64,000 bases of DNA from a virus, in the IMG/VR virus record IMGVR_UViG_3300045988_171102. One strand, 5' to 3'. The position numbers and the translations under genes were made by a program. Positions 1 to 64,000 of this stretch are shown here, in pieces (positions within the stretch are counted from its first letter, which is position 1; each line of letters starts with the position of its first letter). Under the pieces are notes generated by a model. That model was not told where the DNA came from. It made no database searches and saw only the letters and a program-made list of their open reading frames with translations.

Positions 1-1003
1 CATCATATACATTTGATAAGGCTTTATTAATTGCGTTTCGTTGTCTTGCTTTAGCGTTGTTGCAAAAACGAGCAACTCTATCATAAATAGATTCTTCTAT
101 TGTTGGTTTATTTCTTGGCTTATAATCAAAATATTGAGTTTGTTCAATAAATGCCTGAAACATCAAATTCTTTTCTTCTTGTGAACCCATTCTTATTAAA
201 GCATTTATTAATGGAACGATATAAAATTGTACATTATGAATATTAACCCTGTTATGTATTGAATCAAATTGTTTTTTGATTAATGCTTTAAAAAGAGAGT
301 TGTAAACGCTTGACAATCCTTTGTCAATAATTCTTTTAGTCTCATAGCTCCTAATATCCATCATATCACCTATATTGCCTAATGCAACAAGGTCAAGATA
401 TTTCTCGGATTCAAAATTAAACCATTCATCATCAAGTGCTTGTAAAAATTTATATGTAATGCCTACTCCCGACAGTTCTTTGTTGGGATAATTACCTTTT
501 TGGTTATTAACGATAATTGCATATGGATTATCAATTTCGATAATATGATGGTCTAATATAATGATATCAAGAAGTGCATTTTCTGCTTTTAGCTTACAAC
601 ATTGTTCAACATCATTGCTCCCAGCATCGGGAATAATTAATAATTGAGTATCTTTTGGAATTGTAATATCTTCCGATAAGCCATGTTGCTTTTTATCATG
701 TAATGAATATGTCAGTTCCCACATTGGACATACCGTTTTAAGATACATATACATTATTGCTGACGAAGTATATCCATCTACATCAGAATCAACTATAATG
801 TGAACTTTTCTTGATTCTTCAGGTGTAACTTTGCAAAAACATCGTACTGCATTATCAATGTTATCTAACAACTTATAAGAATACACAACATCATCTGTTA
901 AATGTAAATATTTGCAAGGATTTTTTATTCCTCTATTATGTAAAACTGTCCCAGTTATATTGTTAATATCATTAGGACTGCTATTGATTAATTTACATTC
1001 CAT
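1..1003 (-). CDS. RecJ-like DHH-family ssDNA exonuclease, N-terminal part (ORF runs off the left window edge)
   Basis: Own translation from ATG at 1003 (MECKLINSSPND...). DHH-family motifs HIIVDSDVDGYTS, IIPDAGSND, ILDHH and GVGITYKF. The frame stays open to position 1, so it is missing from the ORF track. Confidence 0.65.
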   Translation of the reverse strand, partial: MECKLINSSPNDINNITGTVLHNRGIKNPCKYLHLTDDVVYSYKLLDNIDNAVRCFCKVTPEESRKVHIIVDSDVDGYTSSAIMYMYLKTVCPMWELTYSLHDKKQHGLSEDITIPKDTQLLIIPDAGSNDVEQCCKLKAENALLDIIILDHHIIEIDNPYAIIVNNQKGNYPNKELSGVGITYKFLQALDDEWFNFESEKYLDLVALGNIGDMMDIRSYETKRIIDKGLSSVYNSLFKALIKKQFDSIHNRVNIHNVQFYIVPLINALIRMGSQEEKNLMFQAFIEQTQYFDYKPRNKPTIEESIYDRVARFCNNAKARQRNAINKALSNVYD

Positions 1004-1007
1004 TATA

Positions 1008-2027
1008 TCACCTCAACCTTGTCATTCCATTTTGGATCAATGTTTTAAATTTTTTAGGATCATCACACGGACTTTCCTTTTCAGATAATATATTTTGCTT
1101 ATCAATAACCGCAAAGATATTGAGATAATTCATAAACTTATCAGCAATATGATTCAATTCTTCAATTTGAACATCTTTGTCATAAACAAAAATAATATTC
1201 TCGCATATCCTTGATAACTTATTAACTTGAATTTGTGTAATTTTCTTGCCACAGGTGGCTACTGTGTTTGTGTAGCCACCTGAAAACATCTGCATAACAC
1301 CTTTTTCAGATTCAACAACATATACAGAATTATTTTGTTTAATTGAATCATAAGCGATATTCAATCCATATAAGATTTGACCTTTAGCACAAGGTTCAAT
1401 ATATAAATACTTATTTATATAATCAGGCATATTAGTAGAGAAATACCTCCCCTTAACACCTACCAAATTACCTAATTCATCTCTAATTGGAATTGTAATC
1501 CTGTTTGTTTCTTCATCATATCCAACTTCAAACATTTTTTGTATTCGATAATCAATATTATCTTGGTAAAACATATCGTTCAAATATGGTTTATAATATG
1601 ATAAAATATGTTCACTGATTGGCTCAATAGGCTTTTCAATACAAATGTCCCCATCGTTATGTATGCTAAGCTCCGTAAGTAGTTTTGTCAATTTAAGGCT
1701 TGCAGGTAAATTTTTATTAAAATCATAATAATAATCAATGCCTATACACTGGCATACATATTTTAATGATTGAAAAAAGTTACAATGCTGAAAAAACATA
1801 ACCAAATTAAATATATCTGAGATATTTTTTTGTTCTATGTTGCGAGTATAATCTATTGTATGTAAACTATTTTTATATACAGTAATAGCATTAAGATTAT
1901 CTCCGTCTGGATTAGCACACTGATAATACTCCCCTTTGTCTTTAATATCATGGCATTTCAAACATTCTAAAATCTGTGGAACAAAATCATTATTGATTAT
2001 ATGTTCTTTTAAGCGTTGTACATCCAT
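1008..2027 (-). CDS. DnaG-like DNA primase (Cys-rich N-terminus plus TOPRIM)
   Basis: TOPRIM signature VYVVESEKG ... IFVYDKD. N-terminal Cys/His cluster. Lies immediately next to the helicase gene. Confidence 0.65.
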   Translation of the reverse strand: MDVQRLKEHIINNDFVPQILECLKCHDIKDKGEYYQCANPDGDNLNAITVYKNSLHTIDYTRNIEQKNISDIFNLVMFFQHCNFFQSLKYVCQCIGIDYYYDFNKNLPASLKLTKLLTELSIHNDGDICIEKPIEPISEHILSYYKPYLNDMFYQDNIDYRIQKMFEVGYDEETNRITIPIRDELGNLVGVKGRYFSTNMPDYINKYLYIEPCAKGQILYGLNIAYDSIKQNNSVYVVESEKGVMQMFSGGYTNTVATCGKKITQIQVNKLSRICENIIFVYDKDVQIEELNHIADKFMNYLNIFAVIDKQNILSEKESPCDDPKKFKTLIQNGMTRLR

Positions 2028-2029
2028 TT

Positions 2030-3445
2030 TTACCTTCCCCTTGCTACAACTACTAATTCACCTCGTTCATACCATTCATTGGTATCAAGATTAACTTCAT
2101 AAACCATTTTATGCTTATTGCCAAATCTATTCTTATCCGTAACCCCAATATAATATTTTTTACTATTGTCTAACGACTCTTCTCCGTAATCTCCCCATTC
2201 GGAATCATAAACAAGATATTTATATTTAGAATAATCTTTTAAATCAACGGATTTGAATAATACCAATGTATCAAGCACATGTTTTAATTGCTTACAGTTA
2301 GCGATATTTGATGAACACAAATCTTCAGGTTTGACAAAATTAGTGTCATCTGTCAACTGAATAGAACAATAAATAAAAATATTCAACTGCCTTGTTAGTT
2401 CTGATAACATTGTTGTAGTAACTTTTAATCCAGTCCAATCACCCACTGTACTGTCGGTGTCTTTTAATGTATCATAAAAGAAATATTGTGTTTGGCTAAT
2501 CATATGTTGTTTTCGGATTTCTAACTCTAATGTCTGATTATCATAAGCAGAAACCATATCAACAGCAAAAATCAATCCCTTAGTTTCTTTTTCAATCCAT
2601 TCAGCTACCTTAATAATGTTTGCATACTCAACTGATAATTGCGAGACTCTGGCATAATAATCATCGAACGATTCAATAAATTCACCTTCGGCATTTTGTT
2701 TACGGATAATAAACTCCCCTTTATTATCCTTGTATAACCCAAGTGTAATTTCTCTTTCTTTTTTACTTAAATGAATACCATGCAATTCTTCAAACTCTCG
2801 ATTATTAATAACAGTAGTTAGTAAACAAAATTTCATATTTTCAATTGACATTTCATTTAACAACACACATACTGGCTCTTTCTGATACAATGCCAAGTAT
2901 GCAATCAATTTAAACATAAATCGTGACTTACCGTCATTGGATCTCATGCCAACACACATTAAACATTCTGTTTTTAAGCCTTTAAACATTTCATTCCACA
3001 TCGGATAAGGTGTTGAAATTCCCATATCAGGTGTTTTAAGTCTGTCAAGAATCATGTCTGTCATCTTATTATTTAAGATTTCAGTATCAGCATTACCTAA
3101 AATAACAGTTTGAACCCTGTCAATTTTGCTCCTAACTAATCGTGGAATGTCACTTGAAGTCCACGATTCAAATTTCGGATGTGTTACGATTTTGCTAACA
3201 TTAAATCCCTTACGAGAATACTCTCTTAGTAAAGAATATTTTTTTAATACTTCTGCATACGATTTTACATTTTCAACTAAAGCAAGTTCCATCCATTTAG
3301 ATACAGTTGACCAACCACCATAGTTAATATAAGATTGATACCTTTCTTGATCTTCAGTCATATATGTTGTTATGATAGATGAATTAAAAGATTGACTACG
3401 ATTTTGGTAAATAGAAACAGCATTATCGTAAAAAAATCTTGTCAC
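2030..3445 (-). CDS. DnaB-family replicative helicase (true start probably upstream near 3577)
   Basis: Walker A GMRSNDGKS and DnaB-like KNRFGNKHK. The track start is GTG. The frame stays open and protein-like for 44 more codons upstream. Confidence 0.75.
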   Translation of the reverse strand: MTRFFYDNAVSIYQNRSQSFNSSIITTYMTEDQERYQSYINYGGWSTVSKWMELALVENVKSYAEVLKKYSLLREYSRKGFNVSKIVTHPKFESWTSSDIPRLVRSKIDRVQTVILGNADTEILNNKMTDMILDRLKTPDMGISTPYPMWNEMFKGLKTECLMCVGMRSNDGKSRFMFKLIAYLALYQKEPVCVLLNEMSIENMKFCLLTTVINNREFEELHGIHLSKKEREITLGLYKDNKGEFIIRKQNAEGEFIESFDDYYARVSQLSVEYANIIKVAEWIEKETKGLIFAVDMVSAYDNQTLELEIRKQHMISQTQYFFYDTLKDTDSTVGDWTGLKVTTTMLSELTRQLNIFIYCSIQLTDDTNFVKPEDLCSSNIANCKQLKHVLDTLVLFKSVDLKDYSKYKYLVYDSEWGDYGEESLDNSKKYYIGVTDKNRFGNKHKMVYEVNLDTNEWYERGELVVVARGR

Positions 3446-3613
3446 TTCGTCTGTAAAATCATATTTACTTCTTATTTGCGAAGCATATTCTACAAGTAAT
3501 GATGGCTGTTTATATATAGCCCCGACAAATAATATCTCATTTTGAACATTGTCAAGTTTAACTTCCTGTTCTTCTATAAAATATCACCACCCATTTAATT
3601 TAAGTGCCTATAA

Positions 3614-4258
3614 TCATATATCATCTATAATGTCAGAAATGTCAGCACCTTTATTCTCACTTCGATGATATTTTTTAAAAATAGTATAATCTATTTGTGT
3701 ACGCTGAGCATTAAGTGATTGTTTTTTTAACACAGACTCTTCCAACGCTGCCTGTTTCCATTCACAATAATCGTTATAATCATTTATGATGACCGCTATG
3801 TCATACGCAAACATAGATTCTACAGTTAAAGATTGTCCTGTTCGTATTTTTTTTGCCTCAAGTTGATAATTAATTTTTTTTAACTTATCCTGATTACGAA
3901 TAAACATTTGGTATAAATCTTCAACTGGTATCTTTATTGTAATGTCTTTATACCTACCATCGGCAATCATATTTACCAATTGCTTTGCCTTATTAGGCAT
4001 TATTTTTTGCCCATAAAATTGACAATACCATTCTGCTAATTGACCTAAATAATATGCTTTATTAGCTATTTCTTCGGTCTTATTTTTTAATGGCTGCAAA
4101 TATTTTGTTGCCTGATCTTCTGTCCACGGTTTTCTTTTTAAATTTGTTTTATATTGAATGAAACATGCACAATGGCAATAATGATTTTGGTCTATCACAT
4201 AACTGCCATCGTACATTTTTGTAATATCTATAATGTTTTTACAATAAAAACATTTCAT
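3614..4258 (-). CDS. hypothetical protein with N-terminal Cys/His cluster
   Basis: ORF in track with CxxC...HxxC at the N-terminus. Packed co-directionally in the replication module. Confidence 0.5.
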   Translation of the reverse strand: MKCFYCKNIIDITKMYDGSYVIDQNHYCHCACFIQYKTNLKRKPWTEDQATKYLQPLKNKTEEIANKAYYLGQLAEWYCQFYGQKIMPNKAKQLVNMIADGRYKDITIKIPVEDLYQMFIRNQDKLKKINYQLEAKKIRTGQSLTVESMFAYDIAVIINDYNDYCEWKQAALEESVLKKQSLNAQRTQIDYTIFKKYHRSENKGADISDIIDDI

Positions 4259-4264
4259 ATTTCA

Positions 4265-5419
4265 TCAAACAACAGATTCAAGAATTGATAGATATTTCTG
4301 AAGTGTAGCACTATCTTCAATCTGTTTGTATGTAGGGGAAAGACCAGCTTCAATAATTAAATTCTTTGCTTTCGCTTTCTTTGTGCTTACAAGACTTTTC
4401 AATGTGGTAGAAATTTTACTCTTCAATTCTTCAACACTACTATCAATTACCTTTGATGAAACTTCATCATCATCCTTAATAGCTGTTTCTTCAATGTTTT
4501 TAGCTTCAATATTAACGCTATTGTTAAGTGAAGAGACAACCTTAATTTCCTTTTTATTTTTATTTCTATCAATAACTTTTTGCCAAGCGAGAAGAGAAGG
4601 ATGTTCAATAAACTGATTTTGTGGATAAATATTTGTTCTATCTTTTCCCTCAACAATAGCTACCACTTCACCACTTTCTTCATCCTGTATCATGTGAAGC
4701 ACAGTCTTTACATTATATGCAACATCTTTAAAACCCTGTGGTCTTTTCTCACCAGTGGCAACCATCTTAAACTGACCATCTTTATCCTTCATATTTTCCT
4801 TTACATCTTCTTCTCGACAAGTCACAGCAAAATGTTTGCCACTTGCAAGAAGATCAAGAATGAATGACTGACCATCAAATTTAAGTGTCTGATAATCTTT
4901 AACTTCAAGACCGGCACCCTCAATGGCAACAAATTTTTCGTCACCAACCATTTCTTTCTTTTTGGCTCTTACTCCTGCCCTCTTTTTTGAGAACTCTACA
5001 ATACCTTGCTGACGAGCTGTATAAAGAAGTGACAATCCATCAACAACAATGGCATCTGCTACAAATTTATCACCCTTAGAGTCTACAGCAAGAACATCAT
5101 CACCATTATCATCAGTTAAATAAATTTCTTCATTTGCTGAAGCTGTCTTAATTAAATTTTCTGCCTCAGTAAGTGACTGTGTGTAAGCAATTAAAATATT
5201 ACTTGTATCTACACCTTGTGCTTCATAACCCTCAAGGTATGAATCAATAGAGCCTGCCTCAGCATCTATATACAAAACTCGAAAAGGTTCACCATCTTCT
5301 CTCTTAAACTTTGCAAATTCCAAGCAAAGACTTGATTTCCAAGTACCCTGCTTTCCATAAAGAAGAAAGCCAAGTTTTTCTTTTACTGCTGTTGCTTTTC
5401 TGATATTCATTAATCCCAT
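4265..5419 (-). CDS. RecA-fold AAA ATPase, Sak4/AAA_24-like
   Basis: Walker A-like LLYGKQGTWKSS and Walker B-like AIVVDGLS. Adjacent to the SSB-like gene. Confidence 0.5.
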   Translation of the reverse strand: MGLMNIRKATAVKEKLGFLLYGKQGTWKSSLCLEFAKFKREDGEPFRVLYIDAEAGSIDSYLEGYEAQGVDTSNILIAYTQSLTEAENLIKTASANEEIYLTDDNGDDVLAVDSKGDKFVADAIVVDGLSLLYTARQQGIVEFSKKRAGVRAKKKEMVGDEKFVAIEGAGLEVKDYQTLKFDGQSFILDLLASGKHFAVTCREEDVKENMKDKDGQFKMVATGEKRPQGFKDVAYNVKTVLHMIQDEESGEVVAIVEGKDRTNIYPQNQFIEHPSLLAWQKVIDRNKNKKEIKVVSSLNNSVNIEAKNIEETAIKDDDEVSSKVIDSSVEELKSKISTTLKSLVSTKKAKAKNLIIEAGLSPTYKQIEDSATLQKYLSILESVV

Positions 5420-6447
5420 TCCTCGCCTTCGTAATTTTCGCCCCAGTCATCACTGTCGCTTGTTGTTTTAAATTCACTATTTGCCTTATCATTAGCTTTC
5501 TGCTTGTAAAGAGCTTCCTCAATAACTTCTTCTGAATAAGTATCTGTGTCAATTGTATCTTTGTCAGCACCATTGATAATCAGTTTACGAACAGTTGGAG
5601 CTTTCACTTTTTCCATCTCAATGCCAACACCCCAAGCATCATCAACTTCAACTTCTTCAACAGGTGTTTCGACAGAAAAATAACCTCCTACTTTAATCAT
5701 GGTATAAGGCTTAAGCATTTTCTTAAAAGTCTGAGCCATTTTGCTGTTCTGAACATACATTTCGATATCTTCAATAGAGTTATAATTAACTACTTTAGCC
5801 GACACAATAAATTCATTATCGTTTTCCTTATTTTTTTCAATACCCATAAAAATAATTTCCTGCTTAAACATATTTATAGGCTTAAATTTTTCATCGTCAA
5901 AATCAATAGGTTTCTGACACAGCGATACTTGATCAAAGTCAAAAGAAGTGTTGTGTTTGCCATTATATGTAGAAAACTTAATATCGCCTTTCACAAATAC
6001 ATTATCATTATCCTGAAGATGTTCGGAAATTTCCTTACAAGCATCAAAAGCAACAAGTGTCTTTTTATTATTCACAATCTTACCGTCATCATCAACAATT
6101 TTTTCAACTCCACAATGAACGCCAACAAGATTGTATTCTTCAGATGGAGCTTTATGTCTGTCTGCCCAAGCAACTTTCTGTGTATCACTTACACGCTTAC
6201 CATTAACAACCTCTGACTTGTTAAAATATACATAATCTTGCTGAGAACCAGTCTGCTGAACATAGGCAACTGAATCAGGCTGATACATTACGCCAAAATT
6301 AACTCTACGCCAACTCTTACCAGTGTTTGATGACTTACCTTCTTTATAAAATCCATCTTTCTCAACTCCAGTAACTTTACCCATTATCTGAAATTTACCT
6401 TTTGTCTGTCTTAATCCAAGTCCTTTATTACTCATTTGTTGTATCAA
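5410..6447 (-). CDS. putative ssDNA-binding protein
   Basis: Acidic C-terminal tail (DSDDWGENYEGEEWD) typical of SSBs. Position between the recombinase-like ATPase and small genes. No strong motif, so tentative. Confidence 0.4.
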   Translation of the reverse strand: MIQQMSNKGLGLRQTKGKFQIMGKVTGVEKDGFYKEGKSSNTGKSWRRVNFGVMYQPDSVAYVQQTGSQQDYVYFNKSEVVNGKRVSDTQKVAWADRHKAPSEEYNLVGVHCGVEKIVDDDGKIVNNKKTLVAFDACKEISEHLQDNDNVFVKGDIKFSTYNGKHNTSFDFDQVSLCQKPIDFDDEKFKPINMFKQEIIFMGIEKNKENDNEFIVSAKVVNYNSIEDIEMYVQNSKMAQTFKKMLKPYTMIKVGGYFSVETPVEEVEVDDAWGVGIEMEKVKAPTVRKLIINGADKDTIDTDTYSEEVIEEALYKQKANDKANSEFKTTSDSDDWGENYEGEEWD

Positions 6448-6727
6448 CCTTTCTATTATCTTTTTTATTTGTATTTTTAGCTTTATATCCTACACATTTT
6501 TTATCCTTAAGAACTGTAATAAAATCACCTTCATCACAATTAGAAGGAACGGTTACACAATTTAAATTTTTACAAATGCAATATGTAGTCAATTTTTTTC
6601 CGTATTTATCGTAGACACAATGCTGTTCTTTCAATGCTCTACATTGCTTGTATTTGAAATCTAAATAAGTACAACCATTGCAAGTTAATTCCTTATCAAC
6701 TAAATAATTTTTGGATGTTTTTAACAT
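6428..6727 (-). CDS. small Cys-rich hypothetical protein
   Basis: ORF in track with many Cys pairs. Co-directional, with a short overlap with the neighbouring gene. Confidence 0.5.
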   Translation of the reverse strand: MLKTSKNYLVDKELTCNGCTYLDFKYKQCRALKEQHCVYDKYGKKLTTYCICKNLNCVTVPSNCDEGDFITVLKDKKCVGYKAKNTNKKDNRKVDTTNE

Positions 6728-6728
6728 C

Positions 6729-7043
6729 TTAAAATCCTTTCTCTATAATCTCTTTTTGCTGTTTATCATATGACTCAATATGTTTATTTGATTTTAAAAA
6801 CTTAATTGTATTAGCTACAGCTAAAGCAGGATTTTTACTTCCTTTAAGCTTCTTCAATACAATTGTAGAAATTGAGTATGCTCCAATCATAAGACCTTTT
6901 TTGTAAGCAGCATCATAAACATTTTTAACAGCTTCTTTAATTTTTTCATCAGGAAATGAATCAATTATTTCTTCAACTGTCATATCGTTTACTTCTTTTG
7001 AAATTATTTTCACCACCTTTCGATTTAAAGTCATAATAGACAT
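6729..7043 (-). CDS. hypothetical protein
   Basis: ORF in track with GGTGGTGA SD-like sequence upstream. Confidence 0.5.
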   Translation of the reverse strand: MSIMTLNRKVVKIISKEVNDMTVEEIIDSFPDEKIKEAVKNVYDAAYKKGLMIGAYSISTIVLKKLKGSKNPALAVANTIKFLKSNKHIESYDKQQKEIIEKGF

Positions 7044-7089
7044 CCTTCATAACATCACCACCTTTAATTTTATATTTTATTTTTTGCAA

Positions 7090-7105
7090 TTACAAATGAC
7101 GGTCA
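7090..7105 (-). promoter_or_regulatory. copy a of the 16-nt motif TGACCGTCAYTTGTAA (read on the minus strand)
   Basis: Plus strand reads TTACAAATGACGGTCA. On the minus strand, TTGTAA is followed 17 nt later by TAAAAT, upstream of the 6729..7043 gene. Confidence 0.5.
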
Positions 7106-7239
7106 ATAGTGTTAAAAAAATAAAACACACTTCCACCTCTTTGGTTAATTACGCAATATCTGTTTTTATCTGCTCATTTTGCCACTATAAATGCAATTAT
7201 CAAAGGATAAAAACGGGAATCACAGTTTTAGCTGTAAAA

Positions 7240-7869
7240 CTATACTTTTATTGTTTCCAAACTTTCCAAAAACTGCTTCATAAAAATGTTATAATCTTCG
7301 ACTCGCTTATTTTCTTTATCTAAATCCGATTTAGCTTGCCGTATTTCATCCTTTAACGACTTCAAAAAGTTTTTCTTATATTCTTTGATACTTTCTGGAG
7401 TATCGTCAAATGTCTTTTTTATAATTCGCATATAATAATCATAGTCATAATCTGTACTTATACACATGTCAACCTGGTTTAGCGCAAATGTCTTAATGTT
7501 TTCATGCAGGTCAGTCGGTGGTTTCCATTTCTCCACTTCTTGTTTGATGCGTTGATACACTTTATCTTTTGCAATCATCTCGTTCAAACACTGTTTGGCT
7601 CTATCTATACATGAATCACGTTCTGTACGCACATATTTAGCAAACTCTGTATCTGTCATTTGAGAAAATTTCTTATATTTCTCTACAGATTCTTCATAAT
7701 GTTTTTGATAAAAGTTATCAGGTGTGAAATGCGTTGGTATAGGTTTTTTCAACCCTTTATCTCTGCTTATTTTTGCTGCTAAACCAAAATTGCGAGAACA
7801 GAGTAAAAGAAAATCTTTTCCTGTTGTTATTGTTCCATTTTCAATAAAAGATGTAAATCCTGTTGGCAT
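7240..7869 (-). CDS. hypothetical protein
   Basis: ORF in track, co-directional with neighbours. Confidence 0.5.
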   Translation of the reverse strand: MPTGFTSFIENGTITTGKDFLLLCSRNFGLAAKISRDKGLKKPIPTHFTPDNFYQKHYEESVEKYKKFSQMTDTEFAKYVRTERDSCIDRAKQCLNEMIAKDKVYQRIKQEVEKWKPPTDLHENIKTFALNQVDMCISTDYDYDYYMRIIKKTFDDTPESIKEYKKNFLKSLKDEIRQAKSDLDKENKRVEDYNIFMKQFLESLETIKV

Positions 7870-7932
7870 ATTTAAAACTCCTTTTTTAATATTTTTTGAG
7901 ATTTTACACCCGACACTGTGAATGTACAGAGG

Positions 7933-8043
7933 TTATTGATGGTCATTGGTGAAATTCATTACAGGAACTACAACAACTGCGACAATAACTGCGATAATAA
8001 CTAATGTAATTACTGTTAAGTAACCTAAGCTCTTCTTTGACAT
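7933..8043 (-). CDS. small membrane protein (36 aa)
   Basis: Own translation MSKKSLGYLTVITLVIIAVIVAVVVVPVMNFTNDHQ. Strong SD AAGGAGAGG upstream. Below the ORF-track length cutoff. Confidence 0.45.
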   Translation of the reverse strand: MSKKSLGYLTVITLVIIAVIVAVVVVPVMNFTNDHQ

Positions 8044-8149
8044 TTTCTTTCTACCTCTCCTTGTATTTTTTATATAGGTATAGTCTTATTGTTTTCAATT
8101 TTGCTTTCATATATTTTTTTTAATTTGTAATAGAGTTATATTCTTTTCT

Positions 8150-8536
8150 TTATCCTTCTTCAGCAATCTGATTCCAACATTCAACACATTTGTTAGAATC
8201 TTTTTTGCAATCCTCTACGCTCATCAACCCTAAATCATGAGGACACACATAAGATGGTTTGCCATTGTTGTCGAGAGGAACATTTGGATATTTCTCTAAT
8301 AAATCCGTAAGATAGGTCTTTTGCGGATGTCCATCCGACCATTGTTGAACTTTTTCTATTGCTTTTTCAGGATAATTCGCTTCAAAAGTTGCACACATCA
8401 TACTTTCAGATGTACCATTATTTTGCCAAGATAATGGGCAGTCAGTGCATTCAATTTGACATCCTCCATATCTATACCTTTTTGTCATTCTCGCTTTTTC
8501 AACGAGATAGTTTTTAGTTTTCGAGCAATCACCCAT
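8150..8536 (-). CDS. Cys-rich hypothetical protein, paralog A
   Basis: Start moved to the internal ATG (MGDCSK...), which follows SD GAGGGTGGAGAA and overlaps the upstream stop (ATGGGTGA). Collinear similarity to 8529..8933. Confidence 0.6.
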   Translation of the reverse strand: MGDCSKTKNYLVEKARMTKRYRYGGCQIECTDCPLSWQNNGTSESMMCATFEANYPEKAIEKVQQWSDGHPQKTYLTDLLEKYPNVPLDNNGKPSYVCPHDLGLMSVEDCKKDSNKCVECWNQIAEEG

Positions 8537-8933
8537 TTTCTCCACCCTCTTCATTGTTTTTAATAGGCTGATTCCAGCATTTAGCACACGCATTGTCTAC
8601 TTCGCAATTATCTAAACTCGTCGCCCCTAATTCATACAGACATATACCTTTAGGAGTTCCATCATCCTTAAGTGGAGTGTTTGGAAAGATTTTCAAAAGC
8701 TCCGTAAGATATGTTTTCTGTAGATGTTCATTGCTCCATCTCTGAATTATTTCTATTGCCTTTTCAGGGTGAAGCATTTCAAGAGTGGTACACGAAACAA
8801 GACCGGATGTCCCGTTATTTTCACTGCATAAAGGACACACGGAACAATCAATTTTACATAACCCTTTTCTTGTTCTTTTCGTCATCCTCAACTTTTCGTT
8901 GAAGTAATTTTTAGCAATATTACAATCAATCAT
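8529..8933 (-). CDS. Cys-rich hypothetical protein, paralog B
   Basis: Shares KNY..EK.RMTKR, C..C.L...NNGTS, HPEKAIE, QKTYLT.LL and C..CWNQ with the downstream ORF. Confidence 0.6.
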   Translation of the reverse strand: MIDCNIAKNYFNEKLRMTKRTRKGLCKIDCSVCPLCSENNGTSGLVSCTTLEMLHPEKAIEIIQRWSNEHLQKTYLTELLKIFPNTPLKDDGTPKGICLYELGATSLDNCEVDNACAKCWNQPIKNNEEGGENG

Positions 8934-9015
8934 TTTTTACACCTCTATACTATCTTGTTTAAATGTTGAATTTATTCGTGGTTTTCCTCAACTAAATTCC
9001 AATAAAACCTCACTT

Positions 9016-9663
9016 TTATTCTTCAGTATCTACAGCCGCTACAAATTCACCATCTTTTAAAGTATAATAAACACCTGCTTTAATTTTATCTCCATCAACT
9101 CTTGTCATCTTTGCACCAACAAATTCCCATCCTTTTTTATTGCTAACATACCGCCATTCAGCACAGACGATATGAGAACCAATACAGCCTTTTGCCTTAC
9201 TTAGATACCCCCAAGCAACAGCCACCCCTGTTGTGTTCTCAACTGAGGACGCTCCTTTATAGCCTGTGGCTGAGGACGCTCCTTTATAGCCTGTAGCTGA
9301 GGACGCTCCGTAATCTCCTGTGGCATTCTGCATTGTGACGGTTTTGGATTTGGTAAAATCTATTGCAGCCTGAACAAGTCCAGCTATGCTTAATTTTGCA
9401 CCAATTTTAATCTTAGTTGATGCAATTTTTGAATCTCTATTATCAGAACCGGATGAAAATTCACCTGTCTGTTCAACTTCATGATATACACTTGTATTTG
9501 GTGAATAATAACCTAAACAATCTAAAGGGTATTCACATGCATGAAATCCTTCATTACAAACAACAGCTTTACTTGTTTCATATTCTTTGCCTTCTTTATA
9601 CTGAAAGCCTCTGCAAGTCATATCTTTATTAAAACCTTTGTAACTTTTAACTACTTTTGACAT
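9016..9663 (-). CDS. hypothetical protein with internal ATG[YD][KY]GASS repeats
   Basis: ORF in track. N-terminal KGFNKDMTCRGFQYKEGKEY...GFHAC block. Three 9-aa repeats. Confidence 0.55.
   Translation of the reverse strand: MSKVVKSYKGFNKDMTCRGFQYKEGKEYETSKAVVCNEGFHACEYPLDCLGYYSPNTSVYHEVEQTGEFSSGSDNRDSKIASTKIKIGAKLSIAGLVQAAIDFTKSKTVTMQNATGDYGASSATGYKGASSATGYKGASSVENTTGVAVAWGYLSKAKGCIGSHIVCAEWRYVSNKKGWEFVGAKMTRVDGDKIKAGVYYTLKDGEFVAAVDTEE
9243..9323. repeat. 3 x 27-bp tandem repeat inside the 9016..9663 CDS
   Basis: CTGAGGACGCTCCTTTATAGCCTGTGG occurs twice nearly identically. A third copy is diverged. Confidence 0.8.
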
Positions 9664-9962
9664 TATGTATTCTCCTTTATGCTCTTAATATTTTTAACCA
9701 CAATTGTAGGTTTTGGAACTTTCTTCCTTTTGAGAATCATCGTCATTCTGCGATGCTCAATTATTGTATCTTTGATGTTTATGTATATCATATTTACAAT
9801 GAATGGAATGAGCAAAATCAATAATTCGCCACCAAGCATTTCTGATTTTCGTTCATTCACTGCTCCCAGTCGGGCAATTATAAACAATGGAATCGTAATG
9901 GAAATTGATATTGCACTTATCCAGAATCGCATTCTATGTAGTTCAGTTTTTAACTTCTTCAT
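9663..9962 (-). CDS. small membrane protein
   Basis: ORF in track with two hydrophobic segments. Its stop overlaps the downstream start. Confidence 0.5.
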   Translation of the reverse strand: MKKLKTELHRMRFWISAISISITIPLFIIARLGAVNERKSEMLGGELLILLIPFIVNMIYINIKDTIIEHRRMTMILKRKKVPKPTIVVKNIKSIKENT

Positions 9963-10099
9963 TGGACTCTTTCCTTTCTTTTATTTGGACGGCTTCAGTT
10001 CATTCTGATGAACAACCACAGACCGTTATGGTGACGCTTATCCGTCATGCGTCAAGGAGGTTACAAAATGAGTTTGTGCCGATTGCACTCACTTGTAAA

Positions 10100-10175
10100 T
10101 GGTGACACAGAAGAGATTTGAACTCTCACTTTACAGATTTTAAGTCTGCTGTCTCTGCCGTTGGACTACTGTGTC
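10100..10175 (-). tRNA. tRNA with anticodon UAA (Leu by anticodon) but a short variable loop; CCA encoded
   Basis: Hand-folded cloverleaf. Acceptor GACACAG/CTGTGTC; anticodon stem GCAGA/TCTGT with loop CTTAAAA; T arm GAGAG-TTCAAAT-CTCTT; A73; CCA. Confidence 0.65.
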
Positions 10176-10336
10176 ATATCCGGTATTATGTAGACTAAAA
10201 GGCTGATGGAACAACAGTAAAAGGACATCGTCGTTCAACACCGAACTGAGCAAATATTCAGTATAAAGTCTTTCTACAAATTAAGTAGATTTTTATTTGA
10301 ATCGCTAAGATTATAAAATCACTACACAATACCGTT

Positions 10337-10411
10337 TGGCTGAGCAGGCGGGAATTGAACCCACGATACTGGAGTCAAAGTCCAGTGCCTTAACCGCTTG
10401 GCGACTGCTCA
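10337..10411 (-). tRNA. tRNA-Gln (anticodon UUG), CCA encoded
   Basis: Hand-folded. Acceptor TGAGCAG/CTGCTCA with U1:A72 and G73 as in bacterial tRNA-Gln; anticodon stem CTGGA/TCCAG with loop CTTTGAC; T arm GTGGG-TTCAATT-CCCGC. Confidence 0.8.
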
Positions 10412-10511
10412 ATATATAAAACCGTAAGCAAAAGAATTTCTGAAAAACTTACGGTTGATTTTCACAACTAATAAACCAACTAAAAAGGAGATAAGTTAAA
10501 TATATATAAAA

Positions 10512-11408
10512 TCAGACTTCCAAGCCAACACCATATTTTTCAACAAAATCATCAATTTCCTTTTGTTGAATATTAATATAGGCAGCCGTTATTTTTTGAC
10601 TGGAATGACCAAGAAATTCTGATGTAATTTGAAGTTCTTTGACATCCGTTGTATGATCTACAACATTTCGGGCAATTGTCTTTCGTAAGCTATGTGTTCC
10701 ATAATGTTTACAAAACATTTGTGGATTTTTACTATGCAGTTTTTTTGTTAATCTCTGAATGACTTTTCTCATTCCATCCACTGTATTTGGTTCATCTGGA
10801 GTGAAGCACTTAGGAAACAGCCAATCTGACATTTTTAATTTACAATTTCCATGAAGTTGATTATATTTTCCTAATTCACGGAAATAATATTGTAAAGCTG
10901 ATTTAGCAAAAGAGTTAATCTTCACATGAGCATATTTCTTAGTTTTTTGCTCATGTAAATTAATGTATTCCCCAACACTTATCCCATTAGAACTGGTTTG
11001 CAAAACATCTCCAACCTTTAAACTTACAATATCACCTGCTCTTCGAGCTGTATTTACACTCAATACTATATAAAGGTAATTTCTCAAACTGTTTATATAA
11101 TATTTTGAAGGTTTTAAAAGCTCTTCGAGCATGAGCTTTACTTCATTGGGCGTGAAAGCATCAGTGCTTTTATCAGTAATTTTCTTTGTAACTAAATAAT
11201 TATTGTCTACTTCAATACAATCAATTAAATTTTCGTTATCGTTAAAATATAATTCATCCTCATTGTCCATTTGTTCAAGATAACGATTTATTTCAACAAC
11301 ATTATCAAGATAACTTTTCCCGCTTATTTCAGTATTATCATTTGTAACAATGTTAATATCGGGAACATATTGCTCCTTAAATCCAATCAAAGCCAATTGC
11401 TGACTCAT
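10512..11408 (-). CDS. int: tyrosine recombinase / phage integrase
   Basis: Catalytic signature ARRAGD (R), HSLRKT (HxxR) and LGHSS...AAY (H...Y). Confidence 0.85.
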   Translation of the reverse strand: MSQQLALIGFKEQYVPDINIVTNDNTEISGKSYLDNVVEINRYLEQMDNEDELYFNDNENLIDCIEVDNNYLVTKKITDKSTDAFTPNEVKLMLEELLKPSKYYINSLRNYLYIVLSVNTARRAGDIVSLKVGDVLQTSSNGISVGEYINLHEQKTKKYAHVKINSFAKSALQYYFRELGKYNQLHGNCKLKMSDWLFPKCFTPDEPNTVDGMRKVIQRLTKKLHSKNPQMFCKHYGTHSLRKTIARNVVDHTTDVKELQITSEFLGHSSQKITAAYINIQQKEIDDFVEKYGVGLEV

Positions 11409-11452
11409 ATATTTTCACTCCTTATTATATGTTCCATTTCTTATTTTAAAAA

Positions 11453-11468
11453 TTACAAGTGACGGTCA
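11453..11468 (-). promoter_or_regulatory. copy b of the 16-nt motif TGACCGTCAYTTGTAA (read on the minus strand)
   Basis: Plus strand reads TTACAAGTGACGGTCA. Lies between a bidirectional terminator and the int start. Confidence 0.5.
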
Positions 11469-11478
11469 TTGATATGTA

Positions 11479-11511
11479 TTTTTTTGGCTACTAATCTTGT
11501 AGCCAAAAAAA
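11479..11511. terminator. bidirectional intrinsic terminator
   Basis: TTTTTTTGGCTAC-TAATCTT-GTAGCCAAAAAAA. Confidence 0.6.
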
Positions 11512-11530
11512 TATAAATTAATTAAATTAA

Positions 11531-12436
11531 TCATAAGTTAAAGTATGTTCGCCATTGTTTATATCTGTTGATCATCTTTCCTTTATCAAAGTCATTTCTT
11601 GGTTCAGGAAATCCAAAACTTAATAAAACTTTTGTATCAACTTGTTTGGGTGTAACAGATAAAAATATAAAATTATCGTTAGCTTTATCATATTTGTAAC
11701 ATCGTTGATAAATGCCAGACCAACGAAACTGATAAGAATTAATACCACAATTTTTCCAAAGATTACGAATAAGAACTGTATCCAATTTTGGATATAGCCT
11801 AAATATTTCAGCTAACATATCCGGAACTGCAAATGCAATGTTTTCAAAATTGACGATATTATTATTAGTACCCAAATGTTTAACAGAACAATCTGCCTCT
11901 TTTGCAGTTACATTTGCCCCATTAAAGTATAATAAAGCAAATATCATAGTTAAATCCCGATGAATCTTACTTTTGAAATATTTACTCCAATCCTCAGATA
12001 TAATACTGTAGGTTGTCCATTTCAGTGTTGGAATAACAGTCGGTACAAATACATCAGCCTTAAAGTCAATTATCAATTTTGGAATTGGTCGTTTTAACAC
12101 TTTAAAATATTCCATAATTAATAATTTATTTCTTACAATATCTTCTGTATATTTTTCATCTTGTATCTTGGATAACACATCATATTCATTCCAACACCAT
12201 ATAGGGGATTTATCACAACATTCTTTGTCAGATATATCTTTCAATTTATATAGCATCCTATGAATAACATATGCTGTATCTAAGTATAAAGAATGATACT
12301 CCTTTGTTTTTGCTTGACAATTTAAAATATTCTCTAATACTTGAATTTTTCCTTTTTGATCAAATAATATTTCTTCAATAATTGATTGACCTTTACGGTC
12401 ATTATCACACATTCCCATTAACAAACAGCCTTTCAC
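11531..12436 (-). CDS. hypothetical protein (301 aa) between int and the MazF-like gene
   Basis: ORF in track; no recognisable motif. Confidence 0.5.
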   Translation of the reverse strand: MKGCLLMGMCDNDRKGQSIIEEILFDQKGKIQVLENILNCQAKTKEYHSLYLDTAYVIHRMLYKLKDISDKECCDKSPIWCWNEYDVLSKIQDEKYTEDIVRNKLLIMEYFKVLKRPIPKLIIDFKADVFVPTVIPTLKWTTYSIISEDWSKYFKSKIHRDLTMIFALLYFNGANVTAKEADCSVKHLGTNNNIVNFENIAFAVPDMLAEIFRLYPKLDTVLIRNLWKNCGINSYQFRWSGIYQRCYKYDKANDNFIFLSVTPKQVDTKVLLSFGFPEPRNDFDKGKMINRYKQWRTYFNL

Positions 12437-12526
12437 GATTATTAATACATATTATACCAATATGTAAGGCAACTTGTCAAATACAAAATGGAAAGGTAAA
12501 TCAATTATTTATCAAGCAATTATCTA

Positions 12527-12928
12527 TCACCTATGAAGATTGCTGTATAGATGTACAAAACAATTTAATCCCATCATGTTAATAGCACAAAGGCGAGCGT
12601 CTTTTAATTCACTCTCAGTCAGTTGACCAATCTTATATCCTAATTGATTTTGATTAATTGTAGTAATCTGTTCCCCTAAGATTATCGACTCACTTCTCAA
12701 ACCATTTATGTCATTTGGTTTTATTTTCATATGCGTAGGTAAATCTTTCTTATGTTTAGAAGTCAACGGCATAACCGTAACAATACCACTATAATAATTA
12801 CCGATATCGTTACTAACAACAACGACTGGTCTTAATCCTGTTTGCAGAGAGCCTTGACCGCTTAAATTTGCGAAATATACATCTCCGCACTTAATATTCT
12901 TTACACTAACATTTTCTGCGACTCTCAT
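12527..12928 (-). CDS. MazF/PemK-family endoribonuclease toxin
   Basis: GDVYFANL...GLRPVVVVSND...VTVMPLTS...SIILGEQITTINQNQL matches the PemK/MazF pattern. SD AGGAAGGAG upstream. Confidence 0.8.
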   Translation of the reverse strand: MRVAENVSVKNIKCGDVYFANLSGQGSLQTGLRPVVVVSNDIGNYYSGIVTVMPLTSKHKKDLPTHMKIKPNDINGLRSESIILGEQITTINQNQLGYKIGQLTESELKDARLCAINMMGLNCFVHLYSNLHR

Positions 12929-13136
12929 CGCTAATCTCCTTCCTTTTGTACTTATTTTGAATTTACATAAGTTTTAGTGAGTGGATAATACCCTCACCAT
13001 TCGGCAGCAAAATCTACCGTTATAATCCATTCACTAATTATCAAACTAAATCAATGAAGTTGCTACCGAAATAAATGACATTTGACCGTCATTTATTCGT
13101 CGCTTTTATTCTTCTATTGTTTATGCTCATATGATA

Positions 13137-13682
13137 TCATTTATTGTTGCCGTTGTCAATAGTTTTATTAAAAAAAATTGAAAAAAATTCAAATTTATTT
13201 TTGCAACTATGTAATTTAAGTGCGTTTATAATTTTCAAGCTCTCTGTCTGTACATCCTTCAACATTCCGATCCTATCACCTATCAAGTAAAACCCCATAG
13301 AAACATACGCTAAACAATCTTCATTGTTCGGATCTGAAGGAAGATAGCCTATTACATATGCCTTTTTTTCTGTTCCTAACTCTATACAAGTAAATTTACG
13401 GCATTTAATATATTTACAAGCTGTTAAGTAGTCTTGTTCTGATACGAAATCAGCAAGTGAACACTCGCCTATGTAGACTAAATTCTTAAAATCATAATTA
13501 CAAAAATCAGTAAAACATAAATCTATTAACCGTGTTTCAGTTTCAGTCTTACACCTGCAATTCATTTCAAGGTCATTAGTTATTTGTGGCTTGCAAGCCT
13601 GATTTCGAGGAATAATCATTCCATTATCAAGGTAAATGCTCCAGTTCCAACATTCATTGAATAAGTTAATTGTGTTGTTCAT
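13137..13682 (-). CDS. hypothetical protein
   Basis: ORF in track. Confidence 0.5.
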   Translation of the reverse strand: MNNTINLFNECWNWSIYLDNGMIIPRNQACKPQITNDLEMNCRCKTETETRLIDLCFTDFCNYDFKNLVYIGECSLADFVSEQDYLTACKYIKCRKFTCIELGTEKKAYVIGYLPSDPNNEDCLAYVSMGFYLIGDRIGMLKDVQTESLKIINALKLHSCKNKFEFFSIFFNKTIDNGNNK

Positions 13683-13788
13683 TATACCCGCTTCCTTTTA
13701 TTTTAAAAATAGAACACTTGTTCGATTACTTAATTTAATTATAATCAAAAAATTCTATATTGTCAATGAGTAAACCAACATTTATCAA

Positions 13789-13941
13789 TCAAATCTTTGG
13801 CTCATCATCATTTCTGTTTTTAATATATTGATTTAAATATTGTTTATTATTTTTTTTGATCTTATGGTTTGCATAATTTTCTTTACTCTTTTCCCACAGA
13901 ATTAAGATAATAAACCCTATAATACACACTAAAGTTATCAT
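13789..13941 (-). CDS. small membrane protein (50 aa)
   Basis: Own translation MITLVCIIGFIILILWEKSKENYANHKIKKNNKQYLNQYIKNRNDDEPKI. GGTGATGA SD upstream. Confidence 0.4.
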   Translation of the reverse strand: MITLVCIIGFIILILWEKSKENYANHKIKKNNKQYLNQYIKNRNDDEPKI

Positions 13942-13956
13942 GATTCATCACCATAT

Positions 13957-14136
13957 TTATATTAGGTTTAATTCTTTAGTTAAGCGTAAAGCTATTACTG
14001 ATTTAAAATTTCTTACAGGTACAGATACAGTATTCATTCCATTGCCATATATCGCATGATTACCATTCTGCCTAAGAAAACTATACCCATTATTCCTTAA
14101 CTTTCTTAAAAAGGCTCTTTCATTTACCTGTTTCAA
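13957..14136 (-). CDS. HicA-like mRNA interferase toxin (59 aa, TTG start)
   Basis: Own translation (M)KQVNERAFLRKLRNNGYSFLRQNGNHAIYGNGMNTVSVPVRNFKSVIALRLTKELNLI. HicA pattern L.k.Gf...rq.GsH..y. The TTG start overlaps the upstream TGA stop (TTGA). Below the ORF-track cutoff. Confidence 0.6.
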   Translation of the reverse strand: MKQVNERAFLRKLRNNGYSFLRQNGNHAIYGNGMNTVSVPVRNFKSVIALRLTKELNLI

Positions 14137-14363
14137 TTATAAATTTCCTCCAATTCTTGAATAGTCGATGACAAATCATCAAGTAAATCCTCAAAGTTAT
14201 CATAGGACTCACAGTTCTCTTCATATCTTTCTGAGTTTTGCAAATTTTCAGGAACAGAATCTAAATACTCTTCTTCTTCGGAAAGAATATTTTCTAACTT
14301 ACCAATGCATATATTAATAGAATCTATTTCTACCTTAATTTTCTTTCTTCTTAAATTGTTCAT
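14133..14363 (-). CDS. small acidic protein (PENLQNSERYEE motif)
   Basis: ORF in track; translationally coupled to the HicA-like ORF. Confidence 0.55.
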   Translation of the reverse strand: MNNLRRKKIKVEIDSINICIGKLENILSEEEEYLDSVPENLQNSERYEENCESYDNFEDLLDDLSSTIQELEEIYN

Positions 14364-14388
14364 ATATATTCATTTACCTTTCACTATT

Positions 14389-14418
14389 ATTGTACAAAAT
14401 TTTCCTATCCAAATTCAA
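14389..14418 (-). promoter_or_regulatory. sigma70-like promoter for the 14363 operon
   Basis: On the minus strand: TTGAAT, 18-nt spacer, TACAAT with TG immediately upstream. Back-to-back with the plus-strand promoter at 14441. Confidence 0.4.
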
Positions 14419-14475
14419 CCCACAAAATATGGAAATAACATTGACAAAATTCTCCAAATAGTGTATCATTATGTT

Positions 14476-14577
14476 AGGCTTAGAAAATGGGTAGGCTAAC
14501 GCTGACCATCTTTCGATAGCTTACTTGGTATAGACATCACCAGATTTTCGCAGGTCGAAGTGATGTCTATTTTTTTA
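14476..14577 (+). ncRNA. candidate small RNA A (about 100 nt), antisense orientation to the surrounding operons
   Basis: Promoter TTGACA (14441-14446), 17-nt spacer, TATCAT (14464-14469). Terminator ATAGACATCAC...GTGATGTCTAT (14530-14570) followed by T7. No plausible ORF. TSS is estimated. Confidence 0.45.
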
Positions 14578-14594
14578 TGTATAAAACCTTTGTT

Positions 14595-14879
14595 TTAAAC
14601 ATCTTCCGATACATAATGTTCGTACCGTAATCTATTTAACAATTCTTCAAGCGTAATTGATAGGGCGTATTCTTTGTCTGTCATACCGCCTATAATAGAT
14701 TTTTTAAGACTAAATCTGCTTACTATCTGTATGTCAGGCGAATTTGCAACAGAGCGAAACGAAATAATAACATAACATCTCAAATCTTTACCATAGAGCC
14801 GAATGTCATTTTCTACTCTTTCTATCATCTCGGTATGATTAACTTCAATGGGTTTATCGTTATTGTCAAACCACGGCAT
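14595..14879 (-). CDS. hypothetical protein
   Basis: ORF in track; overlaps the upstream gene end. Confidence 0.5.
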   Translation of the reverse strand: MPWFDNNDKPIEVNHTEMIERVENDIRLYGKDLRCYVIISFRSVANSPDIQIVSRFSLKKSIIGGMTDKEYALSITLEELLNRLRYEHYVSEDV

Positions 14880-15084
14880 TTAATACCCTCCTTATTACTG
14901 TCTGAGCATAAGCGTCAGTTTTAGCTTTCTCGTCAACATATTCCACCTCGGAATTAGCAAGATTGATTTTGGCAATTACTTTACCCTCTTCGTTGGAACT
15001 TGTTGTTCTCCAAGCGTCAATATACATTATATTTTTATCATAATCAATAAAGTTGCTTCTAATTTCTCTATATTTACTTTGCAT
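14866..15084 (-). CDS. hypothetical protein
   Basis: ORF in track. Confidence 0.5.
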   Translation of the reverse strand: MQSKYREIRSNFIDYDKNIMYIDAWRTTSSNEEGKVIAKINLANSEVEYVDEKAKTDAYAQTVIRRVLNAVV

Positions 15085-15164
15085 AAAGCTACATTCCTCC
15101 TTATTTAAGATAATTTTTTAAAAAAGTATTGACTTTTTTAAAATTGCGATGTATTATAATGCTG

Positions 15165-15252
15165 TGTAAGGTTTTGTTATTTACTTACGCAAGCATAAAC
15201 TATTAGTTTTTTAAGCGGAAAAGACTCAGTCAAAAGCTGAGTCTTTTCTGTT
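15165..15252 (+). ncRNA. candidate small RNA B (about 90 nt)
   Basis: Promoter TTGACT (15129-15134), 17-nt spacer, TATTAT (15152-15157). Hairpin AAAAGACTCAG-TCAAAAG-CTGAGTCTTTT (15219-15247), then CTGTT. The U-tract is weaker than in A and C. Confidence 0.35.
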
Positions 15253-15302
15253 ATACAAAAAAAAGCTTGACTGTAAACTGAAAAAGTAGTATCATATAAG
15301 TG

Positions 15303-15396
15303 TGGAAGTTTGTTTTTTAATTTCTACTATGGTAGATTAGTTTTTTTATCCTTTCTTCCGTACCTCGCACACTGTTATACAGTGTGCGTTTTTTTT
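15303..15396 (+). ncRNA. candidate small RNA C (about 95 nt)
   Basis: Promoter TTGACT (15267-15272), 17-nt spacer, TATCAT (15290-15295). Terminator CGCACACTG-TTATA-CAGTGTGCG (15366-15388) followed by T8. Confidence 0.45.
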
Positions 15397-15532
15397 ATTG
15401 TCAACACACTAATACTTTGGGATTCACTTATTATAAAGCAACATTACCGCCTTTAAACTGTATTCTTGTCCTGTTTTTGTACTGCATTACCTTGTATTCA
15501 GGATAATCTGATTGATGACTTAAACAATCTCT

Positions 15533-16153
15533 TTATTTGGATTTGGTGTCTTTGTCTATGCCTTTCATATAACCATCAATCCACACTACCTGTCCTGTCT
15601 GATATCTTCTGAAATGTCCTCTAACTTGGAATACACCTTCAGGACTGCGATGATGACCGACCGATGTAGCATAAAGCTGATTCTTAAACGGTCTGAATAC
15701 GATAGTCTTATCTTGATTATCGTTTTTACCAATAGCGGAAAACTCTCGTTTATCTCGATCAAGATAATTGCCATACCATAGGAAAGCATTAGCGTTGATA
15801 TATGAATCAATCATGTATTCTATTGCCTCAAGACAGTCATCAAGCATTTGTTGACTGTCAATATTGCGTTCAACAATTTGGTAATCTATCTTTAAATCGC
15901 AATCGCTTTGTTCAGGTGATTTGTGAAACAATCCTTTGGCGATTTGTGTCTTATTGTATTTTAAAGAGAATTTTTGTTTTGGGATATTATTCTTAACACA
16001 AGCCGTAACATACAGTATGTATTCGGGACATTCTTTGATTATTACTTCACATTTCTCAAAATACGGTTTCGCAGACATAACCTTGTCCATAATGTTGCGA
16101 TTCCATTGTTGAAAGTATGCGTAAGTGTTTTCGTCAATACAAATTAGATTCAT
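15533..16153 (-). CDS. hypothetical protein
   Basis: ORF in track. Confidence 0.5.
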   Translation of the reverse strand: MNLICIDENTYAYFQQWNRNIMDKVMSAKPYFEKCEVIIKECPEYILYVTACVKNNIPKQKFSLKYNKTQIAKGLFHKSPEQSDCDLKIDYQIVERNIDSQQMLDDCLEAIEYMIDSYINANAFLWYGNYLDRDKREFSAIGKNDNQDKTIVFRPFKNQLYATSVGHHRSPEGVFQVRGHFRRYQTGQVVWIDGYMKGIDKDTKSK

Positions 16154-16190
16154 AAGGTTGGATTCAACATCCTTTCAATCTTACTCTTCA

Positions 16191-16631
16191 TCACTTATAG
16201 AGAATTTCATAAAAATCTTCTGTATAGGTGCCGTCAGCCTTATCTTGCTCTTCGTACTTTTCAAGTGCCTTGACTGCATCTTCGTGAGTGTCAAAAGAGT
16301 CAATTAACTCTTTTGTTCCTGCGTAAGCAATCCAATATCTTGGCGGATTCTCACTAAGAATAATAACCAAGATTTGAGCATTCTTGTCACCGAACCAGTC
16401 TTCAAAATCTGCGGTAACATCATCATTGGCAATGACGGTCATACCGTACTCTTCCTCATCCATAAGTTCTTCATACACAACTTCTTCATTTTCATTGTAC
16501 TGGTCATTCTCTATATCGTCAGATGTATAAATAAAATCACTGTGAACACGGTGTGTGAAGTCTGTAAATCTGTAGATTTCGCATTCAACATATTGTCCTT
16601 TGTAATGTTCTTTAACTTCTTTGATTGTCAT
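16191..16631 (-). CDS. acidic hypothetical protein
   Basis: Start moved to the internal ATG (MTIKEVKEHY), which follows SD AAAGGAGAA. Confidence 0.5.
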   Translation of the reverse strand: MTIKEVKEHYKGQYVECEIYRFTDFTHRVHSDFIYTSDDIENDQYNENEEVVYEELMDEEEYGMTVIANDDVTADFEDWFGDKNAQILVIILSENPPRYWIAYAGTKELIDSFDTHEDAVKALEKYEEQDKADGTYTEDFYEILYK

Positions 16632-17301
16632 AATGTTTTCTCCTTTTTGTTGTTTCTTTGTTTTTTGCAATTAATAATAATTTATCAATGATTAAATTTT
16701 CAATCCAACGAGATAGTACCTTTTTTCCACTCTCCAAACTTTCAATTGTTTGCTGTCTCATTCCAAAAATTTCAGACATTTCTTCTTGTGTTAATTCCGC
16801 ACACAAGCGAGCTTCCTTTATCGTCATGCGTTTAGAAGGTTCAAAAATCTCATCAATAGATACAGGAAGATTAAATTTTAAAAGAGTTGAAACTTTATAC
16901 GCTGAGTCTAATAAAGGTATTTTCTTATGATGATAATAACAAAATGCAGTTGAATGAGAAATACCATATTTTTTCTCAACCTGCATATAAGTTTCGTCAA
17001 GTGCATCAAATGCCTGACTAAAAGCAAAATAAAACTTATGTTCAATATCTTTTTGAAATTGAATTCTTTCATCGGCACTTACAAATCTTCTGCCATGTAA
17101 TACCTCTAAAAGGACTACAGCCGTACTATAAGACATCTTCTTGTTATTGTTACTTTCTACGAAATAAAAACCCATTGTTGAAGGATAATATTGACTCCTT
17201 TTAGCTATTTCATAATAAGTTAAATACTGTTCTTTGATTTTTGTTTTACAATATTGAACAAAAATATCACTTACAGGCAATTTATTATTTTCTTTGTTCA
17301 T
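16612..17301 (-). CDS. XRE-family helix-turn-helix transcriptional regulator
   Basis: C-terminal ARLCAELTQEEMSEIFGMRQQTIESLESGKK matches the Cro/CI-type HTH pattern. Confidence 0.6.
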   Translation of the reverse strand: MNKENNKLPVSDIFVQYCKTKIKEQYLTYYEIAKRSQYYPSTMGFYFVESNNNKKMSYSTAVVLLEVLHGRRFVSADERIQFQKDIEHKFYFAFSQAFDALDETYMQVEKKYGISHSTAFCYYHHKKIPLLDSAYKVSTLLKFNLPVSIDEIFEPSKRMTIKEARLCAELTQEEMSEIFGMRQQTIESLESGKKVLSRWIENLIIDKLLLIAKNKETTKRRKHYDNQRS

Positions 17302-17339
17302 ATAATCACCACGCTGTCTTGTTTTCTAAAACAAGAATT

Positions 17340-18017
17340 TTATTTATTGTGTTTATCATACCAAGCGGATTTGTTGGTCAGGTAAAGCACAAAATCTTCA
17401 TCTTTGTATAAGTCTGATAAAGTATCTTCATACTCTTTGTCATCGCACCAATAAATCCGCCAGTACACGCATCCAATAAAATCCTCATATATACAATCGT
17501 TATAATAAAAATTACAGGAATTTAATTCGTATGCTAATGCGAAATACCCAGAGCCATCTTGCAATGTATAACTGCCATCATCGCAACAATAGCCGTTATC
17601 ATATAACTCATATATAGGTTGCTCATAAGAAGCCTTAACACTGCTCATAACATTCAGCATAGCTTTATATGTTGATATCACCTCAATAATGTTTGATGCT
17701 ACACATTTGTCAGTACACAACTGATACGAACTGTGTGTTTGAGCAACAACATCATTGGTTCTAAATCTAATATATAAATGTTCGTTATCTTGATTCATTT
17801 CTTCAAACGCTTCATTGAAAAATTTATTCCGCCACACTTTATCAGTTGATGCTTTATAATAGTTAATGATATAATAATCAACAAACTGCATTGAAGTAAT
17901 ATCTTTGACAGCAATGATTTCAGAGTTTGGTAACACTTCAAAATTAGAATTACCAATTAACCCACTATCATCAAATTGCAACCGTATTACCTCATAGTTT
18001 TTATCATATCTTTTCAT
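17340..18017 (-). CDS. hypothetical protein
   Basis: ORF in track. Confidence 0.5.
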   Translation of the reverse strand: MKRYDKNYEVIRLQFDDSGLIGNSNFEVLPNSEIIAVKDITSMQFVDYYIINYYKASTDKVWRNKFFNEAFEEMNQDNEHLYIRFRTNDVVAQTHSSYQLCTDKCVASNIIEVISTYKAMLNVMSSVKASYEQPIYELYDNGYCCDDGSYTLQDGSGYFALAYELNSCNFYYNDCIYEDFIGCVYWRIYWCDDKEYEDTLSDLYKDEDFVLYLTNKSAWYDKHNK

Positions 18018-18093
18018 AAATATCCCCCGCTATATTAGTTAATAATAGTATCTGCCTTTATTTCTTCAACCGTAGATTAGTACTCAACAATTA

Positions 18094-18285
18094 TTACTGC
18101 CTGTCAATAATGCAATCTTGATAGCCTAAACCTGTTAATGCGAGTGCAAACTGTTCGGGAGCAATTAAAACAATATCTTTTTTAAAGTCATCATCTGTAA
18201 TAGATATAATAATTTGATTTATATTATTGATATTACGAGAAATAGTTATTTTTGCGTTAGCTTTCATTTGTTCACTCCTCCTCAC
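18094..18285 (-). CDS. small hypothetical protein
   Basis: ORF in track; GAGGAGGAGTGA SD upstream. Confidence 0.5.
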   Translation of the reverse strand: MRRSEQMKANAKITISRNINNINQIIISITDDDFKKDIVLIAPEQFALALTGLGYQDCIIDRQ

Positions 18286-18395
18286 ACTGTTTTTTCACTA
18301 CACTTTTAAAGATAGAAGTTAAAATGTCATTAATGCTTTGAGAATCATTCATCATATGGTCGCCTCCGATCTAAATTTTGTACTTGTTCTAATTG

Positions 18396-18743
18396 TTAAG
18401 CTAATTCTGCGACATAAATATCCCAAATTTCCCACTCTGCATCCGCATCATAATCCTCTTCATCATCCTCATTAAGAGGGATGCTTTGGATGTACAACAC
18501 ATCATAAGTGTATGTATGAAGTCCATGCTCCAATCCCCAAGTTGTTGTACACTTATCTTTTGAAGATTCAAACAACTTTCGAGCCTCCTCTAAAGTGTTA
18601 AATCTGCCGATAACATTATAAGTATCGCCTAAACAATTACCTCCGCAGTAGCACGCATGGTCGGCAAGTTGTTTTGTAGTAAGATTATTTTTACGGTTGC
18701 GATATTCCCAATTTTCCATTCTTACTTCATATACTTTTTTCAT
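18396..18743 (-). CDS. hypothetical protein
   Basis: Start moved to MKKVYEV, which follows SD GGAGGT. The longer track ORF would overlap the upstream gene. Confidence 0.5.
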   Translation of the reverse strand: MKKVYEVRMENWEYRNRKNNLTTKQLADHACYCGGNCLGDTYNVIGRFNTLEEARKLFESSKDKCTTTWGLEHGLHTYTYDVLYIQSIPLNEDDEEDYDADAEWEIWDIYVAELA

Positions 18744-18759
18744 TTTGTATACCTCCATT

Positions 18760-19257
18760 TTATTTGCTATCTTCAAATGGCTCTCGATAAGAATAGTGAT
18801 TCTCTGTACAGAAAACACAACCCCACCAGCAGTGTTGTTGTCCACAAGGTCTAACACCATAGCCATCGTACCCTGCATTAAGCTTGCAACCATCACATTC
18901 GTCTTCCCCTGTGATTGTACAATATCCTTTCCCATCTGGGCAAGGTCTATATATATATGTGTGTGTGTCACCAGTTTTCCTTTCAACAAAGACTATCTCG
19001 CAATTGTCTGTATCGTAAGTTAAAGCAAAACCATCTGTGAAATCTAATGCCTTATTGTTTTTCCAGATTTGCCATTCCTTTACTTTTTCAAATAGTGTTT
19101 GCCAATCACCATTTTTGAAAGTTTTTCGGTCAATTCCATACATATCCACTGTATACTCATGACCGCTTGCCTTGTCGATGACTGTAAGAATCACAACACC
19201 GTTCTTATAATCAATACAAGCGTTGCCATTTGACAAATATTTTGGTCTTAACAGCAT
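18760..19257 (-). CDS. hypothetical protein with Cys-rich C-terminus
   Basis: ORF in track. Confidence 0.5.
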   Translation of the reverse strand: MLLRPKYLSNGNACIDYKNGVVILTVIDKASGHEYTVDMYGIDRKTFKNGDWQTLFEKVKEWQIWKNNKALDFTDGFALTYDTDNCEIVFVERKTGDTHTYIYRPCPDGKGYCTITGEDECDGCKLNAGYDGYGVRPCGQQHCWWGCVFCTENHYSYREPFEDSK

Positions 19258-19293
19258 ATTATATCCTCCTTATGTTTTACCAATTCGACATAC

Positions 19294-19491
19294 TCATATG
19301 CCAATCATCGTATCCATTGTATTGTGTATCAAATCAATGTTTGTTTGGATTTCAAACCGTTCATCTTCTGTTGTTGTATAGGCAATACCGATACATTCAA
19401 GGTTTGAAAAGTCAACATTCTCTGTTCCATATTCTTCTTCGCAAAAATCAGTTATCAACCGTTTTGCATCGTCAATTGTATATTGTCTCAT
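19294..19491 (-). CDS. small hypothetical protein
   Basis: ORF in track, co-directional. Confidence 0.45.
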   Translation of the reverse strand: MRQYTIDDAKRLITDFCEEEYGTENVDFSNLECIGIAYTTTEDERFEIQTNIDLIHNTMDTMIGI

Positions 19492-19531
19492 TTTGTATTC
19501 TCCTTTATTATATCATAATATCAACAATATT

Positions 19532-19762
19532 TCAAGTGAAACTCGCTAATATTTTATTATTTTCCACAATGTTAAGCCAATCTATCGGTTCTTTTGTTCT
19601 CCTGTTTGTGAGTAAACCTTTTCTCAGCAAGGGCAATAATGTATTGAGATGAGTTTTGGCTTCGATATATGTTCCAAACAATCCGTAGGGTACATATGTG
19701 TCAGCATCTTCATTATAACCATTAACACTAAACATGCTCTCTATCTTGTCCACTTTACACAC
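19532..19762 (-). CDS. small hypothetical protein
   Basis: ORF in track, co-directional. Confidence 0.45.
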   Translation of the reverse strand: MCKVDKIESMFSVNGYNEDADTYVPYGLFGTYIEAKTHLNTLLPLLRKGLLTNRRTKEPIDWLNIVENNKILASFT

Positions 19763-19801
19763 TCCTTTTTCTTTATCGGCATTAAAATATCGGTTTTATT
19801 T

Positions 19802-20326
19802 TTAGTCGTCATCTTCTATACATTCATTGTCTAACCATTCATCAAAGCAAGGATAAATCATTCCACCTTTAAATCCTGTATCTTCAAACAAATCAAATGC
19901 ATCCCAAATATCAATAGTCTTATCGTAAAGACAACCTTTAAACACTGGCTCTTTTGCCTGTAACTCCTCATAACAATCGTTAATTTTACTTAAAAAATCT
20001 ATTAGAGAATAACCGTGTGCAGCCATCCATTTTAATTGAAAATCATGATACTGTTTTATAATTTCTCCTTGCTTATTTAGTAATGCCTTTACCATTTGTG
20101 CGTTACCGCAAAATATGTCCATATACCTTTCAAGATTTTTTCGATAAAAACGTCCTTTGTCCAGACTAATCAAGACATTAACAGCATACTCAAAAGTCAA
20201 CATCTCATCATCACGCCCACACAAAGATGTAAAAATATCTTCGATAGTTCCATATTTATCCAGCATTGAAGAATTGATTACCCGATCAATATCGTTGTAT
20301 ATTTTCTGTATTTTTGATATATCCAT
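19802..20326 (-). CDS. hypothetical protein
   Basis: ORF in track. Confidence 0.5.
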   Translation of the reverse strand: MDISKIQKIYNDIDRVINSSMLDKYGTIEDIFTSLCGRDDEMLTFEYAVNVLISLDKGRFYRKNLERYMDIFCGNAQMVKALLNKQGEIIKQYHDFQLKWMAAHGYSLIDFLSKINDCYEELQAKEPVFKGCLYDKTIDIWDAFDLFEDTGFKGGMIYPCFDEWLDNECIEDDD

Positions 20327-20419
20327 ACTTTAATCCTCCTTAATTAAAAAAACTATATTATGTAATATTACATAAACAATTCCGAGTTATAAAAGTGTTT
20401 TAATCTCTGTTTGCCGTAA

Positions 20420-20701
20420 TCAAATCATTATTATATAATTAATGCTATCTGAATCCATCTGAACCTTACAGTCTTGTTTCTTAAACCAATTTGCAACTTC
20501 TGGTGAGATTGTTCTCCCTACACCTAATTGCACCAAATCGTGCCAAATATATGGTATAGTTTCATATTGTACTAAAGTTAATTTATTTTTTCTCATATCC
20601 ACAGCATTATCAATTGATTTCCATTTTATAAAGATTGCTTCTGTTTTTTTATTAGCTCTATACTTTTTGCCGTCATACCATTTATATAACATTTTTTGCA
20701 C
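20420..20701 (-). CDS. hypothetical protein
   Basis: ORF in track. Confidence 0.5.
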   Translation of the reverse strand: MQKMLYKWYDGKKYRANKKTEAIFIKWKSIDNAVDMRKNKLTLVQYETIPYIWHDLVQLGVGRTISPEVANWFKKQDCKVQMDSDSINYIIMI

Positions 20702-20745
20702 CTCATTTATGAATATAACTATTAAACAATCTTAAAAGTAATTAC

Positions 20746-20943
20746 TTACAGATACACTTTACGCAACTCCATATCTGATAATCCGATTGTTCCATCAAGA
20801 AGATTGCATAACATATTATATTGCTCATTCTCATTAGTAGCATTGTTTGAAACGAAATCAAGAATATTACTAATCAGTCGATAACTCTCACCAGTTATAT
20901 TGAAATTTTCTTCAATGTATAACAAAAACTCTGATTTATTCAT
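20746..20943 (-). CDS. small hypothetical protein
   Basis: ORF in track. Confidence 0.45.
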   Translation of the reverse strand: MNKSEFLLYIEENFNITGESYRLISNILDFVSNNATNENEQYNMLCNLLDGTIGLSDMELRKVYL

Positions 20944-20988
20944 TTATATTTCTCCTTATCGTTTATAGTTCTCCTTAAAAGTGCCGTT

Positions 20989-21516
20989 TTAATCTTCTCT
21001 GAATGTACATTTAAGTTCTTTATACCCAACCGGAATATCATCTTCAACGGATATAGCACACCAAGCCCAACCGCCAACTTGATCTTTATTGATGCCATAA
21101 TAATCTCCGTCACCCAAACCGTTGCCTACGGCTGTCAATAACGGCAATGGATGTAAAATCCAACCATTATTATTACATCTTGCTTTATACTTGTCACAAT
21201 CGAGATATGCTCCTATTGTATGATTAACAAGATACTTACCGTCAAGATACATTTCATCCTGATGTATGCTATGTTTTTCAACCTCATCTTCCCAAGCAAA
21301 TTCAAAGAGTGTCTGGTTGATTTCTTTAGAATAATCACCTATCCACGCCACTTTACAGGGATTTTTATATAACAATTTTGCAATTGAAGAAACAAATGGA
21401 TTATACCACCACGAATGTTCTGTCAATTTTGGCATTGTGTACTTGCCATCAACTTTTTTGTTGTATGTGATTATTCTGTTGTTATTATAGACTACAACAT
21501 TATAATACTGCCCCAT
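20989..21516 (-). CDS. hypothetical protein
   Basis: ORF in track. Confidence 0.5.
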   Translation of the reverse strand: MGQYYNVVVYNNNRIITYNKKVDGKYTMPKLTEHSWWYNPFVSSIAKLLYKNPCKVAWIGDYSKEINQTLFEFAWEDEVEKHSIHQDEMYLDGKYLVNHTIGAYLDCDKYKARCNNNGWILHPLPLLTAVGNGLGDGDYYGINKDQVGGWAWCAISVEDDIPVGYKELKCTFRED

Positions 21517-21518
21517 AA

Positions 21519-21722
21519 TTAAACCTCCTGTACACCTGCAATCGTTTCAAGCACTTTATACAATACTCTGTACCCTTCTGGATTATATGGATTTTGAGTT
21601 GCTGCTAATAATCCGAGTAAACCGTCTGTACATTCCATTATAGTTTGCCTGCTTGGATTATAAAAAGCAATCAAACATAAAGCTTCAGCTACATCTTCTG
21701 GATAGTATTTTACTGTAAACAT
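21519..21722 (-). CDS. small hypothetical protein
   Basis: ORF in track; 2-nt gap to neighbours. Confidence 0.5.
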   Translation of the reverse strand: MFTVKYYPEDVAEALCLIAFYNPSRQTIMECTDGLLGLLAATQNPYNPEGYRVLYKVLETIAGVQEV

Positions 21723-21724
21723 AA

Positions 21725-21997
21725 TTAAATCTCCCTATACATTTTCTTTGCGGTTGGTACGCCATACTCTTGAACAAGATTCCAAAGCACATCCAACCCT
21801 TGTATATCTATATGCAAAATTTCTGTCGAATCTACAACACCTTGCAACCAAGCTTGTGCTGTTTCATCTGCAATATTCATGAATTTTCCATATATCTTTT
21901 TACCAGTATCGGATTCTAAAAGAACAGGTAAATCTTTGGAATAAATTTCTTTCCTTGTATATGGTTGTTTCTTTATGATACTTTTTGATCTCCCCAT
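21725..21997 (-). CDS. small hypothetical protein
   Basis: ORF in track; overlaps the end of the methylase-helicase gene. Confidence 0.5.
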   Translation of the reverse strand: MGRSKSIIKKQPYTRKEIYSKDLPVLLESDTGKKIYGKFMNIADETAQAWLQGVVDSTEILHIDIQGLDVLWNLVQEYGVPTAKKMYREI

Positions 21998-24957
21998 CTT
22001 ATTACATAACCTTCTTCCGTTTTTTCTTTATACATGAGGTTCTGCAACATATTACTATCCACTCCAAAACGTTCATATAATTCATCGTCTGTCAAATCCT
22101 GATCCTTCATAAACAGATTTAATTTGTCTTTTACAAGAATCATTTTTAACAGATTGCTTTCAATACTATTCTCGTAAGTTACAAAATACACTTGCTTGAA
22201 TTCCGTTGAAGTATAACGAATAAAGCGGAAATAATACTGACTCATGCTGGAGTTGTTCCAGTGCAATTCTGGAATAATACACTTATTCACAAAATCAATA
22301 TTCATACTTGCAGATAAGCTCTGCTGTGTGCTTATTAGAATTCCGTTTGTTGTTTCTTTTAACTCTTTGACAATTTTCTTTCTCTGTTTCAATGTAGTTT
22401 CATTTCCAGTAATCACAAATACAGGTCTACCCGGAAATGCTTTTTTGATTTCCTTTGCATATGCATCTACTACTGAAATATGACGCACACCAATAGCAAC
22501 TCTTTCATCAGAAAATTCGTCTAAAAGTGATAATACAGTTTTGAATTTTTCCGGCATTATCGACTGATTGTACTCTCTCAACATCTGAGGCGCAGCGCAA
22601 ATCTTCAAAAGTGCAAGCAACTGATTCAAAATTTTCAACATTGCATCTTTCCGGCTGTTCCCAGTTTTCGCAAACAGATATTCCATTTTATAGAACTCAT
22701 CCAATGCAACCTTATACAGACGTTTCTCTTCTTCTCCCATTTCACAAGCAATCTGTATAATCTCATAAAGCTGTTTGCCAGTAATTTCTTCAAATGTACG
22801 TGTGATAATCGTCTTATCAATCATCTGTTTCAAAATGTCTGCATTAAGAATATCTTGTGTGAACTGAGATACGCCAAATACAGTGATTTTCTCTGGAATA
22901 TGACTCGCTGCAAATAACTTACTACCCTTACGATATGCTGGATATGGCTGTAAAAAATATTCATTTATCCGGTTTTCCAGTTCTCCATCTTTGTTGCGTT
23001 CCATAATATACTCACATTCAGACAGCATATTGATAGAATTGTTGTACAATAATTCAAACTGAGGATAAATTTCAGTGATATTATTCCTTGTGCTTGTACC
23101 CGTCATCAGTGTTTTATACTTCAGCCGGCGAAAAGCATTTAATACGGCTTTTGTCCGTTTACTATCCTGATTACTCATATTATCCGATTCGTCAAAAATC
23201 AAAACGGCTTTCTGGCAGATTGATTTTACATATCGCTTGATGAATTTATGATATTTACACATCATATTTAAAGTGATAATTACAAATTGACCTTCTTTGA
23301 TATTTTGAATATCTGCAAGGTTTCCAATCATAACAAAATCAATACCGTACTGATCCAATACATCCTGCCAATTGTTCTTGATTGAGATTGCCGTACTCAC
23401 AATAAATACATTTTTCACATGATCGTGCTGCAAACGATATTTACCTATTGCAATTCCGGCGAATGTTTTACCGCTTCCCTGTTCCCACTGTATGAAACTA
23501 TATGGTTTCTGAATAAACAGATTCAGATCCGCTTTCTGAGCATCATTCAGCTTTATAGTTCTTTCATCATCCGTCAATGTAAACTCATCAAGCCACTTTG
23601 CTATTTTTTTGTTTGGTTGCATTTCAGAAAATGGCATATTCTGGATATCATACATCTTTCGCTTTTTATTCACGATCTTATCAATCCATTTTGACTGAAA
23701 ATGCCCCATTGAAAAGCCTTGCAACACAACATCGTTTATAGATGTAAAATCGCCATTATACTCAAATGTATAATTGTTTTTAATAATTCTACCAGTTCTA
23801 TCAAGTTTTGGATTCTGTGAACATAACGCCATTTTTAAATGCTTAATAACATCTTTCGGCTTGATTTTAAGTTGTTCCCATTCGTCCCATTTGATATGAT
23901 CCGGTTTTTTCTGTGTCTTATACCTATTGACATATTCACAACATTCTGCATACTGGCTGCATGTTTTCGGATTTCGTTTGATATCATACAGGAGTTTCTC
24001 AACCTTAAAACTCCACGCTTCATCGTCTTTACTATTTCTTACGGTTTCCAGAAAAATCTTGTTTTTAATCTGTTCTCTTTCTTCTGTAATAGGCTTTAAA
24101 TACTGCTCCCATACTTCATCGGAAGTAACACCGGAAAGTATCTCTGTACTATATGGAACTTCTTTCGTATATTCAGATTTTTTCTGAAAGAACACTATTT
24201 TGGTCTTGTAGTTCTCAACGCCCAAATGCTTAAAAGTATTCTTGTCAAGTTCTACTTGGCAGATAAAATTAAAATGCTCATTCATTCCGTCAATCATGCC
24301 ACCATCAGAGAAACTGTCAGCACAAAACGACATAGGCACGATAATAGCCATAATTCCGGCTGGCTTTAACAGTTCCGCAGCTTTCAGACAATAATAATAT
24401 TCTGACAAATAGTTACTGTCATCTTTTCTCCATCTCAGATTATACGGTGGATTTCCCAGAACATAATCAAAAGTAATTTTCGGCTCATAAAAACGAATAT
24501 CTGTATTTTCCAGCTTTGCATCTGGATAAAGGTATTTTGCCACTCTGTACGGCTTCCCGTCTAATTCGCAACCGTAAAAATTCGATTCAACCGGCGCACA
24601 ACTAATAAATGAACCATGTCCACAAGTAAGATCTGCTATCAAATCAGTATTTGAAATATGTAAACAATTATAAATCCATTCAACCAGCTTATAAGGTGTA
24701 AAGAACTGTCCTTGCTCAATATCTGCTTTCGCTCTCTGATAATCATAGTAACTATCATAGTTGTTGAACTCTAAACCATGAAGCCCACCTAATCCAGTAT
24801 ATGCATTGAAAATATCATCTTTTGAAATACCTGTTTCTACTTCTGGCAAATCGTTATTCACAATATATTCAATTTTTGTATTGATGTCTTCCCTCATTTT
24901 CTGTGGGATTACTTCATTTGTACATTTATACTTCATGACTTGTATATCTCCATTCAA
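21973..24957 (-). CDS. fusion of N6-adenine DNA methyltransferase (N-terminal) and SNF2-family helicase (C-terminal)
   Basis: Methyltransferase motif I DLTCGHGSF and motif IV GNPPYNLRW. Helicase Walker A QGSGKTFAG, motif II LIFDESDN and SNF2-type motif III LMTGTSTRNN. Confidence 0.8.
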   Translation of the reverse strand: MNGDIQVMKYKCTNEVIPQKMREDINTKIEYIVNNDLPEVETGISKDDIFNAYTGLGGLHGLEFNNYDSYYDYQRAKADIEQGQFFTPYKLVEWIYNCLHISNTDLIADLTCGHGSFISCAPVESNFYGCELDGKPYRVAKYLYPDAKLENTDIRFYEPKITFDYVLGNPPYNLRWRKDDSNYLSEYYYCLKAAELLKPAGIMAIIVPMSFCADSFSDGGMIDGMNEHFNFICQVELDKNTFKHLGVENYKTKIVFFQKKSEYTKEVPYSTEILSGVTSDEVWEQYLKPITEEREQIKNKIFLETVRNSKDDEAWSFKVEKLLYDIKRNPKTCSQYAECCEYVNRYKTQKKPDHIKWDEWEQLKIKPKDVIKHLKMALCSQNPKLDRTGRIIKNNYTFEYNGDFTSINDVVLQGFSMGHFQSKWIDKIVNKKRKMYDIQNMPFSEMQPNKKIAKWLDEFTLTDDERTIKLNDAQKADLNLFIQKPYSFIQWEQGSGKTFAGIAIGKYRLQHDHVKNVFIVSTAISIKNNWQDVLDQYGIDFVMIGNLADIQNIKEGQFVIITLNMMCKYHKFIKRYVKSICQKAVLIFDESDNMSNQDSKRTKAVLNAFRRLKYKTLMTGTSTRNNITEIYPQFELLYNNSINMLSECEYIMERNKDGELENRINEYFLQPYPAYRKGSKLFAASHIPEKITVFGVSQFTQDILNADILKQMIDKTIITRTFEEITGKQLYEIIQIACEMGEEEKRLYKVALDEFYKMEYLFAKTGNSRKDAMLKILNQLLALLKICAAPQMLREYNQSIMPEKFKTVLSLLDEFSDERVAIGVRHISVVDAYAKEIKKAFPGRPVFVITGNETTLKQRKKIVKELKETTNGILISTQQSLSASMNIDFVNKCIIPELHWNNSSMSQYYFRFIRYTSTEFKQVYFVTYENSIESNLLKMILVKDKLNLFMKDQDLTDDELYERFGVDSNMLQNLMYKEKTEEGYVIRWGDQKVS

Positions 24958-24987
24958 TTACATTTATTATCGTGTATATGATTCCTC

Positions 24988-25854
24988 CTAAATAAGTGTA
25001 TAACCACACCATTCTCTTGCGAATTTACGGCAAAATTCTGCATCTGTAAAAGTAACATCAACCCTTCCATTCTTGAAGAGTTTGATATGCTTGACTCCGA
25101 CCTCTGGTGCTGAAAATCCATTCTGAAAATCATCCTCTTCAAGTCTTATAGAATAAGAGTCATATAGATGATTCAGTGAATAAACTTGTGTTTTTTCTCC
25201 ATATGTATTAAATGCCAACGCATCAATAAAAGCACATAACCATTCTGTACCACCGAAATTGTAATAATCAAAATATTTTTCTTTACTACAATAACCACCT
25301 GTATATGTGAATTTATTACCTTTTACTTTAATTTTCCATGTATCACGATAGCCGTTGTAACATTTTTCTTTCAATTTATCTTTTATTTCTTTGATAGCCT
25401 TTTCTTCAAAACTCATACCGCCTAACTGGTCAAAAATCTTGTCAAGCACTGCATGGTAGTCAATGAAGTCAACAACAAGCTCTTTGATAGGTTCTGAGTC
25501 AGTGTATCTGTAATATTCTCTATCCAGATCATATCTATCAAAATTGTTTTCAAGTTGCACATTATACTTATTTGAAAAGTAACTGAAAATACCGCTTATA
25601 TAATTATTTTGAACATCAGAAAGCGATTTTGGGACACCAAAATTCCCAACTAAAAAAGAAGAATACTTGTAATTTTTGCGGTCTTCTTCTGAATATGATT
25701 CATTTTCTGCCTTATAGATATTATAAACAGACTTGTAAACTGCAATTGCTCGTTTGTATAATTCCTCTCTGTGAGTCAACCATGCTTGATCTTCCTTGCT
25801 GATTCTATCAGATTTCTTAATTTGAAAGTTTCCGAATTTATCTGTAATTCCCAT
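24988..25854 (-). CDS. hypothetical protein
   Basis: ORF in track. Confidence 0.5.
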   Translation of the reverse strand: MGITDKFGNFQIKKSDRISKEDQAWLTHREELYKRAIAVYKSVYNIYKAENESYSEEDRKNYKYSSFLVGNFGVPKSLSDVQNNYISGIFSYFSNKYNVQLENNFDRYDLDREYYRYTDSEPIKELVVDFIDYHAVLDKIFDQLGGMSFEEKAIKEIKDKLKEKCYNGYRDTWKIKVKGNKFTYTGGYCSKEKYFDYYNFGGTEWLCAFIDALAFNTYGEKTQVYSLNHLYDSYSIRLEEDDFQNGFSAPEVGVKHIKLFKNGRVDVTFTDAEFCRKFAREWCGYTLI

Positions 25855-25911
25855 TTTATAACTCTCCTTTATACTTTTAATTTTTAACCTGTACGATGCA
25901 TTGTTTTCTCT

Positions 25912-27741
25912 TTAAAATACAGGCTTATATGTATTGATAATAGGTTTCAATCCTTGTTCCGCAAAGTATTCAAGTATAGCATCATACTGCTTTCTATCAA
26001 ATAATGCCCATTTAGATTTTTGTGTAATACAATGTTCTTTGTATGATATATCAAACAGAACTGTATCAGGAAGGTCATACCATCCATTGTAGATGATAAC
26101 ATCTCCATAAAACCACTTATAATAAAGACCTTTCTTTCTATGCGGCTTGAATGTCATTTTCACAGAATTATCATACTGTGCGTATTGCCCGATTTCGTAA
26201 CTATGAAATGTTACTTTTGATACCGACATCATACCAAAGTCGCTATACTTTACGATTGTGATTCTCTGTCCTGCCTCAAGGTTTGTATTTTTGAATTGTT
26301 CCGCTATGCTGTCAACTTCTGTAAGAACCTTATACATAACCGTTTTAAGTTCGGGAATTGTAATTGCTCTGACAATGCCGGCATTCAACTTGAATTTATT
26401 TGCATAAATCCATTCTTTCATACAAGCCTTATATAAATCAAAATCTTCATCCTGCCATGTCTTTTTGATTTCATTTTGGCTGATAATCTCGGTGCTGACA
26501 TCTTCAATAGTTTCTGCAAGTTCAATATTATGCTGATGTTCTTCTTCACTAATACCATAATCTGAATGGTAAGTGTCAACCTTTTGGCTCTGCTCATCGT
26601 AAACATATACATATCTTGCATAATTGTAACCCTGTGGATCAACGATAAGTTTCAGTTCACCATCACAATATATAGCAACGCAATCAATATTGTACCACTC
26701 GACAGTTTCCCTTTCTTCTTCGGTCATCATATCGTAGTCTATTGATGATTGGATTCTACTGTCATCTGTACGGCTTCCGCCCATTCCATCAAAGAATGAA
26801 TAATCGCTCATCAACTGTTTTTCAAAAAGTGCATAGACCTCTGTGGTAAAATGTACTTCTCTGGAAACCTGACAAGTTTCTCTACACTGTTTTTCATCAT
26901 AAATTTCAGTGTGGTCAAGGTTGTCATCTTTGTTAGCCTTTAGAATGGCATTCACGATAGTATAATCAACCGCTTTAATCTCTGCGTTCTTTTCAATTCT
27001 GCGGATTTTCTTCTGTCGTTCTGCTTCTGCTTTTTCATACTCCGCCTGCCTGATTTTATATTCTTCAACACCTTTTTTAATTCGTTCTTCTTCCTGCTTC
27101 TTTTGTTCGGCATCAAACTCTGATTTTTTTACAAGAAAATCTGTTTCAAGCTCTGTTTCGTTCGGTTTACATTCACGCTGATTATAGTTGTAATTTACAA
27201 TGTCATTTTTATAAACGCCGTAAAAATTGACATCAAAATAATCTGTCATGCTGTCGCTGTTGTCATAATTCCAGCTCTGCGCATATGTATAAGCATAATT
27301 AACAATAGCCTTCAAAGCCTCTGAATTCCGTGAAAATGGGCTTTCAAGCAATTCAACACGAATACTGTTATAATCACTCGTAACCGACCATTTGCACATT
27401 GAAAACCTATTCCGTAAATGTTTACGAATATTGGCAGCAATTTCTTTTGTATTCGTTATGTGGGTTTTACCGTAATTATCTTCAATTCCTTCTGTATGTG
27501 TTAAAGACCATAAGTCAATGTTAGTTTCTGTTTTTGGCTTATACTCAAAACTGCCTTCCGATTCTGAAATTTGATTAGCAAGAGCAACCGTGTCATCGTT
27601 TTGTTTTGCGTACCACATCCGCTGTTTTCCATTCCAACGAAATCCCGCTTCTTTAATGGCAGTAATAACATCTGTATTCGGTTTAGTGTCAAAGCGTAAT
27701 TCAATGCCGTTCTTCTCTGTATTTAATGTAATGTTTAACAT
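25912..27741 (-). CDS. large hypothetical protein (609 aa) with a small N-terminal domain seen in polyvalent proteins of mobile elements, plus a coiled-coil segment
   Basis: N-terminus NGIELRFDTKPNTDVITAIKEAGFRWNGKQRMWYAK. Recalled from memory as a module common in conjugative-element and phage multidomain proteins; not verified. Confidence 0.5.
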   Translation of the reverse strand: MLNITLNTEKNGIELRFDTKPNTDVITAIKEAGFRWNGKQRMWYAKQNDDTVALANQISESEGSFEYKPKTETNIDLWSLTHTEGIEDNYGKTHITNTKEIAANIRKHLRNRFSMCKWSVTSDYNSIRVELLESPFSRNSEALKAIVNYAYTYAQSWNYDNSDSMTDYFDVNFYGVYKNDIVNYNYNQRECKPNETELETDFLVKKSEFDAEQKKQEEERIKKGVEEYKIRQAEYEKAEAERQKKIRRIEKNAEIKAVDYTIVNAILKANKDDNLDHTEIYDEKQCRETCQVSREVHFTTEVYALFEKQLMSDYSFFDGMGGSRTDDSRIQSSIDYDMMTEEERETVEWYNIDCVAIYCDGELKLIVDPQGYNYARYVYVYDEQSQKVDTYHSDYGISEEEHQHNIELAETIEDVSTEIISQNEIKKTWQDEDFDLYKACMKEWIYANKFKLNAGIVRAITIPELKTVMYKVLTEVDSIAEQFKNTNLEAGQRITIVKYSDFGMMSVSKVTFHSYEIGQYAQYDNSVKMTFKPHRKKGLYYKWFYGDVIIYNGWYDLPDTVLFDISYKEHCITQKSKWALFDRKQYDAILEYFAEQGLKPIINTYKPVF

Positions 27742-27796
27742 AATGTTACCTCCTTAACATTCTGTTTTATTCCTGAGAATGCTACACAATTTTTAA

Positions 27797-27964
27797 TTAT
27801 TCAAATTTAGCACCACTGAAATACCATCCGGGATGGCGTTTCAAAAGGTTTTTCAACTCATTATAACTATAACCAACGCACCATACTACAATACGACCGT
27901 CTTTGTCTCTGATGCATTGTTCTGTTCCTTTTTTTCTACTTCTACAATAATCTGCCCATGCCAT
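27797..27964 (-). CDS. small hypothetical protein (55 aa)
   Basis: Own translation MAWADYCRSRKKGTEQCIRDKDGRIVVWCVGYSYNELKNLLKRHPGWYFSGAKFE. Strong SD AAGGAGGAA upstream. Confidence 0.45.
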   Translation of the reverse strand: MAWADYCRSRKKGTEQCIRDKDGRIVVWCVGYSYNELKNLLKRHPGWYFSGAKFE

Positions 27965-28003
27965 AATATTTTCCTCCTTAAAATCAATGAAATGTTAGTT
28001 TTA

Positions 28004-28228
28004 TTACCATTTAATGTTTCCAACTTTGATATAACTATTTTCATACATCATTTCAGCAGTGTCAGATACCTTTATATCTTCCAAAGTGCAATGCTCGGAC
28101 TCTATCTGCTCGAATTGCTCCCGCAAGCCCTCACCAAAAGCAATAGCACATCTTTTATTTACAACTTCCTTTTTGTCTCCCAGATATTTCGTCCGATGTC
28201 CTTTTGCGTGATACTTCACAACAAACAT
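28004..28228 (-). CDS. small hypothetical protein
   Basis: ORF in track; GAGGAGGAA SD upstream. Confidence 0.5.
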   Translation of the reverse strand: MFVVKYHAKGHRTKYLGDKKEVVNKRCAIAFGEGLREQFEQIESEHCTLEDIKVSDTAEMMYENSYIKVGNIKW

Positions 28229-28529
28229 TTTGATTATTCCTCCTCGATAATTTCTAACTCCCGCATTCCCACTCCCATTCCGCTTCTCTAAACTTCTTCA
28301 TAAACTCATCAAAAGAAAGATTTTTCCAGTCATTGATTGTTTTCTTATTCCATCTACATTTTGCTCTGTTGAATTTGAAAGCCGTCAAGCCAGATGTTCC
28401 GAAGGATACAAAAGCAACTACTTGATATATCCATATCCTCTTTATATATGCTATTCTTTAACCTTTCTCTATATCTTTCGTAGTTTTGTTTTAGGATTTC
28501 AATATCTCTGTTGTTCATATTTTCACCCC

Positions 28530-28877
28530 TTACTGTTCGTACACATTGTACTTCAAAATTGCATTTCCTCTAACCTGATTATCAAGAATTTTTCCGTTGT
28601 AGTTATAATACTTGCCTTTTACGGGTTCATAACCAGCAAGCCAAGGGCAAGGGCATTTCTTGAAATAGTCCTTCTTTTTCCAGTAGACATCACCGTATGG
28701 ATTCTGCTTGTAGTAGTCATCCTCGATTTTCTGCCAGTCTGCAAGAATTTTCCTCTCCTGCTCGGTCAAATCCCTTTCGCCTCTCTCATAGATGGTCAAG
28801 GATTTTCCGTCATATTCGATTAACTTTGCTGGAGGAAAATCCAAACTGCTGGTCAATCCATCGGCGGTTTCAAGCAT
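28530..28877 (-). CDS. hypothetical protein
   Basis: ORF in track; its start overlaps the upstream stop (ATGCTTGA). Confidence 0.5.
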   Translation of the reverse strand: MLETADGLTSSLDFPPAKLIEYDGKSLTIYERGERDLTEQERKILADWQKIEDDYYKQNPYGDVYWKKKDYFKKCPCPWLAGYEPVKGKYYNYNGKILDNQVRGNAILKYNVYEQ

Positions 28878-29025
28878 AATTTTTTACAGTATTTACAGAT
28901 TGAATCGTTCTGATTCCTCTGTATCTTTCCGGGATTTCTTCTCCTGTTTTTCCATAGCGTTCCACCATTTCAAGTTTGATTTTTCCGCTTGCTGCATCTC
29001 GTTTAAAATCTGCAAGTGTTTTCAT
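28870..29025 (-). CDS. small hypothetical protein (51 aa)
   Basis: Own translation MKTLADFKRDAASGKIKLEMVERYGKTGEEIPERYRGIRTIQSVNTVKNYA. SD AAAGGAGAA upstream. Confidence 0.45.
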   Translation of the reverse strand: MKTLADFKRDAASGKIKLEMVERYGKTGEEIPERYRGIRTIQSVNTVKNYA

Positions 29026-29038
29026 TTCGTTTTCTCCT

Positions 29039-29293
29039 TTACTTACTGTAAATTAGTTTGTCGGCTATATCACGCCATTCAAAATTTATATTTAATTTTC
29101 CGTCACAAACATCCCATTGTTGTAACTCGCTGTTAAGTATTGCAGCTAAATCCGATTCCGGATTTTCGTCAACATTTTCAATTAAAGTATCAATTTTTCC
29201 ATCGTAAAAATTTCCTTGTTCCTCATAGTTATAAAGTACAATATTTTCCGTTGTTGTATCTGTTGCCATTTCTAAAAATTCTCTGATTGTCAT
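29039..29293 (-). CDS. small acidic hypothetical protein
   Basis: ORF in track; AAGGAGGAA SD upstream. Confidence 0.5.
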   Translation of the reverse strand: MTIREFLEMATDTTTENIVLYNYEEQGNFYDGKIDTLIENVDENPESDLAAILNSELQQWDVCDGKLNINFEWRDIADKLIYSK

Positions 29294-29320
29294 TCTATTA
29301 TTCCTCCTTGTTTATGTCTG

Positions 29321-29384
29321 GGTTGCCTCATCAGGCAGTGAGCGCCCATCTCACTGCTACGGGCTTTTTCTGCCCGTTTCGCCG
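29321..29384 (-). ncRNA. hammerhead-ribozyme-like core (type II topology); stem II not evident
   Basis: Minus-strand RNA reads C-GAA-ACGGGC(AGAAAAA)GCCCGU-A / GCAGUGAG(AUGGGCG)CUCACUGC-CUGAUGA-G. All core nucleotides are contiguous and the cleavage triplet is GUA. Confidence 0.35.
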
Positions 29385-29583
29385 ATATTACAACGTATTT
29401 TAATTATTTTTAAAATTCTTCTTTTATAAAACAGTAAACGGAACATCAAAAATTAGCGTGTTATAAAATGCAACAATCAATCACTGTTAAAAAAGGATTT
29501 TTGCGTAGCTCATCAACAATTTTTTCATATTCTAAATGTCGTTGATATTCAGACTCATTTAAAATATGACCAAACTGCTTTAT

Positions 29584-29841
29584 TTACATTTCATAAAAAT
29601 CAGTAACATTATGAGGGTAATATAATTTTATACCGTCAGTATATATGTTTCCCCTGTATTCATTCAAGCCGTTATCAGCTAAAACTTTATGCAGTGAAAA
29701 CAATTTTGAAGGCGGTAATTGCATAATTGGTGTTATCCCACGAATTACACCTTTAGTTTTAAGCGTATTAGAATTTTTTACAGTCCACGAATTTCTACTG
29801 ATTTTTATAGAATCAGTTTTTTCAATTTCTGTAATTTTCAT
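29584..29841 (-). CDS. hypothetical protein
   Basis: ORF in track. Confidence 0.5.
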   Translation of the reverse strand: MKITEIEKTDSIKISRNSWTVKNSNTLKTKGVIRGITPIMQLPPSKLFSLHKVLADNGLNEYRGNIYTDGIKLYYPHNVTDFYEM

Positions 29842-29845
29842 AGTT

Positions 29846-30178
29846 TTAAACCTCTTTTAATAATTCCGCCGTTTCTAATTCCAATTCATAATCCGTTATT
29901 TTATTTAAATAAGATATAAAATCACGCAAATAAATAATGGCATCCTCGCTCAATTCACATTGATAATTATTTATATATTTATATATAAGTTTCTTTAATA
30001 CAAAAGTTTCTTTTATATTAAATTTATATATAGTATATATTTCCATATTGGATTTATTTAGACTATTCCAATCAAGATTTGATATATCATCATTTCTATT
30101 CATATCAGTATAATTTGTAATTATATCATAGAATTTAAGTATTTTATTTTTAGATTCTGTTTTCATAAATAATTCCAC
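29846..30178 (-). CDS. hypothetical protein
   Basis: ORF in track. Confidence 0.5.
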   Translation of the reverse strand: MELFMKTESKNKILKFYDIITNYTDMNRNDDISNLDWNSLNKSNMEIYTIYKFNIKETFVLKKLIYKYINNYQCELSEDAIIYLRDFISYLNKITDYELELETAELLKEV

Positions 30179-30212
30179 CTTTATTTTTTAATTATTTTGA
30201 GTTTTCACTCTA

Positions 30213-30440
30213 TCATATAACTTCATCTGTAAGATTATTTAATATACCCAATAATGCGCAATAAGTGCATCCGTTTTTATTGTACAAGTCTGTTGTAAAT
30301 ATTTCCGTATAGTTATCGCTCTGTATAGCTTGCAAGATCTGTTTGAAAAATAACTTGTTAAAATAACGGATGTTGCTACACTCTGATTGTAATTCTGTTT
30401 TAACTGTTTTATATAATTGTTCAAATTTTTTTGTTGTCAT
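30213..30440 (-). CDS. small hypothetical protein
   Basis: ORF in track. Confidence 0.5.
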   Translation of the reverse strand: MTTKKFEQLYKTVKTELQSECSNIRYFNKLFFKQILQAIQSDNYTEIFTTDLYNKNGCTYCALLGILNNLTDEVI

Positions 30441-30446
30441 ATTATT

Positions 30447-30608
30447 TCAGCCTCCGATCATTACAAGAAATTTACAACAGTAATAAAAACTTAAATAGGC
30501 AGCAGTAAAAATAATAATAGCAATTGCAAGGAATAAACTAATTTCAAGTGTTACGGCTCTGTTATGTTGTTTTTTTCGGTTTACTATGTATTTCGTGGGC
30601 GTTCTCAT
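30447..30608 (-). CDS. small membrane protein (53 aa)
   Basis: Own translation MRTPTKYIVNRKKQHNRAVTLEISLFLAIAIIIFTAAYLSFYYCCKFLVMIGG. SD AAGAGGAGGAAG upstream. Confidence 0.45.
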   Translation of the reverse strand: MRTPTKYIVNRKKQHNRAVTLEISLFLAIAIIIFTAAYLSFYYCCKFLVMIGG

Positions 30609-30697
30609 TGTGTGTCTTCCTCCTCTTTAAGTAATAAAAAGCATTAAAAAAAGAAGCTAACACACAAGTTAGCTTCTTTACAATTTAGATTATTCAA

Positions 30698-31603
30698 TTA
30701 TTTATTTTCGGGTTTTCCGGCTTCAGTTTTTGTCTTTGAAGGCTTTTCAGCTTCTTTTTTCGGTTTATTTTCCTTTTCGGGTTTTATAGTTTTTGCACAA
30801 CTATTTTTACTCTTAATGACAAATTGTTCGTCATTGATTTTTGACTTTACAAGATTAAACAAGTGTTTTTCCATCTTTTTTTCACCTGCAAAAGTGATAA
30901 GTCTTTTGTTCTCGGCACATTTTGCGCAGCTATCAATAATGTAGTGAACATCTTTTTTGCTGACAAGTAAATTAAAGTCCGGAAGCATCAGCTTCAGAAG
31001 CTCAGCAAGTGCCTTTTGTATTGTATTAATTGAAACCGAAGAAGGGCGAAATACTGCAAAATCAGAGTCAGAATTAGTATTTGGCACATTTTCAAATTTT
31101 TGAATTGTTTTTGCTTCCTGCTGATTTTTTGCAAATCGGAAACAAAGAATATTAAAAAGTGTTAAAGCAAAATCATATTTGAGATCGGTCAAGTTTTTAT
31201 ATTTTGCTTTAATAGCTGCAAAATCAATAAATTTTGACTTTTCATTAAAGTTAAAGTCTTTATCAATTTTAATAAAGCCGTTCATAAATTCATTTTTACA
31301 AATAAATTCAATTAGGTTTTTGCGGTCATCTTTAAACCGTAAAACGATTTCATTGATCTTAAAATCAGAATAGTAGTTGTTGAAATCATTGCAAAAGTCA
31401 ACATTTTCATTGAACAAGTCAAAATCATTATTTTTTCTTGCGTATGTAAAATTGTTTTTGAGAGCTTCTTTAATGCCTTCAAATTCTTCTTGCGTGTGTT
31501 CCTGCTGCAAATTTGTTTTTTTATCAAATTCGCAAAAGGGATTAGCTGAATAAGTCAAAATGTTTTCGGTTGTTGCCGTTGTTGTTGTGTTAGTTTTTTT
31601 CAT
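30698..31603 (-). CDS. hypothetical protein with Lys/Glu/Pro-rich C-terminal tail
   Basis: ORF in track; SD AGGAGGTAA upstream. Confidence 0.5.
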   Translation of the reverse strand: MKKTNTTTTATTENILTYSANPFCEFDKKTNLQQEHTQEEFEGIKEALKNNFTYARKNNDFDLFNENVDFCNDFNNYYSDFKINEIVLRFKDDRKNLIEFICKNEFMNGFIKIDKDFNFNEKSKFIDFAAIKAKYKNLTDLKYDFALTLFNILCFRFAKNQQEAKTIQKFENVPNTNSDSDFAVFRPSSVSINTIQKALAELLKLMLPDFNLLVSKKDVHYIIDSCAKCAENKRLITFAGEKKMEKHLFNLVKSKINDEQFVIKSKNSCAKTIKPEKENKPKKEAEKPSKTKTEAGKPENK

Positions 31604-31940
31604 TTTTTGTTACCTCCTAAAAAATGAATAATAAAATATATTTATTGTTGTTTTTTCAAAATGATATAATTTACCTGCGGAATTTAGTACCATTTCTAAA
31701 AACAAAATGAATACAAAATGTAAAAATATGATAGATTTGAAATCTTTTAAAAATTCAATTTCATGAAGTTTTTTTGTTTGAGCTTCAAAAAATTCATTTT
31801 GCAGCCCGAAAAAGATTTTTTTGTCTATATTTTTCAAAGATCTAAAAAATAATTCAAGCACATTAAAATTAACGGATGATTTATTTTTTTTAATTGATGG
31901 GATAGGACTGATAGGCTCAACCCTTCAGAAACCGTTTAAT

Positions 31941-32141
31941 TTATTGAATTATAGGCGTTTTATATATTTCAGTTTCCCCATTATATGTAATTGCTATATT
32001 GTTATTTGAAGTATAATCCACCTCTAAATGTTTAAGTATATAAGACCCTGTAATTTTAACAGTACAAATGACAGTACATGCAAAAATAACAATTATTGCA
32101 AAAATTAATGCTATTTTTTTACAGTTACTAAAAGATTTCAT
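31941..32141 (-). CDS. small signal-anchor membrane protein; first gene of the leftward arm
   Basis: ORF in track; GGAGGT SD upstream; N-terminal hydrophobic helix. Confidence 0.5.
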   Translation of the reverse strand: MKSFSNCKKIALIFAIIVIFACTVICTVKITGSYILKHLEVDYTSNNNIAITYNGETEIYKTPIIQ

Positions 32142-32172
32142 TTTGTTACCTCCACAGTTTTTTTGATTATGT

Positions 32173-32201
32173 TTGACAAAGAATAAATAATAATGTATGA
32201 T
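32173..32201 (+). promoter_or_regulatory. sigma70-like promoter of the RHH gene
   Basis: TTGACA, 17-nt spacer, TATGAT. Confidence 0.55.
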
Positions 32202-32351
32202 ATGTTTTAGATTTTAAACATCTTTTTTTCCTTTTTGTCTACGACAATTATATCACAAGTTGTTACATTTTTCAAGCGTTATTTTATACAAAGATATAAC
32301 AACTTGTTATATCGGTTTTATATAAACTGCACAATAACAGAAGGTGATACA

Positions 32352-32573
32352 ATGACAATAAATAACAATAGCAATAACAATAATTTACAAAATAAAACTT
32401 CAGAAGCTCGAAAAAAAGCAAGTGCAAAATATACTAAAAAAACATATAAAAACAAAACGGTATATATTAAATTAACTGATTTAGAAAAGATTGACGCATA
32501 CCTTCAAAGCGTGGGTATGAGCTGCACACAGTTTTTTTATAAAGCGTTAAGGGATAATGGTGTAGATGTATAA
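32352..32573 (+). CDS. ribbon-helix-helix (CopG/Arc-like) DNA-binding protein
   Basis: Start moved to MTINNN, which follows SD GAAGGTGA. KTVYIKLTDLEKIDAYLQSVGMSCTQFFYKALRD fits the strand-helix-helix pattern. Confidence 0.45.
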   Translation: MTINNNSNNNNLQNKTSEARKKASAKYTKKTYKNKTVYIKLTDLEKIDAYLQSVGMSCTQFFYKALRDNGVDV

Positions 32574-32606
32574 ATATTATTGTTTATGGCAGGCAGGAAG
32601 ATAGGC

Positions 32607-32631
32607 AAGAAAAAAAGCACAAAAGTGCTTT
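32607..32631 (-). terminator. intrinsic terminator oriented for leftward transcription
   Basis: The AAAGCAC-AAAA-GTGCTTT hairpin has its U-run (T7) only on the minus strand. Confidence 0.45.
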
Positions 32632-34364
32632 AACAAATTAAAGTGTTATAAAAAATATAAGTATTTATTTCGTTGAAGTGCATTTATATATACTTATAAA
32701 TAATATAACTGTATAATCAATGAATGCACGAAGTCTTTTAATACTTTAATGTACTAAAGTGTTATAATAAATATAACTGTATTTTCTCCCGCTCCCACGA
32801 ACTTATAAAACAGCTCTTCAAGCTCTTTTCTTCTTTTCTAACTGTCCGCTTTTTGATGTTTTGTGGACAATTAACAAGTTTTTTAATGCCGATGAAGTAA
32901 GATAACGCAAGCTGCTAAAACAAATAAGAAACAATTTTTTTCAAATTTTAAGAATTAAAATAATCAAAAAACCTCCGATATTATCTATCTTTTTTTTGAT
33001 TTTCTTAAAGTTTAAAGTATAATGCAAAAGCAAAAAAATACAATAATTTATAATTCAAATTTCATAACGCTAACGCTTTATGCCGTACACTAAACGGCTA
33101 TATATAGGGGGGTAGTTTACATTCCCTAAACGATTTTCATTTCCAATAAAGGGCATAGTACACTCATCCAAATATTCGCCACCAAAAATCCAATTATGAA
33201 TTTCCCCACCTCCCCTATCTCTAAAATCCCCTATTTTTTACTCTTATATTTTTGACCACTTTTTTTCAACCAATTTAAAAATTATTAATGCTTTATAAAT
33301 TCCTTAAATACCGCATATTCAAGCCATTTTTTACTTATTAAACCTACACAACATTATTTTCATATTTAACCCCTTTAAACTTCCTTAAAACCTCATTGCC
33401 AAGCCATTTTCACGAACTTAACATAGAATTAATAAAAAAACGCAATTTTACAAATTATAGTATCCCCAATAATACAATTAATATATTCTTTAGGTTTTAA
33501 GCCATTTTTTAAATAATTTACGCTTTAAATAATTTCATAATCTTAATAGATTCAATATTCAAGTTCATTCCAATTCATTTTCTTAAAATACCGTATATCT
33601 AAATGCAAAAAAATACTTTATTTTTTTCAACTGCTATTTCTGTAACCATATACAACTTTTAACTTATTACTCTTATTTCCCATTATTGCTTAATAATCAT
33701 ATTAAAAAACAATTTCAATTCTTAGTTTAACCACTCATTTTTGTATGAAGTGGTCTTTTTATTTCTTAAAGATCTAATTAAACAACCACACTAACGCTAC
33801 AGTAAAATTACAAAAATTATTATGTCAGACAACAAATTGAAAATAAGAGACGAGTAAACTCGGATGTTATTTTCTGTTTGTTGTCGTAAACAGTTGTTGA
33901 TTGTTTTACCTTCAGGTGAAACAAGAAATGACTGTTTACTTTTATTGGCTTGGCAACAATTATGTGATAAGAAATTTATTTGTTATAATTCACAATAATA
34001 AGTATCTCTTATGCTCTTCATAGTCTCTATACGCTCTCAGATTGCAATGAACTCTCTTTTATGTAAAAAATACCCTAATACACCAATAACTTTGCTTACA
34101 ATCAATTTTTAAGCCTTTTAGAGCACATTCTGTTTTATTTAATTCTTTAATAATTACTTTTAAAAAATACAACATATCTCTATTTTGCTCTATTTTGCCC
34201 TGTATTCGATTTTTTGGTTTAGCAATGTAATTATACTATTTTTGTATTTTAGTTTAATACAAGCCAATTTTCGCAAGAATAGAATAAGTTTTGAACGCAA
34301 ATGCTTATTACATATTGATTTAATATTAATTTAATAATATTTTTTACTTTTTTTACTGAAACTA

Positions 34365-34392
34365 TTGCAATTTTAAAATTATCTGTTATAAT
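34365..34392 (+). promoter_or_regulatory. strong sigma70-like promoter with extended -10, firing rightward
   Basis: TTGCAA, 16-nt spacer ending in TGT, then TATAAT. Confidence 0.55.
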
Positions 34393-34410
34393 ATATTTTA
34401 GACATATCAG

Positions 34411-34426
34411 TTACAAGTGACGGTTA
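34411..34426 (-). promoter_or_regulatory. copy c of the 16-nt motif (TAACCGTCACTTGTAA on the minus strand)
   Basis: Plus strand reads TTACAAGTGACGGTTA. On the minus strand, TTGTAA is followed after 17 nt by TATTAT. Inverted relative to copy d. Confidence 0.5.
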
Positions 34427-34451
34427 AAGATTATTTGTATTTACATGTTCA

Positions 34452-34557
34452 GGATTAAATAAGCGTTAGCGTTTTAATCCGTTTAAGGTTTAATTATCGC
34501 TAAGCGTTAGCTTAGTGAGAAATAAACCGCAATCAGCCCCCGTAGCGTTAGCTACGG
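34452..34557 (+). repeat. three consecutive stem-loops sharing the apex AGCGTTAGC (GC-GUUA-GC)
   Basis: GGATTAAA(taAGCGTTAGCgt)TTTAATCC at 34452-34480; GCTAAGC-GTTA-GCTTAGT at 34499-34516; CCGTAGC-GTTA-GCTACGG at 34540-34557. Confidence 0.75.
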
Positions 34558-34621
34558 CACAAAAGAATGAATATATCTAACTAATAAGTTTTCTTATTGG
34601 TTTGTTTCTTTTTACTTATGT

Positions 34622-34637
34622 TCACCGTCATTTGTAA
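34622..34637 (+). promoter_or_regulatory. copy d of the 16-nt motif (TCACCGTCATTTGTAA), pointing at the rightward genes
   Basis: Read directly from the plus strand. TTGTAA is followed after 17 nt by TATTTA. Confidence 0.5.
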
Positions 34638-34731
34638 TTTATGTTTTATTTGACTATTTATTTTATTCTTTTGTTTCTTATTTCTTATTTTCTTAATTTT
34701 ATTTTGAATTTAAAGAAAGAACCAAAGAAAG

Positions 34732-34769
34732 GATTTACTTATTACCCCTAAAGGGGTAATAAGTAAATC
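34732..34769. repeat. perfect 18-bp inverted repeat (GATTTACTTATTACCCCT aa AGGGGTAATAAGTAAATC)
   Basis: Read directly. Flanked by TTTCTTAT repeats and an extremely AT-rich tract. About 200 bp upstream of the Rep-like gene. Confidence 0.85.
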
Positions 34770-34970
34770 TAATAATATTAAATTTCTTATATTTATTTCT
34801 TATATTATTTATATTATTAAATATATATTATATTATAAATTTATATTATAAATAACAAAAAGGTGTGAGTAAAAAACGAACACCGTATTAATGAACTTTT
34901 ATTTATAAAAGGTTGTGTGCAAAAAATAGTCGAAAAGTGGTTACAATTTTGTTACAAAAAGGATGATTGA

Positions 34971-35990
34971 ATGGTGTATACATATAAAAATGAGTTTGTC
35001 AATTTTAAGTTACTTGTAAATCAATCAGTTACTTCTAACATGACAATACCAAAAAACATTATTGATGAATTATTCAAAAATAAAAATGAAAAAGTTTGGT
35101 TTGCGTATTATGTTATGAGAGGGCTTGGGCGGTTAATTATGTATTCACAAGCAATACATAGTTGGAAGCAAGATAAATTTCAGGCAAGCAATCAAAAAAA
35201 TGGTAATAAGATTATTGCCGATTATTTTAATAACATAAGACTTATTGAAATCAAACGCAGCTTCACTGACTTGACCAAAGACATATTTGAGAATTTTTCA
35301 TTTTATGTAATTTTTGAAACTTTATTTCCTTTTGTAGATAGAAAGTTTTATAAGTCACTTGAGAAAATCTTTTTTGATGGATTAGAATATTTCATTAAAC
35401 AAGGTAAGATTGTACGAATTTGTAATCGTAGAATTGGTTATCCGTATTATCGGACTATGTATTGGAACATCACTGTTGATATAAAGCCAATTTACATTAC
35501 AGATGAGTTTGCAGATGAATTAACAGTTGAGACACTTAACTTACCTAATAATATTTTAAACACTTCTTACTCATTTAAATCTGAATGGTTAAGTCAATGT
35601 TTTAAGATTACCGAAGCGAATCCAATGAAGGCATTAAGGATGTCGAGAGTTTTGTGTTTTATAATAAATAAAAGAATTAAGCGATATCATAAAAAAATTG
35701 CATATCTATCATTTAGGACATTGAGCAACCTTACAGGACTTTGTGAACGAAGTATTAAAAATTATGTAAAAGAATTACGAGATAATAATTTACTTTATTA
35801 TGACAACTATATTTTAATTGCGAATCCTCTGAAGCAGGTGTGTAAGTATAGCAAAAATTTTTATTGCCTGCCTGAAGATAAAGACTATTTAGAGAAAATA
35901 GTTGAAAAATATAGAATTAAAAAAATTGAAGCAGAACAAAATACAAAAGCGAAACAACCAATAAATGAAATGATAGAAAATTTTGAATGA
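34971..35990 (+). CDS. putative replication initiator / DNA-binding protein with C-terminal winged-HTH
   Basis: ISFRTLSNLTGLCERSIKNYVKELRDNNLL is HTH-like. Sits next to the iteron/palindrome/AT-rich region. Confidence 0.4.
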   Translation: MVYTYKNEFVNFKLLVNQSVTSNMTIPKNIIDELFKNKNEKVWFAYYVMRGLGRLIMYSQAIHSWKQDKFQASNQKNGNKIIADYFNNIRLIEIKRSFTDLTKDIFENFSFYVIFETLFPFVDRKFYKSLEKIFFDGLEYFIKQGKIVRICNRRIGYPYYRTMYWNITVDIKPIYITDEFADELTVETLNLPNNILNTSYSFKSEWLSQCFKITEANPMKALRMSRVLCFIINKRIKRYHKKIAYLSFRTLSNLTGLCERSIKNYVKELRDNNLLYYDNYILIANPLKQVCKYSKNFYCLPEDKDYLEKIVEKYRIKKIEAEQNTKAKQPINEMIENFE

Positions 35991-36189
35991 GTCTTTTAAT
36001 ACATTATTTGGTATTTAGTGTAATTCACTTTAATGCTTTAGTGTGTTAAAGAGTTTTATGAAAGGTTGTGGTATATTCAATTACTTTTATTTAAATGAAG
36101 TTAGTTAGACACCTTTTTCAATTTTAACTAATGGGTAATTCAACTATTGAGACATTAAAAAACAATTTAGAATGGTCAGAAAGGATTGA

Positions 36190-36384
36190 TTGATAAATGA
36201 TTATGAAAGGAAAAGTAAAGTTACGAAAAATTTCAATTGCATATGGCACGATGTTTGCGAGGATAATTGTATGAATTGTGAATTTGGTGCGAACATAGAA
36301 GTTTTGGCTGAAAGAGAATATCGAGAAAGTCTAAACGAGAGACAGGAATATTACCTTGATATTATTGCAGATTTTAATGACTAA
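36190..36384 (+). CDS. small Cys-containing hypothetical protein
   Basis: ORF in track (TTG start). Confidence 0.4.
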   Translation: MINDYERKSKVTKNFNCIWHDVCEDNCMNCEFGANIEVLAEREYRESLNERQEYYLDIIADFND

Positions 36385-36447
36385 TAAAATTTAGTTTTAA
36401 AAAATAACATAATGAGATAAGATCTACATAACAACAGAAAGGAATGT

Positions 36448-37002
36448 ATGACATTGAATAATTTAGAAAACAAACAGAATGATTGCCGTAATTATGAAAC
36501 AGAATCATTTTTAATTGGTGTTGATGGTTCATTTAAAATACATACTGAACCTCCTACATCAAGTGCAATTGAAACAGTGTTTGAAATAATGCGTACTGAG
36601 GATGAAAAAATCGTTTATAACATAGAGAGACTGTTATACTTTAATTCGGAACAAGAAGAAGCTATATTTTGGCAGAAATGTATTGATAGTTTGATTAATT
36701 ATGTCGGTAAAGGATTAAACTATAATTTTAAAAGAATCCCTATTATGCCACTTGCCTATTCACAGAATATGTGTTATGTGATTAACCGATTATTAAAACT
36801 CGTAATAGACAACGATAATATGCAAAATCAAACTTTTAATACTGTAGCATCTTTAGCAAATTGTTGCTTAACTATTTTGCAAGATAAACGATATGATACC
36901 ATTGAAGATTTGATTAATGAGGTATCAATCTGTGTTCTCGTGATGTTAATTTCAACTAATCTTGATTTAACTAATCTTGATTTGCAAAATATAAATATTT
37001 AA
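36448..37002 (+). CDS. hypothetical protein
   Basis: ORF in track; AAAGGAA SD-like sequence upstream. Confidence 0.5.
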   Translation: MTLNNLENKQNDCRNYETESFLIGVDGSFKIHTEPPTSSAIETVFEIMRTEDEKIVYNIERLLYFNSEQEEAIFWQKCIDSLINYVGKGLNYNFKRIPIMPLAYSQNMCYVINRLLKLVIDNDNMQNQTFNTVASLANCCLTILQDKRYDTIEDLINEVSICVLVMLISTNLDLTNLDLQNINI

Positions 37003-37082
37003 AATTCAATAATAGTATTGACAGGAGTGTGATATTTAATTAATTACAATAGGGGTGTTACAGCATAGCTAAGTCAACAAGT

Positions 37083-39959
37083 ATGGCTCAAAGCAAAGCT
37101 GTAAATATACCGTTATTGGACGGTAAAGATGTGTATATTGCAAATCATTATATTAACAATAGTTTGAACGGATATACACTTAGAGACAAATTTGGTGACT
37201 TAAATATAAAGAAATTTGTCGCCACAATGGATTATAGTTTAGACTTAATTAAATTGAATGATGTTTACAAAGAAGTGTATCGAAATAGAAATTTTTATGA
37301 ATATGTTGGCAGAAATAAAAAATATACAAGGCATGTTATAAATGTCACTTTTAAATACAGCAATAAACTTTACAATCGGGCTGGTTCAGGTTTGTATATT
37401 AAATTCGGTTACTCCCCTACCGAAGTTATATTAGAAAATAATGCTTGTATTAAAGATGGTACTTTAATAGCTATTCGAGTATTGCCAGATGGTAAAGAAA
37501 AAAATATTACAGAAGATTATCTTGTGAAGTCTCCCCTTTCACAAGAAATCTTAGGTGAATATTTTTTTTATGATAAAGAATTATCTGTTTATAGAGCTAA
37601 AGATAATATTGAGACATTAACCTCAATTTCTGACATTAGAACTGATTTATATGAAAATGGTTTTGTTTGTGACGGAATTAAGTATGTACGATTTAAACGC
37701 AGTAGTGGTAGCAGTCGTGTAGGTAAATGCCTATTTATTGACGAAAAATTATACAAAAAGATGCATAAATGGGAAATGTGTGGATTAAATGTAAAGAATG
37801 GTGTTAAATGTGATTTGGCGAGTCTTGAGCCTTATATAGCATTAACTCTTTCTTCTATCATAGACACAATAACCATTGAACCAAATGAAATTCTTGTCAT
37901 CCCCGATTATGAAAGCAAATTTACGACAACTTGCGTTGCTACAGAACTTGATAAGGATAATAGACTTATTTCGTCAGCAAAACAAGTTGATATGTCAAAT
38001 AGTATTTGGGATGGACAGTCCTTATTAGATGTTAGTAAATTTGAGGACTACAAAAATTATGGTATGTTGTTATTGCGTACACGTTTTTTTAAATCTGCTT
38101 GTTTTAATACTAATATTCAGCAATGGTTTACTGATAACGGAATCACTGACATATCGCAATTAAATGGATATACTCAAGCCACAAAATTGTCTGATATTAA
38201 ATTAATTACTACTCCAAGCAGTATTAAATATTTAAAATTTGGTTCTTTAGAAGATTGGCTATGGACAATTGAACCACAATTTGGTGTTGTAAAACATGAA
38301 AAGCCTACTCATTATTTTGATGGTAGAATGGTTCAAACACATTATCAATTGCTTAATACTTTACAATTGACGAAAGATGAAGTAGAGAAATTTATTCAAC
38401 CTACAATTGACTATATTATGAAATTGAAAACAGACAGTGCTGTATTTAGGCATCACATTAAATATTCAATTCCTGAATATACAAATGCTGAATCTCAACA
38501 ATTGGCGAATAAAAATGATATTGTATATTACTTGCTTGGACTAAATAATAAATTTAGCCAAACCAAAATGTACAAAGACTTTTGTAATGAAACTGTTAAG
38601 GCATTTGTTAAAAACTGTCGCAAGGGACATATCTTCGTACATGGTAATTATTCAACACTATTTGGCAACCCTATCGAAATGCTACAAAGTTGCATTGGAC
38701 GATTTAATGGAGAACCTAAAATTAAAGCAGGCACAGTACATTGTACGATGTTTAATAATGGTGATAAGTTAATAGGAAGTCGTTCTCCTCATGTTACAAT
38801 GGGAAATATTTTATGTTGTCAGAATGTAATATATGAGGACATTAATAAATATTTTAATTTAAGTAATGAGATAGTATGTGTCAATAGTATTCGTGATAAT
38901 TTATTAGAGAGATTAAGTGGTTCAGATTTTGATTCTGACACTGTTTTGTTGACAGATAATAAAATATTATATCAAGCTGCAATTCGTAATTATGATAATT
39001 TTCTTGTACCGACAAAATTAGTGTCAAGTAAAAAATGTGAGCGTAGATATACGGCACGAGATAAAGCTGAACTTGACATTAAGACAGGAACAAATAAAAT
39101 TGGAGAAATCATTAATTTATCTCAAGAATTAAATTCTAAGTTATGGGAATTAATTTATAACGGATATGATATACAATCAAATGAGGTACAATCACTTTAT
39201 GCTGATATTGCACAATTAGATGTGATGAGCAATTTGGAGATTGATTCAGCTAAAAGAGAAAATCCGGCAAACAATTCTATGGAGCTTAAATTATTAAAAG
39301 CTAAATATGCTGTATATGATAACAAAGGTAGATATGTCCGACCACTATTTTTTAAATATTTGGATAAGTATAAGGGGTATGACAATAATCGAAAACATTA
39401 TCGGCTTTATAATACTACGATGGATTATGTCGAACTTGCTTTAAATAAAATACCTCGTGTAAGAAATAATGCTCCCCTTTTAAATTTATCAGACATTTTT
39501 AAATCATCTAATGCAATTGATGGACAAGTGTATTATGAACAAGTTGAGCGTATATTGTCCGCCATTCAAGATACTAAAGACGAAATTGGTCATTTGTGGT
39601 CAAAGTATAAATCTAAAACTGGGAATGTTAATAAAGGTGAAGATGCTTTCTCTTATGAGCAGTGTTTAAAGATGACAGAAGAAGCAAAAGAAGATTGCGT
39701 AGAATATATTAATTCACTTAAAATTTCTAAAAAAACAATGCGTTATCTTTTATCTTTAATCGAAAAACCCACACATAAAAATTATTCAGCATTATTTTTA
39801 TCAGCAATATTCACTTACCACAATATAAATTTTGATGAATTAGTTGCCGATAGTCAAGAAAATGTATTTCAAATTAAAGAATGTCCGATAGAATCAGAAC
39901 AGTATGACATTAAGTTATATGACTTTAATTACCGATATGTAAGTAATGTGAATACATAA
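37083..39959 (+). CDS. YonO / cellular RdRP-like single-subunit two-barrel RNA polymerase (putative)
   Basis: RSPHVTMGNILCCQNV ... LSGSDFDSDTVLLTDN resembles the catalytic block of RNAi-type RdRPs and their phage homologues (DxDxD metal loop). Confidence 0.65.
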   Translation: MAQSKAVNIPLLDGKDVYIANHYINNSLNGYTLRDKFGDLNIKKFVATMDYSLDLIKLNDVYKEVYRNRNFYEYVGRNKKYTRHVINVTFKYSNKLYNRAGSGLYIKFGYSPTEVILENNACIKDGTLIAIRVLPDGKEKNITEDYLVKSPLSQEILGEYFFYDKELSVYRAKDNIETLTSISDIRTDLYENGFVCDGIKYVRFKRSSGSSRVGKCLFIDEKLYKKMHKWEMCGLNVKNGVKCDLASLEPYIALTLSSIIDTITIEPNEILVIPDYESKFTTTCVATELDKDNRLISSAKQVDMSNSIWDGQSLLDVSKFEDYKNYGMLLLRTRFFKSACFNTNIQQWFTDNGITDISQLNGYTQATKLSDIKLITTPSSIKYLKFGSLEDWLWTIEPQFGVVKHEKPTHYFDGRMVQTHYQLLNTLQLTKDEVEKFIQPTIDYIMKLKTDSAVFRHHIKYSIPEYTNAESQQLANKNDIVYYLLGLNNKFSQTKMYKDFCNETVKAFVKNCRKGHIFVHGNYSTLFGNPIEMLQSCIGRFNGEPKIKAGTVHCTMFNNGDKLIGSRSPHVTMGNILCCQNVIYEDINKYFNLSNEIVCVNSIRDNLLERLSGSDFDSDTVLLTDNKILYQAAIRNYDNFLVPTKLVSSKKCERRYTARDKAELDIKTGTNKIGEIINLSQELNSKLWELIYNGYDIQSNEVQSLYADIAQLDVMSNLEIDSAKRENPANNSMELKLLKAKYAVYDNKGRYVRPLFFKYLDKYKGYDNNRKHYRLYNTTMDYVELALNKIPRVRNNAPLLNLSDIFKSSNAIDGQVYYEQVERILSAIQDTKDEIGHLWSKYKSKTGNVNKGEDAFSYEQCLKMTEEAKEDCVEYINSLKISKKTMRYLLSLIEKPTHKNYSALFLSAIFTYHNINFDELVADSQENVFQIKECPIESEQYDIKLYDFNYRYVSNVNT

Positions 39960-40071
39960 AAATAGCTCATTTTTTGCAAAAAACGGCAAAAAACTAAGTT
40001 TTTTAAATTGAAATCTTCAAAAAAGCCAGTATTTAAGCCATTTTTTATAATAAATAAAAGATGTATATGGT

Positions 40072-40102
40072 AAAGAGAGTGAACCTCCCCATCACTCTCT
40101 TT
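40072..40102. other. 11-bp stem hairpin without a U-tract, in the RNAP-downstream intergenic region
   Basis: AAAGAGAGTGA-ACCTCCCCA-TCACTCTCTTT. Confidence 0.6.
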
Positions 40103-40131
40103 AAATATAATTTAGAAAGAGTGATTTATTT

Positions 40132-40332
40132 TTGTTTCCTATTACAAAGGAAGAAAGTATAAAAATCAGAAAGAAATATCCTGAAGCAGAAATCAGAAGA
40201 ACTGTTAAGCAGAAAAGTAAGAGGCATAAATATTTTTGTCCAGAGATAAAAAAATATCTTGTATTAATCAAAGATACGAATGAGATAGCTTGTTCAATCT
40301 ATACACGAAAGAGAAAATACTTTAATGCTTAA
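40132..40332 (+). CDS. small basic hypothetical protein
   Basis: ORF in track (TTG start); overlaps the next gene start. Confidence 0.45.
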   Translation: MFPITKEESIKIRKKYPEAEIRRTVKQKSKRHKYFCPEIKKYLVLIKDTNEIACSIYTRKRKYFNA

Positions 40333-41653
40333 TCCAAAATATCAGCAAAAGCCTAATGAAAATTGGCGTGATTATGGAATTAGGTTGATTGGCACATTAA
40401 TTGAACAGAGACCAGATGATTTAGAATGGCAGGATATAGTAGATGCTTTAAATTTAAATATACATAGAGATAGCTTGAGGAAAGCTCAAAACACGGAATT
40501 TGGCGGTTATGCTATTTACAAGTATATGTTAGATAAAATTGATAAACTTAGAGCAGAAAATCAAAATTGCACAACTGACGAAGATTATCTTGCAAGCATT
40601 AAAGAAGAACGAAGAAAACTTGAAAATGAAAAATATAAAATTCGTGATGAACGCAGTGAACTAAGACGATTACAAAGAGAAGAATCTCGTAGAGAAAGCT
40701 TTATTGATTTAATTAAACGAGTATTAAGTGACAATATAGAACCTTTGCCCTATTCGGCTTCTAATTCAAATAAATGTGAATTGGCAGTTATGGATAAAGG
40801 GGTTAAAGATGTAGATGAGTCTACTTTGATTATACCCATTACAGATGTACATACTGGTATAGTATGTAAAAATTCTTGGAATAGTTACAGCTCTGAAGAA
40901 CTGATATGTAGATTACATTCATATTATCAGCAAATATGTGCTATTCGTAAAAGACATAATGCTCATAATGCTGTTATTGTGCTTGGTGGAGATTTAATTA
41001 GTGGTATAATTCATAAAAATTTACGGATAGAGAATAATGAAAATGTTATTGAACAATTAAAATTAATTTCTATTTACTTGACAAATTTTGTTAAAGATTT
41101 ATCAGAAGAATTTAAAGAAATTAAAGTTTATTCTGTCAATGGAAATCATTCACGAATAATGGAGAATAAAGAAGAAGCACTAAAGGGTGAAGAATTGGAT
41201 GCGTTAATTCCGTTTTACATGAAGGCATCGTTACAAAATTTCCATAATGTACATATATTCACTGAAAATTCAACTGATGATACAATGGTTGCTTTTAAAA
41301 TTTATGATAGATTATGGTACGCAGTACATGGAACATATGACAATCCGGCAAGTGTTGTTCAGAATTTGACAATGATGACAGGACTTAAACCTGACGGTGT
41401 TTTAATGGGGCATAAACATACTAATGCTCTTTTGAGTGTACATGATACTAAAGTTGTACAAAGTGGTTGTTTATCAGGTGTGGATAATTACGCAATTCAA
41501 AAAAGACTTGCAAACACATCTGAACAATTTATAGTAGTCAGTACACCTAATAGTACAATTGAATGTTTATATGATGTTCAATTAGCAGAACCTTCTGTAC
41601 AAAAAGCGAAAACAACAATTATAAATTCAACGAAAGAAAAGAACGAGTTATAA
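40325..41653 (+). CDS. calcineurin-like metallophosphoesterase with a charged coiled-coil N-terminal extension
   Basis: Motifs ITDVHTG, GGDLISG, GNHSR and GHKHTN. Confidence 0.7.
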   Translation: MLNPKYQQKPNENWRDYGIRLIGTLIEQRPDDLEWQDIVDALNLNIHRDSLRKAQNTEFGGYAIYKYMLDKIDKLRAENQNCTTDEDYLASIKEERRKLENEKYKIRDERSELRRLQREESRRESFIDLIKRVLSDNIEPLPYSASNSNKCELAVMDKGVKDVDESTLIIPITDVHTGIVCKNSWNSYSSEELICRLHSYYQQICAIRKRHNAHNAVIVLGGDLISGIIHKNLRIENNENVIEQLKLISIYLTNFVKDLSEEFKEIKVYSVNGNHSRIMENKEEALKGEELDALIPFYMKASLQNFHNVHIFTENSTDDTMVAFKIYDRLWYAVHGTYDNPASVVQNLTMMTGLKPDGVLMGHKHTNALLSVHDTKVVQSGCLSGVDNYAIQKRLANTSEQFIVVSTPNSTIECLYDVQLAEPSVQKAKTTIINSTKEKNEL

Positions 41654-41669
41654 CAGCTCGTTCTTTTTT
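41639..41669 (+). terminator. intrinsic terminator
   Basis: AAGAACGAG-(9 nt)-CTCGTTCTT followed by a T-run. Overlaps the stop codon. Confidence 0.55.
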
Positions 41670-41704
41670 CTATTTTTTAGTGTAACAAGTAAGGTGGTGA
41701 TTGG

Positions 41705-42697
41705 ATGCCTGTAAGAAGTAAAAAGATATGTCTACTTGACTATGATAAACTAAGCAAAGTTAATTCTGAAACGCTTAAATTATACAAGAAATATGAAGCT
41801 GATATGGCTATTCGAGAATTGTCCAAAAAATCTATTGCAGTGTATTACAATGACCTTGTTAATTGGTGGATGTACATTTATGACTATCAGGATAATCGCT
41901 CAGTCAAAGAAATTAACGAAGATGACATTATTGAATTTATTTACTTCTGTAAGCAGAATGGTAATAACACAGAAAGAATAAAGCATAGAATGGCTTCAAT
42001 TTCAGCTTTTTATAAATTTTTAAGAAAAAGAAAATTAATTGTAGAAAATCCAATGGATTATGTTGACCGTCCAAAAAAAGGTCAAGCTGTTGTTAAGCAG
42101 ACTTTTTTAACTGTTGAACAAGTAGATACAATGAGAAAAGTCTTAAAGCAGAAGATTGAGGATAGTAAAAATAAATCCTTGCGTTGTAAACATGACTCGA
42201 TTATGTTGAGGGTGTATGCAGAATTTTCGCTTATTACAATGGCAAGAATAAATGCTATTGCTAATTTGCGTTGGGAACAAATTGATTTTGCTGAATGTGT
42301 CGCAAACGATGTTATTGAAAAATTAGGCAAAATTGTAAGTTTGTACTTTGATGAGAGCACTAAAGAGTATTTGATTGAATTACAGAATTTCAGAAAAGAA
42401 AACAGAATTAACGATAATGGATGGGTGTTTTATTCTATGGCATCGCAGACAGGCAATCACTTATCAACAACAGCCTTATCTGATATGTGCAAAGAAATTG
42501 GACAAATGATTAGTGTTCCTACCCTACATCCACACGATTTTCGTCATAGTGGTGCTACTTTATACAAGAATGCAGGAATGTCATTAGAAGAAGTTTCTCA
42601 CTGTCTGCATCATGAAAGTACAGAAGTTACCCGAAAATTTTACATCAAAGAAAATGACACTGAATTAAGAGCGAAAAAGAATCAGTGTCATATTTAA
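41705..42697 (+). CDS. tyrosine recombinase (XerC/D- or integrase-like), second copy in the window
   Basis: MARINAIANLRW (R), HPHDFRHSGAT (HxxR) and LHHES...RKFY (H...Y). SAM-like N-terminal domain. Confidence 0.8.
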   Translation: MPVRSKKICLLDYDKLSKVNSETLKLYKKYEADMAIRELSKKSIAVYYNDLVNWWMYIYDYQDNRSVKEINEDDIIEFIYFCKQNGNNTERIKHRMASISAFYKFLRKRKLIVENPMDYVDRPKKGQAVVKQTFLTVEQVDTMRKVLKQKIEDSKNKSLRCKHDSIMLRVYAEFSLITMARINAIANLRWEQIDFAECVANDVIEKLGKIVSLYFDESTKEYLIELQNFRKENRINDNGWVFYSMASQTGNHLSTTALSDMCKEIGQMISVPTLHPHDFRHSGATLYKNAGMSLEEVSHCLHHESTEVTRKFYIKENDTELRAKKNQCHI

Positions 42698-42713
42698 AGG
42701 GCGGTGAGCGTTA

Positions 42714-43853
42714 GTGGCAAACAATACAACTACCAAAACTCAGCGTGAATATAAATGTAAAATATGTGGAAAGTCATATAAAAATATTACAGGCAATTTT
42801 TATAAATCTGCTAATTCTTTATATTTCATTAGTAATAATGGCATTATAGATGTGTGCGTAGATTGCTTAAAGGAGTTATTTAGTCAATTAAGTAAAAAAT
42901 ATGATTCTGATAGAATGGCACTTATTGCAATTTGTGCTTTAACCGATTGGTATTACGATGAAAGTGCATATAATACAGCGATAAAAAATCGAGAAGAATT
43001 TAGTATTGGTGTATATGCAAGACTTATGAACACTGTTAAGTATAAAGGAAAAACTTTTATTACCAGTGTTGCAGAGAAAAAACTGGGGGAAACAACCATT
43101 CAAATGGTTGAGCAGACTCATGATGTGGGTTGGAATGATATTGATAAAAAGAACAGAGATACTGTAATTGAGATTTATGGATATGATCCATTCCCTGATA
43201 ATGATTTTTCAGATAAAAGTAGAAAATATTTATTTAATACAATAATAGATTTTCTTGATGAAGAAACTCAAGAAGATGCTTTCAAGAAATCACAAATCAT
43301 TCAAATTGTTGTTAATAACGAAATGATTCAAAGGTGTAATGCAAAAATTGCTTCACTTGATGAAACAAGAGATCTTGAGCAAATTAAAAACTTAAGTAAC
43401 ATTATTACCTCGAAAGTTAATGATAATGATAAAATCGCAAAAGAAAACGAAATCTCCGTTAGAAATCGTAGTAATAAAAAACAAGGTAAAGGTACATTTA
43501 CAGATTTGCAAAAAGAATTAAGGTTAAAAAACTTTGATGAAGCAGAAGCAAATTATTACAAGCAATTACAATCTGAGGGCAGTGCATGGGCTGTTAATCA
43601 ATCTATGCAAGCAATAAAGAAAAATTCCTTTTTTGATGAAAGTGACCAAAAAGAAATTGTAGATATACAAAGAGAACTGATAGAAAAAAAGGATAAGGCA
43701 TTAGATGATGCTTTAGAAGAAAACAGATTATTGTATGTAAATATTGAGAAATATAAATCTCAAATAAAGGAACTTGAAAATAAAAATAGCGAACTTAATG
43801 AAGAGTTGACAAGCTTTAATAACAAACATAATACAGGTGATGACAATGAGTAG
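42714..43853 (+). CDS. putative terminase small subunit (zinc-ribbon N-terminus, coiled-coil C-terminus)
   Basis: Lies immediately upstream of, and overlapping, the large terminase gene. CKICGK...CVDC. GTG start. Confidence 0.4.
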   Translation: MANNTTTKTQREYKCKICGKSYKNITGNFYKSANSLYFISNNGIIDVCVDCLKELFSQLSKKYDSDRMALIAICALTDWYYDESAYNTAIKNREEFSIGVYARLMNTVKYKGKTFITSVAEKKLGETTIQMVEQTHDVGWNDIDKKNRDTVIEIYGYDPFPDNDFSDKSRKYLFNTIIDFLDEETQEDAFKKSQIIQIVVNNEMIQRCNAKIASLDETRDLEQIKNLSNIITSKVNDNDKIAKENEISVRNRSNKKQGKGTFTDLQKELRLKNFDEAEANYYKQLQSEGSAWAVNQSMQAIKKNSFFDESDQKEIVDIQRELIEKKDKALDDALEENRLLYVNIEKYKSQIKELENKNSELNEELTSFNNKHNTGDDNE

Positions 43854-45678
43854 TTGTCAATTTATTATGTCTGAGCGTAAACGCAGAATTTGTGAATTAG
43901 ATGCTAAAAGTATTGCTTTTTATAGAAAAAACCCATGTATAGCTTGTGAAGATTTACTTGGTATCAAGCTTATAGATAGCCAAAAGTACATATTGCAATC
44001 TATATGGAATGCTGGTCATTCAACATTGTGCTGTTCCAGAAACTTCGGAAAATCTTTTCTTGGTGCAGTATTTATGCTTTTAAAAGCTATCTTATATGAA
44101 AATCAAGCAATTTATATTGTATCTTCTGTTGGTGATCAAGCTAAAGAAACCTTTACTAAAATTGAAGAGATTGTTCTTAACACAGGTAAAACTGCAAATT
44201 CTATTAGAAGTTTGAAATCAATTGTAAAAAATGAAGTTGTAATTACTCCACCTTCACAAACAGGATTTTCACATTCAGCCAGTGGTTATCATGTTAAATT
44301 CTTTAACGGTAGTGAAATTTATACTTTAAACTCGAAACCAGATAACAACAGAAGTAGAAGAGCTACCCTTGTATTTTTTGATGAAGCAGCGTTTTGTGAA
44401 GATGATCTTATTTTAGTTTGTGAAGCATTTGCGACACAGAATATGGATTTTGAAACTTCTACTGATGAATTGTACAACCCTAAAACAGCAAAAAGGCAAT
44501 GTCCAACACAATTAGTTTATGCTTCTTCTCAAGGCGGTACTGATACGGTGTTCTATAAACATTATAAAGAGTTTGCTAAGAGAATGATTGCCGGTGACAG
44601 AGATTATTTTTGTTGTGATATGGATTGTATGACAGCTATCAATGTGTATTTAGATGGCAAGAAATGGACTCCTCTTTTAACTATGGATAAAGTTGAAGCT
44701 GCTTTAAAAGGTAATAGACAAAAAGCATTAAGAGAATATTATAATCAACCAATTGTTGATGGTGGTGTAAATCAAATTGTCAAAAGAGGTATGATTACTC
44801 GAAATGAATCTTTTATTTTACCGACTTTATTTAGAGACGGTAAGAACAAATATGTTTTAGCATTTGATCCAGCTCGTACTTTTGATAACAGTGTAGTTAC
44901 TGTAATGGAAGTTTGCTATGACAAAGAAATAGGATACTATGGTAAAATCGTCAATTGTGTTAATCTTGTAGATTTAGGCAGTAAACGAGGATATAAGTTA
45001 GATTCAAATAAACAGGTTGATATTATTAGACAAATGTTAATTGATTATAATGGCGGCGCTCCTGATTATGAGTATCTATACAAACTTTTAATTGATGCTG
45101 GTGCTGGTGGTGGTGGTCAACAGTATGGCGATAGATTATTGCAATCTTGGACTGATGTCAACGGCAAAAAGCATAAAGGGCTAATAGACGCTGATTATAG
45201 ACTGTTTGAAGGATATGGAGATTTATACCCAGACAATATAGATAAACTTGAATTAATTGATCCAAGAGCTGAAAAGCGGATTATGGTTGAAGAAATGATT
45301 GAAATAGTATCAATGGATTTGATTAAATTTCCAAGAGAATATTCAGGCAAAGGCTCAATTAGAGTTTATGAAAGCAATGGTGGCGGAGAAGAAAATGAAG
45401 AAAGTTATAAAGATATAATACTATCTGATGAGCAAGAAGCAGCCTTGTATAACATTGATAGTTTAAAAACTGAAGTAACTTCTATTCACCGTTTTACTAA
45501 TAATTCAAGTAAAAATGTTTATTATGCTTTGCCGAAAGATAAAGAAAATAAAATGCACGATGACCGTTTTTATACATTCATTATGTTGTGTCATTTTTTG
45601 TACCAATTAAGACGAGAAGATAATTTTAGTTCGGTAATGAATAGTGATGCATATACTTTTCAACCTTTGTATGATTGA
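43837..45678 (+). CDS. terL: terminase large subunit
   Basis: Walker A CSRNFGKSF, Walker B LVFFDEAAF and nuclease-domain LAFDPAR. Confidence 0.8.
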   Translation: MMTMSSCQFIMSERKRRICELDAKSIAFYRKNPCIACEDLLGIKLIDSQKYILQSIWNAGHSTLCCSRNFGKSFLGAVFMLLKAILYENQAIYIVSSVGDQAKETFTKIEEIVLNTGKTANSIRSLKSIVKNEVVITPPSQTGFSHSASGYHVKFFNGSEIYTLNSKPDNNRSRRATLVFFDEAAFCEDDLILVCEAFATQNMDFETSTDELYNPKTAKRQCPTQLVYASSQGGTDTVFYKHYKEFAKRMIAGDRDYFCCDMDCMTAINVYLDGKKWTPLLTMDKVEAALKGNRQKALREYYNQPIVDGGVNQIVKRGMITRNESFILPTLFRDGKNKYVLAFDPARTFDNSVVTVMEVCYDKEIGYYGKIVNCVNLVDLGSKRGYKLDSNKQVDIIRQMLIDYNGGAPDYEYLYKLLIDAGAGGGGQQYGDRLLQSWTDVNGKKHKGLIDADYRLFEGYGDLYPDNIDKLELIDPRAEKRIMVEEMIEIVSMDLIKFPREYSGKGSIRVYESNGGGEENEESYKDIILSDEQEAALYNIDSLKTEVTSIHRFTNNSSKNVYYALPKDKENKMHDDRFYTFIMLCHFLYQLRREDNFSSVMNSDAYTFQPLYD

Positions 45679-45782
45679 GAAAGGAGTGATAAAAAATAAG
45701 CATATTAGATAAATTATTTGGCGGTAAAAGAGAAATAAATGATAATCTAAATATAAAAAATAATAAGCAAGATAATAATGAA

Positions 45783-47402
45783 TTGTGTGCCAATAACAGT
45801 GAAATAAATTCACATGATTATTCACAAATAAATTTCGCTCCTGACCTTGTTGAATATTGTAACCATCGTCATTTTAATGGTGAGTTACTTTATTCTTTAT
45901 CACAAGTTGAAACAATTATATCTCATCCACAAGATTACCCAGTGGCTGCAAGGAAGTTGGGACAATGGGCATATAATACAGACGGTGCTATTAAATCAGG
46001 AATTAATAAAATGTCTACGATGCATTATTTAAGCTATGTATTATTTAGTTCAAGTTCAAAAGGTAAAGATGAATTGGTTTTAAAAAACAAGCAAAAGTTT
46101 AATGCTACTTTAAGAAAAATTCGATACAAAAATTTTTTTAGAGATTGCATTAAGAGAGTTTCGATTGAAGGAACGGCTTATTATTACTTTGATGTTCAAA
46201 AGAGAAATTCAAGTGTCGGAAAATATATGAGTGACATAGATGTTTCATTTATTCAAGAAATAAATAATAAGAAAAATTTAGATTATGAAGTTAATTTATA
46301 TTCTTTACCCTTTGAGTATTGTCAGTTGGTAAGTCGTCAAAATGGAATACCAATTATAGCTTTTAATGTCAAATATTTTACCGAGAACTGTGTTTCAGAA
46401 AGTGAAATTCAAAGGCAGTTAGCAACTATGCCATTAGAAATTGGTAAAGCTTTTGATAAGTGGAGAAAGACAGGTAACAAAGGTAAAAATTGGATAGTTC
46501 TTGATTGGCGTAAAACAATTTATATTACTAATGGCAGTACAGACAGAGATAAATGGGGTGTTCCACTTGCTCTAACCTCTCTTGATGAAATTATGTATGC
46601 TAATTATTTTGTTGATACTAAACGAGGTGTTTTGAGTAACATCAATAATAATTTAGTTTATGAAACATTTCCACTTAGAGGTGATGGCTCAGGTAAGAGT
46701 ACATTGACAGATGCTCAACAGAGAGAACAGCATAATGTATTAAAAAATGCAGTTTCACAAAAGAGTAATAGTCAAAGAACTGCTGTAGTATCATTGGCTG
46801 CTGGTACACAGTTAAATAATTTAAAAATAGACACAAGTTTATTTGATGAGAAAAACGAAAAGTCAATTAAGGATAATATAGCTGAGTCATTAGGTTTTTC
46901 TCCATCAGCTTTATATGGCGGTTCAAAGTCAAGTGGCTCAAATTATGCAACTGCTCTTTTGAATTTGGAGTTAGTAGCAAGTGATACATATTCAATTATT
47001 GAAAAGATCGTAGATGAATTAAATAAGTGTATCAACTTTAATATTATTAAAGATGTTAATAATATAGTAAATATGTACATTCTTCCTATTACATCCTTTA
47101 ATAGAGATAAATATTTTGATAAGTTTAAATCTATTTATTCAGATTGCGGTGGTGCTATGACACCTTTGATTGCTGCGACTGGTATAGAACCTGATGTTTA
47201 TATTGACATTATGAAATTTGAACGAAATCAAAATTATGAAGAATTATTTCCCCCACATCAATCAATGTACACCTTGAGTAATAAAAATAAGCAACAAAAT
47301 ACAGACGATAAAGGTGGTAGACCTGAAAAGGATAGTTTAGAGAACGAGAATACAATAATATCTAAAAATAATAATGCAAATATTTCCCCTTCTCCAAATT
47401 AA
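45783..47402 (+). CDS. portal protein (true start probably upstream near 45696)
   Basis: Size and position directly after terL. The frame is open upstream and encodes ..ILDKLFGGKRE.. after SD GGAGTGA. Confidence 0.6.
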   Translation: MCANNSEINSHDYSQINFAPDLVEYCNHRHFNGELLYSLSQVETIISHPQDYPVAARKLGQWAYNTDGAIKSGINKMSTMHYLSYVLFSSSSKGKDELVLKNKQKFNATLRKIRYKNFFRDCIKRVSIEGTAYYYFDVQKRNSSVGKYMSDIDVSFIQEINNKKNLDYEVNLYSLPFEYCQLVSRQNGIPIIAFNVKYFTENCVSESEIQRQLATMPLEIGKAFDKWRKTGNKGKNWIVLDWRKTIYITNGSTDRDKWGVPLALTSLDEIMYANYFVDTKRGVLSNINNNLVYETFPLRGDGSGKSTLTDAQQREQHNVLKNAVSQKSNSQRTAVVSLAAGTQLNNLKIDTSLFDEKNEKSIKDNIAESLGFSPSALYGGSKSSGSNYATALLNLELVASDTYSIIEKIVDELNKCINFNIIKDVNNIVNMYILPITSFNRDKYFDKFKSIYSDCGGAMTPLIAATGIEPDVYIDIMKFERNQNYEELFPPHQSMYTLSNKNKQQNTDDKGGRPEKDSLENENTIISKNNNANISPSPN

Positions 47403-47522
47403 TAAATTAAATATTAATAATACTCTAAGACCGCTACTATAAGCGGCTTTTTGTATATGTGGAAGATGGCGAGTGAACCTTCCAGCCTTAATGCTTTTGA
47501 GCAGGAGGTGAAATTATAAAAA

Positions 47523-48677
47523 ATGTTTTTATATGAAATTAGCAATCAACAACAAGCAGGCTATGTTAAATGCAAATTAGCACTTCATGAAATATTTGAT
47601 AGCAATGACAAATATCAGAACAATGGTATTTCATGGCAAGAACCATATGTAACTAATAATTTAAAGTCTGCTATTGGTGCATCAATTACTGCCGAATTTA
47701 CAGATGACGATAAAACAGAAATTTGGTCACATGGTATGACAGGATATCGCAATGGAGTATTGCAATGTGCAAATGCAAGTATTGTTGGAAGTATTGTAGA
47801 TGCATATGTGACTGATATTAATTTAGATGGAAAATTTATAAAAGTGCTTATGGCAGATTGTAAATTAGATTATATTCGGCATGGAGCATTTATTGATCAT
47901 TATAGACAAATGTTTAAAGAGCATGGACATATGTATGGTTCTGTTGAAATAACAGGTACGGCAGAAAACAATAATCAAATTGTTTATAAGGATAATTTTA
48001 CTGGCACAGGACGAGTACCGACAGAATATGAATATAGCGGTTTTGCATTATTGGATTCTTTTGTTGGACAAGGTGATGATGCGGCAATAGTTGTTGAATT
48101 AAATGCTAAACATACACAAGGAGGAAAAGAAATTATGGATATGGCACAGTTGGTTAATGAAATCTCTCAGAAGATTTCTGATGAAGTTAATAGCCTTAAA
48201 GACGAGTTTAAATCAAAGAAAACAATTGAAGAACTTGAAGCTCAGGTGTCGGAACTCAATGAGAGAATTACAAGTTTGAATGACACGATTAATAGTAAAG
48301 ATGTAACAATCACAGAGCTAAATCAGCAGATTGAGGATATTAAAGCTGAAAAATCTGTTTGTGATAAAAAGCTTTCAGAGATTGAAAAAGTTAATGAATG
48401 TAACTCTTTAGAAGAAGCATTGAAGCCTTTTAGTGAAGATGAGAAAAAGTGCGTAGAGGCTGAAATTAATTCATTTAAGGAGAGTCCATTTGATAGCAAG
48501 ATGTCTATAGATGAAATCGTTACTAAAATTAAGGCTACTGCATTTGATAAGATTCAGGCTGATAAGAAATCAAGTGAAATTAATTCACTTGGCATAGGTT
48601 CATTGTTTATTGATGTTGATATGCCTGACGAAACAAACCTTGAAAAAACAGAAGAAACTGATATTTTTGATATTTAA
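47523..48677 (+). CDS. scaffolding-like protein (C-terminal coiled coil), possibly fused to another N-terminal domain
   Basis: Position between the portal and capsid genes. Long heptad-like acidic region. Confidence 0.45.
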   Translation: MFLYEISNQQQAGYVKCKLALHEIFDSNDKYQNNGISWQEPYVTNNLKSAIGASITAEFTDDDKTEIWSHGMTGYRNGVLQCANASIVGSIVDAYVTDINLDGKFIKVLMADCKLDYIRHGAFIDHYRQMFKEHGHMYGSVEITGTAENNNQIVYKDNFTGTGRVPTEYEYSGFALLDSFVGQGDDAAIVVELNAKHTQGGKEIMDMAQLVNEISQKISDEVNSLKDEFKSKKTIEELEAQVSELNERITSLNDTINSKDVTITELNQQIEDIKAEKSVCDKKLSEIEKVNECNSLEEALKPFSEDEKKCVEAEINSFKESPFDSKMSIDEIVTKIKATAFDKIQADKKSSEINSLGIGSLFIDVDMPDETNLEKTEETDIFDI

Positions 48678-48694
48678 AAAAGGAGAGAATAATT

Positions 48695-49153
48695 ATGGTT
48701 AAGTTTAAAATGGTTGGCGACTATAAGAACGCTCGTAATATTGGCAATCTTAAAGCCTCCGTAAATCTTAAGAATGGTAATCTTGTTACCGTTGACAGAG
48801 CAACAGGCACTGTTGCTCTTCCGACAGCTACTACTGCAAAGAAAGGTCTTTGGCTTGTACAGAATGAAAGAGAACCAGTAGAATATATCGGTTCTACACC
48901 TGAAAACATTATAGCTATTGGTGAGCCAGTAAGACTGTTTGATACAGCAACACTTAAAGATGTTGTTCTTGAAATTGACGATTCTGTACTTACGACTGAT
49001 TACGCTTCAATTTCAAAGGGCGATACACTTGTAGCTGACACAAAGGGTAATTATGAAAAGTCATCTGATGCTACTGGTTATGAAGTTACATTTACCGTTT
49101 TGGAAAAGACAAACTACTGCGGTCACGGTCTTAGTATTTCTGTAAATGTTTGA
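48695..49153 (+). CDS. head-associated protein (decoration or auxiliary)
   Basis: Position directly upstream of the capsid gene; AAGGAGAG SD upstream. Confidence 0.35.
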   Translation: MVKFKMVGDYKNARNIGNLKASVNLKNGNLVTVDRATGTVALPTATTAKKGLWLVQNEREPVEYIGSTPENIIAIGEPVRLFDTATLKDVVLEIDDSVLTTDYASISKGDTLVADTKGNYEKSSDATGYEVTFTVLEKTNYCGHGLSISVNV

Positions 49154-49173
49154 TAAAGGAGGAATGAATAATT

Positions 49174-50262
49174 ATGTTTTCAATTGAGCTTAATAACGCA
49201 CAGAGAAAAGAAGTAAGAGTAAAGAATGTTGATAAGATCAAAAGATATGCTGAAATTAATATGGCACTTCTTACAGGTCAGGATACAACTGCGTATGGTA
49301 AGGAAGTTGATGAAGTAGTTAAGTTTATGTCTCAGCTTGGTGCAAGAGCTGCACAGAATGATGAGACAGCTAAAGCTGAAATTAATACAATTGTAAAGAT
49401 TGGTATTGAGCCACTTCTTGTAAAGCAGATGCAGGTTTATCAGCTTTTTGGTAATTATAGATCTATTGGCATGGATGAAACTCCTGTTGTACATACATGG
49501 ACATATGAAAGTCTTAATGCTGATATTCAGGCAAAGGGTTCAGATGTATCATTTGCTGACCGTAAAGAAGTTAGTTATACTATTCCTACAAAAACTATTT
49601 CTGCTGGTATGAGATACAATTATCGTGACTTTGAGTCAAAGAATTTTGTAGGTACAAACGCACAGGAAATTGAGCAGATTCAGACAACAATGCACAATAA
49701 AGGTGTTGCTTATGTTATTGATACAATTGTATCAGCTTTAAAGAATAACACAACAGGAGTAAAGTTCTACGGTGAATATAATGACGAACCAACACAGACT
49801 GCTACTGATGATATGATTAAGAAGATTCGTAGAATGGGTAAGGTTAGTGTTCTTGGTGATTTTGATAAGATTGCTACAATTTCTGGCTTTAATGGTTATC
49901 AGAATCCAAACTCAACAACACTTCCCTTCTATACACCTTCACAGGTTGATGAAATTGCAAAGCAGGGTTATAACGGTGATTACAAGGGTTCAAGTCTTGT
50001 TGTACTTCCGAACGCTTATAATTTCACAAAGCCTCTTGCAGACAAGACTGCTTTTGAGACTTATTATAATCCAGATCACATTTTCTTTGTACCACAGAAT
50101 GGTCAGTCTCCTATTAATATTATTCGTAGAGGTGGCTTGACAACAATGACAGGTAATGATGTATCAACAGGTTCAATTCTTACAAGATTTGATATGGAAA
50201 TTGGTGCAGATGTTGTTAAGGGTAGAGAATTTGAGATTGGTTGCCTTACAAAGTCAGCGTAA
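49174..50262 (+). CDS. major capsid protein
   Basis: Synteny, size (362 aa) and strong SD AAGGAGGAA. A hairpin (50294-50325) follows the gene. Confidence 0.6.
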   Translation: MFSIELNNAQRKEVRVKNVDKIKRYAEINMALLTGQDTTAYGKEVDEVVKFMSQLGARAAQNDETAKAEINTIVKIGIEPLLVKQMQVYQLFGNYRSIGMDETPVVHTWTYESLNADIQAKGSDVSFADRKEVSYTIPTKTISAGMRYNYRDFESKNFVGTNAQEIEQIQTTMHNKGVAYVIDTIVSALKNNTTGVKFYGEYNDEPTQTATDDMIKKIRRMGKVSVLGDFDKIATISGFNGYQNPNSTTLPFYTPSQVDEIAKQGYNGDYKGSSLVVLPNAYNFTKPLADKTAFETYYNPDHIFFVPQNGQSPINIIRRGGLTTMTGNDVSTGSILTRFDMEIGADVVKGREFEIGCLTKSA

Positions 50263-50352
50263 TAATTATACTTAAATTAATTATTTTGTTTAATACGGAC
50301 AGGTTAGTTATTTAATCTGTCCGTAAATATATTTATAAAGGAATGATATTTT

Positions 50353-50871
50353 TTGGCAAGAGGAACTACAGAAACGACAATTAACACTGAAGGTAGAATT
50401 GCTATTACCAATTTGCGTGGATATGCTTTGCATTTTCGTGATAGTGACAATCGCTCTGATATTATGATTCCCGCAGGTGTAAAAGGCTGGAAAGGCTTGA
50501 CTTATAGAGAAGTTGAAAATCAAGTGGCAATGGACAATAAGATGTTTACTGGAAGTGATACTAAAGGTTCTAATGCCCGTATAGTAATTGATGATGAATC
50601 GGTCAGGAAAGCTATTTTTCACATTGATAATATTGATGAATTAAATACTAAAACTTTAAGTTTAGATAGTGTTAAGAGTTTACTTAAAATTACAGATATA
50701 AAAGCATTTAGAGCAGAAATTGCCAAATATGTTAATAATGAAGGTGACAAACAGGCATTTATTGATCTTGCAAGTCAGGCTGGTATTGATAAAGCAACGG
50801 TTGCTCAGAAAAATGCAATTGAAAAAATAACAGGTTATAAATTTTCCAAGAAGGCTGAAGATGGTGAATAA
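50353..50871 (+). CDS. hypothetical head/neck protein
   Basis: ORF in track (TTG start, 6 nt after GGAATGA). Confidence 0.45.
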   Translation: MARGTTETTINTEGRIAITNLRGYALHFRDSDNRSDIMIPAGVKGWKGLTYREVENQVAMDNKMFTGSDTKGSNARIVIDDESVRKAIFHIDNIDELNTKTLSLDSVKSLLKITDIKAFRAEIAKYVNNEGDKQAFIDLASQAGIDKATVAQKNAIEKITGYKFSKKAEDGE

Positions 50872-50891
50872 AAAATAATTTTTTAGGAAGG

Positions 50892-51302
50892 GTGTTGTGT
50901 GTGAGCGAATTTGAACAAATTATAGAAATTTTTGAAACTAAATATGTTGATGCTTCAACTCTTCCTAAAGAGTTAATATCATTGTGGGCGAAGCTTGCAA
51001 TTGCAGATTACGAAAGAGAAGTAAGTTCTTTAAATTTTGATGTACAAAATGAAGTTTTTAAGAACGGCATATCTTTAACAACTATGGATGTAATAGCCAA
51101 TATTATGAAATTGTATTATCTTGAAAGAGAATTTGATCGTCAAAATAAAAAAATTAATATTGTTGGTAAAGATTTATCTCTCAATGATACTTCAAATGCT
51201 AAGAAAATGACTTTAGCGGAATTGGAGTATTTTAAATCTAAAGTAAATTTATTACTCGATCAGGCAAAAATGCCTGCATATGGTGGTGAGTCGAATGGCT
51301 AA
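50892..51302 (+). CDS. head-tail connector-like protein
   Basis: Synteny only. Confidence 0.4.
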   Translation: MLCVSEFEQIIEIFETKYVDASTLPKELISLWAKLAIADYEREVSSLNFDVQNEVFKNGISLTTMDVIANIMKLYYLEREFDRQNKKINIVGKDLSLNDTSNAKKMTLAELEYFKSKVNLLLDQAKMPAYGGESNG

Positions 51303-52092
51303 AGAATGGACTCAATTTGCTTCTCCCCCATCCTATACTGGTGGAAATGAATCAAATGATTTTAATTTTTTTAAAGAATTATACTTAGATGATATTTTCG
51401 ATAGTCCACTTGGTAGTGATTTAAAATATTATCATGGAAAACCAAATCTTGTAAATGATAATGGTGTTTCATTTAAGGGGGTAGTCCAGCAAGTCATTTC
51501 TGACAATGATGATAGCAGTAAAAAAAGACAAGTCTTGTGTTCAGTAGGCACTTTAACAAGTGGAGACTACATTAAATACAAGGATAATTTTTGGATTGTT
51601 GTTGGATTAGTTGATGATAATAAATTTTATGAAAAGGCAATTATTTATTATTGCAATTGGGTTTTAAAATTTACATTATCGCCTGATTTCGGAAGTAAAG
51701 TTGCTGAATACCCTGTATATTGTACTAATTCTACTCAATATAATAGCGGTGTAAAAAATGCTATAAATACAAAGTTTGGCAGTGCTCAATATTTAGTTTA
51801 TATTCAAAGTAATGATGAAACTAATATGGTTGAGAGAGATACCAGATTTTTAATTGACAAAAATAATTTAAGACCAACTGCTTATAGAATTACGCAGGTA
51901 GATGAAACAAGTAAGTCTTTTAATAACAAAGGCGTCAACATTTGGACTATTATGGAATGTCAGACAGAATATATGAATGATGATATACATAATGGTATTG
52001 CAAATAAAGTTAAGCAAGAAGTTGTGAGCGATAGTTATAAAAATCATAATATTTCAACGAATAATCAAAATTTATTAGACGAATGGGCGTGA
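51295..52092 (+). CDS. hypothetical structural protein
   Basis: Start moved to the ATG after SD GGTGGTGAG. Confidence 0.45.
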   Translation: MAKEWTQFASPPSYTGGNESNDFNFFKELYLDDIFDSPLGSDLKYYHGKPNLVNDNGVSFKGVVQQVISDNDDSSKKRQVLCSVGTLTSGDYIKYKDNFWIVVGLVDDNKFYEKAIIYYCNWVLKFTLSPDFGSKVAEYPVYCTNSTQYNSGVKNAINTKFGSAQYLVYIQSNDETNMVERDTRFLIDKNNLRPTAYRITQVDETSKSFNNKGVNIWTIMECQTEYMNDDIHNGIANKVKQEVVSDSYKNHNISTNNQNLLDEWA

Positions 52093-52129
52093 GCATATCG
52101 CAAGATTAGACAATTTAAATATTTATGAA

Positions 52130-52585
52130 ATGCAAATTTTAAAGAAACTTTGTGAGAACATTGATATCCAAAGACTATTGGATAACGGTGATCCATCATA
52201 TGATCCTCATACTTTAAAATGGGATTATGTTAGACCAGAGGTTTATTATCCTAAAGTTGGCGATGCAGCTCGAACTTATATTACTTTTGGCATTAGTGGA
52301 GATGTTTATGGTGGCAAAACAGAAAAAATGTTATATGTTAATTTTTACATTTATTGTCATGACAGTTTGCTACGAACAGATAAGGGTAAAAGAACCACTT
52401 TGATTGCTTCCGTTATAGATAAATTGTTTAATGGCACACATGATATTGCATTAGGTGAAATGCAATTAACGCAGTTTGATGGAAATTTCAGTGCCACACA
52501 AGATTATCATGGGTATCATTTGATATATGCAGTTCGAGATTTTAATAACCTCTCAAATAGTGACACATTAAGTTATGCAAAATAA
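52130..52585 (+). CDS. hypothetical structural protein
   Basis: ORF in track; synteny. Confidence 0.45.
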   Translation: MQILKKLCENIDIQRLLDNGDPSYDPHTLKWDYVRPEVYYPKVGDAARTYITFGISGDVYGGKTEKMLYVNFYIYCHDSLLRTDKGKRTTLIASVIDKLFNGTHDIALGEMQLTQFDGNFSATQDYHGYHLIYAVRDFNNLSNSDTLSYAK

Positions 52586-53378
52586 AATATTTTTAGACAA
52601 TTATATTAAAATTAATGATTATGTTGAATTGTACATTCCAACAGTGCGTGAAGTATATAAAAATGAAGATGATTATTATTTGTTATCATATCATTTAACC
52701 GCTATGCCTTTCACTCGCAGGGCTGAATTGTGGTTAAATAAAATAGATTACATTACTTTGAATTTTTATGATTTGTTTACTTACGCATTGTATGAAATGA
52801 AAGTGCTTGCTTCTAATGATACACAAATGATTACGAAGGTGTTTGGGACACATAAAAAGAGCAACCCAAACATTGGTAATTTATTTTTTAGAGGGTTTGA
52901 TATAAAAAATATTGAAATCAGATATACAGAGGACAAACATTATCTTGTTGCAGATAGTACAAATCAACATATTTTATTTGATGAAACTGACATAGATAAA
53001 ACGGCAGAAGTTTTAAGAAAAATTATAGGTGAAAAGAAAGACAATAGAAAAGAGGATGCTAAAGGTGCTTCTGGTAGATATGTTCTTGAACGAGCTGTAA
53101 AAGTATTAAAGAGAAAGCTAAAAAAAGAGGCTGAATGTCCACGACAGTACAGTATCATTGAGTCGTATATTGTAACTTTGGTTAATAATAAAGATTTTAA
53201 GTATAATTTTGGAACTGTAATGGACATGAGTTATGTCGAATTTATTTTGTCAGCTAAACAAATTTTACAAAATATTCATGTAGCAAATATTGACTTGGGA
53301 ATATATACAGGCAATATTTTAGCTGATAAATTAACCGATAAAGACCGTTCTTACTTTGCTTTAGAAGTAATTAAGTAA
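52575..53378 (+). CDS. hypothetical structural protein
   Basis: ORF in track; overlaps the upstream gene. Confidence 0.45.
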   Translation: MQNKIFLDNYIKINDYVELYIPTVREVYKNEDDYYLLSYHLTAMPFTRRAELWLNKIDYITLNFYDLFTYALYEMKVLASNDTQMITKVFGTHKKSNPNIGNLFFRGFDIKNIEIRYTEDKHYLVADSTNQHILFDETDIDKTAEVLRKIIGEKKDNRKEDAKGASGRYVLERAVKVLKRKLKKEAECPRQYSIIESYIVTLVNNKDFKYNFGTVMDMSYVEFILSAKQILQNIHVANIDLGIYTGNILADKLTDKDRSYFALEVIK

Positions 53379-53416
53379 GAATGGTCTTTATTATTTTTAA
53401 GGAGGAATTATTTATT

Positions 53417-54211
53417 ATGTCAAAGTTAAATGTAAATAATGTTGTTTTCACAAGCGTTGACACTGTTGATGTGTTTACACCAATGTTTGGCTCATATAAA
53501 TATACTTGTGATGAAATTACAAGTTTTGTAGTAAATAACGGTCAGACAAACACTGATATTGTTGGTGGTAACGGTGCTATTATTAACACTCTTAAAAGAA
53601 ATCCTAATGCAACAATTAGTTGGACTGCTGGTGTTGTTGACGCTAATATTATGGCTGATGAACACGGTACAGAAGTTGTAAATGGTGCAGTGACAATTGG
53701 TTGGAACGACACCGTTAAGATTGCTTCTAATAAAGCAGAATTAAGTTTTATCCCTGTGGACAACCCACTTATGATTAAGGTTGGTGATATTGAATATACT
53801 GTCGGTAAGGCTGCTGAGAAGGGTAAAACAGTTACATATACACAAGGTAGTAAGACTACAAAAGCATCTATTACTTTTGCCGAAGGTGAGTATACAGATG
53901 GTACAGAAGTTCATGTAAAGTATGATCGTCAGATTCTTGCAAGTTATGTTGATAGAGTTTCAGATAAGGTTTCTGAAAAGATTGCCATTAGAGTAACTGG
54001 ACAGTGGGAGGACGCTTGTAACACTGTTCGTAAATGGGAGTTTGATGTTTATACTCTTGACCTTACTGGTGAGTATGAAACAAATATTAGCGACAGTCAG
54101 ACAAATCAAACTTTTGAGGGTAAAGCTCTTAAGACAAGATGTGGTGGTTCAAAGATTCTTACTCGTTGGAAGTTCTTTGATGAAAATGAAGAGGATTATA
54201 CTACAGCATAA
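53417..54211 (+). CDS. putative major tail protein
   Basis: Start moved to MSKLNV, which follows SD AAGGAGGAA. Synteny only. Confidence 0.4.
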   Translation: MSKLNVNNVVFTSVDTVDVFTPMFGSYKYTCDEITSFVVNNGQTNTDIVGGNGAIINTLKRNPNATISWTAGVVDANIMADEHGTEVVNGAVTIGWNDTVKIASNKAELSFIPVDNPLMIKVGDIEYTVGKAAEKGKTVTYTQGSKTTKASITFAEGEYTDGTEVHVKYDRQILASYVDRVSDKVSEKIAIRVTGQWEDACNTVRKWEFDVYTLDLTGEYETNISDSQTNQTFEGKALKTRCGGSKILTRWKFFDENEEDYTTA

Positions 54212-54222
54212 GGAGTGATAAT

Positions 54223-54558
54223 ATGAAGGTTTATAAAACCTGCCCTATTTGCTCTAAGCCTTTTAATCCGTGTAGAATTGGCATTGCCACAACTGGTACT
54301 TTTAATTGGAGAGAAGTAGCTTGTTCGTTTGAATGTGGTCAAAAATATCTGCTTAAGATTGAAGAAGAAAAGAAACCTAAATCAGCTAAAGAGTTTGCAG
54401 ATACGGTAATTGAAGATGTGAATAATTTACAAAATGTTATTATTACAGATGATATTGACGAAAGCACATCAACCTCTAAGGCTACAGACCTTAAAAGCAA
54501 TAAAACCAAAATAAAAAGTAAAACGAAGTCGAAGTTTACTGAGGATGAAATGATTTAA
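54223..54558 (+). CDS. zinc-ribbon protein with Lys/Ser-rich tail
   Basis: CPICSK...CSFECG. Confidence 0.45.
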   Translation: MKVYKTCPICSKPFNPCRIGIATTGTFNWREVACSFECGQKYLLKIEEEKKPKSAKEFADTVIEDVNNLQNVIITDDIDESTSTSKATDLKSNKTKIKSKTKSKFTEDEMI

Positions 54559-54570
54559 AAACATAATTTT

Positions 54571-54611
54571 AATAAGGGAAAATAGACAAAGCCTACTTTC
54601 CCTTATTTTTT
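54571..54611 (+). terminator. intrinsic terminator
   Basis: AATAAGGGAAA-(15 nt)-TTTCCCTTATT followed by a T-run. Confidence 0.6.
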
Positions 54612-54626
54612 ATAATGTGATTATTT

Positions 54627-55148
54627 ATGAATAAGAGTAATAGGACAAAATTTAATGTAGATAAAAATACGGCAAAAAGAATGTCCGATGATGGCATTGT
54701 TTTTGATAGTATTTTAGAGAAAAATTTTTATCAAGAAGTTATTTTGCCCAATGTGCAAAGTGGTATTATTGTTGAATATGAATTACAAAAAAAATATATA
54801 TTACAAAATGACTTCAAGAGAAAAAAACATACTGTCAGGGCAATCACTTATGTAGCTGATTTTTATGTCAAACTATATAACGGGAAAGAATTTGTTTTGG
54901 ATACGAAAGGTATGCCCGATTCTGTTGCCAAAATAAAAAGAAAACTATTTTGGCATAATTATCCTTTAATTGATTATTATTGGGTAGCATACTCTAAAAT
55001 TGATGGTGGCTGGTTGGATTATGAGTTTATACAAAAGCAAAGAAGAATTAGAAAACGACATCCTGAACTTGCGTCACATAATAAAATAGAAAATCAAAGA
55101 TTGTTAGAGGTGAATTTTTTTGAAAAAATTGACAAATACACAGGTTAA
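54627..55148 (+). CDS. PD-(D/E)XK nuclease-like protein (DUF1064-like)
   Basis: ITYVADFYV...EFVLDTKG fits the D...(D/E)xK pattern. Recalled family resemblance, not verified. Confidence 0.4.
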   Translation: MNKSNRTKFNVDKNTAKRMSDDGIVFDSILEKNFYQEVILPNVQSGIIVEYELQKKYILQNDFKRKKHTVRAITYVADFYVKLYNGKEFVLDTKGMPDSVAKIKRKLFWHNYPLIDYYWVAYSKIDGGWLDYEFIQKQRRIRKRHPELASHNKIENQRLLEVNFFEKIDKYTG

Positions 55149-55758
55149 AGAATTAACTAAAGTCAAAAGTTACTCGAAAAAATATGTTTTTGATTCGGGT
55201 GATGAATTACTGTATACAGAATATGCATGGATTGGTCAGGCAACACAATTAGATATGATTACCAGCATAGCAGAACAAGTATTGTTTATAGATGACGATT
55301 ATTGTCCTCAGTATTTAATAGTTGCAAATTATGTTGCGTGGTTAAACGTATGTACTGATATACCTCTTGTAATGAAAAAGATAAAATATAACAATAGTGT
55401 TATTGAAGTAATTGATTTTGAAACGAATTATAATGTAGCCCAAACATTAATTCATACCAATGGCATCCCTCTATGTTTGGATGTAATTGCACATATTATA
55501 AAAGAATATGTTGACGATAGACTGATTGTTAATCATAATCGTCTTAAAACTAAATTAGAGACACTTACTTCAAATTGTGAAAGAAGTGTCTCTATTATTA
55601 TGAATATTAGTAATGAGTTAGAAAAAATATATAAGGATACTGATATTATGACTGGATTACAAGATGTAGCAAATGAAATGAATGGATTAAACAAAAGGTT
55701 GGATAGCAATGCCAGTGATAAAATAATAAATATGTTGGCAAACAAAGACAGTGATTAA
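55120..55758 (+). CDS. hypothetical protein (tail assembly chaperone position)
   Basis: ORF in track; TTG start 6 nt after AGAGGTGA. Confidence 0.4.
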   Translation: MKKLTNTQVKELTKVKSYSKKYVFDSGDELLYTEYAWIGQATQLDMITSIAEQVLFIDDDYCPQYLIVANYVAWLNVCTDIPLVMKKIKYNNSVIEVIDFETNYNVAQTLIHTNGIPLCLDVIAHIIKEYVDDRLIVNHNRLKTKLETLTSNCERSVSIIMNISNELEKIYKDTDIMTGLQDVANEMNGLNKRLDSNASDKIINMLANKDSD

Positions 55759-56320
55759 TATGGCAGAATTTAAATCTTTAGCAGACTTATTTAAATCAGT
55801 AAATAAGGATATTGATCAAGCTTTAGATAGTGGTGTTAGTGATTATGTAACTCAAGTGGCTATTAGCTATGCTAAACAGAGAGTGTATAATAGATATCGC
55901 ATTCATTATGAACGCAAATCGAGACCGCATTATGTCAGAAGGAAGAGTCTTTTGCAGGAAGAAAATTGGAATAGCGAACTTATATCACAACCTGCAATTG
56001 AAATTGGTGTTTCAAATCATACTGTCGCAATTTATAATACGGCAAAACCTAATAAGGTATTAAATGATAAAGGCGAAGCAGCGAATAACACAGATGAGAT
56101 ACAAAGTTTGCCTGAATTAATTGAACTTGGACAAAAAAAATATACGCAAAAATTTGGTGGCGTTGGCTATATGTTTAATAATTTATCTACTAATAAATAT
56201 AGATATTTGCAAGCCAGACCTTTTGTACAAGCAACTGTAAAACAATTAAATAGTAATGATATATTATCAACGGTATTTGATACTTGTTTGATAATGAATG
56301 GTTATCGAATAAAAGATTAA
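55751..56320 (+). CDS. hypothetical tail/neck protein
   Basis: ORF in track; synteny. Confidence 0.4.
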   Translation: MINMAEFKSLADLFKSVNKDIDQALDSGVSDYVTQVAISYAKQRVYNRYRIHYERKSRPHYVRRKSLLQEENWNSELISQPAIEIGVSNHTVAIYNTAKPNKVLNDKGEAANNTDEIQSLPELIELGQKKYTQKFGGVGYMFNNLSTNKYRYLQARPFVQATVKQLNSNDILSTVFDTCLIMNGYRIKD

Positions 56321-56346
56321 GAGACGGGTTTCCTGTCTCTTTTTTA
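56320..56346 (+). terminator. intrinsic terminator directly upstream of the tape measure gene
   Basis: AGAGACGGG-TTT-CCTGTCTCT followed by T5. Confidence 0.55.
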
Positions 56347-56365
56347 TTTGTAGGTGGTGAATAAA

Positions 56366-59300
56366 ATGGCAGGAAACACTAATCATGAATCAACAATTTT
56401 AGTCACAGCTAAGTTGGATGAAGCTCGTAGTGCTGAAGTTATCAATAATCAATTAAAGACTATAAAATCAAAATTAAACAAGGTAGAAGTTGATATCGGT
56501 GTTAGTAAAGCAACTTTGTCTAAAGGTTTAGGAAATATTAAATCTGACATTCAGAAACAATTTTCAACAATTAAACTTGATTTAGGACAAGCTAATATTG
56601 ATAATTTACTTAATAAACAAAGCATAGAAGAAGCAAGGGTTAAATTGCAAAATTTAGCTGCTGAAATAGGTAAAGATTTAGGACAAATTGATAAAATTAG
56701 ATTTACTAATTTGCAAAATGGTCTTGTTGATTTTGAGCAAGGGACTCAAGCTGTTGTTACATATGTAGATAAACTTAATAATGGTTTAACAAGAACAACT
56801 GATTTAGTTTACAGAATGAATACGCTTGTAGATGAAAATAGTGGTGGGACTATTCAGGAAATGTCTGCAAATGTCTCTCGTATGATTGAAAATTATTCTA
56901 AAATGGATAAAGCAAAAAATCAAAGAGAGCAAGCATATTATGAAGAACTACAAAGAACGAATAAGGAATTAGCGGAACAAGAAAAACAACTTCAAAAAGT
57001 TGCACAGACGGAAAAAGCTGTTCGTAGTAACATGCACTCCGCTGGACAACAAATGTATAATTTGCCTACTCCTACTACTTCAACAGAAGCATCTGCAACG
57101 GCATATAGTGCAGTAGTGAGTCAATATGAAAAAATAATATTATTACAACAGCAATATAATAACAGCATGAATGGCACAGGCAAGCCATTGTCTACTGAAC
57201 AACAACTGCAATCGTTAAAACAAATTGATATTGAATATCAACAGTTGCTTGATTTGGTAAGTCAATATAAATCTGAGGTTACTTATGCTAATAAAGCTGC
57301 AAATAGTCAAAATCAAGCAGTTGCAAAGTTACAACAAGAAAATCAGCAACAATCTCTTTTAAATTCAAAAATTGAAAAAGCTCAAGCTGATATTATTGCT
57401 TTATCTAATGCTTGGACAAATATAAAGCGAAATCCTGTGTTGTTAAATGAATTAAATCAACTTATTGCTAAAAGTAAAGAGTTACACACTTCTGCTGACT
57501 TAACTGAATTCAATACACAATTAGGAGCTTTTAAATCAAAATGTAAAGCTGCTGGCGTTGCTACTGCAAGTTGGGTAAGTGGCATTAAAGATGCGTGGAC
57601 ACATTTTAGTTATTTTTTCGGTGCATCAAGAGTATTTTATGCCATTATTCAAAGGACTAAAGAGTTATATAATAATGTCAAAGAACTTGATACTGCTATG
57701 GTGGCTTTAAAAAAAGTTACTGATGAAACAAGTGGTACATATTCAAGATTCTTATCAGATGCAAAGCAGTCATCAAAAGAATTGGGTGCAAGTCTAACAG
57801 ACTTTGTAAACTCTACGGCTGATTTTGCAAAATTGGGTTATTCTATTAGTGATTCTTCCGAATTGGCTAAAGTGGCTACAATGTACTTAAATGTAGGCGA
57901 TGATTTAGATGGTATAGATGACGCTACATCAACCATTGTGTCAACTTTAAAAGCATTTAATATGACCGCAAGTCAATCAGAAAGTATTATAGATAAATTA
58001 AATGAAGTTAGTAACCGATTTGCAGTTAGTTCTGGTGACTTAGGACAAGGATTAGCAAATTCTGCGGCAGCATTATCAACGGCAGGCAATGATTTAAACG
58101 AAACAATTGCATTATTAACCGCTGGTACAGAAATTACTCAAAATGCCAGTGAAATGGGTAACTCTATTAAAGTGTTAAGTATGCGACTTCGTGGTATGAA
58201 AGGTGAATTAGAGGCACTTGGCGAAGATGTAGATGATAATGTTGAATCCATCTCAAAAATGCAAACTCAAATTTTAAATCTTACTCACGGTAAAGTCAAT
58301 ATATTTGAGTCTAATGGTGATTTTAAATCTACATATGAGATAATGAAAGAAATCAGTGAGGTTTATAGTAGTCTTACTGATCCTGAAAAAGCTCAGTTAT
58401 TGGAAACAATCGCCGGCAAACAGCGTGGCAACCAAATTGCTGCTATTTTAACAAACTTTTCTCAGGCTGAAAAATCATTAGCAGTATCTATGAACTCAAC
58501 TGGTTCAGCAGCTAAAGAACAAGCAAAATGGATGAATAGCATTGAAGGTCGTTGCAATCAATTGCAGTCTGCGTGGGAGTCTTTAAGTACAAGTATGCTT
58601 GATGACAAATCGGTAAAAAATACGATAGTTGGACTCACTGGATTGGTTGACGCTTTAGATGACATTATTAATACTATTGGTTTATTTCCTACTGTTATTG
58701 GTGCACTTGGTCTTGGTTTGCTAATAAAGAATATAAACAATATTAAATCTACTATAGTAGGCGTTAGTAGTGCATTATCTCAAGTCAATCAAGTAACCAG
58801 CCTTAATGCAAATGGACAATTGTTCACTCTTGATGCTAACGGAAATTCTACTGGTCAATTGACAGATGTTGCAATTATGAAATATCAGTCAGCATTGGAA
58901 GGATTGTCTGTTTCACAACAAAAAGCTGTATTGAGCAGTGGTGGATTAAATCAAGCAATGCAAGAACAAATTTTGTCAAGTAATCTTTTGGAAAATAGTA
59001 CAAAAACACTTTCTTTAACTGATACTCAATTGCTTTTGTCAACTGCAAATATTAGTGAAGAAGAATATGCGAATATACTTGCTTTTACACAAGGTAAACT
59101 TGCCGTTGATGGATTAACAGATGGCACAAGGCAATTAAGTTTAACAAATTTAATGTTATTAAAAGAACAAGGTCTGTTATCAGAGGCAACTTATAAGCAA
59201 GTTGAGGCTTATTTGGTGCAAAAGAATACAATGAGCAAGTTAAGTGGAGCTGGAGTTTCTTTAAAGGCTATGTTTAAATCTGTCGGCACATGGATTGGTA

Positions 59301-62254
59301 TAGCAACTATGGCTATTACTGCTGGCATTGCTATTTGGAACGCTTACGATCAAGCTCAGCAAAAAATTTATCAAGATACAATACACAAGGCACAAGAAAG
59401 CGCAAGTAGTATTGAAAAAGTTTATCAAGCATGGGACAGTTATGCGTCACTTGATAGTTCTGCAACTGAAAAAGAAAAGCAATCTGCAATTGACAATGTT
59501 AATGAGCAGTTAAAAAATAAAATTAAGTTATTAAAAGATACAACTGATGCAGAGAAGGAATATGCTGACGCTGTTAAAAAATCAAATTCAGAAGATTTCA
59601 ACAAAGCAAAAACTGATGCATATACTGCGGCAACGAAAGCAAAAGAAAAAATTAAGTCAAAATGGACTTCGGATTTTCAAAGAAGTATAGTATATAATGA
59701 TAAAACTAATGATGGTGATAAGCCCGAAATAAGTGATCAGGCTTATGGAATTATAAAAGACATATTAGGCAAATATGCTACTCAGAAATACACTAATGCC
59801 AAAGATATATATGGAAATGTAATTAGTGGTATTTCATATGGTCTTGGAGTAAATGTAGATACATCTAATATAAAATCTGTATTAGATTATTATGATAAAG
59901 TGCAAAAGGCTATTGCTGACATTGAAAGTGAGGCAGAAAAACTTGGCGGTAAACAGGGCGATAAATTATTGTCGTCTGATGTATATAATCGTTTGAAAAG
60001 TATATTTGCCGATGATGAAAGTAAACAAGATGATTTATATGACTTAATCAGTAACTATGTTGATAATCAAGCAAATTATATTATTTCAAATACAGAGTCT
60101 GCTCTTGGACTGCCAACAAGTACAGAAGAATTTGCTAAATTTAAAGAGTCTTGTGAAAAGGCTACCGATTCAGAGACTGTTCAAGAAGCTGTATTAAATA
60201 GACTGTCGGAGCTATTTCCTAAATTAGCACAAAATACAGAAGAGGCTACTACCGCTACTACTGCATGGAATTATTCTATTACATCATCTAAAGTTGATGA
60301 TAAACTTGGTTCTGCAAAAGATGCTTTAGATGATATCGGAAAAACTTATAAAACGCTTTCTGGCGTTGTTGAAGATTACAACACTAATGGATATTTAACA
60401 TTAGAAAATCTTGATAGTATTATTGATGCTGGTGACGATTATATAAGTGCATTGTTTAATGAAAATGGACAATTGGAATTAAATAAAAATGCTTATATTA
60501 AATTGGCAAAAGCTAAGATTGAGAATTTAAAGTATACACAATTACAGTCTGCTTTAAGCGATATAAATGCGTTATCAAACGCCACTGAAGTTGCTACGAC
60601 CGATAAATTAACTAATAGTACACTTAAACTAACTGAAGCAACTCTTACAATGGCTGCTGCTAAAAAAATTGCAGAAGGTATTGATCCGAAAAAAGTATAT
60701 GGTGTTATTGATAGGTATTCTAAAATCATTACTATATATGATGAGGCTGAAAATCAATTAGAAAATAATACTGATGCGTTTTTTGGTTATACAAAATCTA
60801 CCGATAAAGCTACTGATGCTTTAGAAAAACAAAAGGATACTTTAGAAAAAAATAAAGATGCTTTAGAAAAGCAAAAGGACGCTTTAGAAGATGCGAAGGA
60901 CTCAACAGAGAACGGTATAGATAGTATCAAAGACCTGATTGATTTAGTTCAGGAAATGATACAAAAAAATAAAGAACTTGAAAAAGAAGGTCTTGAAAAG
61001 CAAAAGAAATCTCAAGATGATATTATTGATAAATATAAAGAGCAGTTAGACCTTCAAGAAGAACAAATTAAAAAAGCAAAAGAATTAGCAGAAAAAGAAT
61101 CTGATGTAGCAAAAAATGCTTTAAGTGTTGCAATTACAGGTCTTGACGATTCTTCAGCGGGTAAAAAGGCAAATAAAGAAGCTCTTGATTCTTATAATGA
61201 TAGTAAAGATGATTTATCTGACACACTTAGAGAAGATACATATAATGATCGTATAGATGCTTTAGATAAGTTAAAAGAAGCTAATGATAAGTATTATGAT
61301 GATAAAATTCAGTTAATTGAAGATTATCTTGGTGATGAAGTACGATTATATAAAGATGCTTGTAGTATGATTGATAACGATAACGGACAATTGTATAGTC
61401 AATTATCCGCATATGTACAGCAATACACTACTACTTCTGAAGCCGAGTTTAATCATATGTGGACTGAGGCACAAAATGCTTTACAAGCATATAACACTGA
61501 TAATTTATCGACTATTGATTTACTTAATGTAATGCAAAATCATATCTATGATTTGACAGGACAAATTGAAATTTATCAAACTCAAATTGATAATGTTAGC
61601 GATGCTATTGATAGTGTTAGTAGTTCTATTAATACTATTAAGGATAACATTAATAATAATGCCAGTGCGATTACTAATAATGCACAAGCTGTTATGGACT
61701 ACACTGATAAAGCTAATAAGCTGAAAGAGGCATTAGGCGAAGCTGTAGAAAATGGTAAGAAATTTCGTAAATTATATGACTCTCCTATCGGTCCGGTTCA
61801 GCAAAGAAATTATAACAACCCTAAACCATTTTTATACGGATCTCCTATTGGTTTTGTGGCTGGTAAACACGCAAGTGGTACAAAATCAGCCAAAGGCGGT
61901 TTGTCTATTGTTGACGAAGAGGGCATCGGTTCAGAACTTATCCCTACATCTCTTGGCAATGGCAGATATACAATCTTACCACAAGGCAACCCTGTATTTA
62001 GCAAAGCGATGACAAATGAATTGTTTGAATTTGCGTCAGCCCCAACTGATTATTTTGCACAGAAGTTTGGCTCTGAAATAACACCGAATGTTGTGAACAA
62101 TAAATCAACTGTTGTTTCCCCTGTTATTAACATCAATGTGCAAGGTGATGCTACTCAGGCTACTGTTAATGCACTGCACAAGGAATCCGAAAAGATTATG
62201 AATAACACTATCAAAAGACTTATGTCATATACCGTAAATAACAGACATATTTAA
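56366..62254 (+). CDS. tail tape measure protein
   Basis: 1963 aa, highly helical and repetitive, with a TM-like central segment. ATG follows SD AGGTGGTGA. Confidence 0.8.
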   Translation: MAGNTNHESTILVTAKLDEARSAEVINNQLKTIKSKLNKVEVDIGVSKATLSKGLGNIKSDIQKQFSTIKLDLGQANIDNLLNKQSIEEARVKLQNLAAEIGKDLGQIDKIRFTNLQNGLVDFEQGTQAVVTYVDKLNNGLTRTTDLVYRMNTLVDENSGGTIQEMSANVSRMIENYSKMDKAKNQREQAYYEELQRTNKELAEQEKQLQKVAQTEKAVRSNMHSAGQQMYNLPTPTTSTEASATAYSAVVSQYEKIILLQQQYNNSMNGTGKPLSTEQQLQSLKQIDIEYQQLLDLVSQYKSEVTYANKAANSQNQAVAKLQQENQQQSLLNSKIEKAQADIIALSNAWTNIKRNPVLLNELNQLIAKSKELHTSADLTEFNTQLGAFKSKCKAAGVATASWVSGIKDAWTHFSYFFGASRVFYAIIQRTKELYNNVKELDTAMVALKKVTDETSGTYSRFLSDAKQSSKELGASLTDFVNSTADFAKLGYSISDSSELAKVATMYLNVGDDLDGIDDATSTIVSTLKAFNMTASQSESIIDKLNEVSNRFAVSSGDLGQGLANSAAALSTAGNDLNETIALLTAGTEITQNASEMGNSIKVLSMRLRGMKGELEALGEDVDDNVESISKMQTQILNLTHGKVNIFESNGDFKSTYEIMKEISEVYSSLTDPEKAQLLETIAGKQRGNQIAAILTNFSQAEKSLAVSMNSTGSAAKEQAKWMNSIEGRCNQLQSAWESLSTSMLDDKSVKNTIVGLTGLVDALDDIINTIGLFPTVIGALGLGLLIKNINNIKSTIVGVSSALSQVNQVTSLNANGQLFTLDANGNSTGQLTDVAIMKYQSALEGLSVSQQKAVLSSGGLNQAMQEQILSSNLLENSTKTLSLTDTQLLLSTANISEEEYANILAFTQGKLAVDGLTDGTRQLSLTNLMLLKEQGLLSEATYKQVEAYLVQKNTMSKLSGAGVSLKAMFKSVGTWIGIATMAITAGIAIWNAYDQAQQKIYQDTIHKAQESASSIEKVYQAWDSYASLDSSATEKEKQSAIDNVNEQLKNKIKLLKDTTDAEKEYADAVKKSNSEDFNKAKTDAYTAATKAKEKIKSKWTSDFQRSIVYNDKTNDGDKPEISDQAYGIIKDILGKYATQKYTNAKDIYGNVISGISYGLGVNVDTSNIKSVLDYYDKVQKAIADIESEAEKLGGKQGDKLLSSDVYNRLKSIFADDESKQDDLYDLISNYVDNQANYIISNTESALGLPTSTEEFAKFKESCEKATDSETVQEAVLNRLSELFPKLAQNTEEATTATTAWNYSITSSKVDDKLGSAKDALDDIGKTYKTLSGVVEDYNTNGYLTLENLDSIIDAGDDYISALFNENGQLELNKNAYIKLAKAKIENLKYTQLQSALSDINALSNATEVATTDKLTNSTLKLTEATLTMAAAKKIAEGIDPKKVYGVIDRYSKIITIYDEAENQLENNTDAFFGYTKSTDKATDALEKQKDTLEKNKDALEKQKDALEDAKDSTENGIDSIKDLIDLVQEMIQKNKELEKEGLEKQKKSQDDIIDKYKEQLDLQEEQIKKAKELAEKESDVAKNALSVAITGLDDSSAGKKANKEALDSYNDSKDDLSDTLREDTYNDRIDALDKLKEANDKYYDDKIQLIEDYLGDEVRLYKDACSMIDNDNGQLYSQLSAYVQQYTTTSEAEFNHMWTEAQNALQAYNTDNLSTIDLLNVMQNHIYDLTGQIEIYQTQIDNVSDAIDSVSSSINTIKDNINNNASAITNNAQAVMDYTDKANKLKEALGEAVENGKKFRKLYDSPIGPVQQRNYNNPKPFLYGSPIGFVAGKHASGTKSAKGGLSIVDEEGIGSELIPTSLGNGRYTILPQGNPVFSKAMTNELFEFASAPTDYFAQKFGSEITPNVVNNKSTVVSPVININVQGDATQATVNALHKESEKIMNNTIKRLMSYTVNNRHI

Positions 62255-62330
62255 TTGTATATTATGAATAAATGCCAACCCTTGTGACACAATAAATGTG
62301 TATATTTCATCCCGATTTTACAGAAAAGTC

Positions 62331-62360
62331 TTGACTTTTGCACAATATATAGTATATAAT
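62331..62360 (+). promoter_or_regulatory. sigma70-like promoter of the accessory cassette
   Basis: TTGACT, 18-nt spacer, TATAAT. Confidence 0.55.
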
Positions 62361-62460
62361 ACTTCTATGACGATTGTGACAGTAATACAATGCATGAGGG
62401 TTGGCATATACTGAACATAGTCATAATGATATAGGGCATAATAATGATAGGAGGATTTAT

Positions 62461-62709
62461 ATGAAAACTACCATTAAACCTAATGCCATAAAGATAGAAT
62501 ATAATCAAGACAGCTTTATGATTATGTTTGCCCAGATGGACGAAAATGAAAATATTCTTAATGAAATATGTATACAAGTAGATCCCAGAAATATGTTGTC
62601 TATTACTGCTCCTATAATAGAAGCAGTGTCAGGGTATCAGGACAATTACGATATAGATCTTGGTATGCGTATTCAAGTAAGAGAAAATGACGCTGCAAAG
62701 GAGGAATAA
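62461..62709 (+). CDS. hypothetical protein (82 aa), cassette gene 1
   Basis: Start moved to MKTTIKP, which follows SD AGGAGGA. Confidence 0.5.
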   Translation: MKTTIKPNAIKIEYNQDSFMIMFAQMDENENILNEICIQVDPRNMLSITAPIIEAVSGYQDNYDIDLGMRIQVRENDAAKEE

Positions 62710-62711
62710 CT

Positions 62712-63113
62712 ATGCATGCCTCAAAGTTGCAAGCGATTTCTGATATAGATAAAAAATATACTATTATCGTTGATTCAAATACAACGCATAAAATGCTTAA
62801 AAAAAATGCGTCAGTTGTTCAGGGGAAAAATTATGTAATTTCAAATCTCTTATATGAAAATGACTATTTAGAGTTTGCTTACAAGATTAAGCGTGTGTCA
62901 CCAGAAACAATTACGGTAGGCATTAGAAGATTATCTGAAAATAATATTGAATATTGGGTAATCTATGACCATCCCAATGAGCATCTATTGGATTTGGTGG
63001 CTGATGTATATATTGACAACCATCGTGACTTTAATTTCAATGTCGAGATTGTGAATATTAGTAAAGCAGAGATGAAAGAAGTTACTCATATTAGATTTCA
63101 AGACGAAGTGTAA
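62712..63113 (+). CDS. hypothetical protein (133 aa), cassette gene 2
   Basis: ORF in track; AAGGAGGAA SD upstream; 2-nt gap to gene 1. Confidence 0.5.
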   Translation: MHASKLQAISDIDKKYTIIVDSNTTHKMLKKNASVVQGKNYVISNLLYENDYLEFAYKIKRVSPETITVGIRRLSENNIEYWVIYDHPNEHLLDLVADVYIDNHRDFNFNVEIVNISKAEMKEVTHIRFQDEV

Positions 63114-63135
63114 AAATATATTTAAGGAACAGAGT

Positions 63136-63516
63136 ATGAATGAGAAAATATATAATACGCATATAGAACAAATGAATCATAATAAAAACTTCATAAGTTT
63201 TGGTATTAGCAATTCTAAGGAATCTTTTTTAGATTGGGAGATTGTAGCATATTTTTATACTGCTGTTCATTTGATTGAAGCTGTATTATGTAAAGAATGC
63301 GGTATTGATAGTGTAAATAGCCATCAAGAACGCAAAGAATATATATGTGATTTTACAAATATATTTTCTCATCAAGTGCAAAGAGATTATATTAAACTAA
63401 TTGCGTTAGCACACAAGGCACGATATACTGGGTTTGCTGTGGTGTCTGAACAGGATGGCAGGAATGCTCAAATGTGGTTGGAAAATATGGAATTTGCATT
63501 AAGTACATATATGTGA
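63136..63516 (+). CDS. possible HEPN-like helical protein, cassette gene 3
   Basis: WEIVAYFYTAVHLIEAVL ... LIALAHKARYTGF weakly resembles the HEPN helices and the terminal RY motif. Confidence 0.3.
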   Translation: MNEKIYNTHIEQMNHNKNFISFGISNSKESFLDWEIVAYFYTAVHLIEAVLCKECGIDSVNSHQERKEYICDFTNIFSHQVQRDYIKLIALAHKARYTGFAVVSEQDGRNAQMWLENMEFALSTYM

Positions 63517-63555
63517 GTACGACATTCTATTAAAAAGAATATTAAAAATATTTAA

Positions 63556-63587
63556 AGAGAAGATGAAATTTCATCTTCTCTTTTTTA
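63556..63587 (+). terminator. intrinsic terminator ending the cassette
   Basis: AGAGAAGATGAAA/TTTCATCTTCTCT palindrome followed by T6. Confidence 0.65.
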
Positions 63588-63602
63588 TTGCAAAATTAAA
63601 AG

Positions 63603-63626
63603 AAAGGCTGCCGGTTGACAGCCTTT
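63603..63626 (-). terminator. terminator for the minus-strand gene 63631..63843
   Basis: AAAGGCTG-(8 nt)-CAGCCTTT, with a T-rich run on the minus strand. Confidence 0.5.
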
Positions 63627-63630
63627 TGTG

Positions 63631-63843
63631 TTACTTAGATTGTTCCATTTCGTGAGCTAAATAATGTATTGACTCATGATAAGTACACCAATAACTGTTA
63701 TTAGCTCTTGGTCGGTCACATCCATCTTCAATACAAGTTGATGAACAATTTGAGCCAATCAATGAAAGTAACAGTATTACGCCCACTATAATGCCAATGG
63801 TAATCAGTTTTCCACTATTGTTTTTAGTGTTATTTGCATTCAT
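63631..63843 (-). CDS. small membrane-anchored Cys/His-rich protein
   Basis: ORF in track. One TM helix, then CSSTCIEDGCD...WCTYH. Confidence 0.5.
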   Translation of the reverse strand: MNANNTKNNSGKLITIGIIVGVILLLSLIGSNCSSTCIEDGCDRPRANNSYWCTYHESIHYLAHEMEQSK

Positions 63844-63942
63844 TATTCTTCACTCCCTTTTTGTTTTATTTTACCATAATATTTTTATTTTTACAAGTAA
63901 GATTATATATTTATCTATGTTTTTATTAAGGAGGTGTTTTGG

Positions 63943-64000
63943 TTGTTTAGAGATTGTTATTTTACTTACAACGATGTGTACTCAGGTGATTATAATTTAA
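63943..64000 (+). CDS. start of a distal-tail-like protein (partial, runs off the right edge)
   Basis: AAGGAGG SD, then 8 nt, then TTG. (M)FRDCYFTYNDVYSGDYNL resembles the usual N-terminus of siphovirus distal tail proteins (recalled, not verified). Confidence 0.35.
   Translation, partial: MFRDCYFTYNDVYSGDYNL

What the first reader, a model, noticed from the sequence alone, without database searches (positions are those of the whole stretch)
29321..29384. Hammerhead-ribozyme-like core in a GC-rich island between two minus-strand genes
The minus-strand RNA reads 5' GGC-GAA-A CGGGC(AGAAAAA)GCCCG U-A | GCAGUGAG(AUGGGCG)CUCACUGC-CUGAUGA-GGCAACCC 3'. All invariant hammerhead elements are present and contiguous. 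These are G12A13A14, the A15.1:U16.1 pair closing a 6-bp helix III, a GUA cleavage triplet, an 8-bp helix I, C3-A9 as CUGAUGA, and the G10.1/C11.1 pair. Closed helices I and III with an open helix II is the type II topology known from bacteria and phages. The weakness is stem II: beyond the first pair the flanks do not pair well, apart from CAAC with GUUG further out. Loop I UGGG could pair with the downstream CCCA as a tertiary contact. If active, the element would cut the polycistronic mRNA between 29584..29841 and 29039..29293.
Basis: partly seen in the sequence, partly recalled or inferred. Interest (0 to 1): 0.7.

Follow-up and report, generated by a model that had tools for sequence, protein, structure and literature searches.

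The report
Type II hammerhead ribozyme in phage
A 68-base stretch between two small genes of a gut Clostridia phage is a genuine-looking type II hammerhead self-cleaving RNA, a well-known kind of element in phages, placed just upstream of a gene's ribosome-binding site where some related phages carry a pistol ribozyme instead.

Summary
On the minus strand at 29317-29384 the window carries every invariant hammerhead element in type II order. These are C11.1, GAA, a 6-bp stem III, the GUA cleavage triplet, an 8-bp stem I, CUGAUGA and G10.1, followed by a tail. Rfam's Hammerhead_II model matches end to end at 36.3 bits against a cut-off of 37 (E=0.0011 for the whole window and all families). Independent, well-formed hammerheads of the same GCC/GGC subtype score 32-46 bits, so the 0.7-bit shortfall says little. 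The "weak stem II" is typical of the family: published work describes 2-bp and even 1-bp stem II, supported by a pseudoknot between loop I and the tail. The one real defect is a G•G mismatch at 10.2/11.2. Related phage contigs carry three variants of the element. Others have a pistol ribozyme (55-57 bits) at the same position before the same gene, and two of those also have twister ribozymes nearby. Of 15 type II hammerheads examined, 14 sit 11-23 nt before a Shine-Dalgarno site. The most likely role is self-cleavage of a polycistronic phage transcript at 29358|29357, which would leave both products capped by hairpins. Activity is untested. This is a new member of a known kind, of modest interest.

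The parts
29317..29384 (-). Whole type II hammerhead ribozyme (extent of the Rfam RF02276 match)
   Evidence: cmscan gives 36.3 bits, model positions 1-66 of 66.
29381..29383 (-). Stem II 5' strand: G11.3, G11.2, C11.1. G11.2 faces G10.2, giving a G•G mismatch.
   Evidence: Sequence. The mismatch is seen only in the window, L002 and L009 among 16 hammerheads.
29378..29380 (-). Core G12 A13 A14
   Evidence: Sequence and CM alignment.
29359..29377 (-). Stem III hairpin: ACGGGC / AGAAAAA loop / GCCCGU, closed by A15.1:U16.1
   Evidence: Sequence. Present in the minimum-energy fold with and without flanks.
29357..29358 (-). Cleavage site: A17 (29358) | G1.1 (29357), in the GUA triplet
   Evidence: Position follows from the hammerhead numbering applied to the sequence. 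Cleavage itself is inferred, not shown.
29335..29357 (-). Stem I hairpin: GCAGUGAG / AUGGGCG loop / CUCACUGC, 8 bp
   Evidence: Sequence and minimum-energy fold.
29328..29334 (-). Core C3-A9: CUGAUGA
   Evidence: Sequence. Relatives have CUGACGA, so only the free N7 position varies.
29325..29327 (-). Stem II 3' strand: G10.1, G10.2, C10.3
   Evidence: Sequence. GGC pairs perfectly with GCC in variant T3 and in unrelated hammerheads.
29319..29322 (-). Tail CCCA, the pseudoknot partner of loop I UGGG (29345-29348)
   Evidence: It sits at the same place as the GCCA/UGG pseudoknot of the Rfam consensus and of the published type II consensus. Alone it is not significant (P≈0.19).
29391..29394 (-). 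Possible outer helix: GUUG pairing with CAAC (29322-29325). Tentative.
   Evidence: Predicted in the 181-nt fold. The middle pair is U:A in T1, U:G in T2 and C:G in T4. It overlaps the pseudoknot by one base and is absent from T3.
29303..29309 (-). Shine-Dalgarno AAGGAGG of the downstream gene, 20 nt after A9
   Evidence: Sequence. Unpaired in the folded 3' product.
29039..29293 (-). Downstream gene: 84-aa acidic protein (pI 4.05) of unknown function. Its mRNA would start at the cleavage site.
   Evidence: ORF. No family match. pI.
29584..29841 (-). Upstream gene (85 aa, unknown function). Its transcript would end at the cleavage site.
   Evidence: ORF. No terminator-like site on the minus strand between it and the ribozyme.

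Best explanation
The element is a type II hammerhead self-cleaving ribozyme in the early or accessory small-gene block of a tailed phage of gut Clostridia. It is transcribed on the minus strand as part of a multi-gene mRNA. It folds into stems III and I, a minimal stem II (G:C, G•G, C:G) and a 4-bp pseudoknot between loop I and the tail. It then cuts its own backbone between A17 (29358) and G1.1 (29357). Because of the type II topology, the upstream RNA ends in the stem III hairpin with a 2',3'-cyclic phosphate. The downstream RNA begins flush with the stem I hairpin and a 5'-OH, followed by a 64-nt leader whose Shine-Dalgarno site is free. Only the 2-3 bp of stem II hold the two products together, so they should separate at once. 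The net effect would be to process the polycistronic transcript and give the downstream 84-aa gene a defined 5' end that does not depend on whatever lies upstream. Shown here: the sequence, the fold, family membership by sequence and structure, and the context. Inferred: the catalysis itself and the effect on expression.
For: All core and junction features are present. Rfam Hammerhead_II matches full length at 36.3 bits, E=7.6e-6 locally and 0.0011 for the whole window. A chance descriptor match is about 0.0025 per window. Stems I and III are in the minimum-energy fold, with z = -2.2 and -2.9. The same element with an intact core occurs in related phage contigs as types T2-T4; N7 is the only core position that varies, apart from C11.1 to U in T4. 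Type T3 has a perfect GCC/GGC stem II and a 5-bp pseudoknot. Across 16 type II hammerheads aligned to the same model, 97.7% of cells pair and 14 of 17 pairs change on both sides. Independent hammerheads show loop I to tail complementarity of different sequence at the same place: ACCU:AGGU, GGUU:AACC, GCCAU:AUGGC, UGGCGU:ACGCCA. In L008, L011 and L013 a pistol ribozyme at 55-57 bits occupies the same position in front of the same gene. Twister-P5 lies in nearby spacers of L011 and L013, and L013 has a second pistol. In 14 of 15 hammerheads an SD follows at +11..+23 and a start codon at +20..+38. Folding the products shows hairpins at both ends and a free SD. Published work describes short stem II, the pseudoknot, hammerheads flanking single prophage genes and the transcript-processing proposal (PMC3088659; PMC6765202).
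Against: The score is 0.7 bit below Rfam's gathering cut-off, so the default scan does not report it. The G•G mismatch at 10.2/11.2 weakens an already minimal stem II. The 4-bp pseudoknot is not significant alone (P≈0.19). In isolation the minimum-energy fold pairs the 5' flank UAUCGG with the core CUGAUG, which competes with the active fold. The lineage variants are too similar for core conservation to be informative: 10 of 65 columns vary, so by my own arithmetic there is about an 11% chance that 13 core positions escape change. Several relatives look degraded. T2 and T4 have a bulged stem I, T3 has a C•A mismatch, T4 has G10.1:U11.1 and a broken pseudoknot, and L005/L006 keep only the 5' third. 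So the element is dispensable in some relatives. No cleavage or expression data exist.
Confidence: 0.7

Rival explanations
1. It is a decaying or inactive hammerhead relic. The element descends from a real ribozyme, but in this phage it no longer cleaves efficiently, because of the G•G mismatch in stem II and a competing helix. It persists only as a structured spacer.
For: The G•G mismatch is unique to T1, T2 and T4 among 16 hammerheads. The minimum-energy fold shows an alternative helix that sequesters CUGAUG. Relatives show progressive damage, and L005/L006 are truncated. Close relatives that lack the 84-aa gene have no hammerhead match (R1), and the ten of them scanned with Rfam have no ribozyme at the gathering score.
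Against: The window's copy is the best-formed of the lineage. It has perfect 8-bp and 6-bp stems, a canonical CUGAUGA, and the only canonical minimum-energy fold. A 1-bp stem II with a pseudoknot is active in vitro (PMC3088659). The Rfam score is mid-range for this subtype.
Confidence: 0.2
2. It is a DNA-level element, such as a recombination or module-junction site made of GC-rich inverted repeats, and the resemblance to a hammerhead is secondary.
For: Homology breakpoints between relatives fall at the edges of the element or inside it. T3 differs from T1 immediately 5' of C11.1. L077 and L096 diverge right after the pseudoknot tail. L005/L006 break in loop III.
Against: The sequence satisfies a 66-position RNA covariance model strand-specifically, on the same strand as the genes. 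At the same site other phages have pistol, an unrelated RNA fold with the same chemistry. That argues the conserved property is RNA cleavage and not a DNA sequence. No recombinase gene was noticed among the ORFs around it.
Confidence: 0.05
3. It is a chance look-alike or a different kind of structured RNA, for example two adjacent hairpins that serve as an RNase or protein-binding site or as a stabiliser, with no catalytic role.
For: The score is below Rfam's curated threshold. No U-tract terminator and no other function was identified, so a generic 'hairpin pair' cannot be formally excluded.
Against: The expected number of chance matches is about 0.001-0.0025 per window. All 13 core nucleotides are correct and in order. 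The genomic setting is typical for phage ribozymes.
Confidence: 0.03

Closest known systems
Hammerhead ribozyme type II (Rfam RF02276; Perreault et al. 2011, PMC3088659)
   Same: It has an identical catalytic core, the GUA site and the type II topology with stems I and III closed. It also shares the minimal stem II, the pseudoknot between loop I and the nucleotides just 3' of stem II, and the location between small genes of a phage or prophage.
   Different: It scores 0.7 bit under the curated cut-off. The 3' strand of stem II is GGC, which the Rfam model treats as a one-base insertion relative to its 2-bp GC consensus. It carries a G•G mismatch at 10.2/11.2. This exact sequence (type T1) was not found in any other contig searched.
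Pistol ribozyme (RF02679) in sister phages L008, L011-L013
   Same: It occupies the same position in the 5' UTR of the homologous 84-aa gene (88-94% identical protein). It has the same chemistry (self-cleavage giving a 2',3'-cyclic phosphate and a 5'-OH) and the same orientation.
   Different: It is a completely unrelated fold and sequence. It lies about 65 nt from the start codon, against about 24 nt from the end of the Rfam match to the start codon for the hammerhead. The window itself has no pistol match.
Clustered hammerheads flanking prophage genes (Perreault 2011, Fig. 3), and the shared gene contexts of hammerhead and twister ribozymes (review PMC6765202)
   Same: Ribozymes bracket single small genes of variable identity. 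[quoted passage not shown]
   Different: This window has a single recognisable ribozyme and not an array. Arrays are seen in other contigs: three hammerheads in L074, and three ribozymes in 3 kb in L013.
RiboJ-type synthetic insulators (a hammerhead placed in a 5' UTR to cut off upstream context; from my own knowledge)
   Same: A hammerhead sits immediately upstream of an RBS, so that cleavage would give the downstream cistron a fixed 5' end headed by a hairpin.
   Different: RiboJ is an engineered element derived from sTRSV. An insulating function for the natural phage element is only inferred here.

Membership tests
Hammerhead ribozyme, type II (RF02276) | Core strand C3-U4-G5-A6-N7-G8-A9 | tested here: met
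   CUGAUGA at 29334-29328. Relatives have CUGACGA, so only N7 varies.
Hammerhead ribozyme, type II (RF02276) | Core strand G12-A13-A14 | tested here: met
   GAA at 29380-29378.
Hammerhead ribozyme, type II (RF02276) | A15.1:U16.1 pair closing stem III, followed by a non-G nucleotide H17 at the cleavage site | tested here: met
   A 29377 pairs with U 29359, and H17 is A 29358, giving the GUA triplet.
Hammerhead ribozyme, type II (RF02276) | G10.1:C11.1 pair opening stem II | tested here: met
   G 29327 pairs with C 29381. This pair is C:G in 15 of 16 aligned hammerheads.
Hammerhead ribozyme, type II (RF02276) | Three-way junction with stems I and III closed by loops and stem II open (type II permutation) | tested here: met
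   The order is 11.x-GAA-hairpin III-H17-hairpin I-CUGAUGA-10.x. Both hairpins are in the minimum-energy fold.
Hammerhead ribozyme, type II (RF02276) | Stem II of at least about 2 base pairs | tested here: inconclusive
   The pairs are G:C, G•G, C:G, so two pairs are split by a mismatch. The alternative reading is 2 contiguous pairs with a bulged G after A9, as the CM aligns it. The mismatch is absent from 13 other hammerheads. The literature shows a 1-bp stem II can be active.
Hammerhead ribozyme, type II (RF02276) | Pseudoknot of 4 bp or more between loop I and the nucleotides just 3' of stem II (present in most type II members) | tested here: met
   UGGG (29348-29345) pairs with CCCA (29322-29319), starting 2 nt after stem II, at the same place as in the Rfam consensus. 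It is not significant alone, at P≈0.19. Independent hammerheads show 4-6 bp of different sequence at this place.
Hammerhead ribozyme, type II (RF02276) | Covariance-model score at or above Rfam's gathering cut-off (37 bits) | tested here: not met
   The score is 36.3 bits. Sister hammerheads of the same GCC/GGC subtype score 32.3-45.6 bits, and several well-formed ones score 35.7-36.5. The cut-off is an operational filter and not a biological criterion.
Hammerhead ribozyme, type II (RF02276) | Presence of the core in homologous loci | tested here: met
   T2 (L001, L002, L028, L093), T3 (L007, L010, L077, L089-L091, L094, L096) and T4 (L009, L015, L088, L095) keep the core. L005/L006 are truncated and L003/L004 lack it.
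Hammerhead ribozyme, type II (RF02276) | Site-specific self-cleavage giving 2',3'-cyclic phosphate and 5'-OH ends | not testable with these tools
   This needs in vitro transcription and cleavage assays, or RNA end mapping.
Pistol ribozyme (RF02679) | Covariance-model match at this locus in the window | tested here: not met
   No pistol hit in the window at E≤1. Pistol is present at the homologous site only in L008, L011 and L013.

The most novel reading that the evidence does not exclude
In this phage lineage, self-cleaving ribozymes of any class (hammerhead, pistol, twister) might act as portable 5'-UTR insulators that travel with accessory-gene cassettes or mark their junctions. Cleavage would free each newly acquired small gene from its upstream RNA context and cap both products with hairpins. 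That would explain why homology breakpoints coincide with ribozyme edges and why the classes are interchangeable at one locus.
Probability: 0.3. Interest if true: 0.6.

Novelty: new member of a known kind. Interest (0 to 1): 0.3.

Why it matters
Type II hammerheads in phages and prophages have been known since 2011, and thousands exist, so this one adds a member and not a concept. Its value is as a clean natural test case for the open question of what bacterial and phage self-cleaving ribozymes are for. One 84-aa gene is preceded in sister phages by a hammerhead (in four graded states of integrity), by a pistol ribozyme, by a truncated hammerhead or by nothing. That series could be used directly to test whether cleavage changes the stability or translation of the downstream message. 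It also shows that Rfam's default cut-off misses a whole GCC/GGC-stem-II subtype by a fraction of a bit.

Tried and rejected
(1) A strict helix descriptor found the motif only in the window. This was an artefact: the relatives have a bulge or mismatch in stem I, and a looser search and the alignment recovered them.

(2) I first guessed that the GC-rich element in L008 and L011-L013 was twister-like. Rfam shows it is pistol.

(3) Testing pseudoknot significance one sequence at a time against shuffled tails gave non-significant results for most sequences. I therefore rest the pseudoknot on positional consistency across independent hammerheads and on the published consensus, not on the window alone.

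(4) Core conservation within the lineage is uninformative, because the variants are about 95% identical.

(5) I rejected a long-range anti-SD helix, UGUUCC 29445-29440 with GGAAUA 29304-29299, that appeared in the centroid fold. The upstream arm is deleted in the collinear relative L009.

(6) A sigma-70-like promoter lies just upstream (29430-29403). Promoter-like hits in the region are not above shuffles (8 against 9.7 expected), so I make no claim.

(7) No terminator-like site lies on the minus strand near the element, so a terminator reading is rejected.

(8) A nucleotide search of GenBank phages with the 4-kb region found no match.

(9) Weinberg 2015 and Roth 2014 are not held in the library. 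I used the 2019 review and the pistol paper instead.

(10) The MAFFT alignment of divergent hammerheads (A2) was not in structural register. I replaced it with a CM-guided alignment (A5).

Full report
**What is in the sequence**

On the minus strand, 29388-29312 reads AUAUCGGC GAA ACGGGC-AGAAAAA-GCCCGU A GCAGUGAG-AUGGGCG-CUCACUGC CUGAUGA GGCAACCCAGACAUAA. In hammerhead numbering:
- C11.1 is 29381 and G12A13A14 is 29380-29378.
- Stem III has 6 bp, is closed by A15.1:U16.1, and spans 29377-29372 paired with 29364-29359.
- Stem I has 8 bp, 29357-29350 paired with 29342-29335.
- C3-A9 is 29334-29328, and G10.1 is 29327.

The element is a GC island, 0.54 against 0.31 for the window. It is one of only two non-coding GC islands in the 64 kb; the other is a tRNA. 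It lies between two minus-strand ORFs, 29584..29841 and 29039..29293, and ends 24 nt before the downstream ATG. The Shine-Dalgarno AAGGAGG is at 29309-29303.

**Is it more than chance?**

Rfam's default gathering scan reports only two tRNAs. With permissive filters the Hammerhead_II model (RF02276) matches 29317-29384 on the minus strand over its full length (1-66/66) at 36.3 bits, against a cut-off of 37. The E-value is 7.6e-6 for the local region and 0.0011 for the whole window, both strands and all 4227 families. As an independent estimate I used a descriptor requiring C11.1-GAA-A15.1…U16.1-H17…CUGANGA-G10.1 with two closed helices. It hit once, weakly, in 400 shuffled windows, and never with helices totalling 14 bp as observed.

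**The stem II problem**

Perreault et al. 2011 (PMC3088659) report three relevant facts:
[quoted passage not shown] The Rfam consensus encodes exactly this: a two-pair stem II and loop I UGG facing tail GCCA.

Taken alone, four pairs are not significant (P≈0.19 against shuffled tails). However, independent type II hammerheads recovered from viral and metagenome contigs show complementarity of different sequence at the same place. Examples are ACCU:AGGU, GACC:GGUC, GGUU:AACC, UGGC:GCCA, GCCAU:AUGGC, CGCCA:UGGCG and UGGCGU:ACGCCA.

These hammerheads typically have a three-pair GCC/GGC stem II. The window has GGC/GGC, which gives G:C, G•G, C:G. In a CM-guided alignment of 16 hammerheads, the only unpaired cells at 10.2/11.2 are the window and its close variants L002 and L009. 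That mismatch is the real peculiarity of this copy.

An outer GUUG (29394-29391): CAAC (29325-29322) helix is predicted when flanks are included. Its middle pair runs U:A (T1), U:G (T2) and C:G (T4) across the variants. This hints at a compensating extension. It rests on three sequences, overlaps the pseudoknot by one base and is absent from T3, so I treat it as tentative.

**The sub-threshold score**

Independent hammerheads of the GCC/GGC subtype score 32.3-45.6 bits against RF02276. Several well-formed ones are just under the cut-off: L087, with a 6-bp pseudoknot, scores 36.1; L085 scores 36.5; L086 scores 35.7. The model treats the first G of GGC as an insertion, which I infer costs this subtype a little score. 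The window's 36.3 bits is mid-range for the subtype, so the 0.7-bit shortfall is not evidence against membership.

Over the 16 aligned hammerheads, 97.7% of cells pair and 14 of 17 pairs change on both sides. The covariation score is 0.80, against 0.18 for shuffles and 0.06-0.11 for slid controls. The caveat is that this alignment is fitted to the model.

**Homologues**

The window is a tailed phage genome, with a portal, a scaffold-like protein, an exonuclease and a fused methylase-helicase. The helicase is closest to Clostridium phage D-1873 (47% identity) and to human faecal phage contigs.

Searching IMG/VR with the 84-aa downstream protein and the 609-aa neighbour gave 64 loci. Upstream of the 84-aa gene the relatives fall into classes:
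- **T1:** the window only. Perfect stems and CUGAUGA.
- **T2:** L001, L002, L028, L093. A one-base deletion bulges A1.3, the core reads CUGACGA, and the tail is GUUCA, which still pairs with UGGGC through two G:U pairs.
- **T3:** L007, L010, L077, L089-L091, L094, L096. Perfect GCC/GGC stem II, a 5-bp pseudoknot, and a C•A mismatch in stem I.
- **T4:** L009, L015, L088, L095. G10.1:U11.1 and a broken pseudoknot.
- **L005 and L006:** only the 5' third of the hammerhead remains, followed by an inserted small ORF.
- **L003 and L004:** no ribozyme.
- **L008, L011 and L013:** a pistol ribozyme at 54.8-57.1 bits (cut-off 34.5) at the same place. L012 has the same sequence at this site in the alignment but was not itself scanned with Rfam.

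L011 and L013 also carry Twister-P5 (54.2 and 50.5 bits), and L013 has a second pistol (62.4 bits) in neighbouring spacers.

The catalytic core is intact in T1-T4, apart from C11.1 changing to U in T4. The variants are about 95% identical, so this conservation is not informative statistically (my arithmetic gives about an 11% chance). Only T1 has the canonical stems as its minimum-energy fold. Close relatives that lack the 84-aa gene have no hammerhead match, and the ten scanned with Rfam have no ribozyme at the gathering score.

**Context and mechanism**

The ribozyme is on the same strand as the whole 1-32 kb gene block. No terminator-like site separates it from the upstream ORF, so read-through transcripts should contain it.

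Of the 15 type II hammerheads examined, 14 are followed by an SD at +11 to +23 and a start codon at +20 to +38 after A9. The pistols and twisters in the relatives are likewise followed by an RBS and start codon within about 30-65 nt. These ribozymes are therefore 5'-UTR elements of the downstream cistron.

The type II topology places the scissile bond between two closed hairpins. Folding the predicted products shows that the upstream RNA ends in the stem III hairpin plus A17. The downstream RNA begins flush with the 8-bp stem I hairpin, and its SD is unpaired. The pseudoknot lies wholly within the 3' product, so only the 2-3 pairs of stem II join the two products. I infer rapid and effectively irreversible release.

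The best-supported function is the published proposal for prophage hammerheads: processing of long phage transcripts into single-gene mRNAs with altered stability or translation (PMC3088659; PMC6765202). Here that would give the 84-aa gene a fixed 5' end whatever lies upstream.

Two observations fit a role that depends on cleavage and not on a particular RNA:
- The upstream context differs among relatives.
- The same hammerhead precedes a different gene in L077 and L096, with the break immediately after the pseudoknot tail.

**Caveats**

No activity data exist. The G•G mismatch may lower activity, as may a competing helix between the 5' flank UAUCGG and the core CUGAUG. The damaged or truncated copies in relatives show that the element is dispensable. 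I therefore keep "inactive relic" as the main rival, at about 0.2.

**Verdict**

This is a genuine type II hammerhead by every sequence and structure criterion that can be tested here. It sits in a typical phage setting and was missed by Rfam's default threshold by 0.7 bit. It is a new member of a known kind and of modest interest. Its main value is the natural series at one gene's 5' UTR (hammerhead, pistol, truncated hammerhead, nothing), which could make the function of phage ribozymes testable.

Noticed in passing
L008 1581-1653; L011 2864-2936; L013 2864-2936 and 808-875; L011 1660-1722; L013 2098-2158: Sister phage contigs carry pistol ribozymes (55-62 bits) and Twister-P5 ribozymes (50-54 bits) in successive spacers of the same small-gene block. 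L013 has three ribozymes within about 3 kb. One pistol sits exactly where the window has its hammerhead.
   Followed up: partly
L023 3768-3855; L026 3763-3850: A SAM-I (S-box) riboswitch at 58.7 bits (cut-off 44.4) lies about 2 kb upstream of the 609-aa gene homologue in two related phage contigs. A phage-encoded riboswitch deserves a look.
   Followed up: no
L005 and L006, about 2880-2930 (alignment A1, columns 270-330): A truncated hammerhead, CGGCGAAACGGUCAGAAAG, keeps only stem II, the GAA core and the 5' arm of stem III. The rest is replaced by an inserted small ORF that is also present in L003/L004. This is a recombination breakpoint inside the ribozyme.
   Followed up: partly
L077 1460-1536 (minus strand); L096 1368-1423: The T3 hammerhead precedes a different gene (MTIEKLWKSAC…), with homology ending right after the pseudoknot tail. 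The ribozyme is therefore shared between different gene cassettes.
   Followed up: partly
L074 36-110, 926-1000, 1884-1962; L085 1260-1331, 1590-1668, 4876-4945, 5407-5479; L071 7304-7365, 8370-8433, 9347-9409: Unrelated phage contigs carry arrays of three or four type II hammerheads spaced about 0.3-3.5 kb apart, each just before an RBS. This matches the 'ribozymes flanking single genes' pattern in the literature.
   Followed up: partly
window 10100-10175 and 10337-10411 (minus strand): The phage encodes two tRNA genes, tRNA-Leu(UAA) and tRNA-Gln(UUG).
   Followed up: yes
window 29039-29293 (minus strand): The gene served by the ribozyme encodes an 84-aa, strongly acidic protein (pI 4.05; 19 D+E against 6 K+R). 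It has no Pfam, PHROG, NCBIfam or PDB match. In relatives it is preceded by a hammerhead, a pistol or a hammerhead remnant in 11 of 13 loci.
   Followed up: partly
window 21973-24957 and 25912-27741 (minus strand): There is a fused N6-methylase and SF2 helicase of 994 aa (PHROG 24008, with weak DarB-like antirestriction hits). Next to it is a 609-aa protein with an LPD29 'large polyvalent protein' domain. Both are features of anti-restriction or polyvalent proteins.
   Followed up: no
window 37083-39959 (plus strand): A 958-aa ORF matches PHROG 8308 (unknown function, E=1.5e-98) and has a faint hit to a PHROG annotated as RNA-dependent RNA polymerase (E=1.5e-5). It could be an unusual phage polymerase.
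   Followed up: no
Rfam RF02276 consensus as printed: In the cmscan structure line, the two stem II brackets sit over 'gG' and 'Gc'. That is one column 5' of the canonical C11.1:G10.1 and G11.2:C10.2 pairs. The window's G-G 'pair' is not flagged as non-canonical. The family's stem II annotation may be shifted by one column, but this is only my reading of the output.
   Followed up: no
window 9203-9324 and 28081-28142: These are the only other GC-rich islands in the window (56% GC or more over 50 nt). Both lie inside ORFs, 9016..9663 and 28004..28228.
   Followed up: no

What the first reader, a model, noticed from the sequence alone, without database searches (positions are those of the whole stretch)
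32574..34970. 2.4-kb ORF-free region at the point where the two gene arms diverge
Elsewhere the genome is tightly packed, with gaps mostly under 100 bp. Here about 2.4 kb has no ORF of 60 aa or more in any frame. It is bounded on the left by a terminator whose U-run works only for leftward transcription (32607-32631). It contains a strong rightward promoter (34365-34392), several families of direct and inverted repeats and several GC-rich hairpins in an AT-rich background. A perfect 12-nt inverted pair lies 1.4 kb apart: AACGCTAACGCT at 33066-33077 and AGCGTTAGCGTT at 34462-34473. The region could hold the origin, the lysis/lysogeny or early/late switch, long non-coding RNAs, or all three.
Basis: seen in the sequence. 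Interest (0 to 1): 0.75.

Follow-up and report, generated by a model that had tools for sequence, protein, structure and literature searches.

The report
Phage packaging-and-replication control region, non-coding
The 2.4-kb gene-free stretch is a real, conserved control region of an SPβ-like gut prophage; its left half matches the place where Bacillus phage SPβ DNA is opened for packaging, and its right half holds structured RNAs, a palindrome and an extremely A+T-rich stretch that belong with a replication-type gene.

Summary
Window 32574-34970 has no ORF of 60 aa or more under any tested genetic code. It is the largest ORF-free interval in the window; the next internal one is 450 nt. Relatives keep it gene-free.

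The region has two modules.

**Left module (about 32.6-33.77 kb).** It contains a 16-nt motif, M1 (GGGGGGTAGTTTACAT, 33107-33122), a 45-nt conserved block and a G-poor tail. The same element lies upstream of the YonO-type RNA polymerase gene in many phage families. These include Bacillus phage SPβ, where published virion-read data place the packaging start and a sharp ~250-bp terminal block exactly there. M1 is better conserved than any protein compared. Mirror-image G/C skew flanks it.

**Right module (33.8-34.97 kb).** It occurs only with the lineage-specific HTH_36 "rep-like" gene. It holds:
- a conserved promoter
- two strongly folding plus-strand RNA elements (z about -9)
- a perfect palindrome whose arms covary
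- the most A+T-rich DNA in the window

Packaging and replication roles are inferred, not shown. The arms actually diverge about 350-400 bp to the left of the gap. This is a new member of a known kind, of moderate interest.

The parts
32574..32612 (.). Short G-rich, C-poor stretch right after the stop codon of the small plus-strand gene. Close relatives expand it by 60-100 nt.
   Evidence: Sequence, indels in relatives, positive G/C skew at -600 to -500 from M1.
32614..32631 (-). Terminator-like hairpin (AAAGCAC-NNNN-GTGCTTT) with its T-run only for leftward transcripts.
   Evidence: Scan. The stem is kept in relatives and the loop is flipped, AAAA versus TTTT, in L007 and L036.
32628..32785 (+). 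Direct repeat with 116-nt spacing. Each copy carries an extended -10-like box, AAAGTGTTATAA(A/T).
   Evidence: the repeat finder families D3, D4 and D9. It is not conserved in L073, so function is doubtful.
32845..32885 (.). Conserved small hairpin (TGTCC...GGACA) about 220-260 nt upstream of M1. It contains the gap's only DnaA-box-like 9-mer (1 mismatch).
   Evidence: 89% identical to L073 within otherwise unalignable sequence. DnaA-box scan; the box is not kept in L073.
33062..33100 (.). Two small hairpins just upstream of M1. The first has GCGTTAGC at its apex on the minus strand; the second is GCCGT-N7-ACGGC.
   Evidence: partly kept in L073.
33107..33122 (+). M1 motif GGGGGGTAGTTTACAT, present once in the window. 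It is the core of an element shared with SPβ and many phage and prophage families of Bacillota.
   Evidence: SPβ has GGGGGTATATTTACAT.
33155..33200 (+). Block 2, TAGTACACTCATCCAAATATTCGCCACCAAAAATCCAATTATGAA. Its first bases correspond to the point where the sharp ~250-bp virion-read block of SPβ ends (CATAGC|ACTTCC).
   Evidence: 44 of 45 positions identical in L073, family alignment, SPβ fragment sequences.
33123..33750 (+). G-poor, C-rich tail (G 2-8%, C 13-31% per 100 nt). It holds three M2 units (AAAACCGCAT-N5-AAGCCATTTT-like) at 33321, 33401 and 33499.
   Evidence: Composition, skew profile shared by about 15 of 18 families, M2 statistics, M2 kept in L073.
33732..33775 (+). Terminator-like hairpin (ACCACT...AGTGGT followed by CTTTTTATTT) at the end of the G-poor tail.
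   Evidence: Read from the sequence. It is absent from L073, so it is of doubtful generality.
33826..33942 (+). S1: two adjacent long imperfect hairpins with arms of 28 and 26 nt.
   Evidence: the repeat finder I2 and I5. The plus-strand fold is -59.6 kcal/mol (z -9.1) and the minus-strand fold is -40.6 (z -5.9). G-U pairs occur only on the plus strand, in both the window and L073. Changes in L073 are mostly wobble-compatible, with no double compensations.
34186..34245 (.). Conserved block of unknown role (GCTCTATTTTGCCCTGTATTCGATTTT...GTAATTATACTATTTT).
   Evidence: About 78% identical to L073 where neighbouring sequence does not align.
34365..34392 (+). P4: sigma-A/sigma-70-type promoter with an extended -10 box.
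   Evidence: 10 of 12 consensus matches plus TG. Position and TG are kept in L073, with changed hexamers and a spacer one base longer.
34400..34650 (+). S2: a strongly structured plus-strand element that starts at the predicted P4 start site. A closing helix of about 23 bp (34401-34425 with 34625-34647) encloses four hairpins. Three of them have GCGTTAGC at the apex, at 34463, 34504 and 34545, exactly 41 nt apart.
   Evidence: Fold of -82.7 kcal/mol, z -9.6; the minus strand gives -63.2, z -6.4. Seven pairs have changes on both sides in L073. Motif statistics.
34651..34731 (+). T-rich tract with TTTCTTA-type repeats, followed by the conserved GATTTAAAGAAAGAACCAAAGAAAG. On the minus strand this conserved stretch is the U-rich tail behind the palindrome.
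   Evidence: TRF, alignment.
34732..34769 (-). Perfect 18-20-bp palindrome with a 2-nt spacer. It is terminator-like for leftward transcripts.
   Evidence: the repeat finder I14 and terminator scan. Three sequence variants (window type, L076, L073) are all perfect, with 1 and at least 6 compensated positions. The spacer is AA here and TT in relatives.
34762..34861 (.). The most A+T-rich DNA in the window: 5 G/C in 100 nt, and 1 in 60 nt at 34791-34850. It is a candidate DNA-unwinding element and a hotspot for assembly breaks.
   Evidence: Contig ends fall at 34762, 34801, 34823 and 34845.
34845..34873 (-). Candidate leftward promoter, TTTACT-17-TATAAT. Together with the palindrome it would give an antisense RNA of about 110 nt to the rep leader.
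   Evidence: Scan. Conservation in L073 is unclear. This is a hypothesis only.
34862..34885 (+). Small conserved hairpin, GGTGT...ACACC, about 85 nt before the rep-like start codon.
34971..35990 (+). rep339: a lineage-specific protein with an HTH_36 domain. It always travels with the right-hand module.
   Evidence: Pfam PF13730, 29 bits, E 9e-7; a weak PHROG O-like hit. Only 4 protein clusters exist. The structure model failed, pLDDT 38.
37083..39959 (+). YonO-type single-chain RNA polymerase homologue. It is the syntenic anchor of the M1 element.
   Evidence: phrog_8308 at 1.5e-98, local match to SPβ yonO, synteny in other families.
40020..40047 (+). Fourth M2 unit, AAAAAGCCAGTATTTAAGCCATTTTTT. 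It lies outside the gap, upstream of a 66-aa yonK-like ORF and the exonuclease gene.
   Evidence: conserved in L073, L075 and L076.

Best explanation
The gap is a composite cis-acting control region of a temperate, SPβ-like prophage.

**Module I (about 32.6-33.77 kb).** This is the homologue of the SPβ yonR-yonP intergenic region. It most likely holds the packaging start and virion-end region. M1 and block 2 would mark the inner edge of a short terminal block, and the flanks have mirror-image G/C skew.
- Shown: the homology, the synteny and the skew.
- Inferred from SPβ read data: that virion ends form here in this phage.
- Inferred: that M1 and block 2 are read by the end-forming machinery.

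**Module II (33.8-34.97 kb).** This belongs to the lineage-specific rep-like gene.
- Promoter P4 starts a rightward RNA whose first 250 nt fold into a closed multi-hairpin domain (S2).
- S2 is followed by a U-rich tract.
- Next comes a perfect palindrome that terminates leftward, possibly antisense, transcription.
- Then comes the window's A+T minimum, and then the rep-like gene.
- The likely role is replication control, an origin, or both.
- Shown: the folding potential, the strand bias, the covariation and the co-occurrence with the gene.
- Inferred: transcription, origin activity and any antisense control.
For: **Module I**
- A sequence-only model was built from 15 non-Bacillus M1 regions. 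It hits SPβ at 41.7 bits (E 2e-11) and phage BUCT082 at 45.7 bits over the full 111 positions. Chance matches to the 16-mer alone score 17-21 bits. The window has one hit.
- M1 lies upstream of the YonO-type polymerase gene, in the same orientation, in every locus that reaches that gene.
- The gene order RNA polymerase, exonuclease, large terminase, portal matches SPβ.
- Published SPβ data show that the ~250-bp high-coverage block of virion reads starts at CTTCGATTCC. Those are also the first bases of the BUCT082 record.
- That block ends at ...CCCATAGC, which lies between M1 and block 2.
- The mirror skew is present in about 15 of 18 families.
- The element also occurs in prophages of Paenibacillus, Lachnospiraceae, Ruminococcus, Oscillospiraceae and Dehalobacter.

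**Module II**
- Fold z-scores are -9.6 (S2) and -9.1 (S1). The plus strand is favoured by 18-19 kcal/mol in the window and 12-18 in L073.
- S2 has seven double-sided compensations.
- The palindrome stays perfect through three sequence variants.
- The A+T minimum of the window lies here.
- Module II motifs are found only in genomes that carry rep339.
Against: - No virion-end data exist for this phage.
- Assembly breaks cluster at 34.6-34.97 kb, not near M1.
- No motif is conserved at the expected outer edge of the terminal block.
- Such deep conservation of a 16-mer is unusual for a pac site, because pac sites normally co-vary with the small terminase.
- An sRNA candidate has been reported in the same SPβ interval, so M1 may act as RNA.
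- The Enterocloster phages, which have distant YonO-like genes, lack M1 near that gene.
- The replication role of rep339 rests on one HTH_36 hit. NCBIfam gave nothing and the structure model failed.
- Classical iterons are absent, and there is only one DnaA-box-like site, which is not conserved.
- All compensatory changes come from one or two lineages.
Confidence: 0.55

Rival explanations
1. M1 and the G-poor tail are a transcription unit, not a DNA-end signal. M1 would be part of a conserved small RNA, the counterpart of SPβ ncr1052. The C-rich, G-poor untranslated flanks would act as Rho-loading zones that stop transcription leaving the central block from entering either arm.
For: - Irnov et al. 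list a 183-nt sRNA candidate between yonR and yonP, on the yonP strand.
- Taking the yonP start as 2,222,441, that sRNA maps to L070 24750-24568. This runs from 34 nt past the opening point to 3 nt past M1.
- TA-rich -10-like boxes lie 0-10 nt upstream of the G-run in several families.
- C is enriched about two-fold in the tail, which mutation bias alone does not explain.
Against: - No conserved secondary structure or covariation is seen around M1.
- The sharp edge of the SPβ virion reads falls inside conserved block 2. That fits a DNA-level role.
- The coordinate mapping assumes that both papers used the same genome version.
- No Rho data exist.
Confidence: 0.22
2. The whole gap is the lytic replication origin. 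M1 and the G-poor tail would be the initiation site (transcription- or primase-primed). The right-hand hairpins would be single-strand initiation signals.
For: - The minimum of the cumulative GC skew falls at 34-35 kb.
- The A+T minimum and the palindrome lie next to a rep-like gene.
- The hairpins are strand-specific, like single-strand origins.
Against: - The skew minimum coincides with the switch in gene orientation, so it is uninformative.
- M1 occurs in many families that lack rep339, and in SPβ it lies where virion ends map.
- The local skew to the right of M1 is opposite to the usual leading-strand G excess.
- No iterons and no cluster of DnaA boxes are present.
Confidence: 0.12
3. The region is the early/late or lysis/lysogeny switch. 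Repressor operators would control divergent promoters.
For: - In SPβ the master repressor MrpR binds its operator at the yonP promoter, at the far end of the homologous gap.
- P4 is a conserved promoter that heads the operon containing the phage RNA polymerase gene.
Against: - No SPβ-type operator sequence and no repeated palindromic operators flank P4.
- The neighbouring small gene points into the gap rather than away from it.
- Promoter-like sites are no more frequent than in shuffled sequence.
Confidence: 0.08
4. The gap is decayed coding sequence or junk.
For: None beyond the absence of ORFs.
Against: - The gap's length and several blocks are kept in diverged relatives.
- Part of the gap is conserved as far as Bacillus phage SPβ.
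- The folds are extreme and the palindrome arms covary.
- No relative carries a gene here.
Confidence: 0.02

Closest known systems
SPβ yonR-yonP intergenic region: the 'genome opening point' and ~250-bp fragment containing the pac site (Fink & Zahler 1982 as cited there; Kohm et al., bioRxiv 10.1101/2021.11.22.469490)
   Same: - Homologous M1 and block 2
- A G-poor tail
- Mirror-image skew
- Position directly upstream of the YonO-type polymerase operon
- Unannotated and gene-free
   Different: - The SPβ gap is about 950 bp and leads straight to the yonP promoter with its MrpR operator.
- Here another 1.2 kb (S1, P4, S2, palindrome, A+T stretch) and a rep-like gene are inserted before the polymerase gene.
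- The outer edge sequence, CTTCGATTCC, is not found here.
- Virion ends are untested here.
Short exact terminal repeats and concatemer junctions of T7-type phages (from general knowledge, not tested)
   Same: - A phage with its own RNA polymerase
- A short, sharply bounded terminal block
- Conserved sequence at the edge of that block
   Different: - The polymerase and terminase are unrelated.
- Kohm et al. interpret SPβ as headful packaging from a pac site, not as exact terminal repeats.
- Reading the 250-bp block as a terminal repeat is my inference.
Headful pac regions of SPP1 and P22 (from general knowledge; Kohm and Hertel, PMC8270828, report no similarity between the SPβ region and the SPP1 pac site)
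   Same: - A unique cis site where packaging starts
- Repeated short motifs nearby
   Different: - These pac sites lie in or next to the small terminase gene and evolve fast.
- This element is 8-10 kb from the terminase gene and is conserved across classes of Bacillota.
Leader and antisense-RNA control of plasmid rep genes (pT181, pIP501, pMV158; ColE1 RNA II/RNA I) (from general knowledge)
   Same: - A long structured leader with several hairpins ahead of a rep-type gene
- A strong terminator oriented for a short antisense transcript within the leader
   Different: - No sequence relation
- Antisense promoter unproven
- Hairpin loops are 4 nt (GTTA, GATA, GTCA, ATTA), not 6-7-nt kissing loops
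- The context is a 100-kb prophage
Phage theta origins next to or inside initiator genes (lambda ori, SPP1 oriL) (from general knowledge)
   Same: An A+T-rich stretch and inverted repeats beside a helix-turn-helix initiator-like gene
   Different: - No array of 17-22-bp direct iterons
- The elements lie upstream of the gene, not inside it
- The initiator identity of the gene is unproven

Membership tests
SPβ-type packaging-start / virion-end region | Sequence homology to the SPβ ~250-bp 'pac-site' fragment and its downstream flank | tested here: met
   Model R1 was built without Bacillus sequences. It hits SPβ (41.7 bits, E 2e-11) and BUCT082 (45.7 bits). The window scores 59.7 bits with a single hit. 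This covers only the inner 50-60 nt of the fragment plus the flank.
SPβ-type packaging-start / virion-end region | Gene-free position directly upstream of the YonO-type RNA polymerase operon, in the same orientation, in an SPβ-like gene order | tested here: met
SPβ-type packaging-start / virion-end region | Virion DNA ends or a read-coverage step map to the element | not testable with these tools
   No raw reads or virion DNA are available. Assembly breaks cluster 1.5-1.9 kb to the right of M1, which neither supports nor excludes this.
SPβ-type packaging-start / virion-end region | Conserved outer edge ('opening point', CTTCGATTCC...) about 200 nt upstream of M1 | tested here: not met
   No shared motif was found at -500 to -60 across 21 families, and none in the window. 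The outer edge may be lineage-specific.
Theta-type replication origin with adjacent initiator | An adjacent gene encodes a replication initiator | tested here: inconclusive
   HTH_36 at 29 bits and a PHROG O-like hit at E 0.009. NCBIfam gave no hit. The AlphaFold model has pLDDT 38 and is unusable.
Theta-type replication origin with adjacent initiator | A+T-rich unwinding element | tested here: met
   34762-34861 has 5 G/C in 100 nt, the minimum of the whole 64 kb.
Theta-type replication origin with adjacent initiator | Array of direct iterons and/or a cluster of DnaA boxes | tested here: not met
   No iteron family was found. The three GCGTTAGC sites 41 nt apart are hairpin apexes with differing stems. 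There is one DnaA-box-like site with 1 mismatch, and it is not conserved.
Described RNA families (Rfam 15) | Match to a covariance model | tested here: not met
   The window gives only two tRNAs at gathering score. In 32300-35100 there is nothing below E 3.
Antisense-RNA-controlled rep leader (plasmid type) | Long leader from a defined promoter to the rep start codon | tested here: met
   P4 at 34365-34392 and the ATG at 34971 give a leader of about 570 nt. Only predicted.
Antisense-RNA-controlled rep leader (plasmid type) | Antisense promoter plus terminator inside the leader | tested here: inconclusive
   The terminator is good: a perfect covarying palindrome followed by a conserved U-rich tract on the minus strand. 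The promoter TTTACT-17-TATAAT is present here but unclear in L073.
Antisense-RNA-controlled rep leader (plasmid type) | Detected countertranscript that regulates rep | not testable with these tools
   No expression data are available.

The most novel reading that the evidence does not exclude
M1, block 2 and the mirror-skewed flanks form a previously undescribed, deeply conserved genome-end module of SPβ-like phages across Bacillota. The 16-mer would be read not by a fast-evolving small terminase but by a conserved partner. Possible partners are an RNA made from the block (the ncr1052 counterpart), the YonO-type polymerase, or a host factor. End formation would then depend on transcription or RNA. 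The G/T-rich 3' tails at both ends would be selected as unstructured recombination substrates.
Probability: 0.12. Interest if true: 0.8.

Novelty: new member of a known kind. Interest (0 to 1): 0.55.

Why it matters
SPβ is a long-standing model phage, yet its packaging signal and end-forming mechanism are still undefined.

This analysis shows that one 16-nt motif and an adjoining block sit at the published virion-read edge. They are conserved from Bacillus to gut Clostridia, better than any phage protein compared. That gives a precise, testable target for mutagenesis. It also gives a sequence marker for locating genome ends in the many uncultured 100-220-kb gut phages of this type.

The mirror-image G/C skew at both presumed ends is an unexplained and general feature.

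The right-hand module adds two unclassified, strongly structured RNA candidates and a covarying palindrome tied to a rare rep-like gene.

Tried and rejected
- **Alternative genetic codes.** Recoding TGA or TAG does not open an ORF.
- **Nucleotide search of the gap.** A search against 50,697 phage records found no match.
- **Rfam.** Nothing was found in the gap at gathering or E-value thresholds.
- **M1 as the YonO promoter.** Rejected. M1 is unique per genome. The published YonO start site maps about 280 nt inside the yonN-yonK gap, and no M1 or M2 is there.
- **M1 as the SPβ repressor operator.** Rejected. The operator is ACAAAAAATATGTATA at the yonP promoter.
- **M1 as a dif/Xer half-site.** Only a 9-mer resemblance, recalled from memory, with no second arm. 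Dropped.
- **B. subtilis Chi in the SPβ tail.** None was seen on inspection.
- **Conserved RNA structure around M1.** None was found.
- **Conserved outer-edge motif.** None was found.
- **M2 as a shared promoter with SPβ.** Only an 8-mer in common, at chance level.
- **Structure prediction of rep339.** The model had pLDDT 38, so no fold search was run. NCBIfam gave no hit.
- **Scan with a 19-nt S2 pattern.** It found only close relatives and one chance hit in coding DNA, L079.
- **Enterocloster phages.** They have no M1 near the polymerase gene.
- **Contig-end clustering as evidence for physical ends.** Judged more likely to be an assembly effect of the palindrome and the near-pure A+T stretch.
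Full report
**1. The observation**

- Window 32574-34970 has no start-to-stop ORF above 49 aa. No stop-to-stop frame exceeds 61 codons, and reading TGA or TAG as sense does not change this.
- It is by far the largest ORF-free interval in the 64 kb. The next internal one is 450 nt.
- The terminator-like hairpin at 32614-32631 and the promoter at 34365-34392 are as described. The 12-nt inverted pair is present.
- Sigma-70-like sites overall are no more frequent than in shuffles: 33 against 35.3.
- One correction concerns the left neighbour, 32235-32573, probably 32352-32573, which is a 73-aa gene call in relatives. It lies on the plus strand. The arms therefore diverge at about 32142-32234, and the gap lies inside the rightward arm.

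**2. What genome this is**

- The right arm carries, in order:
  - a 958-aa protein of phrog_8308 with a weak match to entries annotated "RdRp"
  - an exonuclease
  - a tyrosine recombinase
  - the large terminase
  - the portal
  - a 1966-aa tape measure protein
- The left arm carries a DnaB-like helicase, a primase, a Sak4-like protein and a helicase-methylase.
- Against SPβ:
  - the 958-aa protein matches YonO locally (34.5% over 55 aa)
  - the terminase matches YonF (26% over 243 aa)
  - the portal matches YonE (21% over 512 aa)
  - the order is collinear
- Near-identical sequence sits inside a 374-kb human-gut contig, so this is an integrated prophage. Contigs of about 100 kb represent the whole phage.

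**3. Not decayed genes**

- Close relatives are 95-97% identical across the gap.
- Genomes whose rep-like protein is only 55% or 52% identical (L073/L074 and L075) still have a gene-free gap of 2473 and 2410 nt.
- A relative with 44% polymerase identity (MT835469, locus L008) has its own 2.3-kb ORF-free stretch.
- SPβ has an unannotated 950-nt gap at the same place.

**4. Module I: the M1 element**

- The window and L008 share GGGGG(G/A)TAGTTTACAT followed by G-poor sequence.
- An exact scan of IMG/VR returned 60 loci. About 45 of them fall into several unrelated sequence families. In each family:
  - the next 300 nt have 3-12% G and 21-32% C
  - a second block follows about 35 nt later, with consensus TAGCACTTCCACTCACAC
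- Wherever a locus reaches the YonO-type polymerase gene, M1 lies 1.8-6.5 kb upstream of it in the same orientation.
- SPβ carries ATGGGGGTATATTTACAT, then AGCACTTCCATTTCCACACCC, then a G-poor tail. These lie between yonR and yonP, directly upstream of yonP-yonO.
- A sequence-only model was built from 15 non-Bacillus sequences. It hits SPβ at 41.7 bits (E 2e-11) and phage BUCT082 at 45.7 bits over its full length. Loci that share only the 16-mer by chance score 17-21 bits. The window has one hit.
- The same model identifies the element in prophages of Paenibacillus, Lachnospiraceae, Ruminococcus, Oscillospiraceae, Dehalobacter and Anaeroplasmataceae.
- The motif does not appear in the main text of any paper in the searchable library.

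**5. What that place does in SPβ**

- Kohm et al. (bioRxiv 10.1101/2021.11.22.469490) cite the restriction mapping of Fink and Zahler. They place the "genome opening point" and packaging start between yonR and yonP, with packaging running toward yonP.
- They describe a precise ~250-bp block of excess virion-read coverage that follows the opening point.
- Their supplement gives the block sequences. In yonP orientation the block:
  - starts at CTTCGATTCCCTCGGATTCG, which are also the first bases of the BUCT082 record
  - ends at ...ATGGGGGTATATTTACATCTAATGG...GTACCCATAGC
- The sharp inner edge therefore falls 35 nt past M1, at the first bases of conserved block 2 (CATAGC|ACTTCC).
- The equivalent point in the window is about 33157-33160.
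- I read the block as a short terminal repeat. That is my inference; the authors favour headful packaging from a pac site.

**6. Mirror skew**

- I oriented every family on M1.
  - The plus strand is C-poor at -600 to -300 from M1.
  - It is neutral at -200 to 0.
  - It is strongly G-poor (skew -0.5 to -0.9) at +100 to +600.
  - About 15 of 18 families, including SPβ, show this.
- The end of the BUCT082 record is visibly G/T-rich.
- Combined with the SPβ ends, this means the 5'-ended strand at both virion termini is C-rich and G-poor just inside the terminal block.
- In the window the C-poor arm is short, about 32574-32700. Close relatives expand it.
- The cause is unexplained. Untested ideas are:
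  - unstructured G/T-rich 3' tails that serve recombination
  - Rho-loading zones
  - deamination, which does not explain the C enrichment
- No motif is shared at the expected outer edge.

**7. Alternatives for M1**

- It is not the YonO promoter.
  - The published start site (2225998; PMC5467207) maps to L070 20552, inside the yonN-yonK gap.
  - This uses yonP start = 2,222,441, taken from the tables of PMC4448311.
  - It fits the primer positions.
- It is not the MrpR operator, which is ACAAAAAATATGTATA at the yonP promoter.
- An sRNA candidate, ncr1052 (183 nt, yonP strand), was reported in this interval (PMC2965217).
  - With the same calibration it maps from 34 nt past the opening point to 3 nt past M1.
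  - An RNA-level role therefore remains open.
- Enterocloster phages with distant YonO-like genes lack M1 near that gene.

**8. Module II**

- The alignment with L073, which is about 65-80% identical where alignable, shows conserved islands.

*S1 (33826-33942)*
- It consists of two long hairpins.
- The plus-strand fold is -59.6 kcal/mol (z -9.1). The minus-strand fold is -40.6 (z -5.9).
- G-U pairs occur only on the plus strand, in both the window and L073.
- Changes are wobble-compatible, but there are no double compensations.

*Promoter P4*
- Its position and its TG are kept in L073.

*S2 (34400-34650)*
- The fold is -82.7 kcal/mol (z -9.6). The minus strand gives -63.2.
- A closing helix of about 23 bp starts 1-2 nt from the predicted P4 start site and encloses four hairpins.
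- Three hairpins have GCGTTAGC at the apex, exactly 41 nt apart, with differing stems.
- L073 shows seven pairs changed on both sides, loop variants GATA and ATTA, and one hairpin replaced by a different one.
The copy at 33069 is the same apex motif on the other strand.

*After S2*
- A T-rich tract follows.
- Then comes a perfect palindrome at 34732-34769. It occurs in three sequence variants, all perfect, with at least 6 compensated positions in L073 and one in L076. Its spacer is flipped, AA versus TT.
- On the minus strand the palindrome is followed by a conserved U-rich tract, so it is a good leftward terminator.
- With the candidate promoter at 34873-34845 it would give an antisense RNA of about 110 nt. 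This is a hypothesis.
- The most A+T-rich DNA in the window follows: 1 G/C in 60 nt at 34791-34850.
- A small conserved hairpin and the rep-like gene come next.

**9. Link to rep339**

- The protein has an HTH_36 domain (29 bits) and a weak O-like PHROG hit.
- It has only four clusters in 5.8 billion proteins.
- Module II is present in every genome that carries it (family A, L073/74, L075, L076 as far as that contig reaches).
- Module II motifs are absent from the other M1 families.
- This co-inheritance argues that module II is the cis partner of rep339.
- Its initiator identity is unproven. NCBIfam gave nothing and the structure model was unusable.
- There are no classical iterons and no cluster of DnaA boxes.

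**10. Verdict**

- The gap is real and functional.
- The best-supported statement is homology of its left part to the SPβ packaging-start and virion-end region. Function is inferred from published SPβ read data.
- The right part is a rep-linked, strongly structured regulatory and origin-like module.
- What remains unknown:
  - whether ends form here in this phage
  - what reads M1
  - why the flanks are skewed
  - what S1 and S2 do

Noticed in passing
L008 12364-12854 and L061 11903-12393 (relatives; MT835469 and an IMG/VR contig): A GOLLD RNA (172.6 bits, above the gathering score) with flanking tRNA genes lies directly downstream of the YonO-type polymerase gene. This is the syntenic place of SPβ's unannotated 1.68-kb yonN-yonK gap.
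   Followed up: partly
L070 19153-20833 (SPβ, minus strand): The 1.68-kb unannotated gap after yonN looks highly structured. It contains a DUF3800-VIII RNA motif hit at 19409-19474. The published YonO start site maps to about L070 20552.
   Followed up: partly
L055 639-707 (minus strand): A Pistol ribozyme hit (60.5 bits) in a 135-kb relative that carries M1.
   Followed up: no
window 34599-34971: At least seven independent assemblies end here, at about 34599 (two contigs), 34762, 34801, 34823, 34845 and 34971. One 100,188-bp contig is a circle opened at 34845. This is probably an assembly effect of the perfect palindrome and the near-pure A+T stretch, but a physical discontinuity is not excluded.
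   Followed up: partly
window 34750-34751 and 32621-32624: Hairpin loops are flipped to their reverse complement between close relatives: AA versus TT, and AAAA versus TTTT. The stems stay the same. This is the signature of inversion or template switching within palindromes.
   Followed up: no
window 39960-40332: The polymerase-exonuclease gap holds three things: a conserved M2 unit (AAAAAGCCAGTATTTAAGCCATTTTTT, 40020-40047), a hairpin at 40071-40108 with compensatory changes in L073, and an unlisted 66-aa yonK-like ORF (40132-40332) that overlaps the exonuclease start.
   Followed up: partly
window 10100-10411 (minus strand): Two phage tRNA genes: Leu(TAA) and Gln(TTG).
   Followed up: no
L186 (ENA ERZ914941, contig k127_114307, 374,314 bp): The window's sequence, including the gap, sits inside a 374-kb human-gut metagenome contig. 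The phage is therefore an integrated prophage. The host was not identified.
   Followed up: no
L008 3512 and 4352; L061 1617 and 2459: One family has two M1 copies about 840 nt apart in the same gap. The second copy reads GGGGGATACTTTTACAT. Each copy is followed by G-poor sequence.
   Followed up: no

What the first reader, a model, noticed from the sequence alone, without database searches (positions are those of the whole stretch)
34411..34637. Three stem-loops with identical GC-GUUA-GC apexes, bracketed by inverted copies of a 16-nt motif
Inverted copies TTACAAGTGACGGTTA (34411-34426) and TCACCGTCATTTGTAA (34622-34637) flank a 195-bp segment. That segment holds three hairpins in a row: 34452-34480, 34499-34516 and 34540-34557. 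Their stems differ, but every tip presents AGCGUUAGC; two are clean GUUA tetraloops closed by G-C/C-G. The segment starts about 20 nt downstream of the strong promoter at 34365-34392, so the hairpins would form the 5' leader of a rightward transcript. Reiterated identical loops on different stems suggest binding sites. The binder could be a protein (antiterminator or coat-like, a ParB/Rep-like DNA binder on cruciforms, or a primase ssi signal) or a complementary RNA. The inverted repeats also fit an invertible-segment layout.
Basis: seen in the sequence. Interest (0 to 1): 0.75.

Follow-up and report, generated by a model that had tools for sequence, protein, structure and literature searches.

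The report
Structured leader with three matching hairpins
Just downstream of the early promoter that drives a gut SPβ-like phage's own RNA polymerase gene lies a conserved folded leader with three hairpins carrying the same tip, probably repeated docking sites on the RNA for an unidentified factor; it is not an invertible DNA switch.

Summary
Three strong hairpins (34452-34480, 34498-34517, 34540-34557) each present AGCGTTAGC. The 9-mer occurs 5 times in 64 kb against 0.13 expected. The flanking 16-nt inverted copies exist (14 of 16 complementary).

- The 16-nt motif TTACAARTGACGGTNA has two further exact copies (7090, 11453) in intergenic DNA, so it is a dispersed operator- or promoter-like element.
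- AGCGTTAGC has two further, weakly structured copies (33069-, 14495-).
- The window is an SPβ-like phage of the human gut. The element sits in the gap that corresponds to SPβ's yonR|yonP gap, after a sigma-A-type promoter and upstream of the YonO-like RNA polymerase operon.

In the one divergent homologue (polymerase 84% identical), the hairpins persist with compensatory changes, but their loops differ (GATA, ATTA, and one hairpin replaced). This is the opposite of "stems vary, loops fixed". All 12 independent contigs examined show one orientation.

Best reading (confidence about 0.4): a folded 5' leader RNA that begins at +1, with reiterated loop sites for an unknown binder. Single-stranded-DNA and double-stranded-operator readings are not excluded. 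No Rfam family matches.

The parts
34365..34392 (+). Sigma-A/sigma-70-type early promoter, TTGCAA-16-TGTTATAAT (extended -10). Predicted +1 is near 34399-34401.
   Evidence: A promoter at the equivalent place is seen by eye in L015 (TTGCTT-17-TGGTATCAT) and in L031/L033 (TTGACT-17-TATAAT).
34401..34426 (+). 5' strand of the long-range closing helix P1. It includes the left copy of the 16-nt motif TTACAAGTGACGGTTA (34411-34426).
   Evidence: Minimum-energy and centroid folds pair it with 34620-34645. The L015 fold keeps the core UGACGGU/ACCGUCA and has a different, still complementary outer helix that starts at the predicted +1. The motif also occurs at 7090 and 11453.
34452..34480 (+). Hairpin H1: an 8-bp stem, an internal A.G mismatch, and the tip GC-GUUA-GC.
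   Evidence: (z = -4.3). Kept in L015 with loop GATA, one compensatory pair and a matched one-base deletion in each arm.
34498..34517 (+). Hairpin H2: a 9-bp stem including one G.U pair, with a GUUA loop.
   Evidence: z = -4.7. As DNA, the + strand folds at -7.0 kcal/mol against -4.6 for the - strand. The loop is GUCA in L001, L224 and L226-L228. In L015 a longer hairpin with a TTTA loop occupies this position.
34540..34557 (+). Hairpin H3: a 7-bp stem with a GUUA loop.
   Evidence: z = -4.3. The stem is invariant in all sequences. The loop is AUUA in L015/L016.
34579..34602 (+). Hairpin H4: a 10-bp A/U-rich stem with a U-rich loop. It is part of the same P1-enclosed domain.
   Evidence: z = -6.6. 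Conserved in L015.
34620..34645 (+). 3' strand of P1. On the - strand it holds the right copy of the 16-nt motif (34622-34637).
34646..34731 (+). Pyrimidine-rich tract followed by the purine box AAAGAAAGAACCAAAGAAAG. The two are predicted to pair with each other.
   Evidence: The purine box is conserved in L015 and in L031/L033.
34732..34769 (+). Perfect 18-bp hairpin at the end of the leader domain. It may be an RNase III-type site, a leftward terminator or an origin element; this is undecided.
   Evidence: (z = -8.0). Eight pairs change on both sides in L015 and stay paired. A different perfect hairpin occupies the same position in L031/L033.
33069..33077 (-). Fourth AGCGTTAGC copy, at the tip of a weak hairpin (CATAA-A-GC-GTTA-GC-G-TTATG). 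It lies 30 nt from the conserved GGGG..TTTACAT box.
   Evidence: It shares the 13-mer AAGCGTTAGCGTT with H1. In L015 this position holds a different hairpin, ACGCT-GAA-AGCGT.
14495..14503 (-). Fifth AGCGTTAGC copy, intergenic (between ORFs 14595-14879 and 14133-14363), with poor hairpin potential.
   Evidence: z = -1.9.
7090..7105 (+). Extra exact copy of the 16-nt motif (TTACAAATGACGGTCA). It is intergenic, about 45 nt upstream of the leftward gene 6729-7043, and overlaps a promoter-like TTGTAA-17-TAAAAT.
11453..11468 (+). Extra exact copy of the 16-nt motif (TTACAAGTGACGGTCA). It is intergenic, about 45 nt upstream of the leftward gene 10512-11408, just after a hairpin.

Best explanation
The segment is the folded 5' leader RNA of the early rightward operon of an SPβ-like gut phage. 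That operon runs Rep-like HTH gene, 184-aa ORF, YonO-type single-subunit RNA polymerase, and then the packaging and head genes.

Proposed steps, each marked as shown, predicted or inferred:
1. Host RNA polymerase starts at the sigma-A-type promoter at 34365-34392 (predicted from sequence).
2. The first ~245 nt (34401-34645) fold into a domain closed by a long-range helix P1 that begins at +1. The domain encloses four hairpins, H1 to H4 (predicted, with comparative support).
3. H1 to H3 each display the same apex, A-GC-GUUA-GC. In this lineage they act as reiterated docking sites for one sequence-specific factor that binds single-stranded nucleic acid. The factor, phage or host, is not identified (inferred).
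4. Binding, together with the 5'-terminal helix, would set the stability, processing or read-through of the long (~570 nt) untranslated leader. It would thereby set how much phage RNA polymerase is made (inferred).
5. The two arms of the "inverted repeat" do double duty. They form the core of P1, and they are also two copies of a dispersed 16-nt DNA element, TTACAARTGACGGTNA, that sits at or near promoters. The left copy covers about +12 to +27. This suggests an operator for a phage regulator, in the way SPβ's master repressor MrpR binds a repeated element at the yonP promoter (inferred by analogy).
For: Identity of the phage:
- The 958-aa protein matches phrog_8308/phrog_4291 ("RNA-dependent RNA polymerase"), and some homologues carry PF05183.
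- Relatives carry YonG_N, YonD_N and YonB domains in SPβ gene order.

Promoter and fold:
- The fold has z = -9.8, with P1 in both the minimum-energy and centroid structures.
- The single hairpins have z = -4.3 to -4.7.

Strand asymmetry:
- H2 and P1 use G.U pairs.
- The L224 group turns an H1 G-C into G.U.
- As single strands, H1 and H2 fold better on the + strand than on the - strand.

Comparative support:
- On window-type sequences plus L015, 99.3% of cells pair.
- 15 pairs change on both sides and stay paired, against 0-3 when partners are slid and 2.4 in shuffles.
- L015 keeps P1, H1, H3 and H4. Its outer P1 helix has a different sequence (AUAGUGAU/AUCACUAU against AGACAUA/UAUGUUU) and again starts right after the -10.
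- L031-type phages (polymerase 71-75% identical) also have a strong promoter followed by a terminal-helix-closed hairpin domain of unrelated sequence.
- In the close population, substitutions and a 4-nt insertion fall mostly in the linkers between hairpins, while the stems stay paired.

Spacing: the gap between tips is not held. It is 41/40 in L022, about 45 in L222, and 96 instead of 82 from H1 to H3 in L015. This fits independent hairpins better than phased sites on duplex DNA.

The 9-mer is enriched about 40-fold.

Dispersed 16-mer.

SPβ precedent for a repeated operator at the yonP promoter: PMC10516654.
Against: - No transcript data exist; the start site and the RNA are predictions.
- All covariation comes from one divergent lineage, so it amounts to one evolutionary comparison. 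H3 and H4 never vary and are uninformative.
- The loops are not conserved across lineages: GATA, ATTA and a replaced hairpin in L015, and no shared tip in L031. One loop is polymorphic, GUCA. A strict sequence-specific binder is therefore supported only for this lineage.
- The two outlying AGCGTTAGC copies are poor hairpins. They lie upstream of promoter-like sites rather than clearly inside transcripts, which fits a DNA-level site better.
- No + strand intrinsic terminator follows the hairpins, so a nut-like antitermination role has no visible target.
- No candidate binder was found. The only gene that co-varies with the loops (the 184-aa ORF: 95% identical in L022, 38% in L015) has no family match, and its structure model is unusable (pLDDT 39).
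- No Rfam match.
Confidence: 0.4

Rival explanations
1. Duplex-DNA regulatory array. AGCGTTAGC is a double-stranded binding site for a phage regulator. Three copies sit between two inverted copies of the 16-nt operator, and single copies sit at two other control regions. The hairpin potential is secondary.
For: - Both motifs recur at other intergenic sites.
- The outlying 9-mers are poor hairpins and sit upstream of promoter-like sites.
- The exact 41/41 spacing in the window is about four helical turns.
- The 16-mer copies overlap promoter-like hexamers: TTGTAA-17-TATTAT at 34416-34388 and TTGTAA-17-TAAAAT at 7095-7067.
- SPβ uses a repeated 15-bp operator bound by MrpR at about ten promoters, including yonP (PMC10516654).
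Against: - Only the asymmetric 9-mer is shared. The flanks differ at each site yet are self-complementary (6-9 bp), and a duplex-binding protein does not need that.
- Stems are maintained by compensatory change in L015.
- G.T pairs make the two strands unequal.
- The spacing is not conserved among relatives.
Confidence: 0.2
2. Single-stranded DNA hairpins. When the + strand is exposed by replication or supercoil-driven extrusion, the hairpins would serve as priming or initiation signals. Models are the single-strand origins of rolling-circle plasmids, phage G4's complementary-strand origin, and hairpin promoters for a phage polymerase as in N4.
For: - All five copies lie on the strand that reads 5'->3' away from the divergence point and GC-skew minimum at about 33-34 kb. 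For bidirectional replication from there, that is the lagging-strand template.
- The DNA folds are significant.
- H1, H3 and the 33069 copy contain TAGCGT, the CS-6 hexamer found in sso loops.
- GC-GNNA-GC resembles very stable DNA mini-hairpins (from memory, not tested). GCGNNAGC occurs 17 times against 4.4 expected, 14 of them co-oriented with the local genes.
- The promoter used by YonO-type polymerases is unknown (PMC5467207).
- An AT-rich tract, a large hairpin and a Rep-like gene lie just downstream.
Against: - The RSB element that defines ssoA is absent, with no match within 3 mismatches.
- TAGCGT is not enriched in the window (12 against 12.6 expected) and is missing from H2.
- Strand choice is confounded with gene orientation.
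- In SPβ the YonO start site lies downstream of yonO, not upstream, and the equivalent gap here (39960-40325) has no AGCGTTAGC.
- A sigma-A-type promoter, and a helix that starts at its +1 in two lineages, point to RNA.
Confidence: 0.17
3. Purely structural leader. The hairpins and the terminal helix only stabilise or organise the mRNA 5' end. The identical tips reflect common descent or sequence homogenisation and have no binder.
For: - Loops drift between lineages (GATA, ATTA, TTTA) and within the population (GUCA), while the stems are maintained.
- L031-type leaders have hairpins without any shared tip.
- A helix at the very 5' end is a known stabiliser of mRNA in Firmicutes (general knowledge, not tested here).
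Against: - Outside the 9-mer, the three 41-nt units share no similarity (read by eye from the sequence), so recent duplication does not explain the identity.
- Two more exact 9-mers occur elsewhere in intergenic DNA against 0.13 expected for the whole window.
Confidence: 0.13
4. Packaging-related sites. AGCGTTAGC hairpins are recognised by the small terminase or another packaging factor near the pac site.
For: - The gap is syntenic with SPβ's yonR|yonP gap, which holds the mapped genome opening point inside a ~250-bp fragment rich in inverted repeats (10.1101/2021.11.22.469490).
- The box GGGG-N2-6-TTTACAT from that fragment is present once in the window (33107-33122, 0.05 expected), 30 nt from the 33069 copy. 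It recurs at the same place and orientation in many relatives.
- Many contigs end at about 34600-34970.
Against: - The three hairpins lie 1.35 kb from the box.
- Contig ends are scattered over about 370 bp and coincide with a low-complexity AT tract that would break assemblies anyway.
- The copy at 14495 is unrelated to packaging.
- Relatives that have the box lack the 9-mer.
Confidence: 0.06
5. Invertible DNA segment flanked by inverted repeats.
For: Inverted 16-nt copies flank 195 bp. A tyrosine recombinase gene lies 7 kb away at 41705-42697.
Against: - The same orientation appears in all 12 independent contigs examined: the window, L001, L005, L007, L022 and L222-L228.
- The motif has two more unpaired copies, 23-27 kb away.
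- In L015 only a 7-bp core is shared between the arms.
- The promoter lies outside the segment, so inversion would not switch it.
Confidence: 0.02

Closest known systems
Lambdoid nut sites (boxB hairpins bound by N protein)
   Same: Short hairpins with a fixed, G...A-type loop lie in the early leader just downstream of an early promoter. One further copy sits on the opposite strand across the divergent control region. Different stems carry the same loop.
   Different: These are tetraloops, not the pentaloop of boxB. No boxA-like element is seen by eye in the leader. No + strand terminator downstream is predicted. There are three tandem copies rather than one. No N-like protein was identified. 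The loops are not conserved in the nearest divergent relative.
Multi-hairpin protein-titrating RNAs (CsrB/RsmZ type)
   Same: Several hairpins on one RNA scaffold present the same short loop motif, and the 5' and 3' ends of the domain pair.
   Different: The motif is GUUA closed by GC, not GGA. No terminator ends a discrete small RNA after P1, so the domain appears to continue into an mRNA. No partner protein is known.
Single-strand origins of rolling-circle plasmids (ssoA, ssoT) and the phage G4 complementary-strand origin
   Same: The hairpins are orientation-specific. A TAGCGT (CS-6)-like sequence sits at the tips of H1 and H3. Three stem-loops in a row also occur in the pBAA1/ICEBs1 sso.
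   Different: RSB is absent. The hairpins are small and separate rather than one ~160-nt folded unit. CS-6 is missing from H2 and not enriched. The host element is a ~100-kb double-stranded phage with its own helicase and primase-like genes.
SPβ repeated element (SPBRE) bound by the master repressor MrpR
   Same: A short repeated element is scattered over intergenic control regions of an SPβ-type phage, including the promoter of the yonP-yonO operon. The 16-nt motif here has that distribution and covers about +12 to +27 of the equivalent promoter.
   Different: The SPBRE sequence could not be recovered for comparison. No MrpR homologue was identified here. The analogy concerns the flanking 16-mer, not the hairpin tips.
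Phage N4 virion RNA polymerase hairpin promoters
   Same: Three DNA hairpins of 5-7 bp with small purine-bounded loops are clustered at one place in a phage that encodes an unusual single-subunit RNA polymerase. The N4 details are from memory.
   Different: The polymerase is unrelated (YonO type). In SPβ its only mapped start site is downstream of the polymerase gene. Nothing here shows initiation at the hairpins.

Membership tests
Any curated RNA family (Rfam 15) | Covariance-model match at or near the gathering score | tested here: not met
   No hit at E <= 1 in 31500-35500. The only hits in the whole window at gathering scores are two tRNAs.
Lambdoid nut / boxB antitermination site | Hairpin with a conserved loop in the early transcript, downstream of an early promoter | tested here: met
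Lambdoid nut / boxB antitermination site | A terminator downstream on the same strand that must be read through | tested here: not met
   No + strand terminator-like site between 34400 and 35200. The 34732-34769 hairpin has a T-rich tail only on the - strand.
Lambdoid nut / boxB antitermination site | A cognate N-like arginine-rich protein and a boxA element | not tested
   No boxA-like sequence was seen by eye in 34400-34700. No systematic search for an N-like protein was made.
ssoA-type single-strand origin | RSB element (TTATGCCGAGAAAATTT) in the loop-distal stem | tested here: not met
   0 matches within 3 mismatches anywhere in the window. The definition is taken from PMC4598088 and PMC8860593.
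ssoA-type single-strand origin | CS-6 (TAGCGT) in the terminal loop | tested here: inconclusive
   TAGCGT overlaps the tips of H1, H3 and the 33069 copy, but not H2 or the 14495 copy, and it is not enriched (12 against 12.6 expected).
ssoA-type single-strand origin | Orientation-dependent conversion of single-stranded to double-stranded DNA | not testable with these tools
   Needs replication assays.
Invertible promoter/segment (fimS, hin type) | Both orientations present in populations | tested here: not met
   One orientation in all 12 independent contigs examined. Assemblies report the majority form, so a rare minority cannot be excluded.
Invertible promoter/segment (fimS, hin type) | Inverted repeats specific to the segment, with an adjacent dedicated recombinase | tested here: not met
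   The motif has four copies, two of them 23-27 kb away. The nearest recombinase-like gene is 7 kb away inside the packaging gene block.
SPβ-like phage (Spbetavirus-like gene order), as context for the locus | YonO-type polymerase followed by exonuclease, YonG, large terminase, portal, YonD and YonB, next to a divergent control gap | tested here: met
   The pac-fragment box GGGG..TTTACAT is shared with SPβ.
SPBRE/MrpR-type repeated operator (for the 16-nt flanking motif) | A repeated element at several promoters, bound by the phage master repressor | tested here: inconclusive
   The distribution fits. Binding and the repressor's identity cannot be tested here, and the SPBRE consensus was not recoverable.

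The most novel reading that the evidence does not exclude
The leader domain is a phage-made multivalent RNA scaffold. A compact, end-paired fold shows three identical GUUA-tipped hairpins that capture several copies of a host or phage RNA-binding protein at the moment the phage commits to making its own YonO-type RNA polymerase. That would be a new class of early-switch RNA in the large, unstudied group of SPβ-like gut phages. A second unexcluded novel reading is that the same hairpins, as single-stranded DNA, are start signals for the YonO-type polymerase, whose promoter rules are unknown.
Probability: 0.12. Interest if true: 0.75.

Novelty: new variant of a known kind. Interest (0 to 1): 0.45.

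Why it matters
SPβ-like phages with YonO-type single-subunit RNA polymerases are abundant in gut metagenomes. The search scored only the 8,000 top candidates and found 3,185 homologue clusters among them. How they control the early operon that encodes the polymerase is unknown.

This locus provides a compact, testable control region made of:
- a strong host-type promoter;
- a dispersed 16-nt operator-like element;
- a folded leader with three identical hairpin tips.

If the tips bind a factor, this would be a simple handle on the lysis or early-to-late switch of this phage group, and a possible orthogonal RNA-protein pair for engineering.

If instead the element is only a structural leader, the value of the finding lies mainly in mapping the control region. 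That includes the likely pac-associated box shared with Bacillus SPβ.

Tried and rejected
- Rfam searches: nothing except two tRNAs.
- BLAST of the element and of the 32900-33260 block against 50,697 phage records: no match.
- A purine-box pattern scan of viral contigs returned low-complexity chance hits. Loci L103-L221 should be ignored.
- A crude scan of 80 polymerase-anchored loci for hairpin tips that recur at least 3 times found nothing comparable in other lineages. It also missed the window's own set, because it required 5 perfect pairs.
- Homologue searches for the Rep-like and 184-aa proteins found only 4 and 2 clusters.
- The AlphaFold model of the 184-aa ORF was unusable (pLDDT 39), so no fold search was run.
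- Attempts to recover the SPβ SPBRE consensus from promoter regions and k-mer counts failed.
- A generic local alignment of the window gap against the SPβ gap was not significant (score 27 against a shuffle mean of 24.7). The shared box was only established with a specific pattern.
- The heptamer TGACGGT is enriched (12 against 2 expected). It is common in the relatives' loci too, and several window copies fall inside long ORFs, so only the full 16-mer was used.
- The genome-contig scan found no isolate genome carrying the element, so the host stays unknown.
- T-box, type III toxin-antitoxin repeat, retron and ANTAR-target readings were considered from memory. They were dropped because the loop size, the lack of repeat similarity or the absence of the partner gene do not fit.
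Full report
**What the window is**

The window is AT-rich (about 30% GC) and has two divergent gene arms that meet near 32-35 kb, which is also where cumulative GC skew turns.
- The right arm encodes a Rep-like HTH_36 protein (34971-35990), a 184-aa ORF, and a 958-aa protein matching phrog_8308/phrog_4291 ("RNA-dependent RNA polymerase"). An exonuclease, a tyrosine-recombinase-like protein, the large terminase and the portal follow.
- Homologues of the 958-aa protein are numerous. The search scored only the 8,000 top candidates and found 3,185 clusters among them. Some carry Pfam PF05183.
- Contigs of relatives carry YonG_N, YonD_N and YonB domains in the same order as Bacillus phage SPβ.
- The window is therefore an SPβ-like phage from human-gut metagenomes. 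The 958-aa protein is the counterpart of YonO, the single-subunit RNA polymerase that transcribes SPβ late genes (PMC5467207).
- The finding lies in a 2.4-kb non-coding gap. That gap corresponds to SPβ's divergent yonR|yonP gap.

**Checking the observation**

- AGCGTTAGC starts at 34462, 34503 and 34544. It occurs 5 times in the window against 0.13 expected.
- The three hairpins fold much better than shuffled sequence, both as RNA (z = -4.3, -4.7, -4.3) and as DNA.
- The region 34400-34780 has z = -9.8. In both the minimum-energy and centroid folds, the two arms of the inverted repeat pair as a long-range helix (P1) that encloses H1-H3 and a fourth hairpin, H4.
- The promoter TTGCAA-16-TGTTATAAT is at 34365-34392.

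Three additions change the picture:
- The 16-nt motif, written TTACAARTGACGGTNA, has four exact copies: 7090+, 11453+, 34411+ and 34622-. The two distant copies lie in intergenic DNA about 45 nt upstream of leftward genes, next to promoter-like hexamers. A bare 16-nt inverted repeat is not unusual in this AT-rich gap, which holds 94 inverted pairs of at least 12 nt.
- AGCGTTAGC also occurs at 33069(-) and 14495(-). Both are intergenic and co-oriented with the local genes, but their hairpins are weak (z = -0.05 and -1.9).
- The H1 tip is only two G-C pairs above an A.G mismatch. H1 shares the 13-mer AAGCGTTAGCGTT with the 33069 copy.

**Comparative evidence**

Close relatives (97-99% identical in this region) were found in 11 further independent contigs (L001, L005, L007, L022, L222-L228). 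All 12 contigs, counting the window, have the segment in the same orientation. In this population:
- substitutions and a 4-nt insertion fall mostly in the linkers between hairpins;
- one H1 change makes a G.U pair;
- about half of the contigs aligned have GTCA instead of GTTA in H2.

The only divergent lineage with a recognisable homologue is L015/L016 (polymerase 84% identical). There:
- H1 is kept, with a matched one-base deletion in each arm and loop GATA;
- H3 is identical except for loop ATTA;
- H2 is replaced by a longer hairpin with a TTTA loop;
- H4 and the P1 core (UGACGGU/ACCGUCA) are kept;
- the outer part of P1 has a different but complementary sequence that again begins immediately after the -10.

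On the alignment, 99.3% of cells pair. Fifteen pairs change on both sides and stay paired, against 0-3 when partners are slid and 2.4 in shuffles. The compensatory pairs fall as follows:

| Helix | Pairs changed on both sides |
|---|---|
| 18-bp hairpin, 34732-34769 | 8 |
| H2 position | 6 |
| H1 | 1 |
| H3 and H4 | 0 (they never vary) |

All of this rests on one lineage, so it is a single evolutionary comparison.

Phages one step further away (L027-L033 and L086; polymerase 71-75% identical) keep the layout but not the sequence. They have a strong promoter, a hairpin domain closed by a helix starting at about +3, a T-rich tract, the purine box AAAGAAAGAACCAAAGAAAG, a perfect hairpin and an AT-rich tract. 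They have no shared hairpin tip. SPβ itself has a short leader at yonP.

So what is conserved is a promoter-proximal folded domain. Identical tips are a feature of the window's own lineage.

**Who might bind**

The Rep-like protein does not track the loops.
- L022 has the window's non-coding region (97% identical, the same three tips), but its Rep is only 52% identical to the window's and 86% identical to L015's.
- L015 has different loops.

The neighbour that does track the loops is the 184-aa ORF (95% identical in L022, 38% in L015). It has no family match, and its structure model failed. This is a weak lead only.

**RNA or DNA**

Points favouring a single-stranded + sense molecule:
- the flanks are self-complementary but differ at each site, which a duplex-binding protein does not need;
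- G.U (G.T) pairs make the + strand fold better than the - strand;
- the spacing between tips is not maintained among relatives.

Points favouring RNA specifically:
- a conserved sigma-A-type promoter lies immediately upstream;
- a terminal helix starts at the predicted +1 in two lineages, and near it in a third.

Points against RNA, or neutral:
- there are no expression data;
- the outlying 9-mers sit upstream of promoter-like sites;
- strand choice cannot separate "sense strand" from "lagging-strand template", because genes and presumed replication direction coincide.

The ssoA comparison fails on its defining RSB element. The CS-6 hexamer TAGCGT overlaps only some tips and is not enriched.

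A nut-like role lacks a downstream + strand terminator.

**The flanking repeat**

The 16-mer recurs at other promoter-proximal intergenic sites, and the left copy covers about +12 to +27 of the early promoter. I therefore read it as an operator- or promoter-associated DNA element that also contributes the core of P1. SPβ offers a precedent: the master repressor MrpR binds a repeated 15-bp element at about ten promoters, including yonP (PMC10516654). I could not recover that element's sequence to compare.

**Packaging context**

In SPβ the genome opening point lies in the yonR|yonP gap, inside a ~250-bp fragment rich in inverted repeats (10.1101/2021.11.22.469490).
- A box from that fragment, GGGG-N2-6-TTTACAT, occurs once in the window (33107-33122, 0.05 expected).
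- It recurs at the same relative place and orientation in many polymerase-anchored loci and in SPβ.
- The 33069 copy of AGCGTTAGC lies 30 nt from it. The three hairpins are 1.35 kb away.
- Many contigs end at 34600-34970, but the ends are scattered and coincide with a low-complexity AT tract.

I treat a packaging role for the hairpins as unlikely.

**Verdict**

The feature is real and under selection as a folded, promoter-proximal element.
- The best-supported mechanism is a structured 5' leader RNA of the early operon that encodes the phage RNA polymerase. Its three identical tips probably act as reiterated docking sites in this lineage (overall confidence about 0.4; the binder sub-claim is lower).
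- The duplex-operator reading (0.2), the single-stranded-DNA reading (0.17) and the purely structural reading (0.13) remain open.
- The invertible-segment idea is effectively excluded.
- The element belongs to no described RNA family. It is best filed as a new variant of the known kind "structured phage leader with reiterated hairpin sites".

Noticed in passing
window 33321-33330, 33401-33410, 33499-33508 and 40035-40044 (all + strand): AAGCCATTTT occurs exactly four times, always on the + strand. Three copies are in the non-coding gap. One is about 75 nt after the stop of the YonO-like polymerase gene, directly before TATAAT and a hairpin. The same motif is in the gaps of L015, L019 and L031. 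In SPβ the YonO start site lies downstream of yonO. The motif could be the phage-polymerase promoter or a regulator box.
   Followed up: partly
window 33107-33122 (wider block about 33075-33200): The box GGGGGGTAGTTTACAT matches GGGGGTATATTTACAT inside SPβ's experimentally mapped ~250-bp pac fragment. The pattern GGGG-N2-6-TTTACAT occurs once in the window (0.05 expected). It is found upstream of the polymerase gene, in the same orientation, in many related loci. It is probably a core packaging or opening-point element of the whole SPβ-like group.
   Followed up: partly
window 7090-7105 and 11453-11468: Two further exact copies of the 16-nt motif that flanks the hairpins lie in intergenic DNA upstream of leftward genes. 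This suggests a phage-wide operator or promoter element.
   Followed up: partly
window 34706-34860; L015 7690-7800; L031 2925-3030; L019 1720-1810: A purine box (AAAGAAAGAACCAAAGAAAG), then a long perfect hairpin, then a very AT-rich repetitive tract. This layout is conserved in position across lineages, with fully compensated stem changes, just upstream of the Rep-like gene. It could be a replication origin, an RNase III site or a leftward terminator.
   Followed up: partly
window about 34600-34970: Contigs of near-identical phages from IMG/VR, ENA and Logan often end here (L002-L004, L006, L020/L021, L224, L225, L228). This is either assembly breakage in the low-complexity AT tract or a hint of a physical end.
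   Followed up: partly
window 33828-33885 and 33886-33939: Two adjacent large imperfect hairpins (arms of 28 and 26 nt, 81-82% complementary) lie in a block that is 82% identical in L015. They sit just upstream of another TGTTATAAT-like -10 at about 33980.
   Followed up: no
L022 10001-10999 compared with window 34971-35990: Module swap. L022 shares about 97% identical non-coding DNA and 98-99% identical downstream genes with the window. Its Rep-like gene, however, is only 52% identical, and is 86% identical to that of L015.
   Followed up: yes
whole window: GCGNNAGC occurs 17 times against 4.4 expected, and 14 of the 17 copies are on the strand co-oriented with the local genes. This may partly reflect codon or skew effects.
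   Followed up: no
window 10100-10175 and 10337-10411 (- strand): tRNA-Leu(UAA) and tRNA-Gln(UUG) genes.
   Followed up: yes
window 13957-14136 (- strand): A 59-aa ORF that looks HicA-toxin-like by eye, directly after a 76-aa acidic ORF. The pair lies downstream of the 14495 copy of AGCGTTAGC. No family search was run.
   Followed up: no
window 36190-36384 (+ strand): A 64-aa ORF with a four-cysteine cluster (C-x5-C-x3-C-x2-C), conserved in L022 (98%), L020 (88%) and L015 (66%). It may be a small zinc-binding regulator.
   Followed up: no
L230 9150-10835 (SPβ NC_001884 59153-60833, - strand): The 1.7-kb yonN-yonK gap of SPβ is unusually GC-rich and looks highly structured. It presumably holds the "unannotated non-coding RNA" mentioned in PMC5467207. 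The window has only a 365-nt gap at that place.
   Followed up: no
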